The notes beneath the pieces are model-generated. The model worked only from the letters and a program-made list of their open reading frames with translations, made no database searches and had not been told where the DNA came from. A stretch of 64,000 nt of DNA from Patescibacteria group bacterium (GTDB lineage Bacteria; Patescibacteriota; Patescibacteriia; JAXHNJ01): NCBI GenBank assembly GCA_043812155.1, contig JBDRMK010000030.1, positions 8,407-72,406 on the forward strand, read 5' to 3'. Position numbers and translations under genes: made by a program. Shown one piece after another: positions 1 to 64,000 of this stretch (positions within the stretch are counted from its first letter, which is position 1; each line of letters begins with the position of its first letter).

Positions 1-2240
1 ATACATTTGTACTCGCCTGGACAACCACGCCCTGGACTCTGCCGGGCAACGTGGCTTTGGCTTTGGGCGAAAAATTCAAGTATGTAAAAGTTAAACAGGG
101 CGATGAATTCCTTATTTTAGCTGAGGATAGATTAAGCCTATTAGAAGGTAAATACGAGGTAGTTGAAGAGTATTCCGCTAAAGAATTGGAAGGTAAAAAA
201 TACAAACCGTTATTTGATTTTCTTGATTTAGAAAAAGAATCAGGCAAGAAAGCCTATTATTTGGCTTTGGCGGATTTTGTCACAGTTGAAGACGGCACGG
301 GCGTCGTTCACACGGCTGTAATGTACGGGGAAGACGATTATAACTTAGGCGAAAAAATCGGCTTGCCCAAAGTTCACACTTTGGACGAGAACGGCATTTT
401 TAACCATCTAGTCAAACCCTGGCAAGGCCGGTTTGTTAAAGATAAGGCACTTGAAGGGGAAATCATCGATTATTTAAAGAAAAAAGATCTTCTTTATAAT
501 ACAGAAAAATACACTCACGATTATCCTTTTTGCTGGCGCTGCGACAGCCCCTTGCTTTATTACGCCAAGAATTCCTGGTTCATCAAGATGTCGGCTTTGC
601 GCGAAGCCTTAAAGAAGAACAACGAGAAAATTAATTGGGTGCCGGATTATATTAAAGAGGGCCGGTTCGGTGAATGGATAAATGAAGTGAAAGACTGGGC
701 GATCTCCCGCGAACGTTATTGGGGCACGCCTTTGCCTATCTGGCAGTGTGAAAAATGCAAACAATACAAATGTATCGGTTCAAGAAAAGAGCTAGGCGTT
801 AAAGAGATTGATCTGCACCGGCCTTATGTTGACGAAATAAAATTAAAATGTGAATGTGGCGGGGAGATGAAAAGGGTGCCGGAAGTGATAGACTGTTGGT
901 TTGATTCCGGTTCCATGCCTTTTTCTCAATGGCATTATCCTTTCGAAAATAAAGAAATAATTGATAATAAAACCGGTTATCCGGCGGATTTCATTTCCGA
1001 AGCCATGGATCAGACGCGCGGCTGGTTTTACACGCTTTTAGCCATTGCCACTTTATTGGACAAAGGCAATCCTTATAAGAATGTGATTTGCTTGGGGCTG
1101 GTTTTGGATAAGAACGGACAGAAGATGTCCAAGTCGCGCGGCAACGTGGTTAGCCCTTCCGAGGTATTTGAAAAATACGGGGCGGACGCCATCCGCTGGT
1201 ATTTTTACACGCTTAACCAGCCGGGAGAAACCAAGAATTTTGATACCCAGGCCGTGGAATCAGTGGTCAAGAAAAATTTCCTGATTATTTTCAATGTTTT
1301 GAGTTTTTATAAGATGTACGCGGGTAAGGAAATCAAACCTAAAGAAAGCAAAAATATCCTTGATGTCTGGATCTTGACTTCTCTTCATTTATTGATCAAA
1401 GAAGTGACTGAGGAGCTGGAAAATTATCAAGTGGTCAACGCGGCTAGAAAGATCGAAGTATTTATCAATGATCTATCCACCTGGTATTTAAGGCGCAGCC
1501 GCGGCCGGTTTAAAAGCGAGGATGAGGGCGAAAAAGAAGAGGCTTTAGCCACTTTGCAGGATGTTTTGCTGACTTTAAGCAAAATTCTAGCTCCTTTTAC
1601 TCCCTTTTTAGCCGAATCGCTCTACCTGGCCGCCGCCGGTCAAAGAGAATCGGTGCATTTGGCTGATTGGCCGGGTTTGGATATGGAACTGAACGAGGAT
1701 ATAATTTCTAATATGCTTATCGTCCGGCAGATCGTGGAATTAGGGCATGCTTTGCGGGCGGAGAATAGTTTTAAAGTCCGCCAGCCTTTAAGCCAGCTTC
1801 TTACCAACGCGAAAGATCTAGGCGGGGAATATCAAAAAATACTGACCGAAGAATTGAATGTCAAGGAAGTCCATTTGGGCCAGAATAAAATTCCTTTGGA
1901 AGCAAGTTTCAAAACAAAAAAAACCAGCGGCCTCTGGGTGACTCTTGATACGACCATAACTGATGAACTTAAGGAAGAGGGGATGGTCAGGGAACTGGTC
2001 CGGCAAATAAATTCCTTACGCAAGGAAGCGAAACTGACGCTTAAAGACCAAATATCATTGGGATTTTTTAGCGAAGATGAATTTTTTAAGCAGCTTTTTA
2101 TTGTTTACGGGGAAAAAATAAAAAAGGAAGTTTTGGCCAAGAATTTAAGCGGGGTCAAAAAAGAAGAATTCAAAAAACTGTCTTTTCAAAAAGAGATAAA
2201 ACTGGAAGGGAAAGACTTAATAATAGGCTTTAACCGGTAA
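1..2240 (+). CDS. ileS: Isoleucyl-tRNA synthetase, C-terminal ~730 aa (5' end outside window)
   Basis: Class I KMSKS motif (KMSKSRGN), Zn-finger CWRCDSP, editing/anticodon-binding region; ORF frame open to window start. Confidence 0.9.
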   Translation, partial: TFVLAWTTTPWTLPGNVALALGEKFKYVKVKQGDEFLILAEDRLSLLEGKYEVVEEYSAKELEGKKYKPLFDFLDLEKESGKKAYYLALADFVTVEDGTGVVHTAVMYGEDDYNLGEKIGLPKVHTLDENGIFNHLVKPWQGRFVKDKALEGEIIDYLKKKDLLYNTEKYTHDYPFCWRCDSPLLYYAKNSWFIKMSALREALKKNNEKINWVPDYIKEGRFGEWINEVKDWAISRERYWGTPLPIWQCEKCKQYKCIGSRKELGVKEIDLHRPYVDEIKLKCECGGEMKRVPEVIDCWFDSGSMPFSQWHYPFENKEIIDNKTGYPADFISEAMDQTRGWFYTLLAIATLLDKGNPYKNVICLGLVLDKNGQKMSKSRGNVVSPSEVFEKYGADAIRWYFYTLNQPGETKNFDTQAVESVVKKNFLIIFNVLSFYKMYAGKEIKPKESKNILDVWILTSLHLLIKEVTEELENYQVVNAARKIEVFINDLSTWYLRRSRGRFKSEDEGEKEEALATLQDVLLTLSKILAPFTPFLAESLYLAAAGQRESVHLADWPGLDMELNEDIISNMLIVRQIVELGHALRAENSFKVRQPLSQLLTNAKDLGGEYQKILTEELNVKEVHLGQNKIPLEASFKTKKTSGLWVTLDTTITDELKEEGMVRELVRQINSLRKEAKLTLKDQISLGFFSEDEFFKQLFIVYGEKIKKEVLAKNLSGVKKEEFKKLSFQKEIKLEGKDLIIGFNR

Positions 2241-2241
2241 T

Positions 2242-3000
2242 ATGTCGTTAGTAAAAACAGAAGCGATAATTTTAGGCCGAAAAAATTTCCGGGTGAATGA
2301 CCGGATTTTTCTTTTGTACGGGAAAAACGAAGGCAAGCTGGAGCTTTTAGGCAAAGGGACCCGGAAGAAAGAAAGCAAACTGGCCGGCTCTTTGGAAGCC
2401 TTCGCTCTGGCCGATATTATGTTTGCCCGGGGCCGGGGTTTTGACTATGTGACCGCGGTCAAGGTATTAAAAAAATATAATATTTATCAAAGCCTGCTGG
2501 TTAGCGGTTGGCTGGCGTTAATTGTGGAGATAATAAATAGTCATTTAAAGCCGAAATATAAAGAAAAGGAAATTTTTGATTTGCTGAAAAATTTGCTTGA
2601 AAACCTAGAAAAAAATATGGATGAGGAAAAAAGCCTGAATTTAATTTTGGCGGCCATTTTTTCCCTGATAAATATTTTAGGATTTTGCCCGGAGCTGTTT
2701 TTTTGCCAGGAATGCCGGGCAAAAATTTCCCCGCCGGATAATTATTTCAGTTCTGCTAAAGGCGGGTTGCTTTGCCCGTCTTGCCGGAAAACCGACCCTT
2801 CGTCAATAAAAGTATCCGCCCCGGCCATTAAGATCATTCGTTTTTTTCTGAATAACGATCTGGATCGGGTAGCGGTCTTGCAAATCAAAAGAGAAAATTA
2901 TCTAGAACTTAAAAGAGTCCTTTTCATTTATCTGCCTTATATTCTAGAGGATGAATTTAAAAGCCTTAGATTCATAGAAAAAGCGGCCACGCCTACCTAA
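2242..3000 (+). CDS. recO: DNA repair protein RecO
   Basis: N-terminal OB-fold signature (EAIILGRKNF..DRIFLLYGKNEGKL) and C-terminal CxxC..CxxC zinc motif (CQECRAK...CPSCR); immediately follows ileS. Confidence 0.8.
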   Translation: MSLVKTEAIILGRKNFRVNDRIFLLYGKNEGKLELLGKGTRKKESKLAGSLEAFALADIMFARGRGFDYVTAVKVLKKYNIYQSLLVSGWLALIVEIINSHLKPKYKEKEIFDLLKNLLENLEKNMDEEKSLNLILAAIFSLINILGFCPELFFCQECRAKISPPDNYFSSAKGGLLCPSCRKTDPSSIKVSAPAIKIIRFFLNNDLDRVAVLQIKRENYLELKRVLFIYLPYILEDEFKSLRFIEKAATPT

Positions 3001-3032
3001 ATATCACGATTTTTGCTATAATAATAAGGTAT

Positions 3033-6018
<2,986 letters not shown>

Positions 6019-6041
6019 AAAGGAGACATTTTAACTTCCCA

Positions 6042-6070
6042 TTGACAAATTCTTTATATTGTGATAGTAT
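6042..6070 (+). promoter_or_regulatory. Putative sigma70-type promoter upstream of DGR target gene
   Basis: TTGACA (6042-6047), 17-nt spacer, TAGTAT (6065-6070). Confidence 0.4.
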
Positions 6071-6244
6071 AGAGAGTTCTTTAAAATATACTGGCAAATA
6101 GTAGTCATAGCCAAAAGGCACTCATTATCAATCAGATCCAAAATCGAGTTTAGGATATAACTGTCTGTGATGCGTGCTTTCTGGCTATGACTACCAAAGC
6201 GGCAGTCCTCTAGCGGTAACTCCTAAATGAAGGAGGATGACGAC

Positions 6245-6862
6245 ATGGGTAATACCATGACCACATCCGAAATGACCGATGGCCAGATTGAAAGGGCTAT
6301 CGAAATCTTCCGCGCAAAATTGCGGAAGCACAGAAACGAACTGCCGTCTGAGGCAGTTCAGATAGCGCTCGGCCAAGCGGAACTCGGTTCCGAGTGGCTC
6401 GCAGTTCTGCGCCAGCGCGTGGAAGCGATCAACGACAGCTATGAACTGCCGGTCGACTTCGACGACTCGCAGTGGAAGACGATTGACCGTAGCCGCTACG
6501 CATTCGTCGGCGACGTCACGATGGACGACTATCCTGTCACCGAGACAGGCATAAAGAAGGTTCGTTTTCGCGAGCTGGCCTTTGACCACAATCCGACAGA
6601 TCAGGAGGTTCTTGACCGGGCGGAGCAGCTCAACTGCCGCCAACTCAACCGGGCCGAAGCCGAGACCGTCATTCGGAAGAAGTATTCTCCCGAAGAGCTC
6701 GGACGTAATCCGAGAATCGTTCTGATCGGCCCTGCTGTGCGGCGCGACGGTGGGCTCCGCCGGGCGTGTGTCATTGGCCGCGGGGTTGGCGTGAGCCTGT
6801 CCTGGCTCTGGACCGAGTATCGCTGGTATCGGGACTGCCGGTTCGTGGTCGTCTGCAAGTAA
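6245..6862 (+). CDS. DGR variable (target) protein, 205 aa, C-terminal VR
   Basis: AGGAGG RBS 7 nt before ATG 6245; last ~44 codons are the VR; C-terminus ...WLWTEYRWYRDCRFVVVCK; no signal peptide; GC-rich relative to flanks. Confidence 0.8.
   Translation: MGNTMTTSEMTDGQIERAIEIFRAKLRKHRNELPSEAVQIALGQAELGSEWLAVLRQRVEAINDSYELPVDFDDSQWKTIDRSRYAFVGDVTMDDYPVTETGIKKVRFRELAFDHNPTDQEVLDRAEQLNCRQLNRAEAETVIRKKYSPEELGRNPRIVLIGPAVRRDGGLRRACVIGRGVGVSLSWLWTEYRWYRDCRFVVVCK
6727..6859 (+). repeat. DGR variable repeat (VR)
   Basis: 133-bp near-identical match to TR at 7302-7434; 19 mismatches all where TR has adenine, plus 2 non-A mismatches in last 10 bp (IMH-like). Confidence 0.85.
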
Positions 6863-6902
6863 GTGACCTTGGTCACTTGGATCTTTGGGACTTGGTAGTC
6901 CC
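6863..6902 (+). promoter_or_regulatory. Two small hairpins directly after VR/stop codon (possible DGR homing hairpin)
   Basis: GTGACC-TT-GGTCAC (6863-6876) and GGGACT-TGGT-AGTCCC (6887-6902). Confidence 0.35.
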
Positions 6903-6933
6903 TTTGATCCTTGGCCTGCGGTCATGTTATTAA

Positions 6934-6982
6934 AACTCCGTTTCACATTCCTTCGGGAGTGAGGGACGGAGTTTTTCTTTTT
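6934..6982 (+). terminator. Rho-independent terminator after DGR target gene
   Basis: AACTCCGT ... ACGGAGTT 8-bp stem (6934-6941 / 6966-6973) followed by TTTTTCTTTTT. Confidence 0.6.
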
Positions 6983-7301
6983 GGTAAAAAATGTTAAAAT
7001 ATTGTTGGATAGTAAACGACACAGTCCTTGGTTAGCCTTCGACCTGGCTCAGGCCAGGCGGCTAGGGACGGTTGAAATCTGGAGTATCGATCAGCTAGGA
7101 TGTCTGTTCGTTACGGCGATAGACAGTGTGCTTCGATACATCCCACATGAAGATACTTGGTACAGCGTATTAGCGGAGTCAATGCTCCCGAATACAATAC
7201 AACCCAGAGAGTAATTCATCCCTTGATAAGCTCGGGGATGACCCTGAGCGAAGTCCAAGGGTCAATGGGTGGTGGAATAGATGGTACGCTGTACATTGTG
7301 G

Positions 7302-7434
7302 CGGCCCTGCTGTGCGGCGCGACGGTAAGCTCAACCGGGCGTATGTCAATGGCAACGAGGATGGCGTGAACCTGAACTGGAACTGGACCGAGAATCGCTG
7401 GAATCGGAACTGCCGGTTCGTGGTCGCCTGCCAG
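7302..7434 (+). repeat. DGR template repeat (TR)
   Basis: Adenine-rich counterpart of VR (AAC/AAT codons where VR is variable); translated in the VR frame gives N-rich RRDGKLNRAYVNGNEDGVNLNWNWTENRWNRNC. Confidence 0.85.
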
Positions 7435-7449
7435 TCTCTTCTTGTCTTG

Positions 7450-7480
7450 CCCCTCCGGTTAGGCTGGAGGGGTTTTGTTT
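7450..7480 (+). terminator. Hairpin plus T-tract just after TR (overlaps 3' end of avd on opposite strand)
   Basis: CCCCTCC-GGTTAGGCT-GGAGGGG followed by TTTTGTTT. Confidence 0.4.
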
Positions 7481-7869
7481 ACCAGCTGTTTTCTCCAGCC
7501 GCCGAGCATTCTACCTGCTTCAACTAGCGGCTCTATTAACAGAGTGTACTTCTTGGTATCAATAACTTTTAATTCCCAGGCCAAGCGCAAAAAAAACTTT
7601 AAAGCGTCCAGCTTAACCGAAGCTCGGCTGATAATCGGTTGTTTTCCGTCTCGGGAGGCGTAGCCCGCCTCAAGGATTAATTCAAGAATATCGCAGAACA
7701 GGGCGTCTATCTTCTGCCCGAGGGTATAGCGGGAGAGCCGGGGAAGTTGCGGGAGTCCGGCGTGCCAAGTTTTATAAATATCAGCAAGTTTATGAAGAAT
7801 GGGAATATCGTCAAAAACCCGTCGGGGGGGGGGGGTGACATTAAAAGAGTTAAAACGCGGTTGAGGCAT
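7459..7869 (-). CDS. avd: DGR accessory variability determinant (Avd), four-helix-bundle protein
   Basis: Colinear similarity to Bordetella phage bAvd (LGQ..., LDALKFFLRLA vs LAMLRFWLRFLA, EAGRMLGGWRKQLVNK vs EVGRILGSWIARVNRK); lies between TR and RT but on the minus strand. Confidence 0.8.
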   Translation of the reverse strand: MPQPRFNSFNVTPPPRRVFDDIPILHKLADIYKTWHAGLPQLPRLSRYTLGQKIDALFCDILELILEAGYASRDGKQPIISRASVKLDALKFFLRLAWELKVIDTKKYTLLIEPLVEAGRMLGGWRKQLVNKTPPA

Positions 7870-8850
7870 AAATTTGAAGATATTATTTCGTTAGAAAATC
7901 TTTTTGGAGCTTGGCGTGAATTTTTGCCTGGAAAACAGAGTAAGCGCGACGTCCAGAAGTTTTCCCGCCATTTCGCTGATAATATTGTATCGCTTCACGA
8001 GGATTTCGTAAACATGACCTACCGGCACGGCGGGTACGAACATTTCAAAATTTCCGACCCGAAGCCAAGGGATATCCACAAGGCCACGGTGAGAGACCGC
8101 TTGGTTCATCACGCCATATACCGGGTATTATATCCATTCTTCAGCCGCACTTTTATCGCTGACTCTTATTCTTGCCAATTGGATAAGGGGACGCATCGCG
8201 CCACCAGACGTTTTAGACAATTTTCCGATAAAGCGAGCAAAAATAACACGAAAACCGTTTGGATCCTGAAATGCGATATCAAAAAGTTCTTTGCCAGCAT
8301 TGACCAGACAATTCTTTTAAAACAGCTTAAATTGTATATTCCAGATTTGCGGATCGTTAATCTCTTAGAAGAAGTAATAAGCAGTTTTTCTTGGCAACTT
8401 AACAAAGGTTTGCCGTTGGGCAATCTCACTTCGCAACTCTTTGTCAACATCTATATGACGCCGCTTGACCAGTTTATGAAGCATAAGCTTAAAGCCAAAT
8501 ATTATCTGCGCTACGCCGATGATTTCGTGATTGAGTCTCGCGACAAGAAATGGCTTGAATCTCTGATTCCGAAAATAAAAGGTTTTTTAATGAATAATCT
8601 TAAATTACAATTACATTCAAAAAAGGTAATTATTCAAAATCTGGCTTCGGGCGTTGATTTTCTGGGGTGGGTACACTTTCCTAACCATCGGGTTTTGCGA
8701 ACGACAACGAAACGCAGAATGTCGGCCAGAATAAAAGTTCATCCTACTAATGAGACGCTTCAATCGTATCTTGGTTTGCTTTCGCACGGAAATACTCACA
8801 AAATTAAAACCCAAATATTAAACGATTATTTTCTTTCGCGAGGCGAATAG
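7792..8850 (+). CDS. DGR reverse transcriptase
   Basis: RT motif 4 variant LPLGNLTSQLFVNIYM (DGR-specific [I/L]GxxxSQ instead of QGxxxSP), motif 5 YLRYADDFVI, N-terminal LENLFGAWREF; start uncertain (ATG 7792 or TTG 7861); 5' end overlaps avd start head-to-head; G12 tract at 7824-7835. Confidence 0.85.
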   Translation: MKNGNIVKNPSGGGGDIKRVKTRLRHKFEDIISLENLFGAWREFLPGKQSKRDVQKFSRHFADNIVSLHEDFVNMTYRHGGYEHFKISDPKPRDIHKATVRDRLVHHAIYRVLYPFFSRTFIADSYSCQLDKGTHRATRRFRQFSDKASKNNTKTVWILKCDIKKFFASIDQTILLKQLKLYIPDLRIVNLLEEVISSFSWQLNKGLPLGNLTSQLFVNIYMTPLDQFMKHKLKAKYYLRYADDFVIESRDKKWLESLIPKIKGFLMNNLKLQLHSKKVIIQNLASGVDFLGWVHFPNHRVLRTTTKRRMSARIKVHPTNETLQSYLGLLSHGNTHKIKTQILNDYFLSRGE

Positions 8851-9031
8851 GTAAATTTGACAGCTTAAAAATATTTAGCTAAGATAAATTCTCTGTTCAT
8901 TGCGAATGTATTTCCCCGGATCAGGCGCTGGCAACTCAGCCTCAACTGCTGGCCAGTACCCGTGCATAAACTCGCTAGCAGACTGCGTAATTGCTTAGCG
9001 CCTGGTCCCAATTTTTACAGAGGTGATTAAA

Positions 9032-9205
9032 ATGAAAAAAGAGAAAGAGCCACTGAAAGGCCGGGATTATGTAAAATTCCAGCGCTTACTTGCGAAAGCC
9101 GAAGCCGAAGGCCGGCTGGATGGCAAACATGTCTGTCCGGTTTGCGGCATGCGTTATCTTTGGGCCAGGGAAGCCGATGACTGTTGTCGGATAACTTCCG
9201 ATTAA
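9032..9205 (+). CDS. Small Cys-containing hypothetical protein (57 aa)
   Basis: AGGTGA RBS; CPVCG...CC motif; downstream hairpin plus T-run terminator at ~9222-9250. Confidence 0.35.
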   Translation: MKKEKEPLKGRDYVKFQRLLAKAEAEGRLDGKHVCPVCGMRYLWAREADDCCRITSD

Positions 9206-9402
9206 TCAACCGCACGTTTTTGAGGGCCTCTCGCCCTCTTTTTTTATACTAAAAATATAAGCGGCATTATTTATGGCCGGATGAGCTTATACTATTGACC
9301 CAGCCTTTCGCGAAAGGCTGGGTTGACATAATTCATAAACAGGTTATCTAATTAAGTCACGGATTAAGTAGCGTAAGCGTCAGCACCTTTATAAAGAAGG
9401 GA

Positions 9403-9774
9403 GTGAGTGACATGATAATATCTACGGATTCTTCCGCGGAAGGAAACCGTGACGGGCCTAAATCAGTGGTGGATATGAGCGTAAGGGATGCTTATGATCT
9501 GATCGGCCTTAAAGTAAAGATCTACTTTATGAAGGGGGGAAGCATCGGTCAAGACCAAATCAAAAAAGGATATGAATTTGGGGTCTTAATCAGTTTGGCC
9601 CGGGACGCTGACCGGAAAAATTTCCTCTTTGAAATCGCGGTCGGACCGGCCTACGATCAAATCCATATTTTTTGCCAGGCCAATGATATCGACCTGGTTA
9701 AAGCCTTGGGAGAACTCGCCAATCAAAGAAAAGAACAAGAAAGGCTGGCTGAGAGTGAAAAGAAAAGCTCTTAA
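9403..9774 (+). CDS. Hypothetical protein (123 aa)
   Basis: AAGGAG RBS before ATG; no recognisable motif. Confidence 0.45.
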   Translation: MSDMIISTDSSAEGNRDGPKSVVDMSVRDAYDLIGLKVKIYFMKGGSIGQDQIKKGYEFGVLISLARDADRKNFLFEIAVGPAYDQIHIFCQANDIDLVKALGELANQRKEQERLAESEKKSS

Positions 9775-9900
9775 TTCGGAATGTACCTAAAAAGCCGCTC
9801 GAAAAAAATATCAATGAGCGGCTTTACTTTAATTTTATTACCTTGCCAAAAAGCAAAATTTATGATATAATATAATAGTAAATATTGTTATTTTTGTCCT

Positions 9901-10284
9901 ATGCCGGAAAAAATCTTATTCAAAACCAGCAAATTTATTTTTAAAGAATTAGTCTTGGATGTCATTTATTTTCCGGTTTGGTGGTATACCAAGGGTTTAA
10001 AGAAAGCTTGGATTTTTTTTACCGGCGAAGTTTCGGATTGGGCTAACCGCTTGTCGCTTAAAATTCTTTTTAAGAGCATGTTCAAGCCGATGTACGGCGA
10101 TTACAGCCGCAGCGGCCGGATCATCAGTTTTTTCATGAGGATCATTGTTTTCGGGTTTAAGCTGATATTAATGGTTATCTGGCTTACGGTGCTTTTGGTC
10201 ATATTTTTGCTCTGGGCGGTGATGCCTGTTTTTATCGTCTACCTCATCATATTAAATATTACCGGCCAAAGAGGCCTTTTTTAA
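9901..10284 (+). CDS. Hypothetical membrane protein
   Basis: Hydrophobic C-terminal half with two predicted TM helices. Confidence 0.45.
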   Translation: MPEKILFKTSKFIFKELVLDVIYFPVWWYTKGLKKAWIFFTGEVSDWANRLSLKILFKSMFKPMYGDYSRSGRIISFFMRIIVFGFKLILMVIWLTVLLVIFLLWAVMPVFIVYLIILNITGQRGLF

Positions 10285-10287
10285 TTT

Positions 10288-13071
10288 ATGGCGCCAGAAA
10301 ATAAAATCAAGGAGATGAGCTTTATTTACTGCCCTGACTGCAAAGGCCAGAGTTTTTTCTTTGATGAAAATAAAAAATTTAAGCCCTGCCCCAAATGCCA
10401 GTCTTTGGGCCTGGCCGCCTATTTTCGCGGCCGTTATCTGGTCTGGCGCAAAAAAATTTCCGTCTTGCGAATTTTGGAAGAGAAAACGGAAAAAACGATC
10501 CGGGCGGTGATCAACGGCTTATTAATAATGATCGGTCTTTTGGGCCTGTTTTTAGGTTTCTGGCAATTCTACCAGCATTTCAGTCAGGGCTATCGTTTTT
10601 ATGATTTTTTGCTTTTGCGGAATACTTCGCTTTTATTTTTTTGGCTTTCTCTATTGGTTGATTTATATATTTTTTACCGCCTAGAAAAAGAAAGAGATTC
10701 TTTTCCTCATCTAGTCCGGGATTTTCCGGAAAAAACAGTACCGCCGCCGGAATCTTTGCGCTCTTTTAATGAGATATTGGAGAATAAAAGAATAACGGAA
10801 GAGGTTTCAAAATATTTAACCGGTGAATCAAATGAGGCGATAGAAAGAGGCTGGGAAATTGCCAAGCGTTTTAACCATGCCACCCTGGAGCCGATTCATA
10901 TTTTGGCGTCGGTGGTCGCGACCAAAGAAATAAAGATCATGATGGCGAGGTTAGCTTTAATGCCGAATAAATTGATCAGCCGGATCGCCGGTCTGTTAAA
11001 TAAACTCCCCAAACAAGAAGGCGGCGAGCCGATCCTCTCCGAGAACTTTAATCGGATGATTTATTTCGCCTATGAAGAAGCTTATTTGGGAAAAAGATCA
11101 GCTATCGGCGTGCCGGATCTGATCATTGCCTTAGCCCGCACCGGAACGGACGCGCAGGAAATTCTTTATGATCTGGGGATTGATTTTGATAAATTAAGAA
11201 ACGTGGTGGAGTGGCTGAATATCCAGGAGAAATTGATCCATCAATGGTCTTCTTTAAGGTCAAGAGCGATCCGCAAACCAAAAGGGGGGATAAACCGGGC
11301 CATGACGGCCATTGCCACGCCGGTCCTGGATCAGTTTTCCCGGGATCTGACTCTTTTGGCCCGGTCAGGCGCCCTGCCTCTTTGTGTCGGCCGGGAAAAA
11401 GAAATAGGGGAAGTATTCCGGGTCTTGGAATCGGGCAAGGCCAATCCATTATTAGTCGGTTTCCCGGGGACGGGCAAGACCAATATTATAGATGGGATCG
11501 CCAATCTCATGGCTTCCGAAGACGTGCCTGAAATTTTACAGGACAAGAGACTGGTTAGTTTGTCGGTGTCCGCCTTGGTTTCGGGCGCGGGCGCCATCGG
11601 CGAGCTTGAAGAAAGATTGTCCGCCATTATTGACGAGGTCATCCGTTCAGGCAATATCGTTTTATATTTTGATAATCTTCAAAATTTGGTCGGCGTGTCT
11701 TCGGGCGGGGGTAAAACCATGGATCTGTCGCAAGTGCTGGCCGAGGCTTTGCAAAAGGGATATTTTCTGGCCATCGCTTCTTCTGATCCCATATCATACG
11801 CCCAGTATATAGAACGAAGCGGCGGACTGGCCGGGGTTTTCCAGAAAGTGGAAATATTGGAGCCGGAAACAAATGAAGCGATCAGGATCCTGGAAAGCCA
11901 GGCCGGAGCGGTTGAATACCGACAAAAAGTATATTTTTCCTATGAGGCGATCGAGAAAGCGGTCACTTTATCCCAGCGTTATATTCATGACCGGTATCTG
12001 CCGGAAAAAGCGATCAGTCTTATGCAGGAAGTGGCGGTTTATGTGCGGAAAGCCCGAGGCCATGGCGCGGCTGTGACCGGCGAAGACGTGGCTCTGATCG
12101 TCTCCCAGCGGGCGAACGTCAAGGTGACCAAGATCACGGAAAAAGAAAGCGAAAAATTATTAAATCTGGAAAGCTACATCCACGAAAGAATCATCGGCCA
12201 GGAAGAAGCGGTCAAGGCGGTCGCCGGGGCTTTGAGGCGGGCGCGCGTTGACTTGCGGGATATCAATCGGCCGATCGCCAACCTCTTATTTGTCGGTCCC
12301 ACCGGCGTTGGCAAAACTGAATTAGCCAAGACCGTGGCCGAAGTTTATTTCGGCTCGGAAGAAAATATGATCCGGCTGGATATGTCGGAATACCAGGACC
12401 AGTCGTCTTTGAACCGCTTGCTTGGCGCGCCGCCGGGCTATGCCGGGGCGGGCGTCGGCGGATATCTGACGGAAAGCGTCCGGAACAATCCTTTTTCCCT
12501 GGTGCTTTTAGATGAATTGGAAAAAGCCCACCCAGATGTTTTAAATGTATTTTTACAGGTGATGGATGACGGCCGTTTAACGGATTCTTTGGGCCGGACC
12601 ATTGATTTCAGCAATGTGATATTGATCGCCACTTCCAACGCGGCCACGCCGCATATCCAAAGCCGGCTGAATGAAGGGATAAAATTGGACGTTATAAAGA
12701 AGGAGCTGATGGAAGAAATCCTTTTCCAGTTTTTCCGGCCGGAGTTCATCAACCGTTTTGATAATGTCATTCTTTTCAAGCCACTAACTTTAGAGGATAT
12801 TAAAAAAGTGGTAAAACTTCTTCTAAAGAAAGTGGAGAAAAGATTGAAAGAAAAAGGGATTGTTTTACAGGTTTCCGAGGAAATGATCCACGATTTGGCT
12901 AATTCAGGCTACGACCCTATCTACGGCGCGCGGCCTTTAAGAAGATTGATCCAGGAAACCGTGGATAACGCTTTAGCCAATTATTTACTCCAGGGGAAAT
13001 TAACCCGTAGAGACGTGGCGGTTTTGGAACCAGGCGGGACGATCAGAGTGGAAAAGGCGAGGGAGCTGTAA
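10288..13071 (+). CDS. Clp/Hsp100-family AAA+ ATPase (ClpC-like) with N-terminal zinc ribbon and membrane anchor
   Basis: CPDCxG...CPKCQ zinc ribbon, TM segment (LLIMIGLLGLFLGFW), Clp N-domain, D1 GFPGTGKTN, D2 Walker A GPTGVGKTELAKTVA and sensor regions. Confidence 0.8.
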   Translation: MAPENKIKEMSFIYCPDCKGQSFFFDENKKFKPCPKCQSLGLAAYFRGRYLVWRKKISVLRILEEKTEKTIRAVINGLLIMIGLLGLFLGFWQFYQHFSQGYRFYDFLLLRNTSLLFFWLSLLVDLYIFYRLEKERDSFPHLVRDFPEKTVPPPESLRSFNEILENKRITEEVSKYLTGESNEAIERGWEIAKRFNHATLEPIHILASVVATKEIKIMMARLALMPNKLISRIAGLLNKLPKQEGGEPILSENFNRMIYFAYEEAYLGKRSAIGVPDLIIALARTGTDAQEILYDLGIDFDKLRNVVEWLNIQEKLIHQWSSLRSRAIRKPKGGINRAMTAIATPVLDQFSRDLTLLARSGALPLCVGREKEIGEVFRVLESGKANPLLVGFPGTGKTNIIDGIANLMASEDVPEILQDKRLVSLSVSALVSGAGAIGELEERLSAIIDEVIRSGNIVLYFDNLQNLVGVSSGGGKTMDLSQVLAEALQKGYFLAIASSDPISYAQYIERSGGLAGVFQKVEILEPETNEAIRILESQAGAVEYRQKVYFSYEAIEKAVTLSQRYIHDRYLPEKAISLMQEVAVYVRKARGHGAAVTGEDVALIVSQRANVKVTKITEKESEKLLNLESYIHERIIGQEEAVKAVAGALRRARVDLRDINRPIANLLFVGPTGVGKTELAKTVAEVYFGSEENMIRLDMSEYQDQSSLNRLLGAPPGYAGAGVGGYLTESVRNNPFSLVLLDELEKAHPDVLNVFLQVMDDGRLTDSLGRTIDFSNVILIATSNAATPHIQSRLNEGIKLDVIKKELMEEILFQFFRPEFINRFDNVILFKPLTLEDIKKVVKLLLKKVEKRLKEKGIVLQVSEEMIHDLANSGYDPIYGARPLRRLIQETVDNALANYLLQGKLTRRDVAVLEPGGTIRVEKAREL

Positions 13072-13135
13072 GTTTTTGAGATATTAAGCGATTGAGATAT
13101 TGAGCGATTATTATATTTATTATTGATAAAGGCAT

Positions 13136-13495
13136 ATGAATAACGAAGACAAAAAACCAGCCGGGATATCCAGGGATAATCCGCCATTAACCTGGAGTAA
13201 TAAGGCAATATTAGGTTTTTCTACGAGTATTATTGTAATTTTTTGGTACATTTTTTCCATACTAAATGGTCAACGTAGCATAGGAAATCAAGTTATTATT
13301 ATTATTTTTGCCATTTTCTCTTTAGTAGTTAGTATATTAAGTGTCAAAGAAGTACGGAGATGTAAATATAAATTAAATATAATTTTAAGTTATATGGGTA
13401 TTCTAATAAATCTTGGTATGATATTATTTTTAGTATTGCCTTTAATGGTTTATTTTTTACTTTTCATCTTGTGTCGGGGCAAATGCAATAGTTAG
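13136..13495 (+). CDS. Hypothetical small membrane protein (AT-rich)
   Basis: Three hydrophobic segments; very AT-rich region. Confidence 0.35.
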   Translation: MNNEDKKPAGISRDNPPLTWSNKAILGFSTSIIVIFWYIFSILNGQRSIGNQVIIIIFAIFSLVVSILSVKEVRRCKYKLNIILSYMGILINLGMILFLVLPLMVYFLLFILCRGKCNS

Positions 13496-13732
13496 CAGGA
13501 CTTTAGATAAAATTTTGGTGAATAAGGCGAAAAAGTTGTAGACTGTTCTATCGCTTTGCTCGTTCTAAAAGTTGAAATTATACGACTTTAACGAGTTGAA
13601 AGGCGATAGAACGATTTGAACGATTAAAGCGTTAATAATTGACAGAAAAAATATAAAGCGTTAAGGTAAGCTATCGGAATAAGGGTAGCTTTTTTTGGTT
13701 GTTCATTACAAAAAAGAAAGGTTGGTGGAAAG

Positions 13733-14890
13733 ATGTATTCTGCCTTAACGAGCAAAAGGGATTATTTAGTCATCCTTTTCAACGGTGAAAAGGTAAACGG
13801 CCGCAAATTGCTGGGAGCGGACTTGATACAAATAATCAATTATAGGTGGGCCGGACAATTCGCCGTGCCGCGCTGGATTGAGCGTGAAGAAGAAGGCGCA
13901 AGAGAGCTTCGCTACCAGCTGGTGTCTAATCTCTATTTGGTTTTCCGCCAAGCGGTGGAGAAAATGGCCCGCTACGGGTTTATTTTTCTTCCCGGGGAAA
14001 AGGAAAAAATGGCGGGAATAGTCCAGGCCGCTAAGGCCTGCAATCTGGCGATTATCAGCCAGCCGGGCGAGAATCCCGAGGCTTACTCGCGAGTTTTGCT
14101 GGAAAAAAGAGCGGAGATTCTTTTGCTGCTGGGCCGGGCGAAAAATCCGGTCAAGCTTGAGGCTTTAATCAAAGCCGGAGAATTAGGCACTATTTTTGAC
14201 AGCCAGGACCGGGTTAATTTGCCGGCAAAAAGAAGCCTTGCCTTGGCCATCGGGAACCGGGCAACAGAGAGGCAGAGGCAGATTGATTTTATCGTGGCTA
14301 AGATTGTCCCGCAATTATGGGCCGCCGGGACCGCTCTTGATTGGGCGGAAAGCAGCCTGGAGTCGGCCATGGCGGCGATAAAAGATCTCGGCTGGTATTT
14401 GCGCAACCACCCAAAACTTACCCGTCAGGAAAAAGAATGGGTGGTGACCCGGCTGGTCCAGGAGACCAAGGCTTTGGGGCAGGTTAACTTTCAGCCTTTC
14501 TACGTCAATTTCCGGCTGAGCGGGGCGGAAATTGAGCAAGCCTGCCGTTGTCTCCGCGAAGGCGACAACAAAAAAGCTCTTGATTATCTGCGCCGCGTTT
14601 ACTTTTCTCTGCGATACAAAAAAGTCCAGAGTGAAGTAGAGGATATCATTCTTCGAATGAGTCTTATGCTATTAAGCAAAAAGAAATTAAGTGGTGAGAG
14701 TTTGGCGGAAAGCATAAGCAAGATCCGGGACAAAGTGGCCAAGATCAATGAGGCGGGTTTTAGCCGAAGAGTGAAAAATAAAGTCCTGCCGGAATTTACC
14801 GCGGCCATTGAGGCTTTAGAGAAAGGAGAGATTAATATTGCTAAAGAAGCTCTTAAGGCTGCTTCCGAGGCAATGACCTGGTATTTATAA
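13733..14890 (+). CDS. Hypothetical protein (385 aa), GC-richer than flanks
   Basis: Long ORF with consistent codon usage; no recognisable motif. Confidence 0.55.
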   Translation: MYSALTSKRDYLVILFNGEKVNGRKLLGADLIQIINYRWAGQFAVPRWIEREEEGARELRYQLVSNLYLVFRQAVEKMARYGFIFLPGEKEKMAGIVQAAKACNLAIISQPGENPEAYSRVLLEKRAEILLLLGRAKNPVKLEALIKAGELGTIFDSQDRVNLPAKRSLALAIGNRATERQRQIDFIVAKIVPQLWAAGTALDWAESSLESAMAAIKDLGWYLRNHPKLTRQEKEWVVTRLVQETKALGQVNFQPFYVNFRLSGAEIEQACRCLREGDNKKALDYLRRVYFSLRYKKVQSEVEDIILRMSLMLLSKKKLSGESLAESISKIRDKVAKINEAGFSRRVKNKVLPEFTAAIEALEKGEINIAKEALKAASEAMTWYL

Positions 14891-14910
14891 TTCATCCGTA
14901 CATTTTGACA

Positions 14911-14940
14911 AGCGTTCCTCCAGCGGGAACGCTTTTTTTT
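14911..14940 (+). terminator. Rho-independent terminator
   Basis: AGCGTTCC..GGAACGCT stem followed by TTTTTTTT. Confidence 0.7.
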
Positions 14941-15307
14941 ATTACCTTTGTCAATGGGTTTGACTTTTTTCCATAATCCGCTACTTTGATTACAGGAGGC
15001 GCCTCACCAGACAAGACAACAGGTCAGTAGGGAGTGATGAATAATGGCGCGAAAATGGAAGTTGTTTCGCCAACATGAGGCCAGGAGCCAATGGGAGGCG
15101 GAGAGGACGGAGTACATTCTAAAAAGGAAGCAGCGGGAGAAAAATGCTCAAGTTGAGGAATATGATTTGGCGCCGATTAGAGCTGCCATATTCGCCGTTT
15201 TCCTTTTCCGGCAGAAACAGGGTAGGAAATGAGCCATTAAGCGGACATACGCTTGATGGCTTTTTCTTGCTTAAAAGCTAAATTTTTACTATAATTAAGT
15301 TAAATTT

Positions 15308-16645
15308 ATGGCTAATCAGAAACAATCTATTATGGATAAATTAACTTCTCTCTGCAAAAGAAGGGGTTTTATTTTTCCTTCGTCAGAGAAATACGGCGGC
15401 CTGCAGGGTTTTTGGGACTGGGGCCCTTTGGGCGTGGAATTAAAGAATAACATTAAGAAGGCTTGGTGGAAGCGTTTTGTCCAAAGCCGGAAAGACATGG
15501 TCGGTTTGGACGCGGCCATCATCACTAATCCTAAGGTTTGGGAAATAAGCGGGCATGTGGCCGGATTTGCCGATTTATTAGTTGAATGTAAAAGATGTCA
15601 TAAAAGATTTAAGGATGAAGCGCAAAAAGCCTGTCCGGAATGCAGCGGTGATTTAACAGAAGCAAGAAAATTTAACACTATGTTTAAGACTTTTGTCGGC
15701 CCGGTGGAAGATACTAATTCGACTGCCTATCTTCGCCCGGAAACCGCCCAGAATATTTTTGTGAATTTTGAGAACATTTTAACTTCTTCCCGTGTAAAAA
15801 TTCCTTTCGGCATCGCCCAGATTGGCAAATCATTCAGAAACGAAATCACACCGGGAAATTTTATTTTCCGTTCCCGCGAATTTGAACAGATGGAAATTGA
15901 GTTTTTTGTCAATCCCAAAGAAGACGAAAAATGGTACAAATACTGGATTGAGGAATCCGAAAAATGGTTTCTGGATCTGGGGATCAAAAAAGAAAATTTA
16001 AAAAGAAGGCCGCAGGCAAAAGATGAGCTGGCCCATTACGCCAAAGCGACCACGGACCTGGAATATAATTGGCCGTTCTCCGCCCATGGCGGATCCGCCT
16101 CGGGCGGAGATAAAGGCTTTAGCGAACTTATCGGCATTGCCAATCGCACGGATTATGATTTGAAAGCCCACGGATTTAAATACAAGGATGAAAAAGGCGA
16201 ATTTATTCCTTATGTGATTGAACCTTCATTCGGCGTGGAAAGGCCGGCTTTGGCTTTTCTTCTGGACGCTTATGAAGAAATCAAAGGCGGCCGGACCACC
16301 ACGACGGAAAGTACCAAAGAAGAAGAAGTGGTTTTGCGCCTGCACAAAGACTTAGCTCCGATCAAAGTGGCGGTTCTGCCTTTATCCAAGAAAGAGCCGG
16401 TAGCCAAAGTGGCGAACGATATTTATGACACTTTACGGCCGCGTTTCATGACCGCTTATGACGAAGTCGCTTCCATTGGCCGCCGCTATCGCCGTCAGGA
16501 TGAGATCGGCACGCCGTATTGCGTGACCATTGATTTTGATTCCTTGGAAGACAAGAAGGTTACGGTTAGAGACAGAGATACGATGAAACAGGAGAGGATC
16601 GCTATTAATGATTTAGTGGCTTATTTACAGGGGAAGTTTGAATAA
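15308..16645 (+). CDS. glyQS: Glycyl-tRNA synthetase (dimeric archaeal/eukaryotic-type class II)
   Basis: N-terminal RRGFIFPSSEKYGGLQGFWDWGPLGVELKNN, class II motifs, C-terminal anticodon-binding domain. Confidence 0.9.
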   Translation: MANQKQSIMDKLTSLCKRRGFIFPSSEKYGGLQGFWDWGPLGVELKNNIKKAWWKRFVQSRKDMVGLDAAIITNPKVWEISGHVAGFADLLVECKRCHKRFKDEAQKACPECSGDLTEARKFNTMFKTFVGPVEDTNSTAYLRPETAQNIFVNFENILTSSRVKIPFGIAQIGKSFRNEITPGNFIFRSREFEQMEIEFFVNPKEDEKWYKYWIEESEKWFLDLGIKKENLKRRPQAKDELAHYAKATTDLEYNWPFSAHGGSASGGDKGFSELIGIANRTDYDLKAHGFKYKDEKGEFIPYVIEPSFGVERPALAFLLDAYEEIKGGRTTTTESTKEEEVVLRLHKDLAPIKVAVLPLSKKEPVAKVANDIYDTLRPRFMTAYDEVASIGRRYRRQDEIGTPYCVTIDFDSLEDKKVTVRDRDTMKQERIAINDLVAYLQGKFE

Positions 16646-16715
16646 ATTCAAAGCACAAAGCACAAAATCCAAAACAAATTCAAAATTTAAAGCATAAAAT
16701 TCAAAACCGACCACT

Positions 16716-17993
16716 TTGTATAAACTCTTAACCCTAAAAAATCAAGCCAAGCTGATATTGGCGTCGAGGCATGAGACTAAAGCTGTCACGGTTTTGGTTC
16801 TTTTTAAGGTCGGCTCCAGAAATGAGAGCCAGAAATTAAACGGCCTTTCCCATTTTCTGGAGCATATGCTTTTTAAGGGGACGAAGAGAAGACCGAATAC
16901 ACTGGCCATATCCCGCGCTTTGGACCAAGTGGGAGCGGATTACAACGCTTTTACCACCAAAGACCACACCGGTTTTTACATCAAGGTCTATCACAAAAAG
17001 ATCGAGCTGGCGATCGACATGCTTTCGGACATTCTTTTCCATTCCAAATTTTCTCCGGAAGAAATGAAAAAAGAAAAAGGAGTGATCATTGAAGAGATAA
17101 ACATGTATGAAGACAATCCTCTTCTATACATTGAAGATCTGATGGAAAGGACGCTTTTCGGCTCCGGCTCATTGGGCCGGCTTATCATCGGGCCGAGAGA
17201 AAACATCCGCGGTTTTTCCCGGGGCAGTTTGGTCAAATACCACCAGACATTTTACCAGCCAAAAAATATGCTGCTGGCGGTCGCCGGGCAGTACGAAGAA
17301 CCCCGCGTCTTGGAATTGATCAATAAATATTTCATCGGAAATAATGCCAAGGCAAGAATTCCGAAAATCAGCAAATTTAAAATCAGACAAAGAAAACCGC
17401 AGGTGACCCTGAAGTACCAAAAAACTGAGCAGGTCCAATTGGGCCTCGGGTTTCCCGCTTTTTCCTATTTTGACAAAAATCTATACTCTTTATATTTATT
17501 ATCAGTTATCTTGGGCGGCTCCATGAGCTCCCGTCTTTTCATTGAAGTGAGGGAGAAAAGAGGCTTGTGCTATTATATAAAAACCATGCCTAATGTTTAC
17601 GAGGACACAGGTCTTTTATATATTCAGGCCGGTTTGGATAAGACCAGAATTTTTGAGGCTTTGGGCGTGCTCTGGCAGGAGCTGGTAAAAATCAGAAAAC
17701 AAGGGGTGACGCCGGCGGAATTGAAACGAGCCAAGGATTTTATAAAAGGCAAGCTCGTTTTGGAACTGGAAGAGTCAAGCGAGATCGCGGCCTTCTTGGC
17801 CAAACAACAGCTAATGACGGGCAAGATTGAAAAGCCGGAAGAGAAATTTAAAAAGATAGACACGGTCACTTTAGGGTCAATTAAAAAAGCGGCCCACCTG
17901 GTCATTCAAAAGAAATTGATCAATTTAGTGGTCATCGGGCCCTTTACCCGGAAAAACGAGTTCCGCCGCTTTATTGACCAAAATCTAAAATAA
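16716..17993 (+). CDS. M16-family zinc peptidase (pitrilysin/insulinase-like)
   Basis: Inverted zinc motif HFLEHMLFKGT (HxxEH), downstream E residues; ~425 aa two-domain architecture. Confidence 0.8.
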   Translation: MYKLLTLKNQAKLILASRHETKAVTVLVLFKVGSRNESQKLNGLSHFLEHMLFKGTKRRPNTLAISRALDQVGADYNAFTTKDHTGFYIKVYHKKIELAIDMLSDILFHSKFSPEEMKKEKGVIIEEINMYEDNPLLYIEDLMERTLFGSGSLGRLIIGPRENIRGFSRGSLVKYHQTFYQPKNMLLAVAGQYEEPRVLELINKYFIGNNAKARIPKISKFKIRQRKPQVTLKYQKTEQVQLGLGFPAFSYFDKNLYSLYLLSVILGGSMSSRLFIEVREKRGLCYYIKTMPNVYEDTGLLYIQAGLDKTRIFEALGVLWQELVKIRKQGVTPAELKRAKDFIKGKLVLELEESSEIAAFLAKQQLMTGKIEKPEEKFKKIDTVTLGSIKKAAHLVIQKKLINLVVIGPFTRKNEFRRFIDQNLK

Positions 17994-18008
17994 TTTTATA
18001 ATATAGGT

Positions 18009-19064
18009 ATGAACGAACGGACCCAAACAGTGAATTTTTCCATGACAAGCTTCTTAAAGCTTATTTTTGTGGTGATCGCCATCTTATTTCTTTATTACGT
18101 CAGAGACGTGATCGTCATGATTTTTGTTTCCGCGGTTTTCGCCTCGGCTTTGGCTCCTTGGGTAGACAAGTTCCACAAAAGGAATGTTCCCAGAATTGTC
18201 AGCATTATTGTTATTTACGTCGTTATCTTGGGACTTATCAGTTTGGCCATCGCTTTGATCATTCCGGCCATTTCCGGCCAGTTAAAGCAATTCGCTTCAA
18301 ATTTTCCCGATCTTTATCAAAAAGTGAGGGCCAGCTTACCGGGTGAATCAGGCCAAAGCAGCGAATTGATCAAGACGATCCAGGACAGTTTGCAAAGCAT
18401 TGTTTCTACTTTAGGTGATATTACTTCCAGTATTTTTGCCGGGCTGGCCGGCATCTTCGGCGGTTTATTTTCATTGGTCGGGATACTGGTTCTGACTTTT
18501 TACATCACTTTGATTGAAGACGGTTTTCGAAAGTTCGCTTCGGCCTTATCCCCGGCGAAATACCAGCCTTATATTATTCAGCTCACGACCCGCATTCAAA
18601 CCCGCCTGGGCTACTGGATCAAGGGCCAACTGATTTTGAGCGTGGTTATAGGCGTCGCCTGTTTTATCGGCTTAGTTATTTTACAAATTCCTTATCCGAT
18701 GGTTTTGGGTCTTATCGCCGGGATCACTGAATTCATCCCTATTGCCGGTCCGATCATCGGGGCGATACCGGCGGTTTTGATTGCCCTGACGGTTTCCCCC
18801 TGGAAAGCCATCTTTGTCGTCATCCTTTATCTTTTAATACAGCAGCTTGAAAATAACCTGCTGGTGCCGAAAGTGATGCAGAAGGTGACGGGGCTGAATC
18901 CGATTGTCGTGGTGATTGTCATGCTCTTGGGCGCGAAACTGATCGGCATTTTAGGGATCATCCTGGCCATTCCCGTGACCATCATCGGCGACGAGTTTCT
19001 GAAGGATTTCTTTAAGGAAAGAAGGGAGAAAGAGGACAGGATCGAAGGCGAAGAAATCAGCTGA
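18009..19064 (+). CDS. AI-2E family transporter (PerM-like)
   Basis: Polytopic membrane protein; conserved LLVPKVMQKVTGLNPIVVVIVML region typical of AI-2E/UPF0118. Confidence 0.75.
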   Translation: MNERTQTVNFSMTSFLKLIFVVIAILFLYYVRDVIVMIFVSAVFASALAPWVDKFHKRNVPRIVSIIVIYVVILGLISLAIALIIPAISGQLKQFASNFPDLYQKVRASLPGESGQSSELIKTIQDSLQSIVSTLGDITSSIFAGLAGIFGGLFSLVGILVLTFYITLIEDGFRKFASALSPAKYQPYIIQLTTRIQTRLGYWIKGQLILSVVIGVACFIGLVILQIPYPMVLGLIAGITEFIPIAGPIIGAIPAVLIALTVSPWKAIFVVILYLLIQQLENNLLVPKVMQKVTGLNPIVVVIVMLLGAKLIGILGIILAIPVTIIGDEFLKDFFKERREKEDRIEGEEIS

Positions 19065-19097
19065 TCACCGGAAAAATAGGCGCGTGTTTATTCAATA

Positions 19098-19130
19098 AAA
19101 CCCTGACTTTTCTTTTCAGGGTTTAATATT
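19098..19130 (+). terminator. Putative terminator after AI-2E gene
   Basis: AAACCCTGA-N9-TCAGGGTTT hairpin followed by weak T-rich tail. Confidence 0.5.
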
Positions 19131-19139
19131 TATCATAAA

Positions 19140-19823
19140 ATGTCCCAACTATATATCGTGGCCACCCCGATCGGCCATTTAAAAGACATGACTTTTAGGG
19201 GAATAGAAGTGCTTACGGAGGTTGATTTTATCATCTGCGAGGATAAGAGGGAAACGGTAAAACTTTTAAATCATTATGAAATAAGAAAAACCCTGGTCAG
19301 TTATCATGAACATTCAAAGATCCAGAGAGTGGATGAGATTATAGACATGCTAAAGATGGGAAAATCAGCGGCTCTTGTTTCTTGCGCTGGGACGCCAGGA
19401 ATTAGCGATCCCGGCGGCCGCCTGATCAGTGAAGTGCTGGCGGTTTTAGGCGATAAGGTGAAGATCATCCCGATCCCGGGCCCTTGCGCTTTGGCGGCCG
19501 CCGCCTCAGTCTCCGGCCTGCCGTGCGACCGATTCACTTTTTTAGGCTTCCTGCCTCATAAAAAGGGGAGAGAAACCTTGTTCAAGCAAATCTCGGAAAA
19601 CAAGGAAACGACGATTTTCTACGAATCGCCTCATCGTATCATAAAAACCCTGAACAGTTTATCGGGTGTATTAGATGAAAAAAGGAAAGTGGTCATTGGC
19701 CGAGAGCTAACCAAGATGTTTGAGGAAATAATTCGGGGAAATATTAACGATATAAAAAGTTACTTTGAAAATAATCCGGATAAGGTAAGAGGGGAATTTG
19801 TGGTCTTAGTGTCTGGAAAATAA
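19140..19823 (+). CDS. rsmI: 16S rRNA (cytidine1402-2'-O)-methyltransferase RsmI
   Basis: LYIVATPIGHLKDMTFRGIEVLTEVDFIICEDKR tetrapyrrole-methylase fold signature. Confidence 0.85.
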   Translation: MSQLYIVATPIGHLKDMTFRGIEVLTEVDFIICEDKRETVKLLNHYEIRKTLVSYHEHSKIQRVDEIIDMLKMGKSAALVSCAGTPGISDPGGRLISEVLAVLGDKVKIIPIPGPCALAAAASVSGLPCDRFTFLGFLPHKKGRETLFKQISENKETTIFYESPHRIIKTLNSLSGVLDEKRKVVIGRELTKMFEEIIRGNINDIKSYFENNPDKVRGEFVVLVSGK

Positions 19824-19881
19824 AAAAGAGGGACCTAAAGGTCAGGTCCCCCCGGCTTCGTCCAACACTCCCCTGTTGGTG

Positions 19882-20292
19882 TTAGGCGAAGAAATGTCTT
19901 GACCCCTTGCGTTTTAAGGACAACTCCTTTCTTTTTCTCGAAGTCTTACGGAGACTTTCAAGAATCAGGTGCTCGATTTCCTCCAACTCATGGCAGATCT
20001 GCGCTTGGAAAGGTATGGTCACAGTCAGGGTAAAGAGGGGTGAAAAAAAAGGGCAATGATTTGAAAGGCTGATGATTTCGCCTCTCACTAAACGGAGCAG
20101 AAACTGCTGTGATTCTTGCGGGAGATTGAGGATCACCTCCGGTCTACCCGTAAGTAAGGCGTCTAGAGCGTCACAGCAGTGACCTTGAGCTATAGGTTTT
20201 GACAGGTACTGAGGAAGCGCTTGTTTGATGTTTCCCAACAGTTGTGCCGCTAGGCTTCCCAGTATGAATTCCGGAGAATCCATATCTGGCAT
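19882..20292 (-). CDS. Hypothetical protein (136 aa), GC-rich
   Basis: AGGAGG RBS 5 nt upstream of ATG on minus strand; no recognisable motif. Confidence 0.5.
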   Translation of the reverse strand: MPDMDSPEFILGSLAAQLLGNIKQALPQYLSKPIAQGHCCDALDALLTGRPEVILNLPQESQQFLLRLVRGEIISLSNHCPFFSPLFTLTVTIPFQAQICHELEEIEHLILESLRKTSRKRKELSLKRKGSRHFFA

Positions 20293-20392
20293 ACTACCTC
20301 CTGATAATTAGAGAAGTTAAAGCTGGTAACAGAAAGTGTTATTAATAAAAGCTGAACGAATTATAATATCACATTATCATAAATTTGTCAAT

Positions 20393-21847
20393 ATGCCAAG
20401 AAAAAAAGAAAAATTTTACATCACTACACCGATCTATTATGTCAACGATAAGCCGCATTTAGGCCATGCTTACACCACTTTGGCCGCGGATATCCTGGCC
20501 CGGTATTACCGCGACAAGCTGGGAAAAGACAAAGTTTTTTTCCTGACGGGCACGGATGAGCACGGAACGAAAGTAGCCCAGGCGGCCGCTAAAGAAGGCA
20601 AAGAGCCCCAGGTTTTTTGCGACGAAGTGTCGGCGCTGTATAAAAAAGCCTGGGTGACTTTAGGCATTGAATATGATTATTTCGTCCGGACCACGGATAA
20701 ACGCCATCTGGAGTCTGTTAATAAATTTATGCAGAAACTGAAAGATAATAAGGCGGTTTACGAGGATAAATACGAGGGCTTGTATTGCGAAGGCTGCGAA
20801 AAGTTCATGACGGAAAAAGATCTGGTTGATGGGAAATGCCCTGACCATAAAACCGCGCCGATAAAATTATCGGAAAAAAATTATTTTTTCAAACTTAACA
20901 ATTACATTGATAAAGTTAAAGAACTGATTGAAAAAGATGAAATAAAAATACTTCCCGCGGAAAGAAAGAATGAAGTTTTGTCTTTAATAAATCAGGGTCT
21001 GGAAGATTTTTCCGTTTCCCGGGAAAAAGTGAAATGGGGCATCCCGCTGGTTTTTGAGAAAAAGCAGGTGGTTTACGTTTGGGTGGAAGCTTTGCAGAAT
21101 TATATTTCCGCCATCGGTTATGGCGATAATGAAAAAGAATTCAAAAAGTGGTGGCCGGCGGACCTGCATCTGATGGCTAAAGACATTCTGAAATTCCACG
21201 CTGTCTACTGGCCAGCCTTGCTTTTGGCTGTGGGCGAAGAGCCGCCAAAAGAGGAATTCATCCATGGTTTCTTCACTATAAATAACCAGAAAATGTCCAA
21301 GAGTTTGGGTAATGTATTGGATCCAAATTCATTGGTGGCTGAATACGGAATGGACGCGGCCCGCTATTTATTGATCTCTCAGTTTCCTTTCGGGGCGGAC
21401 GGGGATATCAATGAGGTCAGATTTAAGGAAAAATACAATGCGGACCTGGCCAATAATCTGGGCAATTTAACGGCCCGGGTCTTGAACATGATAGAAAAGT
21501 ATTGTGACGGAAAAATTCCTCAAAATTTAATGAACCCAAAAAGTTTCGAGAAAGTCAGCGCTTTAATTGAAAAATACAGCTTTGACCAGGCGTTGGCTGA
21601 GATATTAAACGTGGTCACCTGGGCCAACCAGACCATTGATAAAAATGAGCCTTGGAAACTGGCCAAGAGCCCGGAGAAAAAAGACAAGGAAAGACTTTTC
21701 ACGCTATTAAGCGAATTAGCCAGCCTTCTTTGCGAACTGGCAGGAGCGATTAAACCCTTTATGCCGGGAACAGCGGAAAAAATTACTAATTCCCTGGTTT
21801 GTGATAAAATAACCAAGGGGGAAGCCTTATTCCCGAGAATTAACTAA
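20393..21847 (+). CDS. metG: Methionyl-tRNA synthetase
   Basis: HLGH motif (PHLGHAYTTLAAD), Zn knuckle CEGCEKF..CPDH, KMSKSLGN. Confidence 0.9.
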   Translation: MPRKKEKFYITTPIYYVNDKPHLGHAYTTLAADILARYYRDKLGKDKVFFLTGTDEHGTKVAQAAAKEGKEPQVFCDEVSALYKKAWVTLGIEYDYFVRTTDKRHLESVNKFMQKLKDNKAVYEDKYEGLYCEGCEKFMTEKDLVDGKCPDHKTAPIKLSEKNYFFKLNNYIDKVKELIEKDEIKILPAERKNEVLSLINQGLEDFSVSREKVKWGIPLVFEKKQVVYVWVEALQNYISAIGYGDNEKEFKKWWPADLHLMAKDILKFHAVYWPALLLAVGEEPPKEEFIHGFFTINNQKMSKSLGNVLDPNSLVAEYGMDAARYLLISQFPFGADGDINEVRFKEKYNADLANNLGNLTARVLNMIEKYCDGKIPQNLMNPKSFEKVSALIEKYSFDQALAEILNVVTWANQTIDKNEPWKLAKSPEKKDKERLFTLLSELASLLCELAGAIKPFMPGTAEKITNSLVCDKITKGEALFPRIN

Positions 21848-21854
21848 AAAACAT

Positions 21855-22358
21855 ATGCAATTTTTTGACGGCGTTATTTTAGTGGCTTTCTTCGGTTTTT
21901 GCTGGTTTGGCTTTTGGCGGGGCTTGATTGAAACCGTCGGCTCGATCCTGGGGATTTTTTTGGGGGTTATTTTAGCCAGCCGCTGGTACGACGACTTGAT
22001 CGCTCTTTTCGGGTTTAGGGATAATACCGGGGTTAAGATCGCCGCTTTTATCATTCTTCTTATTTTGATTTCCAAGCTGGTGGGCGCCTTGGCCCGACTT
22101 ATCAGCAAGACTTTCGGAACGGTGGCTATCCTGCCTGGCTTGAGGTTATTGAACCGTTTAGGCGGCCTTATTTTAGGGGCGATAGAAGGCGCCTTGGTCT
22201 TGGGGATTATTTTGAATTTCATCAAGACGGTTTCCGAAGCCGCGGCTTTGTCCGGCTCTTTTGCCAATTCCGAACTGGTAAGCTTTTTTATAGTTTTTTC
22301 TTCTTGGCTGGTGCCTTTGTTTCCGGAGGCCGTGCGCCAGATAGATGAAGTGATTTAA
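21855..22358 (+). CDS. cvpA: CvpA-family membrane protein
   Basis: Four TM helices with CvpA-like N-terminus (DGVILVAFFGFCWFGFWRGLIETVGSILG). Confidence 0.65.
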   Translation: MQFFDGVILVAFFGFCWFGFWRGLIETVGSILGIFLGVILASRWYDDLIALFGFRDNTGVKIAAFIILLILISKLVGALARLISKTFGTVAILPGLRLLNRLGGLILGAIEGALVLGIILNFIKTVSEAAALSGSFANSELVSFFIVFSSWLVPLFPEAVRQIDEVI

Positions 22359-22359
22359 A

Positions 22360-22698
22360 ATGATTGATAATTATGAATTCGGCCGGATCTTAATTTGTGG
22401 CCGGGAATATCAAAAGGATGTCTGGGTGGGAATGAAGGGGGTTTCCGATTGGAAACGTTCCCAAGGTCACGCCGTCTATGTCGACGATGTGAAAGGGACA
22501 GTCAAAGAACAGCCTGAAATCGTGATCATCGGCAACGGCGCGGATTCCATTATGCAGGTTTCTCAGGAAGTCCATGAATTTTTCAAGGATAAAAAAATTT
22601 CCCTGCTCATAAAAGATTCGGCGGCGGCCTGCGAAGAATATAACCGACTTAAACAGCAGGGCAAGAGAGTAATTGCTTTAATCCATTTAACTTGTTAG
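22360..22698 (+). CDS. Mth938-like domain protein (DUF498)
   Basis: RILICGREYQKDVWVG...VIIGNGA pattern typical of Mth938/AAMDC fold. Confidence 0.45.
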   Translation: MIDNYEFGRILICGREYQKDVWVGMKGVSDWKRSQGHAVYVDDVKGTVKEQPEIVIIGNGADSIMQVSQEVHEFFKDKKISLLIKDSAAACEEYNRLKQQGKRVIALIHLTC

Positions 22699-22774
22699 CT
22701 TATTTAGTTGAAAATTCGAATATCTAAATCCTAAATCCTAAACAAATATCAATATTAAAATTACAAATCCGAAA

Positions 22775-22804
22775 CCCCGTTTAGAAATGCGATTTCTAAC
22801 GGGG
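22775..22804. promoter_or_regulatory. Palindromic operator-like element upstream of tatD, nested in larger AT-rich inverted repeat (22724-22868)
   Basis: CCCCGTTTAGAAAT-GCG-ATTTCTAACGGGG; same half-sites recur at 51826-51881. Confidence 0.45.
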
Positions 22805-22876
22805 AAACCGGTTTGAAAAATTGGTGCTTAGAATTTGTTTAGAATTTAGAAATTAGAATTTAGGATTTAAAGAAAT

Positions 22877-23659
22877 ATGCTAATAGACACTCACTGCCAT
22901 TTAAACTTTGAAGCTTTTGAAAAAGATTACCAGGCGGTGGCCAAGCGTTGTCAGGAAAAAGGCATGAAGATCGTGACCGTCGGCTCCCAAAAACAAACCA
23001 GCCAGCGGGCGGTTGATTTAGCCCATGAATTTGATTTTGTTTTCGCGGCCGTGGGCCTGCATCCCACTCATTTATCCGATGAAGAATTTTCCAGCGAAGA
23101 GTATTTAAAAATGGCCGAAGATCTCAAGGTGGTGGCCATTGGCGAAACCGGCCTGGATTATTACCAAATGTGGGCGGAAAACAAGCAGGAAGAGCAGGCC
23201 GCCAAAGACGGCCAGAAAGAGCTCTTAAAAAAACATTTGCTCTTGGCCAAAGAATCAAATTTGCCGGTAATCTTGCACTGTCGAGACGCCTATGAGGATC
23301 TGATCGGTTTTTTAAGAACGCAAGACAGGATTCCTGGCGTTGTCCATTGCTTTCTTTCTTCGCGAGCCATTGCCCGCCAATTCTTGGATTTAGGCTTGTA
23401 TTTGGGTTTTACCGGTATTATCACCTTTACCGATGACCAGGAGTTGTTCGAAGTAATTAAGGAAGTGCCTTTGGAGAAGATGTTTATTGAAACTGACTCT
23501 CCCTATTTAGCGCCCCAAGCCTTCAGAGGCAAACGCTGCGAGCCGATATACGTGGAAGAAGTAGCCAAGAAGATCGCCGAATTAAAGAATATTCCGGTGG
23601 AAAAGGTGATCGAACAGACCGGCCAGAATGCCATTGATTTTTTTAAGATACGAGTTTAG
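22877..23659 (+). CDS. tatD: TatD-family metal-dependent DNase/hydrolase
   Basis: MLIDTHCHLNF N-terminus, conserved His/Glu/Asp positions. Confidence 0.85.
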   Translation: MLIDTHCHLNFEAFEKDYQAVAKRCQEKGMKIVTVGSQKQTSQRAVDLAHEFDFVFAAVGLHPTHLSDEEFSSEEYLKMAEDLKVVAIGETGLDYYQMWAENKQEEQAAKDGQKELLKKHLLLAKESNLPVILHCRDAYEDLIGFLRTQDRIPGVVHCFLSSRAIARQFLDLGLYLGFTGIITFTDDQELFEVIKEVPLEKMFIETDSPYLAPQAFRGKRCEPIYVEEVAKKIAELKNIPVEKVIEQTGQNAIDFFKIRV

Positions 23660-23694
23660 ATATTTAGTAATTAAGATATTGAGATATTAAGATT

Positions 23695-24762
23695 ATGCAA
23701 ACGTGGTATATAATTATTGGTATAGTGATAGTGGGGATTTTCCTGGCGGTTTTTATTTACTTTATTTTATCCCGCAAATTAAAAAATTTGGGGGAAACAA
23801 AAAAAGACGACCAGTCTCTCTTAATGCTGCAAAATCAGATCAGTGAAATCAACCGGACATTGGATACTAAATTAGGCGAGTCAACCAAGATGTTCGCGAG
23901 CCAGAGAAGCGAAGACAATAAAATAATCAAAGACATAACAGAACGATTGACTAAGCTGGACGAAACCAATAAACAGGTATTAGAATTTTCTGATCAGCTG
24001 AATAAATTACAAGATACTTTAAGCAATCCAAAGCAAAGAGGGATATTCGGCGAATACCAACTGGAAATGCTTTTAAAGAATTCATTCCAGCCGAATCAGT
24101 ATAAAATGCAGTATCAGTTTAAAGACGGGGTGATTGTTGACGCCGTCTTGTTTCTGGGAGAAAAAATAATACCTATTGATTCAAAATTTTCTCTTGAAAA
24201 TTATAATAAAATTGTTGATGAGAACGACAGCACAATAAGAGGCCAGTTGGAAAAGACGTTTAAAAATGATTTAAAAAACAGAATTGACGAAACGGCAAAA
24301 TATATCAGACCGGAAGAGGGGACTATTGATTTTGCTTTTATGTTTATACCCGCGGAAGGAATATTTTACGATTTGTTGGTTAATAAAGTCGGCGCCATAA
24401 AAGTAAACACACGGGATTTGATAGATTACGCTATTAACGAGAAAAAAGTGCATATTGTTTCCCCGACTACTTTTTATGTAACCTTACAGTCGCTTTGGCA
24501 GGGTATGCGCGCTTATCAGGTTCAGGAGAAGACAAAAGATATTTTAAAAAGAGTCGGGATGCTCGATAAGCATATTAAATCTTATGATCATTATTTCAAG
24601 AAATTAGGCGGTCATTTGGCCACCACAATTAATACCTATAACTTCGCTTCTAAAGAGTATCAAAAAATAGATAAAGATGTCACGAAACTTATAGGCGGGG
24701 AGTCAACCATAGATCCACTTATTTTGGATAAACCTAAAGAAAATGAATTGGGAGAGGAATAA
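23695..24762 (+). CDS. rmuC: DNA recombination protein RmuC
   Basis: N-terminal TM, long coiled coil, RmuC nuclease-like C-terminal domain (FMFIPAEGIFYDLL). Confidence 0.75.
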   Translation: MQTWYIIIGIVIVGIFLAVFIYFILSRKLKNLGETKKDDQSLLMLQNQISEINRTLDTKLGESTKMFASQRSEDNKIIKDITERLTKLDETNKQVLEFSDQLNKLQDTLSNPKQRGIFGEYQLEMLLKNSFQPNQYKMQYQFKDGVIVDAVLFLGEKIIPIDSKFSLENYNKIVDENDSTIRGQLEKTFKNDLKNRIDETAKYIRPEEGTIDFAFMFIPAEGIFYDLLVNKVGAIKVNTRDLIDYAINEKKVHIVSPTTFYVTLQSLWQGMRAYQVQEKTKDILKRVGMLDKHIKSYDHYFKKLGGHLATTINTYNFASKEYQKIDKDVTKLIGGESTIDPLILDKPKENELGEE

Positions 24763-24947
24763 TGAAGCTCTCTGATTACCAGAAAGCCAGAGAAAAGATT
24801 TTGTATAAAGGCCCGGTTTATAATCCGATAAAAGAGGGCTTGAAGAAAGGCTTTAATTTTCTCAAGCTTTTCTGGGCGCTGATCGTCTTAGGAATAATTT
24901 TTTTGTTTTTGCGTTTTTACGGCGATAAATTAGGCATTAAGTTTTAA
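24762..24947 (+). CDS. Small hypothetical membrane protein
   Basis: Start overlaps rmuC stop; one TM helix. Confidence 0.3.
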   Translation: MKLSDYQKAREKILYKGPVYNPIKEGLKKGFNFLKLFWALIVLGIIFLFLRFYGDKLGIKF

Positions 24948-24986
24948 GATAAATCATTAAGTTCATTTCCAGGAGGGAGGCAGCTT

Positions 24987-25256
24987 ATGCGACTTGACAT
25001 TGTTGGCATTTCTTTGGGTTGCGCCCTGCTAATAAGTTTAGCGGCCAATTTTTTTCAGGCGAAAAGGAACCGCCTAGAGCGGAGAATCAGCCAGTCACTA
25101 AGGGAGGAAGTCATTGCTTTATCCCGTGAATTGAAAGAACGCGATCATTTCTGCTCACTTTGCCAAAATGCGATTGCCATTGAAGAAATATTATTTTCAA
25201 CCGAAGAAGAGGAGTGGACCGAGGAAATTGACGAAAAAAGAGCGATTGAGAATTAA
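24987..25256 (+). CDS. Hypothetical protein (89 aa) with N-terminal hydrophobic segment
   Basis: GGAGGGAGG RBS; signal/TM-like N-terminus; terminator hairpin 25265-25300. Confidence 0.4.
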   Translation: MRLDIVGISLGCALLISLAANFFQAKRNRLERRISQSLREEVIALSRELKERDHFCSLCQNAIAIEEILFSTEEEEWTEEIDEKRAIEN

Positions 25257-25473
25257 AAGGAAGCAAGCCCCTTTATCACGATAATTTAGGGGCTTTTTAT
25301 CATTGACAAATAAACGCATTTTTTGTAAGGTAAAAGACAATATTTAGGAGGAAATTGAACGTTGACAATCTAACTTTTTCCCAAAAATGGGTTTGAAAGG
25401 GGTGAACCAAAAAGCAAAAAAGCAACTAGTGGCGTTTTCAAGCGATTGTTTTTCAAGAAAGGAAGTGGAAGAA

Positions 25474-26943
25474 ATGCCTCGAATCAGTAAAATAATAGGG
25501 GAGGGCTTAACGTTTGATGACGTTTTGCTCGTTCCGGGATATTCTAAGATCCATCCCAGAAAGGTTCAGGTCGGCACCCGGCTGACGCGAAAGATCAGGC
25601 TTAATATTCCGATCGTTTCGGCGGCTATGGACACGGTGACCGAAGCTGAATTGGCCATTGCTTTGGCCAGAGAAGGCGGCCTCGGCATCATCCATAAGAA
25701 CATGAGCATTGCCGAACAGGCCCGCCACGTGGACAGAGTCAAGCGATCGCAAAGCGGTCTGATTCCTGACCCGATTACCTTGCGGCCGGATCAAACCGTG
25801 GGTGAGGCGAGAAGGCTCATGAAGAAGTACCGTTTCTCCGGCTTTCCGGTCGTCGACGGGAAAAAACTCGTCGGCATCCTTACCAGCCGCGATCTGCGTT
25901 TCGTGAAAAGGGACGATCGTCCGGTAAAGGAGGTCATGACGGCGAAAAATCTGGTTACGGCTCACGTCGGTATTTCCCTGGCCAGAGCCGAGGAGATACT
26001 GCACGAGAACCGGATTGAGAAACTGCCTATCGTCGACCGGCGCGGCCATCTGAAAGGTCTGATCACTTTCCGGGACATCCAGAAGCGTAATGACTTCCCG
26101 AATGCCTGTAAAGACGAGCAGGGTCGCTTGCGTGTCGGGGCGGCGGTCGGCGTTTCGGCGGACACCATGGAAAGAGTGGCCGCTTTGGTTGGAAAGCATG
26201 TTGACGTTATCGTGGTGGATACCGCCCATGCGCATTCAAAGGGGGCGCTTGAGACGATCAAGAAGATTCGGAAAGTCTATCCTGGCTTGCAGCTTATCGG
26301 CGGCAATATCGCCACCGCAGCCGCGGCCAGAAGTCTTATCCGTCTGGGTGTTGACGCCATCAAGATAGGCATGGGTCCGAGCGCTATCTGCACCACGCGC
26401 ATCATCGCCGGCGTAGGCGTGCCCCAGCTGACGGCCATCATGGATTGTGCCAAGGTTGCGGCCGAGGCGGGAATTCCTCTGATTGCCGACGGCGGCATCA
26501 AATTCTCCGGCGACATTGCGAAAGCCATCGCGGCCGGTGCGGATTCCGTGATGATAGGCAGTCTCTTTGCCGGCACAGACGAAAGCCCGGGCGAAATCGT
26601 CTACTTCGAAGGCAAGAACTATAAGACTTACCGCGGCATGGGGTCGCTGGAGGCGATGAAGAAAGGCAGCGCTGATCGCTACGGCCAGGATGCCAGTACG
26701 GATGAATCAAAGCTCGTGCCAGAAGGAATTGAAGGCCGTGTTTCGCACATAGGCAGTCTGGCCAGCAACATTTACCAGCTTATGGGAGGATTGCGAGCCG
26801 GCATGGGTTACTGCGGCGCGGCCACGATTGAAGAACTGAAGGCTAAAGGCCGTTTCATCCGCATTACCAACGCGGGCTTACGCGAGAGTCATCCGCACGA
26901 CATAAACATTACCAAAGAAGCGCCGAACTACCGGACGAGCTAA
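25474..26943 (+). CDS. guaB: IMP dehydrogenase
   Basis: TIM barrel with tandem CBS insert; catalytic loop [47 protein letters not shown]; start set at [11 protein letters not shown] (the ORF track's longer upstream start at 25387 not used). Confidence 0.9.
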
Positions 26944-26956
26944 GGAGGTGGACACC

Positions 26957-28468
26957 ATGCAGTACAAACAGTTAGAAGTAGAGGAGTATTTGAGGAGACT
27001 TTGGGACAAGTATAATGGCCGTGCGTTCACCATACTTTGCGGCGACCAGTGGGGAGACGGCGGAAAACGAGCGGTGGAGTCGGCGATTATTGAATACCAT
27101 GACGTTTGTGTGCGGCTGCAAGGCGGAGCGAATACCGGCGGAACGGCATATGTCATCGGGTCAGATGGCCTGCTTCACAAGTTTGTCTTCCATCTTATTC
27201 CGATCGGCTGGGTATTCGGCAAGCCGGCCATCATCGGTGACCGGGTGCTCATTGATCTCACTCGTCTCATTACGGAGACCCGGGATTTATTTGCCGTCTG
27301 CGGGAAACCATCCGCTCCTCTCTACATCAGCAAGAAAGCGCCGGTGTACTTGAGGATTCACAGCCTGTGTGAGCAGTGGGTGGAGTATATCAAAGGAGGT
27401 CACAGGATCGGGACTACCGGTCGCGGTATCGGTCCGATGATGGCCTTCACCGATCTTAGGCTTAATCTTCTGGTCGGGCACCTTTATTACCCGGATTTGG
27501 TCAGACGGTATGTCAGAGAAGCCTATCAGTTCTTAGCTCCGATCATAAAAGAGATGGATCAGCTCGGTCTGATCAGAAGTAATGATTACGATCCGGAGGA
27601 AGAAATCGCCGAGCTTCTCGCGCAAGCCGAGCCGATCCGGGAGTATGTTACGGATACAGGACCGATTCTTCACGACCTGGCCGCCAGGAACGTGCCCACG
27701 CTTTTCGGCCTGACTCAAGGCTTTGGTTTGCACTTCAGCGGAACTTATCCCTGGAATTCGGCTACGGAGTCGATTGCGTCAGGTGCCGCTTACTGCTGCG
27801 GTCTGCCTGGCAAGTATTTCGGGCCGGTGATCATGGTCTCCAAACTGCTTCCGACCCGGGTAGGAGCCGGGCCGTTTCCCACTGGCTGGTGGAAACGTCA
27901 GGAAGCCGAACAGTTTCCCAAAGATCATCCGGAACTGTTTTCCGATCTGCCGGAGTATGATCCGGAAGAGCGAGAGCAGTTCCTAGCGGAGAACCGGGAG
28001 AAAATCAACCGGGGAACAGCGAACGATATCGAGAAGGCCCAGTATTTCATGGTTTTGGGTGTTGAAAAGGGCGCTTCAACTGGGCGCGGAAGGGAAGTCG
28101 GTTTTCCCGATCTTCACGTAACTGACTGCGCCTGCGCTGTTAATGGCGTGGACAGTCTCGTTCTGACCCGCGTTGACATGCTTTCCGGTTTGGAGTTTCA
28201 ATTGCCGGTCTGCGTCGGTTACCACCTTGATGGTCAGCCGGTACCTCGATTTGTTCTTCCCACGCCGGCTGAGTCTCTGGAAAGAGTGGAACTTGATTGC
28301 GAGCCGCTTGACATCCATCTCTGTGGCGTGAATCTCACCAACTGCAGCCGCGAAGAAGCCCTGCCGCCGGATATCACCAGGCTGGTTGAATTTTATGAGC
28401 AACGGCTTGGCGTTCCGGTCAGCCTTTCAACTTCGCCTGAAAAAGGAGGGAAGATTTTCAGGCTTTAG
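26957..28468 (+). CDS. Adenylosuccinate synthetase-family protein (divergent, ~503 aa)
   Basis: P-loop GDQWGDGGK and RLQGGANTGGTAYV resemble PurA GDEGKGK / QGGHNAGH; AGGAGG RBS before ATG 26957. Confidence 0.65.
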   Translation: MQYKQLEVEEYLRRLWDKYNGRAFTILCGDQWGDGGKRAVESAIIEYHDVCVRLQGGANTGGTAYVIGSDGLLHKFVFHLIPIGWVFGKPAIIGDRVLIDLTRLITETRDLFAVCGKPSAPLYISKKAPVYLRIHSLCEQWVEYIKGGHRIGTTGRGIGPMMAFTDLRLNLLVGHLYYPDLVRRYVREAYQFLAPIIKEMDQLGLIRSNDYDPEEEIAELLAQAEPIREYVTDTGPILHDLAARNVPTLFGLTQGFGLHFSGTYPWNSATESIASGAAYCCGLPGKYFGPVIMVSKLLPTRVGAGPFPTGWWKRQEAEQFPKDHPELFSDLPEYDPEEREQFLAENREKINRGTANDIEKAQYFMVLGVEKGASTGRGREVGFPDLHVTDCACAVNGVDSLVLTRVDMLSGLEFQLPVCVGYHLDGQPVPRFVLPTPAESLERVELDCEPLDIHLCGVNLTNCSREEALPPDITRLVEFYEQRLGVPVSLSTSPEKGGKIFRL

Positions 28469-28491
28469 GCACTTTTTCGATGTTTGAATAA

Positions 28492-28529
28492 GGGGTTTCG
28501 TCTCTCGCAGACGGGACCCCATTTTTTTA
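28492..28529 (+). terminator. Rho-independent terminator after purA-like gene
   Basis: GGGGTTTCGTC-TCTCGCA-GACGGGACCCC + TTTTTTT. Confidence 0.8.
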
Positions 28530-28556
28530 TTATAAGATAATAAAAAAGCTTTAGTC

Positions 28557-28585
28557 TTGACAGCGGGGAAATATTATGCTATCAT
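28557..28585 (+). promoter_or_regulatory. Putative sigma70 promoter
   Basis: TTGACA, 17-nt spacer, TATCAT. Confidence 0.45.
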
Positions 28586-28633
28586 AGTTTTAATTATTTT
28601 ATTTGATCTTTCATTTAGCACGGAGGTATCTTC

Positions 28634-28900
28634 ATGATTACCGGCAGGAAAAGACTGATGGTGAGAATACTCTATACCATCATCATGTTCGCGATCCTCT
28701 TCGGCCCTCTGTATCTTTACGGCCGCAGAAATGTGGAAGCCCTGGATAAGATGATTCAGTCAAGAATCTATGATCAGGATTTTTTCTGGGGCGTCGTAAC
28801 CATTATGTTTATACTTCTCGGCTTCTTCGGTCTTGGTATGTATCTGGTTTGGTTCCGCTTCTGGGAATACCCGGTCTACGCGGTGAGAAAGAAGGGTTAA
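28634..28900 (+). CDS. Small hypothetical membrane protein (88 aa)
   Basis: GGAGG RBS; two TM helices. Confidence 0.4.
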   Translation: MITGRKRLMVRILYTIIMFAILFGPLYLYGRRNVEALDKMIQSRIYDQDFFWGVVTIMFILLGFFGLGMYLVWFRFWEYPVYAVRKKG

Positions 28901-28929
28901 GCCTTTCTGCTCTCACGAATGACAATAAG

Positions 28930-29014
28930 CCCGCGGCCGCCTTTGGTTCGCGGGTTTTTCTTTGACAAAAAACTTTTTTTAAAAATAAAAAAGGGCGGCT
29001 CCGAGGAGTCGCCC
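28930..29014. terminator. Convergent terminator pair (plus-strand CCCGCG..CGCGGG+T5; minus-strand GGGCGACTCCTCGGAGCCGCCC+T-run)
   Basis: Two GC hairpins each followed by T-run on its own strand, between convergent genes. Confidence 0.55.
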
Positions 29015-29037
29015 ATGTGCGAACATGCGAGATGTGC

Positions 29038-29721
29038 TTAGCTTGCCAAGCGAGCCTTGGCTTTCTCGACGATTTTCTGATAGAACGATTCTTCGGAAAG
29101 ACGCGCAACCTGGGCAAAGTAGCCGAGTAATTCTCGAGCTATCTGCTCTTGAACGTCGAAGGTATTCCCCTTCAACTGATACCGACTCTTGCCTTGCTGG
29201 TCAATCTCCGGATATCGTTTCCGGTTGTTTGCCATCCTTTCGGCCAGGTCGGGAAAATCACTGCCTGCGGTCAAGTCATCCGCCAGGTGGATAATCTGAC
29301 ACAGATCGGAAAGGTGTTCCCATTCCAGGAATGCCTGGAGGCTGGTGTGACCGACAGACTGGCTGGCGGCAATAAAATCATTGGGCCAGCCCATATTATG
29401 CAAGAAATCCTCCTGCGCTTTAGCCTGCCGATCGTACTCAGCGGCGACGTCACCGTTTTGAACCTTGACCGCTTTGACCGCTTCTATCTCGCGGCGCTTC
29501 CCTGCGTCATGGATGAGGGCGGCACAGACTACTCTGTAGGGCTTTTCGAGTCCAGTAAGATTGGCGATGGCCATTCCGATGGCGGCCACGGCGCTCATGT
29601 GAGCGCAGACGTTTTCCCAAGCCGGGTCAAGCAGGCCGCCTTCTTCCCAGGTGGCTTGGATACGTTCGAGCGCTCCTGTATTCAGCAGATCGTCAAAAAT
29701 AGACAGGTACTTCGATAACAT
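29038..29721 (-). CDS. HD-domain metal-dependent phosphohydrolase
   Basis: H..HDAGK motif, additional His/Asp ligands; GC-rich. Confidence 0.65.
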   Translation of the reverse strand: MLSKYLSIFDDLLNTGALERIQATWEEGGLLDPAWENVCAHMSAVAAIGMAIANLTGLEKPYRVVCAALIHDAGKRREIEAVKAVKVQNGDVAAEYDRQAKAQEDFLHNMGWPNDFIAASQSVGHTSLQAFLEWEHLSDLCQIIHLADDLTAGSDFPDLAERMANNRKRYPEIDQQGKSRYQLKGNTFDVQEQIARELLGYFAQVARLSEESFYQKIVEKAKARLAS

Positions 29722-29878
29722 CAATACTCTCCCTTCTGTTTCGGTTCCCTTTTCAAGACCACGATTAAATGAGCGGAAAACTAGCGATAAATCTTAGCAC
29801 TTTGGATGTTATTTGTCAAGGGTTTATTTTACCAAAAAACAGCCCCAATCGACTTAAGGCTGTTTGTTTAGTATTTTT

Positions 29879-30502
29879 TTAAGCTTCCTGCGTGATGATG
29901 TCTTTTACTTTCATCAAAGCGGTGATCGTGCTTCTCTCCTGTTCGTTGAGTTTGGCGGTGATATATTTGATTGTTTCATCCATGTTGGGAATAAAAACAT
30001 ATTCCAGGGCGTTGACTCTTCGCCGGGTCTTTTCAATCTCTGAGGCCATCAGTTTGGCCGAGTGCTCGATCTGGGCGAGCCTAACCATATCTTCCAGAAC
30101 TTCAGAAAAAGTCTCTAAAGAAGTATCCAGCTCCGCCGAAGTGGAAGCGAGCGAATAACTGACAAAATCACCTTCGCTTTTGTAATCAAAAAGCGGCGTA
30201 TAGACGCTCATCACGTTTTTAGTAGAGACGGAAAGGGAGGTTTTTTTGGAAGGATAAGCCAGGGCCTCGGCCATCACTTCCGGCCGCATGTCCGCCGAAG
30301 CGAAAATAAAGGATTTAAAAGCCAGGCTCAGCTTTTTTTCCGTTTTTTCCCGGAGTTCCCGGGCCTGCTTGATCACGCCTAAGAATTCCTTCATCAGGCC
30401 GTCGCGCTTTTCTTTCAGCAGTTTGTGGCCGCGGCGGGCGGTGATGACTTTTTTCTTGAGCTTGATAAGCTCCATTCGGGTCGGATTGATAGTGAGGCGC
30501 AC
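29879..30502 (-). CDS. ntpD: V-type ATP synthase subunit D
   Basis: MRLxxNPTRMELxKLKKKxxxAxRGHKLLKEKRD signature. Confidence 0.85.
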   Translation of the reverse strand: MRLTINPTRMELIKLKKKVITARRGHKLLKEKRDGLMKEFLGVIKQARELREKTEKKLSLAFKSFIFASADMRPEVMAEALAYPSKKTSLSVSTKNVMSVYTPLFDYKSEGDFVSYSLASTSAELDTSLETFSEVLEDMVRLAQIEHSAKLMASEIEKTRRRVNALEYVFIPNMDETIKYITAKLNEQERSTITALMKVKDIITQEA

Positions 30503-30509
30503 GTTGGTT

Positions 30510-30603
30510 GATTGGTTAGTTAGTTTGTATTAGACAGTAGACAATAGACATTTGACACGAAACTTTAAGAATTGTCTTATTGTCGATTGTCTTCATGTCT
30601 TAA
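30510..30603. repeat. AGACAAT-type palindromic repeat element (intergenic ntpD/ntpB)
   Basis: TAGACAGTAGACAATAGACATTTGACAC ... inverted GAATTGTCTTATTGTCGATTGTCTTCATGTCT; related copies at 33784-33862 and in-frame in pheS at 55033-55061. Confidence 0.5.
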
Positions 30604-31983
30604 TTAAACTTTGGGCAGATATTTTTCAATATATACTTCTTTAACACGCTTGAGCTCTGAACGCGGCAGGATAGATAAAAGTTTCCAGCCCAGGTCCAGA
30701 GTTTGGATTATCGTCCGGTCTTCATTCAGCCCCTGCCGGACGAATTTATCCTCAAATTCATCCGCGAATTTAGAGAATTTTTTATCGTCTTCTGAGAGGG
30801 CCGCTTCGCCCAAAATAACGGCCAGCTCTTTGGCTTCTTTGCCCCGGGCGTAGGCGGCGAACAATTGGTTTAAGACGCCGGCATGGTCTTCGCGGGTTTT
30901 TCCTTCACCAATGCCTTTGTCTTTCAAGCGGGAAAGTGAGGGCAGGACATCCACGGGGGGATAAATGCCTTTGCGGTGGAGTTCCCGGGAAAGCAGGATC
31001 TGTCCTTCAGTAATATAGCCGGTTAAATCAGGAATGGGATGGGTTTTGTCGTCTTCCGGCATGGTTAAGATGGGAATCTGAGTAATGGAGCCTTTTTTGC
31101 CTTTGATCCGGCCGGCTCGTTCTTAAATCGTGGAAAGATCGGTGTAGAGATAGCCGGGATAGCCGCGGCGACCGGGGATTTCTTTGCGGGCGGCGGAGAT
31201 CTCGCGCAGGGCTTCGCAGTAGTTGGTCATGTCGGTCATAATAACAAGGACATGCAGGTTTTTTTCAAAAGCCAGATATTCGGCCGTGGTCAGGGCGATG
31301 CGGGGCAGGGTTATGCGTTCTACCACCGGATCATCGGCTAAATTGACGAAAAGCACGGCCCGGGCAATGGCGCCGGTCGCTTTGAATTCATTGATGAAAT
31401 ATTCGGATTCTTCAAAAGTGATGCCCATGGCGCAAAAAACCACGGCGAATTCCGATTTTTCCCCTTGGCCGATCACCTTTGCTTGCCGGGCGATCTGACT
31501 GGCCAGGGCAGAATGGGGTAGACCGGAGCCGGAAAAAATGGGAAGCTTCTGGCCGCGCACCAGGGTGTTAAGCCCGTCAATCGTGGAAATGCCCGTTTGA
31601 ATAAAATCATTGGGATAATCGCGGGCAAAAGGGTTGATCGGCGAGCCATTAATGTCTAGTTTCTTTTCCGGGATGATTTTCGGGCCGCCGTCTCTGGGGT
31701 TGCCTGACCCGGAAAAAACCCGGCCGAGCATGTCGGAAGATACGCCGATCTCCATGGTTTTTCCCAAAAATTTCGCTTTGGTGTTTTCTACCTGCAGTCC
31801 CCGAGTTTCTTCAAACATTTGGACTATTGCGGATTTTTCTGAAATTTCCAAGACCCGGCCCCGTCTTTTTTCTCCGGACGGCAATTCCACTTCCACCATT
31901 TCCTGGTATTTCACGCCTTCAACTCCTTCAACAATCAAGAGGGGGCCGGCGATCTCTTTTATGGTTTTATATTCTTTTAACAT
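30604..31983 (-). pseudogene. ntpB: V-type ATP synthase subunit B interrupted by one in-frame TAA (plus-strand TTA at 31123-31125)
   Basis: Two same-frame ORFs (286 aa + 152 aa) together span full B subunit; stop replaces the conserved Tyr in ...DLSTI[Y][29 protein letters not shown]. Confidence 0.75.
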
Positions 31984-31990
31984 AAGTTTA

Positions 31991-33751
31991 TTAAGTTAGT
32001 TGATTTAAAGATTGTTCAATTTCTCGGGCAATTTTTTCAAATTCGGATAATTTATTTTCCGGGATCTGGGGAGACTTGGTGATTTTTTCCTTGACCGAAA
32101 GTGAGATGATTGCTTCCAGCTCTTTGCCCTTATCCAAGGCTTCATTGGCTTTTTCATGGAAATACAGAATATTCTTCAGCATGAGGTATTGTTTTTTCAT
32201 GGAAGTATAGGTGTCAACGGCGTCAAAGGCGTTTTGATGGAGAAAATCCTCGCGGATGGCTTTGGCCGTGTTCAAAACCAGCTGTTCTTTGGCGGAAAGA
32301 GCGTCAAGTCCGACCAGGCGGACGATCTCTTCTAAAGCCGCTTCTTCCTGAAGCAGGCCCATGGCTTTGACGCGCAAAGCCGGCCATTCTTCCGCCACGT
32401 TCTTTTTTAAATATTCTTCAATATCTTCAAGGTATAAAGAGTAGGAGGTCAGCCAGCTGATGGCCGGGAAGTGTCGCTTAAAAGCGAGCTTGTCATCCAG
32501 GCCCCAGAATACCTTGACCACGCGCAGGGTGTTTTGAGTGACCGGTTCGGACAAATCGCCGCCCGGAGGGGAAACGGCGCCGACCACGGTCAGGGAGCCT
32601 TTCCTTCCTTCGCGGCCCAAGCATTTGACCAGCCCCGCTCTTTCGTAAAAACTGGCGGTCCGGGAGCCTAAGTAGGCGGGATAGCCTTCTTCTCCTGGCA
32701 TTTCTTCCAAGCGGCCGGACATTTCGCGCAAGGCTTCGGCCCAGCGGGAAGTGGAGTCAGCCATTAAAGCGACTTTATAGCCCATGTCCCGGAAATATTC
32801 GGCAATAGTAATGCCGGTATAAACAGAGGCTTCGCGGGCGGCCACCGGCATATTGGAAGTGTTGGCGATCAGAACGGTTCTTTCCATCAGCGGTTTTCCG
32901 GATTTTGGGTCTTTTAATTCGGGAAATTCCTGCAAGACGTCCGTCATTTCATTGCCGCGTTCGCCGCAGCCGATGAAAATAATGATATCGGCGTCCGCCC
33001 ATTTGGCCAGCTGGTGCTGGACCACGGTTTTGCCTGAGCCGAAAGGGCCGGGGACGCAGGCGGTACCGCCTTTGGTCACGGGAAAGAAAGCGTCAATGAC
33101 CCGCTGGCCGGTAATCAAGGGTTCAGTCGGGACCATTTTTTCTTTGGTCGGCCTTGCTTGCCGGATCGGCCAGGTTTGCTTCATGGTAAGCGGATGGATT
33201 TTTCCTTTTTCGTCTTCAATTTCCGCCACGGTTTCTTTATTAGTAAATGAACCGTCTGAGATTTTTTTAACGGTTCCTTTTAAAAGGGTCGGGGTAACCA
33301 TGATCTTATGTTCAATCAAAGAAGTTTCTTTGACCGTGCCGAGCACGTCTCCGGCCTCCACAGCCTCGCCGGTTTTGACCGAAGGCTTGAAATTCCATTT
33401 TTTATCTTCATTCAAGGCCGGCACTTCTATACCGCGGGTGATGTAGTCGCCGGCTTTGGCGGCGATGCTGCTCAAGGGCCTTTGGATGCCGTCATAAATT
33501 GAGGTAAGCAAACCCGGGCCCAAATCCACGGACATCGGTTTTTCCGTTCTAAAAACCGGTTCGTCCGGCCCCAGGCCTGAAGTTTCTTCATAAACTTGGA
33601 TATAAGCCTGGTCGCCTTTTAATTGGATGATTTCGCCGATCAGTTTTTCTTTTGAGACTTTGACCACTTCATACATTTTGGCGCCCTCCATGCCCGAAGC
33701 GACGACCAGGGGACCGGAGACTTTGATGATTTTGCCTTGTTTCTCTGTCAT
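31991..33751 (-). CDS. ntpA: V-type ATP synthase catalytic subunit A
   Basis: Walker A GPFGSGKT, catalytic A-subunit architecture with non-homologous insert. Confidence 0.9.
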
Positions 33752-33783
33752 AATATTTTAGTTATGTTGTTAATTTATTTATT

Positions 33784-33862
33784 TAGACAATTGACAGTAG
33801 ACAATAGGATATAAGTCTAACATTCCTGTCTAATGTCAAATGTCTATTTTCTAATGTCCTAT
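33784..33862. repeat. AGACAAT-type palindromic repeat element (intergenic ntpA/ntpF)
   Basis: TTAGACAATTGACAGTAGACAATAGGA ... TCCTGTCTAATGTCAAATGTCTA inverted arms. Confidence 0.5.
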
Positions 33863-34194
33863 TTATTAAAAAGAATGTCCGAGCCGACGGCCTGCTCCAC
33901 GATCTTTCTTAGATTCTTTAGGCCCGCGCCGGTGGTGCCGTGCTGGCTGGGAATGGAAATAACCGCGGGCAATGTAAGTTTTTGCAGTTTTTCTATTTCT
34001 TTGCCCGCTTTTTCGTACCAGTTTTCCGTGATAAAAACGATGGCAAAATTTTCTTTTTCTATTTTTTGGATAGCGTTCTTTACTTCTTCAATATTAAAAA
34101 CCCCGAAAGTTTCCACGCCTAAGGCGGAGAAACCCAAGATTGAATTTGGGGAACCGATCAGGGCGATTTTATATTTTTTGTTATTTTCTACCAT
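33859..34194 (-). CDS. V-type ATP synthase subunit F
   Basis: KIALIGSPNSILGFSALGVE signature; operon position. Confidence 0.7.
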   Translation of the reverse strand: MVENNKKYKIALIGSPNSILGFSALGVETFGVFNIEEVKNAIQKIEKENFAIVFITENWYEKAGKEIEKLQKLTLPAVISIPSQHGTTGAGLKNLRKIVEQAVGSDILFNK

Positions 34195-35174
34195 AATTCT
34201 CTCAGCCTTTCTTTAATTTCAGCCGGCGGAACGCCGTTCAATTTGCCGGTCATGATCAGCCTGACCTGGCGCAGGGCGTTTTTATTGGCGTAATAATAGG
34301 CGACTGCCACTTCCGGGCCGTAAGGAAATCTTTTTGTTTCTTTAAGAAAATCCAGCTCATAATTTTCAAAAGCCTGTTCCAGCCGCCACAAATTCTGGTT
34401 TTCCAGGTAGGCTTCAATAATCGGCCGGAATTTATTTTCAAAATAGAAGCAGCAGGCGTCCAGGGCTTCTTTTGGCTCTTTGTCGTATGAGGCCAGCAGG
34501 TCTTTTTTGGGGATTCGGCCGCCGGGAATGATCTCTTCGGCCAGCCATTTGGCGTCTTTTTTGAGTCTTTTCGCTCTTAAGAATATTTTAATATTGGCTA
34601 GAGTGATCTGGAGCTTGAGAAAATCAGAAATATAATTATTATTTATGGCGGCCGCCGTCTTATCAAGATAAGAAAACATTTCTTTATCAAAGAAAGAGTC
34701 AATACGATGAGGGGAGTTGTCCTGGGAAAATAAATCTTTCGTTTTTTCAATGATTTTAGATAGATGAGGCGGCAGGTCAACTTTTGCTCCGCTTAAGATA
34801 TGATTTCTTAAACTTTCGGAAGGGATGGTGCCGACCGGGCTTTCTTCCTCTTTCAGATCCTGGTGGCTGTACTTTGACTTGAAAATAACTTTTAGGTTGT
34901 GGAAATCAAAGCGGCTGAAAAGAAAGGCCAGCAGCCGGGAATCATTAAGCAGGTTTTCAAACATCAGTTTGGTTTGTTTAAGATCCTCGTTCAGGGCTTT
35001 TTGGAAATCCCGGGGAGCCACTTCCAAAAGATTATCCGCGTATGCCGTGTCGTTAAAGACGCGAAAAGCGGCCTCCAAGGAAGGCGCGTCAATCATTCTT
35101 TCCATGTCGTTCTGATTGAGCAGCTTGCTTTCGAGGCTTTTTAAGAGTCCGAAGATGTAGGGGTAATCAGCCAT
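34188..35174 (-). CDS. V-type ATP synthase subunit C (d)
   Basis: Size and operon position; helical protein. Confidence 0.7.
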   Translation of the reverse strand: MADYPYIFGLLKSLESKLLNQNDMERMIDAPSLEAAFRVFNDTAYADNLLEVAPRDFQKALNEDLKQTKLMFENLLNDSRLLAFLFSRFDFHNLKVIFKSKYSHQDLKEEESPVGTIPSESLRNHILSGAKVDLPPHLSKIIEKTKDLFSQDNSPHRIDSFFDKEMFSYLDKTAAAINNNYISDFLKLQITLANIKIFLRAKRLKKDAKWLAEEIIPGGRIPKKDLLASYDKEPKEALDACCFYFENKFRPIIEAYLENQNLWRLEQAFENYELDFLKETKRFPYGPEVAVAYYYANKNALRQVRLIMTGKLNGVPPAEIKERLRELW

Positions 35175-35224
35175 CGGCTAGATATTGAGATATTAAGCGA
35201 TTAAGATATTAAGATTTTAGGGCA

Positions 35225-35785
35225 TTAATTGAAAAGAATCTGAGCGACTTCGGTTTCCAGCTCGTCCCGGCTTTGGTCGATCAGGGTTTCGTAGCGATTG
35301 TCAATTTCCAGTTTCGGTGAAGAAAAAATAAAACCTGCCTGGCCCGGGATATTTTCTGAAGCCAAGGGAAAATGACCGTGAGCCAGGATTTTTTTAAGCC
35401 AAGCGTGGCTTGCTTTGGTGGCGATTATTTTTCCTTCTTTTTCCCGGGGCAGTCTGTCTATCAGTTGCTGGAGAAGCTTGGTTTGACTGTTTTCCGGCCG
35501 ATCGGCCAATTGGGTGGCGCTTTCGGAGAAAATCGCGGCCAGGATTTTTTGTTTTTCCGCCAGGATCCTTGATTTCTTTTCGTTTTCCGCCTGAAATTTT
35601 GCCTGTTCTATTTTTTTGGCCGCCTCTTTTTTTTCTTCTACCAGGATATTTTCCTGATAGATCTTTTCCCGGCGGCGGTAGTCTTCTTTTAAAGCGGCGA
35701 CTTTCTTTTTTCCCTCTTCTTGGATCTTTTTTATCTCTTCCTCGGCTTCTAAGACGAGGCTTTTTAGCAGTTGTTCTAAAGCCAT
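35225..35785 (-). CDS. V-type ATP synthase subunit E
   Basis: Charged coiled-coil N-terminus, globular C-terminus; operon position. Confidence 0.7.
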   Translation of the reverse strand: MALEQLLKSLVLEAEEEIKKIQEEGKKKVAALKEDYRRREKIYQENILVEEKKEAAKKIEQAKFQAENEKKSRILAEKQKILAAIFSESATQLADRPENSQTKLLQQLIDRLPREKEGKIIATKASHAWLKKILAHGHFPLASENIPGQAGFIFSSPKLEIDNRYETLIDQSRDELETEVAQILFN

Positions 35786-35790
35786 AAAAT

Positions 35791-36282
<492 letters not shown>

Positions 36283-38250
36283 TTATTCTTTATTAATAAT
36301 TCTTAAATATTTTGAGGTTTTTTTAAAAAAACGGAAACGGCTGCCGCCGCCTTCCATGAATTTGGGGAAAAATTCCACGAACTGAAGCCGGCCGGAATGG
36401 ATGAAAGCGCCTAAGGAATTGATGGCGATATTAAAAATGTGGCCGCCGATCAGGATCAGAACAGCGAACAGATAGCCGACAAAGGGGATCATATCAATGG
36501 CCAGCCCGGCAATAAGATTGATGACCATGGCGATGATGCCAGTGGCCAGGCCCAAGGCGAGCAGCCGGGAGTAGGAAAGAGTGTCGGAAAGATAATTAAC
36601 CGCGCCGTATAAACTGTAAAGGCCGAGCAGGGGTTTTAAGAAAATATTTTTGGTCTGGCGGCCATTGGCGACAATGAGAGCGAGGACCGCGGCCAGCAGG
36701 AGATAAAGAAGAAAAGGATTTAAAGAGGCCGGAAGGACATTTACTTTTGCCAAAACCCAAAGGATCAAAATAAGCAAGCCTGAAAACCAAAGCCCCGGGC
36801 CTAACAAGCCTTCCGTTGCTTTTTTATGTTTTATTTTCCAGAAGCAGCTGATAAGCAGACCGGTCAGGATCTGGATAAGGCCGAAGCAAAAAGCGATGAG
36901 CAGGACCAGCAGGGGATTTTTGATCGGGTCTATAACTTTAAAAAATTCCACGAATTGCCGGAACCAATTATGAGACATGGTCGAGATGTCAATGCCGAAC
37001 CAGCTGCCGAACAGGGCGCCGACGATCAGAGTGGAAAGGCCGCCGTAGAAAAGCAGCCGGATAAGTTTCATTTCTGAAGCGGGTTTTTTGCTGATTTTCA
37101 GCATGGCGAACATCAGCGAACTGATGACCAGGCCGTAGCCGGCGTCGGAAACGCAGAAGCCAAAAAATATAAAAAAGAAGGGCGCCAGGTACGGAGTCGG
37201 GTCTGGCTCAGAAGGAAGGGGCATGCCGTAGATGCCGGTAACTGATTCAAAAGGCTCGATCAGATTATTATTTCTGATGACCACGGGCGGGTTTTCTCCT
37301 TCTTCCAGCGCCATTTTTTCCAGAGCGAAATTAGGGGTAATGGCCGCCATTTTATCCGATAAAACCTCGGCAAAACATTCTTCCATGAAAAAAAGCAAAG
37401 CAAAAGTTTTTTGCGTGCCGGTGGCTTTGTCCAAGGCTTCTTTCTGCTCTTTTTTCCAGGCCAGGTAATCGGAGACCAGCCGCAAATTGGGCAGATGAAG
37501 AGTGAGTTTCTTGATCTTATTTGCCAGTTCCTCCTTGTCTTTTTCCGCTTTGATTATTTCCCGCTGGCAGATCTCGGTTTCCCCCCGCGCCTGGCACTGG
37601 ACGGCCGGGATCTGAGCGGACTTGAAATCGAATTTAACCAATAAATCCTTGATATTTTTTTCCAGCTCTTTTTTATAGATCAAGGCGAAATGGACTTCGC
37701 GGTTCCCGATGTAAGATTTTTCAAAAGCGATATTTTTAAGTTTTTCCGTCGCTCTTAAAAACTCATCGTAATTATTTTCATTGACCGAGCCCAGAATGAT
37801 CTTGGTCTTTTCCGTTTCGATTTCGTTCTTCGGGATAAAATCCAGGTTGATCCAGGCGGCCATGATATTTTTCAGGCTTTTTTGCTTTTCAATAGTGCTT
37901 TCCAGCGCGTTAAGATTCGCTTCCGCTTCTTCGCAATCCGCCACCACTTTTTCGTAATCAAAATCCTTTACGAATTTGTTAAAATCTTTTTCTGTGAAAG
38001 CGGTTTTTTCCGGCAGCAGCTTTTTTTTCAATGGGATTTTTGCCGTGTCGTAAGGCGCTAAAAAATTCAGGGCGAAAACGACCTGGGCCAGAAGATATTC
38101 GGGATTGCTGTTTTGCTTGGCCTTCAGTTTTTCTTTCTTCTCCCAGTTTTCTATTTGGCAGGCGCCGAAATTATGGAGCAATTCAATGACCGCTTCCTGG
38201 TGGGCAAGAAGGGAGGTAAGGGCATATTTTGCGACGGGACTTTGCGCCAT
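36283..38250 (-). CDS. ntpI: V-type ATP synthase subunit I (a)
   Basis: N-terminal cytoplasmic coiled-coil domain plus C-terminal polytopic membrane domain, 655 aa. Confidence 0.85.
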   Translation of the reverse strand: MAQSPVAKYALTSLLAHQEAVIELLHNFGACQIENWEKKEKLKAKQNSNPEYLLAQVVFALNFLAPYDTAKIPLKKKLLPEKTAFTEKDFNKFVKDFDYEKVVADCEEAEANLNALESTIEKQKSLKNIMAAWINLDFIPKNEIETEKTKIILGSVNENNYDEFLRATEKLKNIAFEKSYIGNREVHFALIYKKELEKNIKDLLVKFDFKSAQIPAVQCQARGETEICQREIIKAEKDKEELANKIKKLTLHLPNLRLVSDYLAWKKEQKEALDKATGTQKTFALLFFMEECFAEVLSDKMAAITPNFALEKMALEEGENPPVVIRNNNLIEPFESVTGIYGMPLPSEPDPTPYLAPFFFIFFGFCVSDAGYGLVISSLMFAMLKISKKPASEMKLIRLLFYGGLSTLIVGALFGSWFGIDISTMSHNWFRQFVEFFKVIDPIKNPLLVLLIAFCFGLIQILTGLLISCFWKIKHKKATEGLLGPGLWFSGLLILILWVLAKVNVLPASLNPFLLYLLLAAVLALIVANGRQTKNIFLKPLLGLYSLYGAVNYLSDTLSYSRLLALGLATGIIAMVINLIAGLAIDMIPFVGYLFAVLILIGGHIFNIAINSLGAFIHSGRLQFVEFFPKFMEGGGSRFRFFKKTSKYLRIINKE

Positions 38251-38271
38251 TTCTTTATCTTTATTATGCTT

Positions 38272-38586
38272 CTAATTGATTATTTTTCGGACAATCTGAT
38301 CAACCGCTTTTTGTTTTTTTTCCGGCGGTATCCGGCGGATTTTTTCCAATTCTTTCTCGGCCTCTTCTTTGATATTTTTCCTGATTCTTTCGATTGACCG
38401 GTCTGTTTCCGCCATGATCGCCTTAATTTCCTTGTCCAGGGATTTTTTTGCCATGGAAATTTTTTCTTCTCCTGCCGCTTTTTCCTTCGCCATCTCATCG
38501 TTGATCATATTTTCGACTTTTTGCTTCAGCTTTTCCGCCTTTTTTTCTTCTTCCTGGATCCGATCCAAGGTATTTTTTTGGGTCAT
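38272..38586 (-). CDS. V-type ATP synthase small coiled-coil subunit (G/H-like)
   Basis: 104-aa highly charged helical protein at head of operon. Confidence 0.5.
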   Translation of the reverse strand: MTQKNTLDRIQEEEKKAEKLKQKVENMINDEMAKEKAAGEEKISMAKKSLDKEIKAIMAETDRSIERIRKNIKEEAEKELEKIRRIPPEKKQKAVDQIVRKIIN

Positions 38587-38762
38587 AAATTGGGCTAAAT
38601 ATTAAAAAATCAAGTTTCTATTATACTGTTTTTTATATAAAAAATCAAGGGGAATCATGTGGATAAGTGATTCATTGGTAAATTTAGCTTATTTTAGGGA
38701 AAAAGTCTACCCCCTTTAAAAATTTATTGGCTTATTATAGCAAAAAAATATATAATATAGGT

Positions 38763-39461
38763 ATGAATTTACGAAAAATATACCGTCAATTATCGCAAAA
38801 ATACGGTCCTCAGGACTGGTGGCCTCTGTTAGATATCAAGATGTTGAGATATCGAGATATTTCCGCCCGAGGCGGACCGGCCTTGGGCCGGAAGATATCA
38901 AGAAAGAAAATTAAGGTATTTTCTGAGAAAAACATGTTTGAGGTCTGCCTGGGCGCGATCTTGACCCAGAATACGAATTGGAAAAATGTGGAGAAAGCCA
39001 TTTTAAATTTAAAAAGAAAAAAAATATTATCCCCAAGAAAAATATTAAATACGCCGCCAGGTAAATTAAGGGGGCTAATTCGTTCTTCCGGCTATTACAA
39101 TGAAAAAACCAAAAAGCTTATGACATATAGCTTATGGCTTATGGATAATTATAAGGGAAGTTTAAAGAAATTTTTTAAGCAATCATTAAAAAAGTGCCGC
39201 GAAGAATTGCTGGCGGTCCATGGCATCGGGCCGGAAACTGCCGACTCAATTTTATTATATGCCGGCCGCAAACCTTCTTTTGTCATTGACGCCTATACCA
39301 GGAGACTTTGTAAAAAATACGGAGTGGAATTCAAGACGTATGACGAGTACAAAGAATATTTTGAAAAGCGTTTGCCAAAGTCGTATAAATTGTATAATGA
39401 ATTCCACGCGCTGATTGTGCAATGGGGTAAGAATAATTCTTCAATCAGGAAGGTAGACTGA
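38763..39461 (+). CDS. HhH-GPD DNA glycosylase (endonuclease III-like) with in-frame repeat-element insertion
   Basis: GAILTQNTNWKNVEKAI, LxxLxGIGPETADSILLYA HhH-GPD motif; residues ~25-60 (LLDIKMLRYRDISARGGPALGRKISRKK) encoded by a dispersed repeat. Confidence 0.75.
   Translation: MNLRKIYRQLSQKYGPQDWWPLLDIKMLRYRDISARGGPALGRKISRKKIKVFSEKNMFEVCLGAILTQNTNWKNVEKAILNLKRKKILSPRKILNTPPGKLRGLIRSSGYYNEKTKKLMTYSLWLMDNYKGSLKKFFKQSLKKCREELLAVHGIGPETADSILLYAGRKPSFVIDAYTRRLCKKYGVEFKTYDEYKEYFEKRLPKSYKLYNEFHALIVQWGKNNSSIRKVD
38829..38915. repeat. Dispersed repeat: GATATCAAGAT-type AT repeat plus tandem GC triloop hairpins, inside glycosylase ORF
   Basis: TAGATATCAAGATGTTGAGATATCGAGATATT + CCGCC-CGA-GGCGG ACC GGCC-TTG-GGCCGG; related copies at 59741-59850 and 50355-50470 (reverse). 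Confidence 0.6.
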
Positions 39462-39490
39462 TCAGTCTACCTTCCGTTTTTTTGAAGTTG
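39455..39490 (+). terminator. Rho-independent terminator after glycosylase gene
   Basis: GGTAGACTGA-TC-AGTCTACC + TTCCGTTTTTTT. Confidence 0.75.
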
Positions 39491-39605
39491 TCTTTCGTAT
39501 CTTTTATAGTGCCGGCTTTCTAGCCTGCGCTGGTCTTCAAAATAAAAAGCGCCCGCGTTGTAAGATCGCTGGCGCAAATAGAAATATATATTCTGATCGG
39601 TTAAT

Positions 39606-39764
39606 TCAACTTTTCACGAATATATGTTTGAAAAGAGGACCAAGAGGAATCCAAACTCCGTATAGTATACGGATAGAGATAACCAGTGTTCCTAAGAAGT
39701 ATATACCTAATAGACAGTAAATAACGGCTAAATTCGCTAAAGCCTTTATTATTTCTAGCCACAT
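39606..39764 (-). CDS. Putative 52-aa small hydrophobic protein (not in ORF track)
   Basis: Hand-translated MWLEIIKALANLAVIYCLLGIYFLGTLVISIRILYGVWIPLGPLFKHIFVKS; AGGGAGG RBS; minus-strand terminator 39544-39580. Confidence 0.3.
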   Translation of the reverse strand: MWLEIIKALANLAVIYCLLGIYFLGTLVISIRILYGVWIPLGPLFKHIFVKS

Positions 39765-39862
39765 AGTAATTCCTCCCTTTTTAAAGAACCGAATTTATTT
39801 TATCGGTAATCAGGGGATATGTCAAATAAAGCCCGTTAGAATTCGAATTTTTAACAGGATAA

Positions 39863-39892
39863 AAAAGCGCCCTTAATCGATCTAAGGGCGCG
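39863..39892 (-). terminator. Terminator for Cys-rich gene cluster
   Basis: GCGCCCTTA..TAAGGGCGC hairpin with T-run on minus strand. Confidence 0.6.
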
Positions 39893-39916
39893 CGTGTTCC
39901 AATATTTTTCCTGATA

Positions 39917-40312
39917 TCATGAGTCGTCATGATCTCTTTGCGGTGAGCGAGTGAAGCCCAGGCCTTCTTCAACCCGGGCGATTTCCCGAGCGTGCCGGCC
40001 GGAACCGCCATCTTCCAGTCTCAAGCGGACTAGGCGCAGATAGTATTTGAGATAGCTCAGCACTTGACTGACACTTTCCTGGCGATAAAGATTTTCCGCC
40101 AATTTCGGCAGGTTAGGGTCGTCTTTCAGGGGGAAGGGAACCGGCATTCCTACCGAGCAAGGGCCGGATACAAAATGTTCACAAGGGGTTCTCTGGCGGA
40201 GGACTTTCTTTTTCACGGCACAGTCGGGATTATAGATCGTTTCTCTCATATCGGCCCAGGCCGTGGAAAAGTACTTGGCGCAGGTGGGTTGACGTGGACA
40301 GCAATTAGCCAT
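39917..40312 (-). CDS. Cys-rich hypothetical protein P3 (131 aa)
   Basis: Starts MANCCPRQPTCAKYF; ATG overlaps stop of P2 (TAATG); Cys knuckles CPRxxxC..YF and PCxxxxxxPC; GC-rich. Confidence 0.5.
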   Translation of the reverse strand: MANCCPRQPTCAKYFSTAWADMRETIYNPDCAVKKKVLRQRTPCEHFVSGPCSVGMPVPFPLKDDPNLPKLAENLYRQESVSQVLSYLKYYLRLVRLRLEDGGSGRHAREIARVEEGLGFTRSPQRDHDDS

Positions 40313-40518
40313 TATTTCTCCCTTCTTGCCCCCTTTTTTGCCAAAGGATAATTCTTTTTCATTTCGGCTAGGGCCCGTGCGTTTCGGCAGGCGCCGTTTT
40401 TCCAGAACAGGCAAGGGTGATGTTCCCGGCTTTTCTTGTCACCCTCCAGGACACTGGGATGAAAGTAGTGTCGGCATTTTTTCCGGCGCGGACATTTTGG
40501 TTCGTACGGCATAATCAT
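40312..40518 (-). CDS. Cys-rich hypothetical protein P2 (68 aa)
   Basis: KCPRRKKCRHYFHP...HHPCLFWKNGAC paralogous knuckle pattern to P3. Confidence 0.5.
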   Translation of the reverse strand: MIMPYEPKCPRRKKCRHYFHPSVLEGDKKSREHHPCLFWKNGACRNARALAEMKKNYPLAKKGARREK

Positions 40519-40533
40519 ACCTCTCAGTCGTAT

Positions 40534-40707
40534 CTACGCACTGATCACAGTTTTTTCGTGGTGCCTTGAATCGCTGTTACCGCAGATGCCATCCGGGCAA
40601 TACTGACAGGTTTCGTTATTTCGGCACCAGCCGTCTGCAAAAACGATAGCAGTCGGTTTTTTATAGCCCTGGCAGTGAATCTGATGGATGCAAAGATTTT
40701 TAACCAT
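40534..40707 (-). CDS. Cys-rich hypothetical protein P1 (57 aa from ATG; ORF track shows longer TTG start)
   Basis: MVKNLCIHQIHCQGY...GWCRNNETCQYCPDGIC; GGGGG/AAGG RBS. Confidence 0.45.
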   Translation of the reverse strand: MVKNLCIHQIHCQGYKKPTAIVFADGWCRNNETCQYCPDGICGNSDSRHHEKTVISA

Positions 40708-40816
40708 ACCTTTTACCCCCGGTTTATTGAAATGAGCGTTGATCAAAATGGATTATAAAATCTTAGCACAATAGCTCTATTAGTCAAATTCAAAAATTAG
40801 CCTTAAATTATTAATA

Positions 40817-40847
40817 AAAGAAAAACCCTCTTCATGAGAGAAGAGGG
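40817..40847 (-). terminator. Rho-independent terminator after membrane-protein gene pair
   Basis: CCCTCTTC-ATGAGA-GAAGAGGG with T-run on minus strand. Confidence 0.65.
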
Positions 40848-40879
40848 TTCGCGCTTATAGCGCTCGAGAACGTGCAGTG

Positions 40880-41785
40880 TTAGTCGACGAACTTTACGAC
40901 CGGGCAGATGTCGTTAAGAAACGCTTTGATCCAAAGGAGAGCAGGATTGCTTTCCTTGACTTTATTGACCGCGCGTTGGGACGGCCACTGTCCGAGACCC
41001 GTCCGGGTTTCCTCCCGTTTTTCCTCGCGGCGATCATGCCAGTCTTCGACGGCATCTTTTCCCGCGCTGACGCCGATAAACACGCCGATAAAAACGACGA
41101 TCACGCCGACGATAAACGGAATAATTGCGACAACCAGATGCTTCAGCCAGCCGTCGAAGATGACGATCGGGCTGACGTACAGAACGACTATCGCCACGAT
41201 GATCAGCGCGAAGACGTAGTTGCGGGAAGCGAGAATCCTTCCCTGTCCGCCGATCTCCGCCAGCTTTTTCATCAATTGCCCGATTGAACGGAAGAACGCG
41301 CCGAGCGTAGACACTGCGAGCCAAGCTCCCAGCAGGCTCAAGATGAAAACAGAGCCTACCCCGACGTACCAGTACCTTATCGCCGGAATACAGAGGGGGG
41401 AAAGGCCGACGATGAGGATGAGCAGGCCGCCGAAGGTCAGAAATCGGTTGACTCGGCAGGTGCACATCCGGCTGAATCCCGGGAAGAGGTACTTCCGGAA
41501 GGGCCAGGCAATTTTCTCCACGGGCCAGATGATCCCATACTCGAAGAGGAACCGGATGGCCTTGGCGAAGTACTTCATCGCCAAGAGAGCCGGGTAGAGT
41601 ATCGGGCAGAACACGAAGGTGGCGAAGACCGCCGGCCAGAACCAGAGGCAAATGTGCGATTCGTCCGGCACGTAGGTGTACCAGCAGCGGTTCTGGCGCA
41701 TGACTTTCCAGCCCCTATAGAGAAGGGATTTTTTCCGGATTTCCGGGGGATGGATGACGTGCGCGATGGTTGATCTGATGGTCAT
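40880..41785 (-). CDS. Polytopic membrane protein (301 aa), unknown function
   Basis: At least 6 TM helices; Cys-containing loops (MCTC); stop/start overlap with upstream gene (ATGA). Confidence 0.6.
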   Translation of the reverse strand: MTIRSTIAHVIHPPEIRKKSLLYRGWKVMRQNRCWYTYVPDESHICLWFWPAVFATFVFCPILYPALLAMKYFAKAIRFLFEYGIIWPVEKIAWPFRKYLFPGFSRMCTCRVNRFLTFGGLLILIVGLSPLCIPAIRYWYVGVGSVFILSLLGAWLAVSTLGAFFRSIGQLMKKLAEIGGQGRILASRNYVFALIIVAIVVLYVSPIVIFDGWLKHLVVAIIPFIVGVIVVFIGVFIGVSAGKDAVEDWHDRREEKREETRTGLGQWPSQRAVNKVKESNPALLWIKAFLNDICPVVKFVD

Positions 41786-42384
41786 GACCGATCACCTCCT
41801 TTGATCTTTACATCTTTCACGTATTTCAGATCGATTGGCTGTCCGGCCGCCATGATTTTGCCGGCGATCATCGACAGCGTGGAGTCGGTAGGACAGGCAA
41901 GGTACTGCCGGACGTCGCTTGCGACGTTGAGCGAGTTGAGGTTGGTGAGAAAGTATTCCCTGAGTCCATGATAGGGAAGATAGACCCTTTCATAGTACCT
42001 TTGGGTTTTTTCCAGACCATACCCTCGGATGCCTGTTGAGTCCAGCAAGGCGCATTTGAAGGTGAGCCTTGCCTTCTCGGTTACCCCGTAGGAATTGTAC
42101 AATTCGTAGCTAAACTCACGGGATTCATTTGCATCCAGCAAGAATCCCCGCGCCGGCAGCCCGAAATGAGCCAGACCGATGTGGGTGACCCGGCCGTTTT
42201 CGACCTGCGCCGAATTCCGGTCAATGTACGCCACATAGTTGAAGGTGAAGACAAAGGCGAATAGCCAGCAGAACAGCAGTTTCGCCACCCTCTTCTTTTC
42301 CTTCATCGGGGCGTAGTTGTCTTCGATCAGCGGGAAAACGCTGAACAGGAGAAGAACGATCAGAGTGGTCTCTAATCCGAACAT
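41782..42384 (-). CDS. Single-pass membrane-anchored protein (200 aa), unknown function
   Basis: AGGAGG RBS; N-terminal TM then soluble domain; translationally coupled to downstream membrane protein. Confidence 0.6.
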   Translation of the reverse strand: MFGLETTLIVLLLFSVFPLIEDNYAPMKEKKRVAKLLFCWLFAFVFTFNYVAYIDRNSAQVENGRVTHIGLAHFGLPARGFLLDANESREFSYELYNSYGVTEKARLTFKCALLDSTGIRGYGLEKTQRYYERVYLPYHGLREYFLTNLNSLNVASDVRQYLACPTDSTLSMIAGKIMAAGQPIDLKYVKDVKIKGGDRS

Positions 42385-42546
42385 AACTTCCTCCTTTTCT
42401 GGAAGTTAGGGGTTTTGGGTTTTCTTGCCACAGACTAGACTAGTTATCAAAGGCCGATCCGGATCCGAAAGTTTGCAGACTAACTGAATATACTATCACG
42501 TTTTTCCTTTTTTGTCAAGACTTCGGTTAAGGGCTATAATTTAAGC

Positions 42547-45500
42547 ATGAAAATCAACCCAGTGCAACATAAAGCCATTGAACACGGCCAAGGACCGTTG
42601 CTTATCGTCGCCGGGGCCGGGACGGGAAAAACTACGGTCATAGCGGAGCGTTTAGCCTATTTGATTAAAGAAAAGAAGGCTTTACCACAAGAAATTTTGG
42701 CTTTGACTTTCACGGATAAAGCGGCCGGGGAAATGGAGGAAAGGGCGGATATATTGCTGCCTTATGGTTACGTGGATCTGTGGATCTCTACTTTTCATTC
42801 TTTCGGGGAGAGAATATTGAAGGAACACGCCTTGGATATCGGCCTGGACCCGGGTTTTAAATTATTGAACTCGGTTGAGCAGTGGCGCATAATCCGGCAG
42901 AATTTCAGCCGGTTTGAGCTGGAATATTACAAGCCCTTGGGCAATCCCACCCGGTTTATTTACGCTTTGCTCAAAGTTTTTTCCCGAGCCAAGGACGAGA
43001 ATGTCAGCCCGGCCAATTTTCTGGCTTACGCGGAAAAGAAAATGAAAGCGGATAATGGCGAAGAGGCCCAAAGAATTTTAGAAGTGGCGAAAGCTTATCA
43101 GACTTACCAAACCCTTTTAACAGAAAAAGGCGAATTGGATTTCGGTGACCTAATTATCCGGGCTTTGGACCTTTTAAAACAAAGAAAAAATATCCTGGAA
43201 AAATATCGTCAGCAATTTAAATATATTCTCGTTGATGAATTCCAAGACACGAATTTCGCCCAGTATGAGATGCTGAAATCATTAGCCGCTCCAAAAAATA
43301 ATATTACCGTGGTGGGGGATGACGACCAGTGTTTGCCGGGTGAAACTTTGATAAAAACTAAGTTTGGAGAAAAGAAAATAAAAGATATAAAAGCCGGGGA
43401 TACAGTCTTGGCGGCCGTGGGCAAGGGCCATACCAGCTACTCGCCAGTAAAAAAGGTTTTTAGAAATAATAAAGAGGCCAGATTTTTACAAATTAAAACT
43501 AAATCCGGCCGAAAAATAGAAGTGACGGATAATCATAAAATGTTTTGTTTGGTACCGAAAGTTTCTGATAAGAAATATTATTATGTATATTTAATGCAGC
43601 GCCAGGGTTTTGGCTGGCGGCTAGGTATTACCAATGATTTGGCGACTCGATTGAGGTTAGAGCGTTCAGCGGATAAAATTATAGGCTTAAGGGCTTTTAA
43701 TAAAGAGATAGAAGCCAGATTCTATGAAAGTCTTTGGGCGGCAAAGTATGGCTTGCCGACGGTTTGTTTCTGCCCGCGCGACAATATGATAAGAGGTGAA
43801 TGGCTTGACCGGCTTTATCGATCAATTGGCACGGAAGAAAACGCCCGAAAGCTGGCATGTGATTTGCGCGTTGATTTAACCGCCCACCATTTTTGTCTTG
43901 ACAGTGTTTTTCGGGGGAATAAATTAAGAAACAAGATCAATCTTGAATTGTGTTACCGCCGTTATATCAGCAAGACCGGCCGCAAGTTTTTAGTTTCGCC
44001 AAAAGTGTCTCATCTTGTCAGTTTAGAGACCTCAAATTTGCAGGTGGTCGCCAGTTTAAGAAAAGGAGGGTATCAGGCCCATAGGGCGAAAAAGGGCTAT
44101 CGTTTTCGGGTAGAGAGTCCTGATATTGGAAAAGTCGGTAAGATCGCTTTGGCCTGGCAGAAAATATCCGCAGGAATACTTGAACAGAAATTTTCCGTGG
44201 GAAAAATAAAAATTCAGCACCGTAAAGCCTTGGTTATGCCGGCGGGCAACCTTTTGCCCGGTCATTATCTGCCGATCATAAAAGGCAAGGAAATAATTTA
44301 CGACCAGATTATTGAGATAAAAGAAGAAGTTAAAGCGCGAACTGTTTTTGATTTGGAAATAGAAAAAACGCACAATTTTATTGCTAATGGGGTGGTGGTG
44401 CATAATTCTGTTTATAAATTCCGCGGCGCGGCTATTTCCAATATCCTGGAATTCAAAAAAGATTTTCCAAATTGCGAGGAAATTGTCCTGACGGAGAATT
44501 ACCGCAACCGCCAGAACATCCTTGACTTGTCATACAAATTTATTCAGTTAAACAATCCGGACCGTTTGGAAGCGCGATTAGCCAAGAAGCAGATTGACGA
44601 CAAAGGTGAATTGCTGACCAAGAAAGTGACCAAAAAGTTGATCGCGCAAAATAAAGGTTTGGGGAAAATAGAACATTTGCATTTTATCACTCAAGAGGAA
44701 GAAGCCTTGGGGGTGGTGGAGAAAATATTGGCCATTAGAAAGAAAGACCGCAAATTGACCTGGAACGACTTTGCCATTCTGGTGCGAGCCAATGACCAGG
44801 CGAATATTTTTATTAATCTAATGAACAATCAGGAAATTCCTTATCAATACGTGGCTAATCGAGGTTTATACCAGAAACCCGAGATCATGGATCTGATCGC
44901 TTATTTAAAATTACTGGATAATTACCATGAAAGTACGGCTCTTTTCCGGGTGATTAACATGCCGATTTTTCATTTTGCGCCGGAAGACACGCATACTCTA
45001 TTAAATCACACTTATCGTAAAAATGTTTCTTTGTATGAAGCGATGCAAAGCGCGGAAGCGAGAGAAAAATTAAAACCTCAAACGCAGAAGGATCTGGATA
45101 AATTATTGGAAATGATCAATAAACACACGGCTTTGGCGTGCGAAAAAGGCGCGAGCCGGGTTTTGTTCCAGTTTGTGGAAGATTCCGGTTATTTCAAATA
45201 TCTTTCCAAAAAAGAGACGATTCAGAGCGCGGAAAGTATTTTGAACATCAACCAGTTTTTCAAGCAGACAGAGGAGTTTGAAAGATTGAACGCGGATAAA
45301 TCCGTGAAAAATTTTATCGCGGAGCTGGATCTGGCGATTGAAGCCGGAGAAGAAGGAGCCTTGGGCCATCAATCCATGGAAGAGGGGCCGGAAAGCGTCA
45401 AAGTGATGACCATTCATCAAGCTAAAGGCTTGGAGTTCACTCATGTTTTTATGGTTAATTTAGTGGATAAGAGATTTCCGTCTATTGAAAGAAAAGACCC

Positions 45501-46518
45501 AATTGAACTGCCGGATGAATTAATTCAGGAAATTATTCCCGAAGGAGATGTGCATTTACAAGAGGAAAGACGGTTATTTTACGTGGCCATGACGCGGGCC
45601 AAGCAGGGTCTTTATTTTACGACGGCTGAAGATTACGGCGGAATGCGGAAAAAACGTTTATCCAGATTTTTATATGAAATTGAATTGGAAAAATTCGGGC
45701 GAAGGGCCGGAGCAAAAATGAAACAGCAAAGACTGATCTTTGAAAAAATGGCCGGGCATAAAAATATCCTCACTTTAAAAAGAAATCTGGACTGGCTACC
45801 GCAGAAGTTTTCCTTCACCCAATTGAAAGCTTTTGAAGTCTGCCCCTATCAATACCGCTTCGCCCATATCTTACATGTGCCGGTCAAAGGCAAAGGCGCT
45901 TTTTCTTTCGGCAAAACCATTCATAACACCATGCACGAGTTTTATGTCGCCATCCAAAAAGGGGAAAAGCCGACTTTGGAAGACTTATTGGCGATGTATG
46001 AAAGAAATTGGATTGACGAGTGGTATGATGACAAGGCGCATGAAGAAAGAAGAAAAGCCAAAGGGAAACAGGTTTTGCAAGAGTTCTACAAAATTAATGA
46101 AAAAACCTTTAAGGCGCCGAAATTCCTGGAGCAGGGCTTTAACATAAAGATCGGCCTCCACACGATAAAAGGCTTTATTGACCGGGTGGACGAAATGCCG
46201 GATGGCCGGGTGGAAATTATTGATTATAAAACCGGCAATCTGCCCAAGGTAAAATCCAGTATTGATACCGAGCAATTGCTAATTTACGCCTTAGCCTGTC
46301 AGGACGTTTTTAAATTAAATCCGGCCAAATTGACCTTCTATTATATTGAAGATAATAAAACCTTTACTTACCAGTCTAGGCAGGAGGAGATAGAGGAGGT
46401 CAAAAAAAGAGTGGTGGGCACGATTGAGAAAATCCTGAAAAGCGATTTCAAGGCGACGCCGTCGCAATACAAATGTAAATACTGTGATTTTAAAGAAATT
46501 TGTGAATATAGAGTTTAA
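42547..46518 (+). CDS. UvrD/PcrA-family helicase fused to C-terminal Cas4/AddB-type PD-(D/E)xK nuclease, intein-containing (1323 aa precursor)
   Basis: Walker A GAGTGKTT, motif II VDEFQDT, motif III split as VGDDDQ | intein | SVYKFRGA; C-terminal nuclease IIDYKTG with CPYQYRF...CKYCDFKEIC cysteine cluster. Confidence 0.85.
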   Translation: MKINPVQHKAIEHGQGPLLIVAGAGTGKTTVIAERLAYLIKEKKALPQEILALTFTDKAAGEMEERADILLPYGYVDLWISTFHSFGERILKEHALDIGLDPGFKLLNSVEQWRIIRQNFSRFELEYYKPLGNPTRFIYALLKVFSRAKDENVSPANFLAYAEKKMKADNGEEAQRILEVAKAYQTYQTLLTEKGELDFGDLIIRALDLLKQRKNILEKYRQQFKYILVDEFQDTNFAQYEMLKSLAAPKNNITVVGDDDQCLPGETLIKTKFGEKKIKDIKAGDTVLAAVGKGHTSYSPVKKVFRNNKEARFLQIKTKSGRKIEVTDNHKMFCLVPKVSDKKYYYVYLMQRQGFGWRLGITNDLATRLRLERSADKIIGLRAFNKEIEARFYESLWAAKYGLPTVCFCPRDNMIRGEWLDRLYRSIGTEENARKLACDLRVDLTAHHFCLDSVFRGNKLRNKINLELCYRRYISKTGRKFLVSPKVSHLVSLETSNLQVVASLRKGGYQAHRAKKGYRFRVESPDIGKVGKIALAWQKISAGILEQKFSVGKIKIQHRKALVMPAGNLLPGHYLPIIKGKEIIYDQIIEIKEEVKARTVFDLEIEKTHNFIANGVVVHNSVYKFRGAAISNILEFKKDFPNCEEIVLTENYRNRQNILDLSYKFIQLNNPDRLEARLAKKQIDDKGELLTKKVTKKLIAQNKGLGKIEHLHFITQEEEALGVVEKILAIRKKDRKLTWNDFAILVRANDQANIFINLMNNQEIPYQYVANRGLYQKPEIMDLIAYLKLLDNYHESTALFRVINMPIFHFAPEDTHTLLNHTYRKNVSLYEAMQSAEAREKLKPQTQKDLDKLLEMINKHTALACEKGASRVLFQFVEDSGYFKYLSKKETIQSAESILNINQFFKQTEEFERLNADKSVKNFIAELDLAIEAGEEGALGHQSMEEGPESVKVMTIHQAKGLEFTHVFMVNLVDKRFPSIERKDPIELPDELIQEIIPEGDVHLQEERRLFYVAMTRAKQGLYFTTAEDYGGMRKKRLSRFLYEIELEKFGRRAGAKMKQQRLIFEKMAGHKNILTLKRNLDWLPQKFSFTQLKAFEVCPYQYRFAHILHVPVKGKGAFSFGKTIHNTMHEFYVAIQKGEKPTLEDLLAMYERNWIDEWYDDKAHEERRKAKGKQVLQEFYKINEKTFKAPKFLEQGFNIKIGLHTIKGFIDRVDEMPDGRVEIIDYKTGNLPKVKSSIDTEQLLIYALACQDVFKLNPAKLTFYYIEDNKTFTYQSRQEEIEEVKKRVVGTIEKILKSDFKATPSQYKCKYCDFKEICEYRV
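43330..44406 (+). mobile_element. Intein (359 aa) in helicase motif III
   Basis: Begins with Cys after DDDQ (block A CLPGETLI), block B TxxH (VTDNHKM), ends ...ANGVVVHN followed by Ser +1; extein junction restores VGDDDQSVYKFRGA. Confidence 0.8.
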
Positions 46519-46536
46519 TAAATTAATTAAAAAATT

Positions 46537-46941
46537 ATGCAAAATAAAATCGCCATTATAGTTTTCAGTTTCGTTTTGGCCATAATTACAATCTTTGTAA
46601 CTAATAACATAAAATCGGCCAGCTGGGTTGAAAATCCAGGCTGTGCCTATTATTCGGTCGGTTGGCCCATTAAAGTTGATACCCTTCAGGACAATTCTAA
46701 ACCCGTACCTCTTATGTGCGGTAGTTATCATGATTCTGGTAGTATTTTTAGAAATACTATCGGTAACATATTATTTTATTTTTCCTCCTTTTTCTTAGTT
46801 GGTTCCTTGATTTTTCATCGCAAGATAAAAAACTTCAAGCGTTTTCTACTTATTGCTTTAATTATTGCGGTGGTTTATTTAATACTTGATTTTTCTATTT
46901 TTCACATATATTTTCAGATTACAAGGAATATATACATATAA
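46537..46941 (+). CDS. Hypothetical membrane protein (paralog of 47417..47929)
   Basis: N-terminal TM, C-terminal TM pair; similar C-terminal region HRKIKNFKRF vs RHKIKNYRRF. Confidence 0.4.
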   Translation: MQNKIAIIVFSFVLAIITIFVTNNIKSASWVENPGCAYYSVGWPIKVDTLQDNSKPVPLMCGSYHDSGSIFRNTIGNILFYFSSFFLVGSLIFHRKIKNFKRFLLIALIIAVVYLILDFSIFHIYFQITRNIYI

Positions 46942-47010
46942 AAGAAAAAGTAGCTGATTGATTCAAGGAGATTTGCGAGTTTAGAGCGGTTTAGTTGTTG
47001 AGTTACTATT

Positions 47011-47052
47011 GTCACCCTGAGGAGCGAATGGCATGAGCCTCGAAGGGTGACG
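47011..47052. repeat. GC-rich palindromic element GTCACCCTGAGG...CCTCGAAGGGTGAC upstream of GIY-YIG gene
   Basis: 8-bp outer stem GTCACCCT/AGGGTGAC with nested GAGG/CCTC; inverted relative at 47339-47386; related copies 55605-55756. Confidence 0.5.
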
Positions 47053-47063
47053 TGTGAATAAAT

Positions 47064-47384
47064 ATGAGAACCTATTATGTTTATATATTAAAGTGTTCCG
47101 ACGGCTCTTACTATGCTGGTATTACTAATTATTTGGAAAGAAGAATTTACGAACACCAACAGGGCTTAATTAAAGGCTGTTATACCCATAGTCGTCGGCC
47201 CTTGAAATGCGTTTTTGCCCAGGATTTTAATGATGTGGGCTTGGCGATTCAGACGGAAAAGCAGATAAAAGGCTGGTCAAGGAAGAAGAAGGAATCATTG
47301 ATAAAAGGTGATTTTAACACGATAAAGTTATTTGCCAAACGTCCCGCTTCGAGGCTCCGCTTTCAGCGTCGCACCTCAGCGTGA
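47064..47384 (+). CDS. GIY-YIG nuclease-family protein
   Basis: YYVYILKCSDGSYYAGITNYLERRIYEH (GIY...YIG with Arg/Glu); C-terminal 14 aa encoded by the flanking palindromic repeat. Confidence 0.7.
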   Translation: MRTYYVYILKCSDGSYYAGITNYLERRIYEHQQGLIKGCYTHSRRPLKCVFAQDFNDVGLAIQTEKQIKGWSRKKKESLIKGDFNTIKLFAKRPASRLRFQRRTSA

Positions 47385-47416
47385 CAGTATTTATATAATA
47401 AGATAATTTCATAAAT

Positions 47417-47929
47417 ATGACCCCATTATTCAAAAAAAACGATCCGTCTTTGCCCTGGGACGAGAAAGTTGCCGAAGGGCCCCCAAAATCTGCGGAAGAA
47501 AAACCAAAAACAGAGATTCAAAAACCCAAAAGAATTAAAATTACTATCGTAATTGCCAGCGTGATATTAGCGATTGGACTTACTTATATAAGTTCATTTA
47601 TCAAAACTCAGAGCGCCTGGGATAAATGCTATAATAAGCAAAATGGGGGGCTTCCTTTTCAATATTCTCATCAACTTGAACAAATTATTCCTCCAAATAA
47701 GGCCTGTTATACTATTATGGGGGAAGAGGTGGCTTTTTTTCTTTTTCCGGAAATTATTTATGATTTTTCGATATATTTTTTGATTACTTCCATAATTATT
47801 TCTTACTTTTTTCGTCATAAAATAAAAAATTATAGACGTTTTGTCATCAAGCTAATAATATTCGCAGTTATAATCAGTATGATATCATGGCTTTTTTATT
47901 TATATTTATGGTCAAATTCGGATATTTGA
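47417..47929 (+). CDS. Hypothetical membrane protein (paralog of 46537..46941)
   Basis: Pro/Lys-rich N-terminus, TM helices; shared downstream ATTTGCGAGTTTAG repeat. Confidence 0.4.
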   Translation: MTPLFKKNDPSLPWDEKVAEGPPKSAEEKPKTEIQKPKRIKITIVIASVILAIGLTYISSFIKTQSAWDKCYNKQNGGLPFQYSHQLEQIIPPNKACYTIMGEEVAFFLFPEIIYDFSIYFLITSIIISYFFRHKIKNYRRFVIKLIIFAVIISMISWLFYLYLWSNSDI

Positions 47930-48017
47930 TAAAATATTAACAAGGCGATTTTTGGAAATTTGCGAGTTTAGGGTTGTTTGAGATGTCCAGATGTCTAGAT
48001 ATCAAGATATCGAGACA

Positions 48018-48380
48018 TCAAGATTTTTTGGCTAAACCGCTGATCATGCAATTTAGGCCAATGGCCAGGCCATTGTAGCTTTCGTCGATGACTTTGAAGT
48101 TTTCCTCTGGCAGGTATTTCTGATCCAAGGCGATCCTCAAATGGCTTTCAATTTCAAAAATTTCCGCCCGTGCAATATAAAGCACGCGGATTTTATCTTT
48201 GGGATGGTATCGGCCGTGGCTTTCCGCGATATTAGCTGCCACCGATACCGCCGATCTTCTTAACTGCATAGTTAAGCCGAAAATCTCGTTTTTCGGGAAA
48301 GCCTTGGTGATTTGGTAAATTTGGCTGGCAAGCGCCTGGGCTTTTTGCCAGACTTTTAAATCAAAAAAAGCGCGAGTCAT
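48018..48380 (-). CDS. Four-helix-bundle protein (Avd/23S-rRNA-IVS protein family, TIGR02436-like)
   Basis: DLKVWQKAQALASQIYQITKAFPKNEIFGLTMQLRRSAVSVAANIAES; flanked by inverted GATATCGAGA/CATCAAGAT repeats (47978-48016, 48447-48485). Confidence 0.8.
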   Translation of the reverse strand: MTRAFFDLKVWQKAQALASQIYQITKAFPKNEIFGLTMQLRRSAVSVAANIAESHGRYHPKDKIRVLYIARAEIFEIESHLRIALDQKYLPEENFKVIDESYNGLAIGLNCMISGLAKKS

Positions 48381-48496
48381 ATATATCCTTTCGCGCCACC
48401 ATTTTGTCTGTAATTATTTTATATTCGTTTATTAATTTTGTCAACGTCACCTCTCGATATCTTGACATCTTGACCTCTCGATATCTAAAACCATCC

Positions 48497-48525
48497 TTGA
48501 CAAACCCGGTTTTTTCTAATATACT
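48497..48525 (+). promoter_or_regulatory. Putative sigma70 promoter of typA
   Basis: TTGACA, 17-nt spacer, TATACT. Confidence 0.5.
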
Positions 48526-48566
48526 ATATTTTAATTCATTAAAAAGTCTGGAGACTAAACAAGTAC

Positions 48567-50351
48567 ATGGAAATCAGAAACATCGCCATTATTGCTCACG
48601 TGGACCACGGCAAAACCATGCTGACTGACGCTTTAATGCGCCAGACGAATTCGGCCGCCGATGCCAGCGTGACCATGGATACTAACGCCCTGGAGCAGGA
48701 GCGGGGGATCACGATTTATTCCAAGAATACGTCGATTTTTTATAAGGGGACGAAGATCAATATCGTGGACACGCCCGGGCACGCGGATTTCGGCTCGGAA
48801 GTGGAGCGGGTTCTGCGCTCTATTGACTCGGTTTTATTGCTCGTGGACGCCCAGGAAGGCCCGATGCCGCAGACCAAATTCGTGCTGAAAAAATCTTTGG
48901 AGCTCGGGATCAAGCCGATCGTGGTCATCAATAAAATAGATAAAAAAGCGGCCCGGCCGGAATGGACGCACGAGAAAGTCCTGGAATTATTCATGGACTT
49001 GAACGCCGATCAGGACCAGCTTTATTTCACCACGGTCTACGCCATTGCCAAAGACGGGGTGGCCAAAATCAATTTGGAAGATGAATCAAAGGATCTGACC
49101 CCGCTTTTGGAAACCATTTTAGCCCAGGTTAAACCTGCCGCCGGAGAAATTGACAAGCCTTTTTTATTTCAGCCCTTTAACCTGGCTTATGACAATTACT
49201 TGGGCCGTTTGGGTATCGGCCGGGTTTATCAGGGAGTAGTCAAAGTCGGGGACCAGGTTTTTGTGAAAAAAGATGACGGCAAGATCTTACCGGGAATAAT
49301 TACCCGGCTTTTTACTTTTGAAGGCTTGACCCGCAAAGAAGTGCCGGAAGTATTTGCCGGCGATATCGTGATGCTGGCCGGACTGCCGGAAATTTATATC
49401 GGCGACACAGTTGCCGCGAATAAAGAAGAAGACTTATTGCCGGCCATCAAAGTGGACGAGCCGACCATCGGTTTGAATTTTTTGGTAAATAATTCTCCGT
49501 TTTGCGGCCACGAAGGCAAGTTTGTCACCAGCCGGCAGATCAAAGAAAGATTAAAAAAAGAATTGGAAGTTAATGTTGGCTTGAGAATTGATTTTTCCTC
49601 CAATGATTATTATAAAGTTTACGGCCGAGGCGAACTTCACATCGCTATCTTGCTGGAAAACATGCGCCGAGAAGGCTATGAGCTCCAGGTTTCCCAGCCG
49701 CGCGTCATCTTGAAAGAAGTTGACGGGAAGACCCTAGAGCCTTTTGAAGAAGTGACCCTGGATATCAAGGAAAAATACAGCGGCGTGGTCATTAAAAAAA
49801 TGTCCAAGCGCAAAGGCCGTCTTTTAGAAATGAGGCCCGAGCAGGCGCACACCCGCCTGGTCTATGAAATGCCGACCCGCGGTTTATTAGGTTATCGGAA
49901 TGAATTCATCGTGGATACGCGGGGTGAGGGGATCCTTTGCAGCCAATTCATCGGCTTCAAACCCCATGCCGGAGAAATTGAAAAGCGGCAGACCGGCTCT
50001 ATGATCTCCGGCGAGACCGGCAAGACCTTGTCTTACGCTTTGGCCAATCTTCAGACCCGCGGGGTGCTTTACGTCGGCCCCAACACGGAAGTTTATAAGG
50101 GCCAGGTCATCGGCAACACGGCCAAAGGCGACCAGATGACAGTCAATCCGATCAAAGGCAAGCGCATGAGCAATATGCGTTCTTCCAGCGCGGACATCGG
50201 CATCCAGATCACGCCGCCGATGCTTTTGTCGCTTGAGCGGGGCTTGGAAGTTATGGCTGATGACGAGTTTTTGGAAATCACGCCAAAAAGCGTCCGTCTG
50301 CGCAAGCAGTTCTTAACCGAGAATGATCGGATAAGAGCAAGTAGGACTTAG
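48567..50351 (+). CDS. typA: Translational GTPase TypA/BipA
   Basis: IRNIAIIAHVDHGKTML G1, DTPGHADF G3, NKIDK G4; 594 aa EF-G-like architecture. Confidence 0.9.
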   Translation: MEIRNIAIIAHVDHGKTMLTDALMRQTNSAADASVTMDTNALEQERGITIYSKNTSIFYKGTKINIVDTPGHADFGSEVERVLRSIDSVLLLVDAQEGPMPQTKFVLKKSLELGIKPIVVINKIDKKAARPEWTHEKVLELFMDLNADQDQLYFTTVYAIAKDGVAKINLEDESKDLTPLLETILAQVKPAAGEIDKPFLFQPFNLAYDNYLGRLGIGRVYQGVVKVGDQVFVKKDDGKILPGIITRLFTFEGLTRKEVPEVFAGDIVMLAGLPEIYIGDTVAANKEEDLLPAIKVDEPTIGLNFLVNNSPFCGHEGKFVTSRQIKERLKKELEVNVGLRIDFSSNDYYKVYGRGELHIAILLENMRREGYELQVSQPRVILKEVDGKTLEPFEEVTLDIKEKYSGVVIKKMSKRKGRLLEMRPEQAHTRLVYEMPTRGLLGYRNEFIVDTRGEGILCSQFIGFKPHAGEIEKRQTGSMISGETGKTLSYALANLQTRGVLYVGPNTEVYKGQVIGNTAKGDQMTVNPIKGKRMSNMRSSSADIGIQITPPMLLSLERGLEVMADDEFLEITPKSVRLRKQFLTENDRIRASRT

Positions 50352-50354
50352 TTG

Positions 50355-50470
50355 TTTCGGCCCAAGGCCGACCCGCCTCGGGCGGGAAGTTGTTTAATTA
50401 TTGAGAAATTGAGAGGATTTAGGAATTAATAATTTGTTTAGGATTTAGAATATAGAGTTTAGGATTTGCG
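50355..50470. repeat. Dispersed repeat copy (reverse orientation): tandem GC triloop hairpins plus TTTAGGATTTAGAAT-type AT repeats
   Basis: CGGCC-CAA-GGCCG ACC CGCC-TCG-GGCGGG is reverse complement of the 38866-38900 copy with compensatory changes. Confidence 0.55.
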
Positions 50471-50529
50471 TAAAGGGGCGGCTTTAAAGGCCGTTTTTTT
50501 TGTTTCGCTTTTGATAATACTCTGTTTTT

Positions 50530-50558
50530 CTTGACAAAGATATCTTTTATTGTTAATA
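50530..50558 (+). promoter_or_regulatory. Putative sigma70 promoter
   Basis: TTGACA, 17-nt spacer, TAATAT, then AAAGGAGG RBS. Confidence 0.45.
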
Positions 50559-50608
50559 TCCTAAAAAGCAACTTTCCCGCTGTTTGAAAATCAAAAAGGA
50601 GGATAGAC

Positions 50609-51703
50609 ATGAAAAGGTCTTTTTGTTTCACGGTAGGTATTTTTCTGATCTTGTCCTTAGCTAACTTCCAGGTCTCGGCCCAAAAGTCATCGGCCGAAAA
50701 TCAGGCCGGGGGCGATTTTAAACGGTTGATCCAAAAATTGTGGGACAATCCGAAAACCCGGCCCCACTTGCTTGCCTTTCAGCGTCTGAGCGCCAGCCAA
50801 GATTGGTACGAAGACCTGGCCAATCCGGTCGTCACCAGCCAGGAGGAACTGGACCAAAAAATCAGCGAATGCCGGAAAGTCTATTATCTTTTTAACGGAT
50901 TGGCCGACTACCTGAGAAAACAGGAAGGTTTCCTGACGGAACAGGGTGATTCCCTCCTGGAAATGACCGAGTTCATTACGCAGTTCTTCAGCAATGATTC
51001 GACCTTTTCGCCGGTAAGCCAGGTTCGATACGTTGATTTTTCCACTTCCCAGGCGCCGGCGGTCAAAGCCCTGCGCGAAGAAGTAAGCCTGCCTCCGCCC
51101 GCCGGTCCCGCTTTCATCCGCTATTTCAGAAGCCGGGAGGAAATGCCGCCGATCATCAGGCAATGTTTCGAGGAAAAAACCCGGGGGGTGACCGTTTACT
51201 GCCGCTACATCGCCGTCTTGGCCGAGGCGCCGACTTTCGACAAGCCGGGGGTGAACAAAGCCCTGCTGAATAAGACCGTCAATCATGAGTATGTTCACGC
51301 CTATCTTAACTCTACCTTAGGGATGAGAAACAAGACCAAACTGCCTCTCTGGTTCCATGAAGGCTGCGCTATCTATTTCAGCAAATCTGGCGGTACTCAT
51401 GTGGACGTGACCTCCAACGCGGACGGTTATCTCTATCGGACTTACGAGGATACCGAAGATTATCGACGCTACCGGCTGGTCTTCAAGTATCTGGCGAAAG
51501 AGCACGACCGGGATAAATTCTGCGCCCTGATCAAGGAATCGATCCTTACCCAGTCGGCCGCGCCGCTTCTGCAAGGGACCGGATTCTCCTCTTACGAGGC
51601 CTTGGCCGATAAAGTCAGCCGGACCTTCTGGCAAAGGCACAAAAGAGCGATCATTATTTCCCTTATCGTAATGTTCATTATTTTTGCTGTCTGGTTGAGA
51701 TAG
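50609..51703 (+). CDS. Secreted/anchored protein with HExxH motif (putative zinc metallopeptidase)
   Basis: Signal peptide MKRSFCFTVGIFLILSLANFQVSA, NHEYVHAYLN (HExxH), downstream HEGCAIYF, C-terminal TM; GC-rich. Confidence 0.45.
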   Translation: MKRSFCFTVGIFLILSLANFQVSAQKSSAENQAGGDFKRLIQKLWDNPKTRPHLLAFQRLSASQDWYEDLANPVVTSQEELDQKISECRKVYYLFNGLADYLRKQEGFLTEQGDSLLEMTEFITQFFSNDSTFSPVSQVRYVDFSTSQAPAVKALREEVSLPPPAGPAFIRYFRSREEMPPIIRQCFEEKTRGVTVYCRYIAVLAEAPTFDKPGVNKALLNKTVNHEYVHAYLNSTLGMRNKTKLPLWFHEGCAIYFSKSGGTHVDVTSNADGYLYRTYEDTEDYRRYRLVFKYLAKEHDRDKFCALIKESILTQSAAPLLQGTGFSSYEALADKVSRTFWQRHKRAIIISLIVMFIIFAVWLR

Positions 51704-51825
51704 GAATCTGCCAGGCCGAAAAAATAATGGTTTCTTTCTTTCGCATAGCGCCGGGTATTTACTCGGCGTTTTTTTAATTCCAAAATTCCAAACCCGGGCG
51801 GCGACCGCGGTTTTTTTGTCTTGAT

Positions 51826-51881
51826 CCCGTTAGAAATGACTATATTTAAAGAGGCATTTTCTCATCTTAATTTCTAACGGG
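51826..51881. promoter_or_regulatory. Second copy of CCCGTTAGAAAT / ATTTCTAACGGGG palindromic half-sites
   Basis: Same 12-13-nt arms as 22775-22804, here separated by 31 nt, followed by TTGACA. Confidence 0.4.
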
Positions 51882-51969
51882 GTTGACAAAAATTAAAAAA
51901 AGGAATAAGGTTGGGTTTATAATATCGGCTCTTTTGAGGATAAATCGGGTCTTAAACAAAGGAGGGAAG

Positions 51970-52368
51970 ATGTCTACAAAATCCCGTTTCGAGATGCCCC
52001 AACTGAAAGCTCTGGAGGATCTGTTGCTCCTTTCCACGGATTTGGAGCCTTTTGGCCGGCAATTCGCCGTCTGGCTGCTCGGCCAGTCTGAAGGCCTGAC
52101 CCGAAATGTTCGCGTGGTCATTCCGCCGGATTTTCCGGAGCCGGAGAAGGACAAAGTTGCTTTCGGTCTTCACAATATCAACAGCTTTAACGGGACTACC
52201 CATATCGGTGTGGTATTGAAGGCGATGGGTACTGACATGCGTTTTTCGGTCGCCCAGCATGATGATGGGGTTAAGGCCTGGTTATCCACAAAGATGCACG
52301 ATTTGGACGCGCTTGAGATACCTTTCGACCCGGAGGCGATCAAGGCCCTGCCGAGCACGAGAAAGTAA
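51970..52368 (+). CDS. Hypothetical protein (133 aa)
   Basis: AAGGAGGGAAG RBS before ATG 51970 (track ORF starts earlier at 51883); no recognisable motif. Confidence 0.5.
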   Translation: MSTKSRFEMPQLKALEDLLLLSTDLEPFGRQFAVWLLGQSEGLTRNVRVVIPPDFPEPEKDKVAFGLHNINSFNGTTHIGVVLKAMGTDMRFSVAQHDDGVKAWLSTKMHDLDALEIPFDPEAIKALPSTRK

Positions 52369-52402
52369 GCAGAGGACTTCAAAAACGAAAATAGAAGACG
52401 CG

Positions 52403-52431
52403 AGGAGCTGGTTCAAAGCTCCTCTTTTTTA
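52403..52431 (+). terminator. Rho-independent terminator
   Basis: GAGGAGCT-GGTTCAA-AGCTCCTC + TTTTTT. Confidence 0.8.
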
Positions 52432-52445
52432 TTATTCCGTCAAAA

Positions 52446-52925
52446 GTGTATAATTATAATATGAAGAGAAAAAGCCTGATTATAATTTTTATTATCGCAT
52501 TTCTCCTGCTAACTGGCGGAATTTTAGGGTATAAATTTTATTTAACTCCAAAAACATCCGGTTATCTGGAAATAGAAGATATTTTATCTAATAAGGAATT
52601 TTACATAAATAAAGAGATTGAAACAACCGGGACAATCGTTAGAACTCGTGGATTTAATTTGTATTATGATTTAGTGACGTATACTATGATAAAAAATAAA
52701 ATTAATCCAGGAAATGGGTTAAGTCTTGAATATATGGGAAATTTGGAACCTTTTGTCGAATATGAATGTGATATAAAAATGAACAGTGTTAATTATAAAA
52801 TAATGGAAAATGCCCCTTCCGTGGTTTATATTAAGGGCATTTTTAAAGATCATGGCGAGGTAACGGATATCTCCCGGTATTATTTGGAAGTTGTAGAAAT
52901 AGAAGAATTAAAAGTAGTTAATTAA
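52446..52925 (+). CDS. Hypothetical exported protein (159 aa)
   Basis: N-terminal signal anchor LIIIFIIAFLLLTGGILG; AT-rich. Confidence 0.45.
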   Translation: MYNYNMKRKSLIIIFIIAFLLLTGGILGYKFYLTPKTSGYLEIEDILSNKEFYINKEIETTGTIVRTRGFNLYYDLVTYTMIKNKINPGNGLSLEYMGNLEPFVEYECDIKMNSVNYKIMENAPSVVYIKGIFKDHGEVTDISRYYLEVVEIEELKVVN

Positions 52926-53144
52926 TTTAAGTTTAAAGTAATATAATGTCTGATCACAATTTAGAAATATTACCCATTTGTTTTTCTGTCTTAGTCTTTG
53001 GGTTTGGGTATGGCGGCGGGTAAGGGCTTAGTTTTAGGTATGGTGTTATTGATTTTTTACCAAAGACAAAACCCACGACCTTACTAGCGGCTATAACTAA
53101 AACTATAACTAAACCTCGTTAAAAAACAGCCAGAGTTAAAAAAT

Positions 53145-53630
53145 ATGAATAATGATAATTTTGAGATATTATCAATATTAAGACCAGCGATAGAAACTTA
53201 CCGTTATGCGATAACCGCTATTCGCGGCTGGCCAAGGGTAAGCGAAGAAGAGAGGCAAAGAATCAGGCAGGAATTGGGGCGGTCGGAAGAAGGCCAGATT
53301 GATACCGTGAAGATGCTTTCGTCTCTGACTCAGAACCTGGTCGGCAATTGCTGGGAGATCCTGGTGAAAAATCATTACGTCAACTGGGATTACCGTCACC
53401 CGGTCATCCAGTTTTTCCGGCATATTAGGAACGGCTGTTATCACGGCAACTTCTTTCATTTCCGGGGCGACGAGCCGATATTTGAGGCGTCCTGGCGGGG
53501 GAGAAGAATTGAGCGGCATTTGCAGGGCAAAAAAATATTTCCCGAAAGCCAAGGAGACCAGAATTTTTTCCTAAATTGGGAAGACGCTATTTTACTCTTA
53601 AGCGAGGCGAGCAGAATACTGAAAAAATAG
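53145..53630 (+). CDS. Hypothetical protein with HEPN-like R-N-x3-H motif
   Basis: FRHIRNGCYHGNF (Rx4-6H HEPN-type signature); 161 aa; terminator hairpin GACGAGTAATCGTC+T8 at ~53660-53683. Confidence 0.4.
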   Translation: MNNDNFEILSILRPAIETYRYAITAIRGWPRVSEEERQRIRQELGRSEEGQIDTVKMLSSLTQNLVGNCWEILVKNHYVNWDYRHPVIQFFRHIRNGCYHGNFFHFRGDEPIFEASWRGRRIERHLQGKKIFPESQGDQNFFLNWEDAILLLSEASRILKK

Positions 53631-54179
53631 TATTAAACATATTTAATAGGACGAGTAATCGTCTTTTTTTATAATTCTAACCACATTTCTAGTGGCCTGG
53701 TTAGTTTGTTTGTCTAGACCGTATTATTTGTTCTTTTGTGGCCAAAAGAACCAAAAGTCCTAGGGGCTTCTGTTTTTGATACCACTAACATACTTTGTTA
53801 ATTTTGAAACAAAAAAGGGAAGCCCCCAGACCCCGGCATTCTAAAATCTATATTTGCTGCTAATTTTTTTCGGTAGAGTTTTTGCCAACAGAAATAGCGA
53901 AAACCAGGCGGACGAGGGGGCTCCGGGGGCAAAACTGAAAGCCAAACGGTCACGCGCTACAATCTTGCCCTGCTCCCGCGGTTTTTTGCCCCCGGAACTT
54001 TTGCTACTTTTGGTTACAAAAGTAGAAATAGAACGGGTCTGACAAGAATTATTGTCAGGCAAAAATTTAGCCTAAAATTAGCCAAAAAATAAGGGGGTCT
54101 TTTTCTTGCCAAAAGGGCTTTTTTCTGTTAAAATACAGGTAGGTTTCTAAACCATTATTTTAATAAATGAGCGGAAAAA

Positions 54180-54563
54180 ATGCTTTTAAAAAAGTACCTT
54201 ATTTTAATGATTATTGCCACCTTTGTTGCTTGGATTTCGCTCGGCGCGGTCATTTTTACCATGAGCCCGGAAGCCGGCCTGCTTTCCCTGATGCTTTTTT
54301 ACGGCACCCTGTTCCTTTCCCTGCTGGGCAGTTTTTTCCTGCTGGGTTTTCTTTTTAGATATATTTTTCAAAGAAATATCCCTCTTTTCCGGCACTTGGG
54401 GATTTCTTTCCGGCAGGGTCTGCTTTTTACCATTTTAGTCGTTGGTTCTCTGGTTTTGCAGGCGGCATCCTATTTACGATGGTGGAATTTAATCTTATTT
54501 TTTATTTTTTTGGTAATTTTGGAATTTTTCTTTTCTTTGCAGAAAAAAAATTATGGAAGATAA
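54180..54563 (+). CDS. Hypothetical membrane protein (127 aa)
   Basis: Four hydrophobic helices; overlaps pheS start. Confidence 0.4.
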   Translation: MLLKKYLILMIIATFVAWISLGAVIFTMSPEAGLLSLMLFYGTLFLSLLGSFFLLGFLFRYIFQRNIPLFRHLGISFRQGLLFTILVVGSLVLQAASYLRWWNLILFFIFLVILEFFFSLQKKNYGR

Positions 54564-55593
54564 GTTAAAAAATATTTTAAATCAGGCCAAGACCGAGATT
54601 TCAACGGCGAAGTGTTCGGCGGATTTGGCTTTTCTTCAAAATAAGTTTTTAGGCCGGAAAGGGGAGCTTTCCCTGATCTTGCGCGGGATTAAGGACTTGT
54701 CCAAAGAAGAAAAGCCGAAGATCGGGCGCTTGGGCAATGAGATCAGGAAAGAAATAGAAAATTTATTCTCGCAGACGCAAAACCGGTTTTCCGGTCCGGA
54801 AGAAAAATCAGAAAATATTGATCTGACCTTGCCGGGCGTGAAAATTCGTGAGGGCAGTCTGCACCCGCTGACCTTGTTTTTAAGAAAAACCATCGATATA
54901 TTCGTCCGCATGGGTTTTGAGGTCGTGCCGGGGCCGGAACTGGAGGAAGCGAAATACAATTTTGACCTATTGAATATTCCTAAAGATCATCCGGCGCGCG
55001 ACGTTTGGGATACGTTTTATGTGACGGGACAGAAGACATTAGACAGTAGACATAAGACAAGTGATTTGTTGTTAAGAACTCATACCTCGCCCATGCAGAT
55101 TCGGGCCATGGAAAAAAGAAAACCGCCGGTGCGTTTAATCGTGCCCGGCCGGGTCTTCCGACATGAAGCCACGGACGCGGGGCATGAAACGACTTTTTAC
55201 CAGGTGGAAGGCCTGGTTATTGATAAAGATATAAAAATTACTGATTTAATAGGGACGATAAAAATTTTCCTACAAAGTCTTTTCGGCAAACAGGTGAAGA
55301 CTCGAGTGAGGCCGCATTTTTACGCTTTTACCGAGCCGTCTATGGATTTTGATATGAGTTGTTTACTTTGCGGAGGCAAGGGTTGCTCGGTTTGCGGCCA
55401 GTCAGGCTGGCTGGAGATGATGGGCTCGGGCATGGTCCATCCGAAAGTTCTGAAAAATATGAAAGTGGATCCTCAGAAGTTCACCGGCTTTGCCTTTGGC
55501 ATGGGAATAGACCGCTTTATGATGCTTTATTACGGAATTGATGACATAAGACTTTCTTACCAGAACGATTTACGCTTTTTAAAACAATTTTAG
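54553..55593 (+). CDS. pheS: Phenylalanyl-tRNA synthetase alpha subunit
   Basis: Class II motif 2 FRHEATDAGHETTFYQVEG, motif 3 GFAFGMGIDRFMMLYYGIDDIR; apparent ~10-aa in-frame repeat-derived insert (QKTLDSRHKTSD) at 55033-55061. Confidence 0.9.
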   Translation: MEDKLKNILNQAKTEISTAKCSADLAFLQNKFLGRKGELSLILRGIKDLSKEEKPKIGRLGNEIRKEIENLFSQTQNRFSGPEEKSENIDLTLPGVKIREGSLHPLTLFLRKTIDIFVRMGFEVVPGPELEEAKYNFDLLNIPKDHPARDVWDTFYVTGQKTLDSRHKTSDLLLRTHTSPMQIRAMEKRKPPVRLIVPGRVFRHEATDAGHETTFYQVEGLVIDKDIKITDLIGTIKIFLQSLFGKQVKTRVRPHFYAFTEPSMDFDMSCLLCGGKGCSVCGQSGWLEMMGSGMVHPKVLKNMKVDPQKFTGFAFGMGIDRFMMLYYGIDDIRLSYQNDLRFLKQF

Positions 55594-55756
55594 GGCTATA
55601 GCCCACATTGTCATGCTGAGGAGCCCTGAGTAGTGCCGAAGGGCGTCTCGAAGCATAGACAATGTGACTGTTTACAGGCGTCACCCTTCCCTTCGCTGCG
55701 ACTCAGGGCAGGCTACGGCTTCGCGCATCCTGAGCCGGGACGAAGGACAGGGTGAC
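55593..55756. repeat. GC-rich structured intergenic element between pheS and pheT (two palindromic units)
   Basis: GGGCTATAGCCC; CACATTGTC...GACAATGTG 9-bp stem enclosing CTGAGGAGC...CGAAGGG; second unit GTCACCCT...AGGGTGAC (55680-55756) related to the GIY-YIG flanking palindromes. Confidence 0.5.
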
Positions 55757-55799
55757 AGCGAAAAATAAGGTTTTTAATATAGTTTTAAACTTAAAAACT

Positions 55800-56030
55800 A
55801 TGGGAGTAGAAAATTCAGACTTTCCGCCGCCGCTGTTTGAACGATTAAAAAGACCTTTCTTATTGAACATACTGGTGATCATCAGCTTTATCGCCGTGAT
55901 CATCCTCAGCGTGATGACCTATTTTTTCTTGCCCAAATACGTATACATTGTTAATATTGGTTTTCCCGTTTATTTATTCCTTATTTTTCTTATTTATGTG
56001 TGCTGGCATCAAAAACATCCGTCCAAGTAA
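55800..56030 (+). CDS. Small hypothetical membrane protein
   Basis: Track ORF 55752..56030; 5' part overlaps GC-rich repeat, start probably MGVENSDF; two TM helices. Confidence 0.35.
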   Translation: MGVENSDFPPPLFERLKRPFLLNILVIISFIAVIILSVMTYFFLPKYVYIVNIGFPVYLFLIFLIYVCWHQKHPSK

Positions 56031-56044
56031 TTTAAAAGATAAAC

Positions 56045-58306
56045 ATGAAAATATCCTTTAACTGGCTCAAAGATTTCGTAAAGATTGATAAAACGCCGGA
56101 AAAACTGGCGGAAGTTTTAACGCTGTCAGGGACCGAAGTTGAAGGGGTTCGGCCTCTAGATTGTTTATTTGATAAGGTAGTGGTCGGCGAAATTATTACG
56201 ATTATTAAACATACCAACGCCGATAAATTAAAAGTCTGCAAAGTAAGGGTGAAAAAAGGCGTGGTCTTGAATATCGTCTGCGGGGCTTCCAATATTTCCG
56301 TCGGCCAGAAAGTGCCGACCGCCTTAGTTGGCGCCAAATTGCCCGGCGGAATATTGGAAAAAACCAAGATCCGCGGGATTGAATCCGAAGGCATGCTGCT
56401 GGCGGAAGATGAAATGGGCTTGGGTCATGATCATGCCGGCATTTATCTTTTAGATAAAAATGAGCCGATCGGCAAGAGCGTAAAAGCGGTTTTAGGTTTG
56501 AACGATACCATCTTGGATTTAGCCTTAACGCCCAATCGCGCCGATTGTTTTTCTTTGCTGGGAATCGCGCGGGAGGCGGCCGCGGTTACTAAACGCAAAT
56601 TGAATTTTATGCCTGACCGATTTCTGATTAAGGAAAAGACGAACGAGATCGGAAAAAAACTCTCCGTGAAAGTATTAGATTCAAAATTATGCCCGAAATA
56701 CACGGCGAGGGTGATCGAGAATTTACAAGTGAAAGATTTGCCAGAATGGCTAAAAGCTAGATTGCGAGCGTCAGGCGTCCGGCCGATAAATAATATCGTG
56801 GATGTGACCAATTACGTCATGCTGGAATTGGGCCAGCCCTTGCACGCCTTTGATTATGATAAATTAACGGGTTCCAAGAAAAACATTGTGGTTAGGCAGG
56901 CGAATAAAGGAGAAAAACTTGTTACTCTGGACGGGAAAGAAAGAGAATTGGACCAGAACATGCTTTTGATCACCGAAGGCAAGAAGAATCTGGGGATCGC
57001 CGGCGTGATGGGCGGAAAGAGTTCAGAGATATCTTCTAAAACCAAGACCGTGATCTTGGAATCGGCGGTTTTTAATCCCGGTAATATCCGCAAGACCGCC
57101 CAGAAGTTGAATCTGCGCTCGGAAAGCGAAATGAGATTTGAAAAAGGTCTGGATCCAGAAATGACGGAATTGGCGGCGGACCGAGCGGCGAGTTTAATGT
57201 TAAAATTGGCCGGGGGAAGAATTGTTCCCGGAATTATCAATATTTCCTCTAAGGAAAAGACCAAGCCAGCGATGGTTAACCTGCCTTTGGCTTTAATAAA
57301 GAAGTATTTGAATGTGAATTTAGCCGAAAGCCGGGTGAAGCTGATCTTAAAATCTTTAGGCTTTAAAATCATTTCTTCCCAAGAAAAAGTCCTTAAAGTA
57401 AGCGTGCCTTCTTGGCGCCAGGACGTTCGGTTGCCAGAAGATTTAATTGAGGAAGTCGGCCGGATTTACGATTACAATAAATTGAAGCCCACTTATTTAA
57501 AAGGGACCTTAAAACCCGTTGATCTGCCCAAGAGTCTGATCTGGGAGAATAAGATCAAGGATATGCTGGTGGCGGCGGGACTTTCGGAAGTTTATAATTA
57601 TTCTTTTTACGGTGAAGATTTAGCCAGGAAGTTTAATTTAAATCCGGAAAACCATTTTAAGTTAGCCAATCCAATGAATCCCGAGCAGGTTTTAATGAGG
57701 CAGTCTCTTGTCCCTCTTTTAATAAAAAATTTGGAATTGAATAAGGGAGGAAGCCTGTTTGAAATCGGCCACACGTTTGCCGCCAAAGAAGAAACGAAAT
57801 TAGCCCTGGCGGTGTTCGGGCAAGACGCTTTTTTCCGATTAAAAGGGCTGGCCGATCTTATCGGGTATAAACTTAACTTGGACAAAGATATTTTCGCCAA
57901 ATTGTTTAAATTGGCGCCTTTAAGTCCGGCCCTGACATCTACTTTTAAATTTATAAAACCGGTCGCTTATCTGGAAGTGAATTTGAACGAATTAATAAGA
58001 AACGCCAAAGATAAACCGGCTTTTGTCAAACCGAATAAGTATCCTGCCATGATCCGCGACATTTCATTTTTTAAACCCAAAGAAATCACATATCAAACTG
58101 TTGAAAATGAAATCAAAGGGGTTAGCGGTTTGATCACCGGCCTGGAAGTTTTTGACCGGTTTGAAAAAGAAGGCCAGATTTCTTTAGCGATCAGAATTAC
58201 TTTCCAAAGCCTTGATCGGACTTTGAAAAGCGAAGAAGTGGACGAAGTAATGGAAAAAATTTATCAATTGATGGAGGGCAAGTTTAAAATTAAAGTGAGG
58301 AAATAA
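56045..58306 (+). CDS. pheT: Phenylalanyl-tRNA synthetase beta subunit
   Basis: MKISFNWLKDFV N-terminus, tRNA-binding OB domain, B3/4 and B5 domains, C-terminal FDX-like domain. Confidence 0.9.
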   Translation: MKISFNWLKDFVKIDKTPEKLAEVLTLSGTEVEGVRPLDCLFDKVVVGEIITIIKHTNADKLKVCKVRVKKGVVLNIVCGASNISVGQKVPTALVGAKLPGGILEKTKIRGIESEGMLLAEDEMGLGHDHAGIYLLDKNEPIGKSVKAVLGLNDTILDLALTPNRADCFSLLGIAREAAAVTKRKLNFMPDRFLIKEKTNEIGKKLSVKVLDSKLCPKYTARVIENLQVKDLPEWLKARLRASGVRPINNIVDVTNYVMLELGQPLHAFDYDKLTGSKKNIVVRQANKGEKLVTLDGKERELDQNMLLITEGKKNLGIAGVMGGKSSEISSKTKTVILESAVFNPGNIRKTAQKLNLRSESEMRFEKGLDPEMTELAADRAASLMLKLAGGRIVPGIINISSKEKTKPAMVNLPLALIKKYLNVNLAESRVKLILKSLGFKIISSQEKVLKVSVPSWRQDVRLPEDLIEEVGRIYDYNKLKPTYLKGTLKPVDLPKSLIWENKIKDMLVAAGLSEVYNYSFYGEDLARKFNLNPENHFKLANPMNPEQVLMRQSLVPLLIKNLELNKGGSLFEIGHTFAAKEETKLALAVFGQDAFFRLKGLADLIGYKLNLDKDIFAKLFKLAPLSPALTSTFKFIKPVAYLEVNLNELIRNAKDKPAFVKPNKYPAMIRDISFFKPKEITYQTVENEIKGVSGLITGLEVFDRFEKEGQISLAIRITFQSLDRTLKSEEVDEVMEKIYQLMEGKFKIKVRK

Positions 58307-58307
58307 T

Positions 58308-59486
58308 ATGAGGCACGGTGAAGACCCATTAGAAAATTTGATCCGGAAGGAACAGTTTGAACGAGCGGCCGAAGGCCACGTGGCGGTTTATGATAAAGAT
58401 CCGGAGATGATGGAGCGGAAAATAGAATTTGACAATACGGTGGTCAAGGGCTGGCAGGCGGAAAAACCTGGTATGAATGATTTTATGATTGAGATCGGCA
58501 AGGATATGGACAAGAAGGAAAGGGCGGCGGCGGAAAAAAACAACGCAAAGGTTAGCGAGGACTGGCGACGATTTGAGGCCAGGAAAGAGACCTTCGAAAA
58601 AAAGACCAAGGCCGGCCGGATTTTAGAGGACATAACTAAGGAGATGTTCCAGTATCATTTGAAAGCGAAAGGTTTTAAATTTGAAGCGGCGCCGGACAGC
58701 GATCCGGACGATGGTTTTAACGGCGGTGATGTGACAATTCGGATTGAAGCAGAAAATGAATCAGAGCCGAATAAGCCCACATTTTTATATTTTTCCCTGG
58801 ATGTGACCACCAGCGGTGATGCGTTTGATTTGGAAAAAAAGAAGATTTTCCCCACCGCCCTGGATTTAGAAAAAGGCAAGATGCCTCATATCGATTATTA
58901 TCTTTTAAAGAGCGATGAAAACGAGCCTAAAGGCCGCCGGGAAATGCCTCATCTAGTCATCGGTTTATCGTCGGACAAGGTTTTTTCTAAAGACGCCCGC
59001 CCGGAGGAATTATACCAGCAGTACTTGGCGTATCTGGGGGATAAAAAAGGCCAGGCAGAAACCCTGGAGAAATCGCCCATCTGGCGGGAATTTTTCAGCC
59101 AGATGAAAAGCCAGCTGGTTTTTCACTTAGAGCCTTGTTTGCGCGCTTATATTCATGCCCACCGTGAAGATAAAGATAATTTGATCGATGATCTAAGTGG
59201 GCACTTAAAAAGTTTGCAGTCCTTGTCTATAGATGACGAAATTGATTCAAGCCAGTTAAAGAATTTCCGGCAGTTTATGGTCGAAAGTCGGCCCGAGATT
59301 TCAGCTAAGGATCCCTATTTAGCCGATAACCTTTACAAGCACCTTGATTTGCTAGACGTGGTGGAAAAATTGGATCAAGAAAAAAGCTCCCAGGGAATCG
59401 GATTCCCGAGAGCTTCGGTAACGGAGAATGTACTGGAAATGAACGGCCTTGAGGTCAAGCCTAATTACTTAAAGCAAGCGGCTTAA
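58308..59486 (+). CDS. Hypothetical protein (392 aa), translationally coupled to pheT
   Basis: ATGA overlap with pheT stop; acidic/helical; no recognisable motif. Confidence 0.55.
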   Translation: MRHGEDPLENLIRKEQFERAAEGHVAVYDKDPEMMERKIEFDNTVVKGWQAEKPGMNDFMIEIGKDMDKKERAAAEKNNAKVSEDWRRFEARKETFEKKTKAGRILEDITKEMFQYHLKAKGFKFEAAPDSDPDDGFNGGDVTIRIEAENESEPNKPTFLYFSLDVTTSGDAFDLEKKKIFPTALDLEKGKMPHIDYYLLKSDENEPKGRREMPHLVIGLSSDKVFSKDARPEELYQQYLAYLGDKKGQAETLEKSPIWREFFSQMKSQLVFHLEPCLRAYIHAHREDKDNLIDDLSGHLKSLQSLSIDDEIDSSQLKNFRQFMVESRPEISAKDPYLADNLYKHLDLLDVVEKLDQEKSSQGIGFPRASVTENVLEMNGLEVKPNYLKQAA

Positions 59487-59640
59487 TCCTCCTTGCCCTG
59501 CTGTTCTTTCCACTCGGCGTATCTCGCTTTAGCATCGCCTGCGAGAGGCCGTATAACCACATTGGCTTTCTTGGCCCGCCGTTTCTTTCTCTTTTTCAGA
59601 GAGATCACCGGCGCCGGTCTATTCTTTTTCTCTTTCACGG
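59485..59640 (-). CDS. Putative 51-aa basic small protein (not in ORF track)
   Basis: Hand-translated VKEKKNRPAPVISLKKRKKRRAKKANVVIRPLAGDAKARYAEWKEQQGKED with GGAGGGA RBS before GTG; convergent with upstream gene. Confidence 0.25.
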
Positions 59641-59740
59641 ATCTCCCTCCAGAAAGTCAGGATGGATAATATAAATGATTTAGAAAATGGACATTGGCAA
59701 TCAAGATTATCAGAAGTTATAAAATTTGTCAAGCCCATAT

Positions 59741-59850
59741 TTAGATATCAAGATATTTGCGCCCGAGGCGCACCCGCCTTGGGCGGGGAGCGATTAAGAT
59801 ATTAAGATATTGTCCGCCAAAGGCGGATCAGCCTCTGGCTGAAGATATTT
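59741..59850. repeat. Dispersed repeat copy: GATATCAAGATATT + GC triloop hairpins + GATTAAGATATTAAGATATT + further hairpins
   Basis: GCGCC-CGA-GGCGC ACC CGCC-TTG-GGCGGG; TCCGCC-AAA-GGCGGA; TCAGCC-TCT-GGCTGA. Confidence 0.55.
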
Positions 59851-59898
59851 AGAGGCTAAGAAAAAATTATATATTATACATTATTAATTATAAATTAA

Positions 59899-61947
<2,049 letters not shown>

Positions 61948-61954
61948 TTTATTC

Positions 61955-62407
61955 ATGCCGCCAAAATTTGAATTGATTAATAAATCCCGAAAAGTGATCG
62001 ATTTATGGATTTTGCGTCTGCCGCTGCCGAATATAAACCCCAGTTTGATCTCGTTTTTGGCCCTGCCCTTCAGTCTGGCCTTCATCCTTTTGTGGGATAA
62101 AAATAAATTAATATCGCTTATCTTACTGATGATAATTTTGATCCTTGACTGGCTGGACGGATTAGTGGCCAAAAAATACGGGCGTTCAAGCGAAAGAGGC
62201 TGGCTGACGGATGTGTCTACGGACCGGTTTTCTGAAGGAATTATTTTTCTGATATTTATAACTCCCTGGTTTTATTTATTTTTGTTGAATATCTTTCTTA
62301 CCTATTTCAGTTATAAATTAAAGAAATTTTCCCTGATCTTACCCTTGAGGCAATTATTTTTTATTTACCTTGTCGCTTATCATACTTTCTATTATTTTAT
62401 TCGTTAG
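61955..62407 (+). CDS. CDP-alcohol phosphatidyltransferase-family membrane protein
   Basis: DWLDGLVAKKYGRSSERGWLTDVSTD fits D-G-x2-A-R-x8-G-x3-D-x3-D. Confidence 0.6.
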   Translation: MPPKFELINKSRKVIDLWILRLPLPNINPSLISFLALPFSLAFILLWDKNKLISLILLMIILILDWLDGLVAKKYGRSSERGWLTDVSTDRFSEGIIFLIFITPWFYLFLLNIFLTYFSYKLKKFSLILPLRQLFFIYLVAYHTFYYFIR

Positions 62408-62410
62408 CCT

Positions 62411-62965
62411 ATGGAATCCGTCATCTTGTTTGTTTTGAAAACGGCCTGGTATTTTTTGCCGATCGGCGTGGCTAATATGATGCCGGTTATTTTTTCCCGC
62501 TGGTTTAATTTTTTGGCTTTTCCTTTGGATGGCGGCAAAATATGGCGGGGAGAAAGGATAATCGGCGACCATAAAACTTTTAGAGGGATCTTGCTGGCTG
62601 TTTTAGGCGGGACGCTGATCTTTGTCATCCAGAAGTATGCTTATATAAATTCAGATTTTTTTTACAGTATTTCTTTGATTAATTACGGAAAAGAAAGCCT
62701 GGCTTTGGGATTTTTTATGGGCTTGGGGGCGATAACCGGAGATCTGGTCAAAAGCTTTTTCAAGCGAAGGATGAAAAAAGACCCCGGCCGCTCTTGGTTT
62801 CCTTATGACCAGATTGATTACACTCTCGGGGGTATGATCTTTGGCTTATTATTTTTTGTTCCGCCTTGGCCGATAATGATATTCGCCATAGTTTTAGGGG
62901 TATTATTGCACTTGGCGACTAACCTGATCGGCCAGGCCATTGGCCTGCGAAAAGCGGCCTGGTAA
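62411..62965 (+). CDS. CDP-archaeol synthase-like (CarS/DUF46) cytidylyltransferase-family membrane protein
   Basis: HKTFRG...GAITGDLVKSFFKRR...PYDQIDYTLGG pattern typical of CarS family. Confidence 0.5.
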   Translation: MESVILFVLKTAWYFLPIGVANMMPVIFSRWFNFLAFPLDGGKIWRGERIIGDHKTFRGILLAVLGGTLIFVIQKYAYINSDFFYSISLINYGKESLALGFFMGLGAITGDLVKSFFKRRMKKDPGRSWFPYDQIDYTLGGMIFGLLFFVPPWPIMIFAIVLGVLLHLATNLIGQAIGLRKAAW

Positions 62966-63054
62966 AAATAACCCTTGCCAAAAATTATGAGGCTTGTTAT
63001 AATATCCACAGATGAATGAAGGCCCCGGCAACGGGGTTTTAAAGACCAAAAAAT

Positions 63055-63240
63055 ATGGCCAATAAGATCACTTCTTATTTAAAAGAGTCAAAAGAAGAGC
63101 TAAAAAAAGTCAGCTGGCCGACGCGGGCCCAGACGACAAAGAATACACTGATTGTCATCGGCGTAAGCGTGGGGGTGGCGATTTTTTTGGGTTTCGTTGA
63201 CTATCTATTAAGTATTGGTTTAAAGCAAATAATCCGATAA
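63055..63240 (+). CDS. secE: Preprotein translocase subunit SecE
   Basis: 61 aa, KVSWPTR motif then single TM; directly upstream of nusG. Confidence 0.75.
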   Translation: MANKITSYLKESKEELKKVSWPTRAQTTKNTLIVIGVSVGVAIFLGFVDYLLSIGLKQIIR

Positions 63241-63244
63241 TTAT

Positions 63245-63790
63245 ATGGCGAAACAAATCCTGCAGCAGGGAAGAAGATGGTACGTTCTCCACACTTATTC
63301 CGGTTACGAGGAAAATGTGTCGCGTAATTTAAAACAAAGGATCGAGTCCATGGATATGGAGGATAAGATTTTTAATGTTTTGATTCCGACGGAGAAAAAG
63401 ATAAAGATCAGGAACGGCAAGCGCCGGACGGTGGTGGAAAAGATATTTCCCGGCTATGTGCTGGTGGAAATGATCGTGACGGATGATTCCTGGTATGTCG
63501 TGCGGAACACCCCGAACGTCACCGGTTTCGTCGGTTCCGGCACCACCCCGACTCCCATTTCGGACAAAGAGGTCAAAGAACTGCAGCGCCGCATGGGCGT
63601 GGAAGAGCCGAAGTACAAGATCGATGTTTCCGTCGGTACGCCGGTCAAGATCATTGACGGACCCTTTAAAGAGTTTGAAGGCAAAGTGGCGGAAATTGAC
63701 GAGGCGCGCGGCAAGATCAAAGTTCTTGTTTCCATGTTCGGCCGGGAAACGCCGGTGGAGCTCGACTTTTTACAGGTAAAGAAGATATAG
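63245..63790 (+). CDS. nusG: Transcription termination/antitermination factor NusG
   Basis: NGN domain RWYVLHTYSGYE, KOW motif GTPVKIIDGPFKEFEGKV. Confidence 0.9.
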   Translation: MAKQILQQGRRWYVLHTYSGYEENVSRNLKQRIESMDMEDKIFNVLIPTEKKIKIRNGKRRTVVEKIFPGYVLVEMIVTDDSWYVVRNTPNVTGFVGSGTTPTPISDKEVKELQRRMGVEEPKYKIDVSVGTPVKIIDGPFKEFEGKVAEIDEARGKIKVLVSMFGRETPVELDFLQVKKI

Positions 63791-63888
63791 TTGCTTAGTT
63801 AATTTGTTGAATAGTTGATTAGTTAATTAGTTTAATAAATAATTTTCGGTAAATATAGACAATTTGGTGGCTATAAAGGAAAAAATTT

Positions 63889-64000
63889 ATGGCTACCGGT
63901 ATAGAGAATTTAAGAATTTGGAAATCCGCTCATTCGCTGGAAATACAAATATATAAAATAACCGCCGGCTTTCCTAAAGAAGCATATTACTTAAGGAGAG
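63889..64000 (+). CDS. Four-helix-bundle protein (Avd-like family), 5' portion; runs off window
   Basis: NLRIWKSAHSLEIQIYKITAGFPKEAYY parallels N-terminus of 48018..48380 protein. Confidence 0.55.
   Translation, partial: MATGIENLRIWKSAHSLEIQIYKITAGFPKEAYYLRR

Follow-up and report, generated by a model that had tools for sequence, protein, structure and literature searches.

An in-frame AGACA heptanucleotide array in pheS of a Patescibacteria genome and related palindromes in its V-ATPase operon

The gene for the alpha subunit of phenylalanine-tRNA ligase (pheS) in a Patescibacteria group bacterium contains a short array of heptanucleotide repeats that is translated in frame within a surface loop of the enzyme. 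Our analyses support the view that this array is a DNA-level heptanucleotide repeat, with the same type of unit as two elements in spacers of the V-ATPase operon. All three lie within the 64,000-nucleotide stretch that we analyzed, hereafter the window. Below, we describe the array and its host gene, survey the intergenic elements and other repeats, and compare relatives, and then weigh how the array may have originated and been maintained.

The pheS array and its host gene

The pheS gene is intact (54553..55593, plus strand) and encodes a protein of 346 aa with complete Pfam matches to tRNA-synt_2d (PF01409, 2.8e-96) and Phe_tRNA-synt_N (PF02912). All of the conserved PheS motif residues are retained, and the protein is 100% identical to one from an NCBI "Patescibacteria group bacterium" MAG. 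The array, GGACAGA AGACATT AGACAGT AGACATA AGACA, occupies 55027..55059 on the plus strand, where its 33 nt make up 11 codons that encode GQKTLDSRHKT. A degenerate fifth unit (GGACAGA, 55027–55033) stands upstream of four exact AGACA cores, which at 55034–55061 read AGACATT AGACAGT AGACATA AGACAAG. The initial annotation had reported the repeat at 55033–55061; its sequence was right, its start was one base early, and the extra unit at 55027–55033 is to be added.

The array-encoded peptide, GQKTLDSRHKT (followed by SD), is flanked in PheS by DVWDTFYV and LLLRTHTSP. The proposed placement of the repeat, read in frame between DVWDTFYV and LLRTHTSP of an essential gene that is intact, agrees with the ORF, the Pfam matches, and a gap of 11 residues in PheS chains of known structure; in phmmer alignments of P. 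aeruginosa (4p71), S. haemolyticus (2rhq), and E. coli (6oz5) PheS, the gap falls exactly opposite GQKTLDSRHKT (nt 55027–55059). An AlphaFold2 model based on 36 homologues has residues 160–168 as coil with pLDDT <50, between strands at 155–157 and 172–174. The 11 array-encoded residues are hydrophilic and, as an insertion in a surface loop, probably disordered.

The length of this loop varies from 4 to 37 aa among 104 Patescibacteria PheS and peaks at 4 and 10, with a tail that reaches 37. The 4-aa loop, which represents the empty site, is found in solved PheS of model bacteria and in 24 of the 104 Patescibacteria proteins. All close relatives of the window pheS have expanded loops (13–28 aa), and none of them has an empty site; a metagenome scan for pheS relatives yielded only two close ones. 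T. thermophilus PheS has 19 residues at the array position (LTGEGFRLEGPLGEEVEGR). The earlier statement that PheS proteins have only a few residues here is thus correct for E. coli, P. aeruginosa, Staphylococcus, and many Patescibacteria (4 aa), and does not extend to T. thermophilus, to the full range of lengths, or to the close relatives.

By TRF, the array has a period of 7 and 3.7 copies, and 7 is also the best period of the loop DNA among periods 3–12 (p<0.0005). With at least three head-to-tail 7-nt copies, the array qualifies as a heptanucleotide long simple-sequence repeat. The pattern AGACANNAGACANNAGACA, allowing ≤1 mismatch, is found at only three loci in the 64-kb window (30532–30557, 33785–33845, and 55027–55059) and has 0 matches in 100 dinucleotide-preserving shuffles of the window. 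The AGACA repeats are therefore dispersed and multi-copy, with three loci in 64 kb versus 0 expected. In addition, the 15-mer ATTAGACAGTAGACA is common to the element at 30529 and the pheS array (55038). Because 2.2% of random 35-nt contig windows also share a ≥15-mer elsewhere (empirical p ~0.02 for ATTAGACAGTAGACA), this match alone is weak evidence of a family link for the array.

The counterpart of the pheS array in the hairpin elements of the V-ATPase spacers is their 5′ arm, which is AGACA-sense. The array region has no inverted partner and no TGTCT arm, and its RNA fold (z +0.55) indicates no structure, so the pheS copy is a single arm rather than the palindromic element itself. Promoter and terminator scans around the pheS array and the V-ATPase elements gave nothing beyond shuffles, and no Rfam family was matched at gathering thresholds anywhere in the window. 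We also considered an assembly artefact as the source of the array and ruled it out, as pheS carries this array in two further assemblies of independent origin, L001 (Logan) and L005 (JGI).

Intergenic AGACA elements and other repeats

The V-ATPase operon contains two AGACA-heptad palindromes, identified by sequence and folding: one in the B–D spacer (30529..30602, with arms at 30529–30557 and 30571–30602) and one in the F–A spacer (33784..33861). On the operon (minus) strand, both run from AGACA-type heptads through a loop to TGTCT-type heptads and form imperfect hairpins. The hairpin at 30529–30602 folds at −21 to −25 kcal/mol (z −3.7 to −3.8, both strands), and that at 33784–33861 has a z of −4.4. 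Both palindromes that had been described as built from the pheS motif are indeed present, with fold z of −3.7 to −4.4. We checked them by folding; a generic inverted-repeat finder missed them because their arms pair out of register. Both are convergent array pairs, on opposite strands with a stem-loop, which the pheS copy is not. They are not canonical promoters or terminators, and they match no Rfam family.

Both V-ATPase elements begin exactly at cistron ends. The stop codon of F, TAG (33861–33859), is the first TAG of the F–A element and is supplied by the element's last unit, and the stop codon of B, TAA (30604–30606), directly adjoins the B–D element. When aligned to the empty site of the relative L199, the 75-bp B–D element lies directly 3′ of the B stop, and its ends are AT-rich (TAA/TAAT). 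The presence of the intergenic copies differs between the window and its relatives: L199, in which subunit D is 90% identical, has a B–D spacer of 46 bp and an F–A spacer of 24 bp, both without the element, and L200 has a short degenerate GGACA/AGACA palindrome in the F–A spacer only. Among the window ORFs examined, no transposase or IS with matching terminal repeats was seen.

Two further features of this operon are recorded here in their own right. The V-ATPase B gene is split by an in-frame TAA at 31123–31125 (minus strand) into ORFs 31123–31983 and 30604–31062. This TAA replaces the Tyr of the conserved LSTIYERAG, and the L199 and L200 orthologues are intact at 470 aa; the split can be explained by a pseudogene, by a sequencing error, or by read-through. 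In the spacer downstream of V-ATPase D (29725–29878), a terminator-like hairpin and a promoter-like TTGACA..TAAGAT pair occur along with a ~70-nt leader that precedes an HD-domain gene. This spacer is near-identical in L201 (667–824), unlike the repeat-bearing spacers, and has no Rfam match; a conserved leader RNA is one possibility for it.

Despite a coding fraction of 0.87, the period-7 and period-8 arrays of the window are almost all intergenic, the exceptions being the pheS and HhH-GPD copies. The initial annotation had proposed that a second repeat family also resides in frame in genes of the window, and we identified one that combines octads with CCGCC-N3-GGCGG mini-hairpins (6 copies of the mini-hairpin in the window vs 0.07 expected). 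The HhH-GPD glycosylase (ORF 38727–39461) has four AGATATnn octads and the mini-hairpin TCCGCCCGAGGCGGA in frame at 38827–38877 (..LLDIKMLRYRDISARGGP..), and its L196 orthologue has TCAAGATA x4.6 at 3290–3326. A class-II tRNA synthetase (ORF 15308–16645; tRNA-synt_2b and HGTP_anticodon) contains two adjoining in-frame mini-hairpins at 16077–16110, which are translated as ..FSAHGGSASGGDK...

Several other repeats and variable regions were observed along the way. A gene of the 23S_rRNA_IVP family (48018–48380, minus strand) lies between two octad arrays in inverted orientation, at 47980–48024 and 48451–48486; in L002, arrays at 7128–7173 and 7598–7631 surround a gene at 7242–7604 in the same arrangement as at window 47980–48486, and in L198, an IVP gene lies between pheS and pheT. 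The window's own pheS–pheT spacer (55594–56044, 451 bp) has nested inverted repeats at 55623–55756 and a 92-aa hydrophobic ORF without a Pfam match. In relatives, this spacer is 11–88 bp (L196, L197, L002) or holds other small inserted genes (L004, L198), and so it looks like a second variable site beside pheS. Finally, TTTAGAA/TTTAGGA heptad arrays occur at 22720–22869 and 50400–50467; those at 22720–22869 are convergent and enclose a perfect GC hairpin (CCCCGTTAGAAAT..ATTTCTAACGGGG), with a fold of −39.5 kcal/mol (z −5.1) for the complete structure.

To see how far the AGACA heptads extend, we can look at both close relatives and more distant genomes. In ~117 kb of related Patescibacteria loci, there are no AGACA arrays of ≥3 units besides those in pheS of L001 and L005. 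Within this sample, the family looks lineage-restricted, and it co-occurs with the pheS array in the window genome. The pattern (AGACANN)x3AGACA is found at ≥120 loci across many phyla (one genome per species) compared to ~1 expected, a rough estimate from the size of the collection. Many of the listed loci are convergent pairs around a GC-rich centre of 40–60 bp, from Acidobacteriota, Armatimonadota, Bacteroidota, Gallionella, and others; the genome of the window is not among the matches listed. We know of no name for this widespread architecture. Examples are the pairs in L033 (1854–1971 and 7176–7288), L059 (3217–3332), L039 (4920–5034), and L057 (2711–2841), which come from Acidobacteriota, Armatimonadota, Gallionella, and Porphyromonadaceae.

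Among the matches listed, 7 of 135 arrays lie in long stop-free frames, three of them with clear Pfam hosts. In L082, a Peribacteria MAG, a full palindrome is translated within a class-I tRNA synthetase (RHETRDTRH...SSLTSQVSSL). L014, an Anaerolineales MAG, has an in-frame AGAC-heptad array in a class-I synthetase, and L118 has one in frame in TGT. All of these arrays are in the AGAC sense and encode K/R/T/D/Q/E; the antisense would give C/L/V/S-rich peptides.

Conservation and variation of the loop in relatives

The array is of equal length in the window and in both L001, whose PheS is 87% identical to the window's (loop GGACAGA AGACAGA AGACAGT AGACAGA AGACAGG), and L005, whose PheS is 94% identical over the part present (loop GGAACGA AGACAGT AGACATT AGACATA AGACAAG). 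Outside the loop, pheS nucleotide identity among the three is 0.80–0.83, and the codons of identical residues are the same in ~60% of cases. Within units 2–5 of the array, none of the 20 AGACA core sites varies versus five of the eight spacer sites (p=5.7e-4, n=3 sequences), and the spacer changes are mostly non-synonymous (L/E/V, S/I, H/Q, S/G). Seven third-codon positions of the cores are invariant against a background of 0.44–0.50 per codon (p ~0.003–0.007, n=3 sequences). With three sequences, we consider this core conservation suggestive rather than conclusive. The core codons are rare in the genome (ACA, 7% of Thr; AAG, 31% of Lys; AGA, 21% of Arg), and the joint probability of the array's codon choice given its peptide is 4.5e-5.

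The bases that precede the cores depend on reading frame. In all three sequences, units whose preceding base occupies codon position 1 have A there (AAG); of the five out-of-frame positions, four retain the T found in the intergenic TAGACA consensus. Three TAGACAN units in succession put a TAG in every frame; in the array, the two units with a potential in-frame TAG read AAG, and the array length is a multiple of three. The immediate flanks of the array show normal divergence between the window, L001, and L005, and thus the array is not a recently exchanged segment. Altogether, the comparison implies that the array is old and has been inherited vertically, predating the split of three lineages that share ~80% nucleotide identity. 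The insertion event in pheS that the initial annotation had assumed is not demonstrated: an empty pheS site is lacking among close relatives, and the array is older than the divergence of the three lineages.

Other close relatives carry unrelated sequences in this loop. The L004 loop consists of TGTCGCC x3, a centre, and AAGCGAA x3, which together form a heptad palindrome, and the L006 loop is a longer form of the same palindrome. In L198 (~58% identical), the loop starts with TCGGACT TCAGACT, continues with two GC mini-hairpins, and ends in a perfect (GAAGACC)x4.3 array; this composite architecture resembles the window's intergenic composites, e.g. 59753–59870. All three loops have a period of 7 (p<0.0005 each). 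The loops of L002, L008, L196, and L197 are of unrelated sequence without periodicity. Judging from these relatives, the PheS motif-1/motif-2 loop is an insertion hotspot for heptad repeats. We considered gene-tree incongruence as a sign of loop replacement and dropped it: the window and L004 group with 95% bootstrap at full length, and the signal for this grouping comes from the first 80 codons and is absent in the 3′ half of pheS.

An in-frame heptad-palindrome insert was also observed outside of pheS, at 3743–3873 in the glutamate racemase gene of L198 (MurI, 3354–4250). The P0061 PheS loop peptide (..KQIQNSNDQNSK) and the L198 MurI insert peptide (..KQIQNPNDQNSK) indicate that one repeat family may be translated in two genes of two genomes.

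Origin of the array and comparison with known systems

We favor, with moderate confidence, a reading in which the pheS array is a simple-sequence array of the AGACA family that was installed at the DNA level in a permissive loop, passed a filter for stop-free, hydrophilic, multiple-of-three sequence, and was then inherited for a long time with its cores kept uniform and its peptide as a passenger. As to its DNA-level origin, one arm of an AGACA element may have been copied or inserted, or a seed may have been lengthened by slippage, in either case leaving the array sense-oriented in the surface loop of variable length that connects the DTFY and LLRTHTS strands. Its stop-free reading, its K/T/D/R/Q/S residues, and its length in a multiple of three would have let it survive and pass vertically into at least three lineages. 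As the spacers and the peptide drifted, the AGACA cores may have stayed identical through selection on the motif or through concerted evolution, be it within arrays or between them. We infer the mode of origin and the role of the peptide as a neutral passenger from these patterns, using an AGACA survey of the window genome that covers 64 kb. Heptads are common in many phyla, and the shared AGACA unit could reflect a general bias rather than copying.

That last point leads to a possible, though in our estimate fairly improbable, alternative: the array may have originated in situ, by slippage from a chance proto-repeat in the loop and independently of the intergenic elements, with AGACA shared through mutational bias and the small number of stop-free hydrophilic units. 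Heptameric simple-sequence repeats are over-represented in bacteria, and slippage is the proposed cause (PMC4679880, PMC4692102). Slippage does operate in the PheS loop, since the perfect (GAAGACC)x4.3 array of L198 must be recent and local; the ≥120 AGACA-heptad loci in many phyla and the exclusively AGAC-sense orientation of the in-frame cases elsewhere also fit a local origin. However, the related Patescibacteria loci that we examined have AGACA arrays in pheS of L001 and L005 alone, besides those of the window, and the out-of-frame positions before the cores retain the T of the TAGACA consensus. Slippage alone also does not make composite or palindromic loops like those of L198, L004, and L006, which resemble the intergenic elements. 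A different alternative, which we consider unlikely, is that AGACA heptads bind a DNA or RNA factor and that selection keeps the pheS array for this reason, e.g. for pheST regulation or a genome-wide structural role. The core bases, including the seven third-codon positions, are invariant despite the rare codons as the spacers change non-synonymously, and the motif recurs at intercistronic positions of the V-ATPase operon. Gene conversion also accounts for the core-versus-spacer pattern, however, and there is no promoter, terminator, or Rfam match, with the pheS mRNA unstructured at the array. The sites are moreover dispensable, because AGACA is missing from pheS of L004 (the closest by gene tree), L002, L008, L196, and L197, and from both L199 spacers. 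A related and similarly speculative proposal, to which we give little weight, is that AGACA heptads are a recognized nucleic-acid motif, either a putative factor binding site or a substrate for repeat homogenization, so that the pheS array would be a dual-coding cis-element that nucleotide-level selection keeps in an essential gene, and the in-frame AGAC arrays in IleRS-like and TGT genes would be part of that system.

The remaining explanation, that the loop peptide was selected as protein and the AGACA periodicity is accidental, is effectively refuted. The loop is hydrophilic and variable in all relatives, as this explanation would have it. The initial annotation had also held that equally long loops of unrelated sequence in relatives would make the similarity coincidental, and L002, L008, L196, and L197 do have such loops. 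Coincidence is still excluded by the period of 7, the rare codons (4.5e-5), and the core conservation; the pattern is absent from shuffles, and the amino acids of the spacer codons are not conserved. Because a 7-nt period cannot arise from selection on a peptide, the array is a DNA-level feature.

In reduced Patescibacteria genomes, short repeat DNA of the intergenic kind is found outside spacers as well. Several genes of core translation and repair contain heptamer arrays or small palindromes that are translated in frame: here PheS, a second class-II synthetase, and HhH-GPD, and at other loci MurI, IleRS-like, and TGT genes. Translated repeats thus create lineage-specific loop insertions, which would otherwise be mistaken for protein-level variation by pipelines for annotation and alignment. 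The combination of conserved cores, drifting spacers, and rare codons offers a small example in which constraint at the nucleotide level, or concerted evolution, can be tested within coding sequence.

Rickettsia palindromic elements (RPEs), which Ogata and colleagues reportedly described in 2000, are selfish DNA that has entered protein-coding genes without disturbing their reading frame. RPEs are covered in MITE reviews (PMC10969869, PMC2229807). Like RPEs, the AGACA repeats form a dispersed family that is found between genes and in frame in essential genes, including aminoacyl-tRNA synthetases, where an extra surface segment leaves the host protein intact; the pheS array resides in frame at such a surface position with the host motifs intact. 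In contrast, RPEs are complex palindromes of 100–150 bp with family-specific sequence, whereas the pheS copy is a one-armed simple repeat of 33 nt with a 7-nt unit and has no empty site among close relatives. The pheS copy is also not palindromic, unlike the loops of L004, L006, L198, and L082. Given its size and simple-repeat nature, sequence homology of the pheS array to RPE families is unlikely.

Heptameric simple-sequence repeats are an over-represented class of long repeats in bacteria, and convergent GGGAATC array pairs are known from Xanthomonas (PMC4692102) and TAACTGA heptamer repeats from Beggiatoaceae (PMC4679880). The AGACA arrays resemble these and the cyanobacterial STRR in having tandem 7-nt units in a few to ~10 copies, in being overwhelmingly intergenic, and in often forming two convergent arrays with stem-loop potential. 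The known repeats differ between relatives in presence and length, and the intergenic AGACA copies in presence. They differ in unit sequence, which is distinct and not G-rich, and in that the known repeats are described as intergenic or ORF-terminating rather than as in-frame and core-conserved in an essential gene. We found no Patescibacteria-specific description of such elements in the open-access literature.

Translated DNA-level repeats have also been described in other systems. Borg elements (PMC9879509) contain tandem repeats in ORFs that add hydrophilic disordered segments, as the pheS array probably does, but Borg units are divisible by three, and the 7-nt pheS unit keeps the frame by total length only. 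The coding palindromes of Nematomorpha mitochondria (PMC6649704) are translated inverted repeats in conserved genes, like those of L004, L006, L198, and L082; the Nematomorpha repeats are long, perfect, and located in organelle genes, whereas the window pheS copy is not palindromic. The solved PheS of T. thermophilus (PDB 1b70, 1pys, 2iy5) is an active enzyme with its 19 residues at the array site, and this site therefore tolerates insertions. Overall, the pheS case joins two known phenomena, a heptamer simple-sequence array and RPE-like in-frame residence in an aminoacyl-tRNA synthetase, with core-specific conservation.
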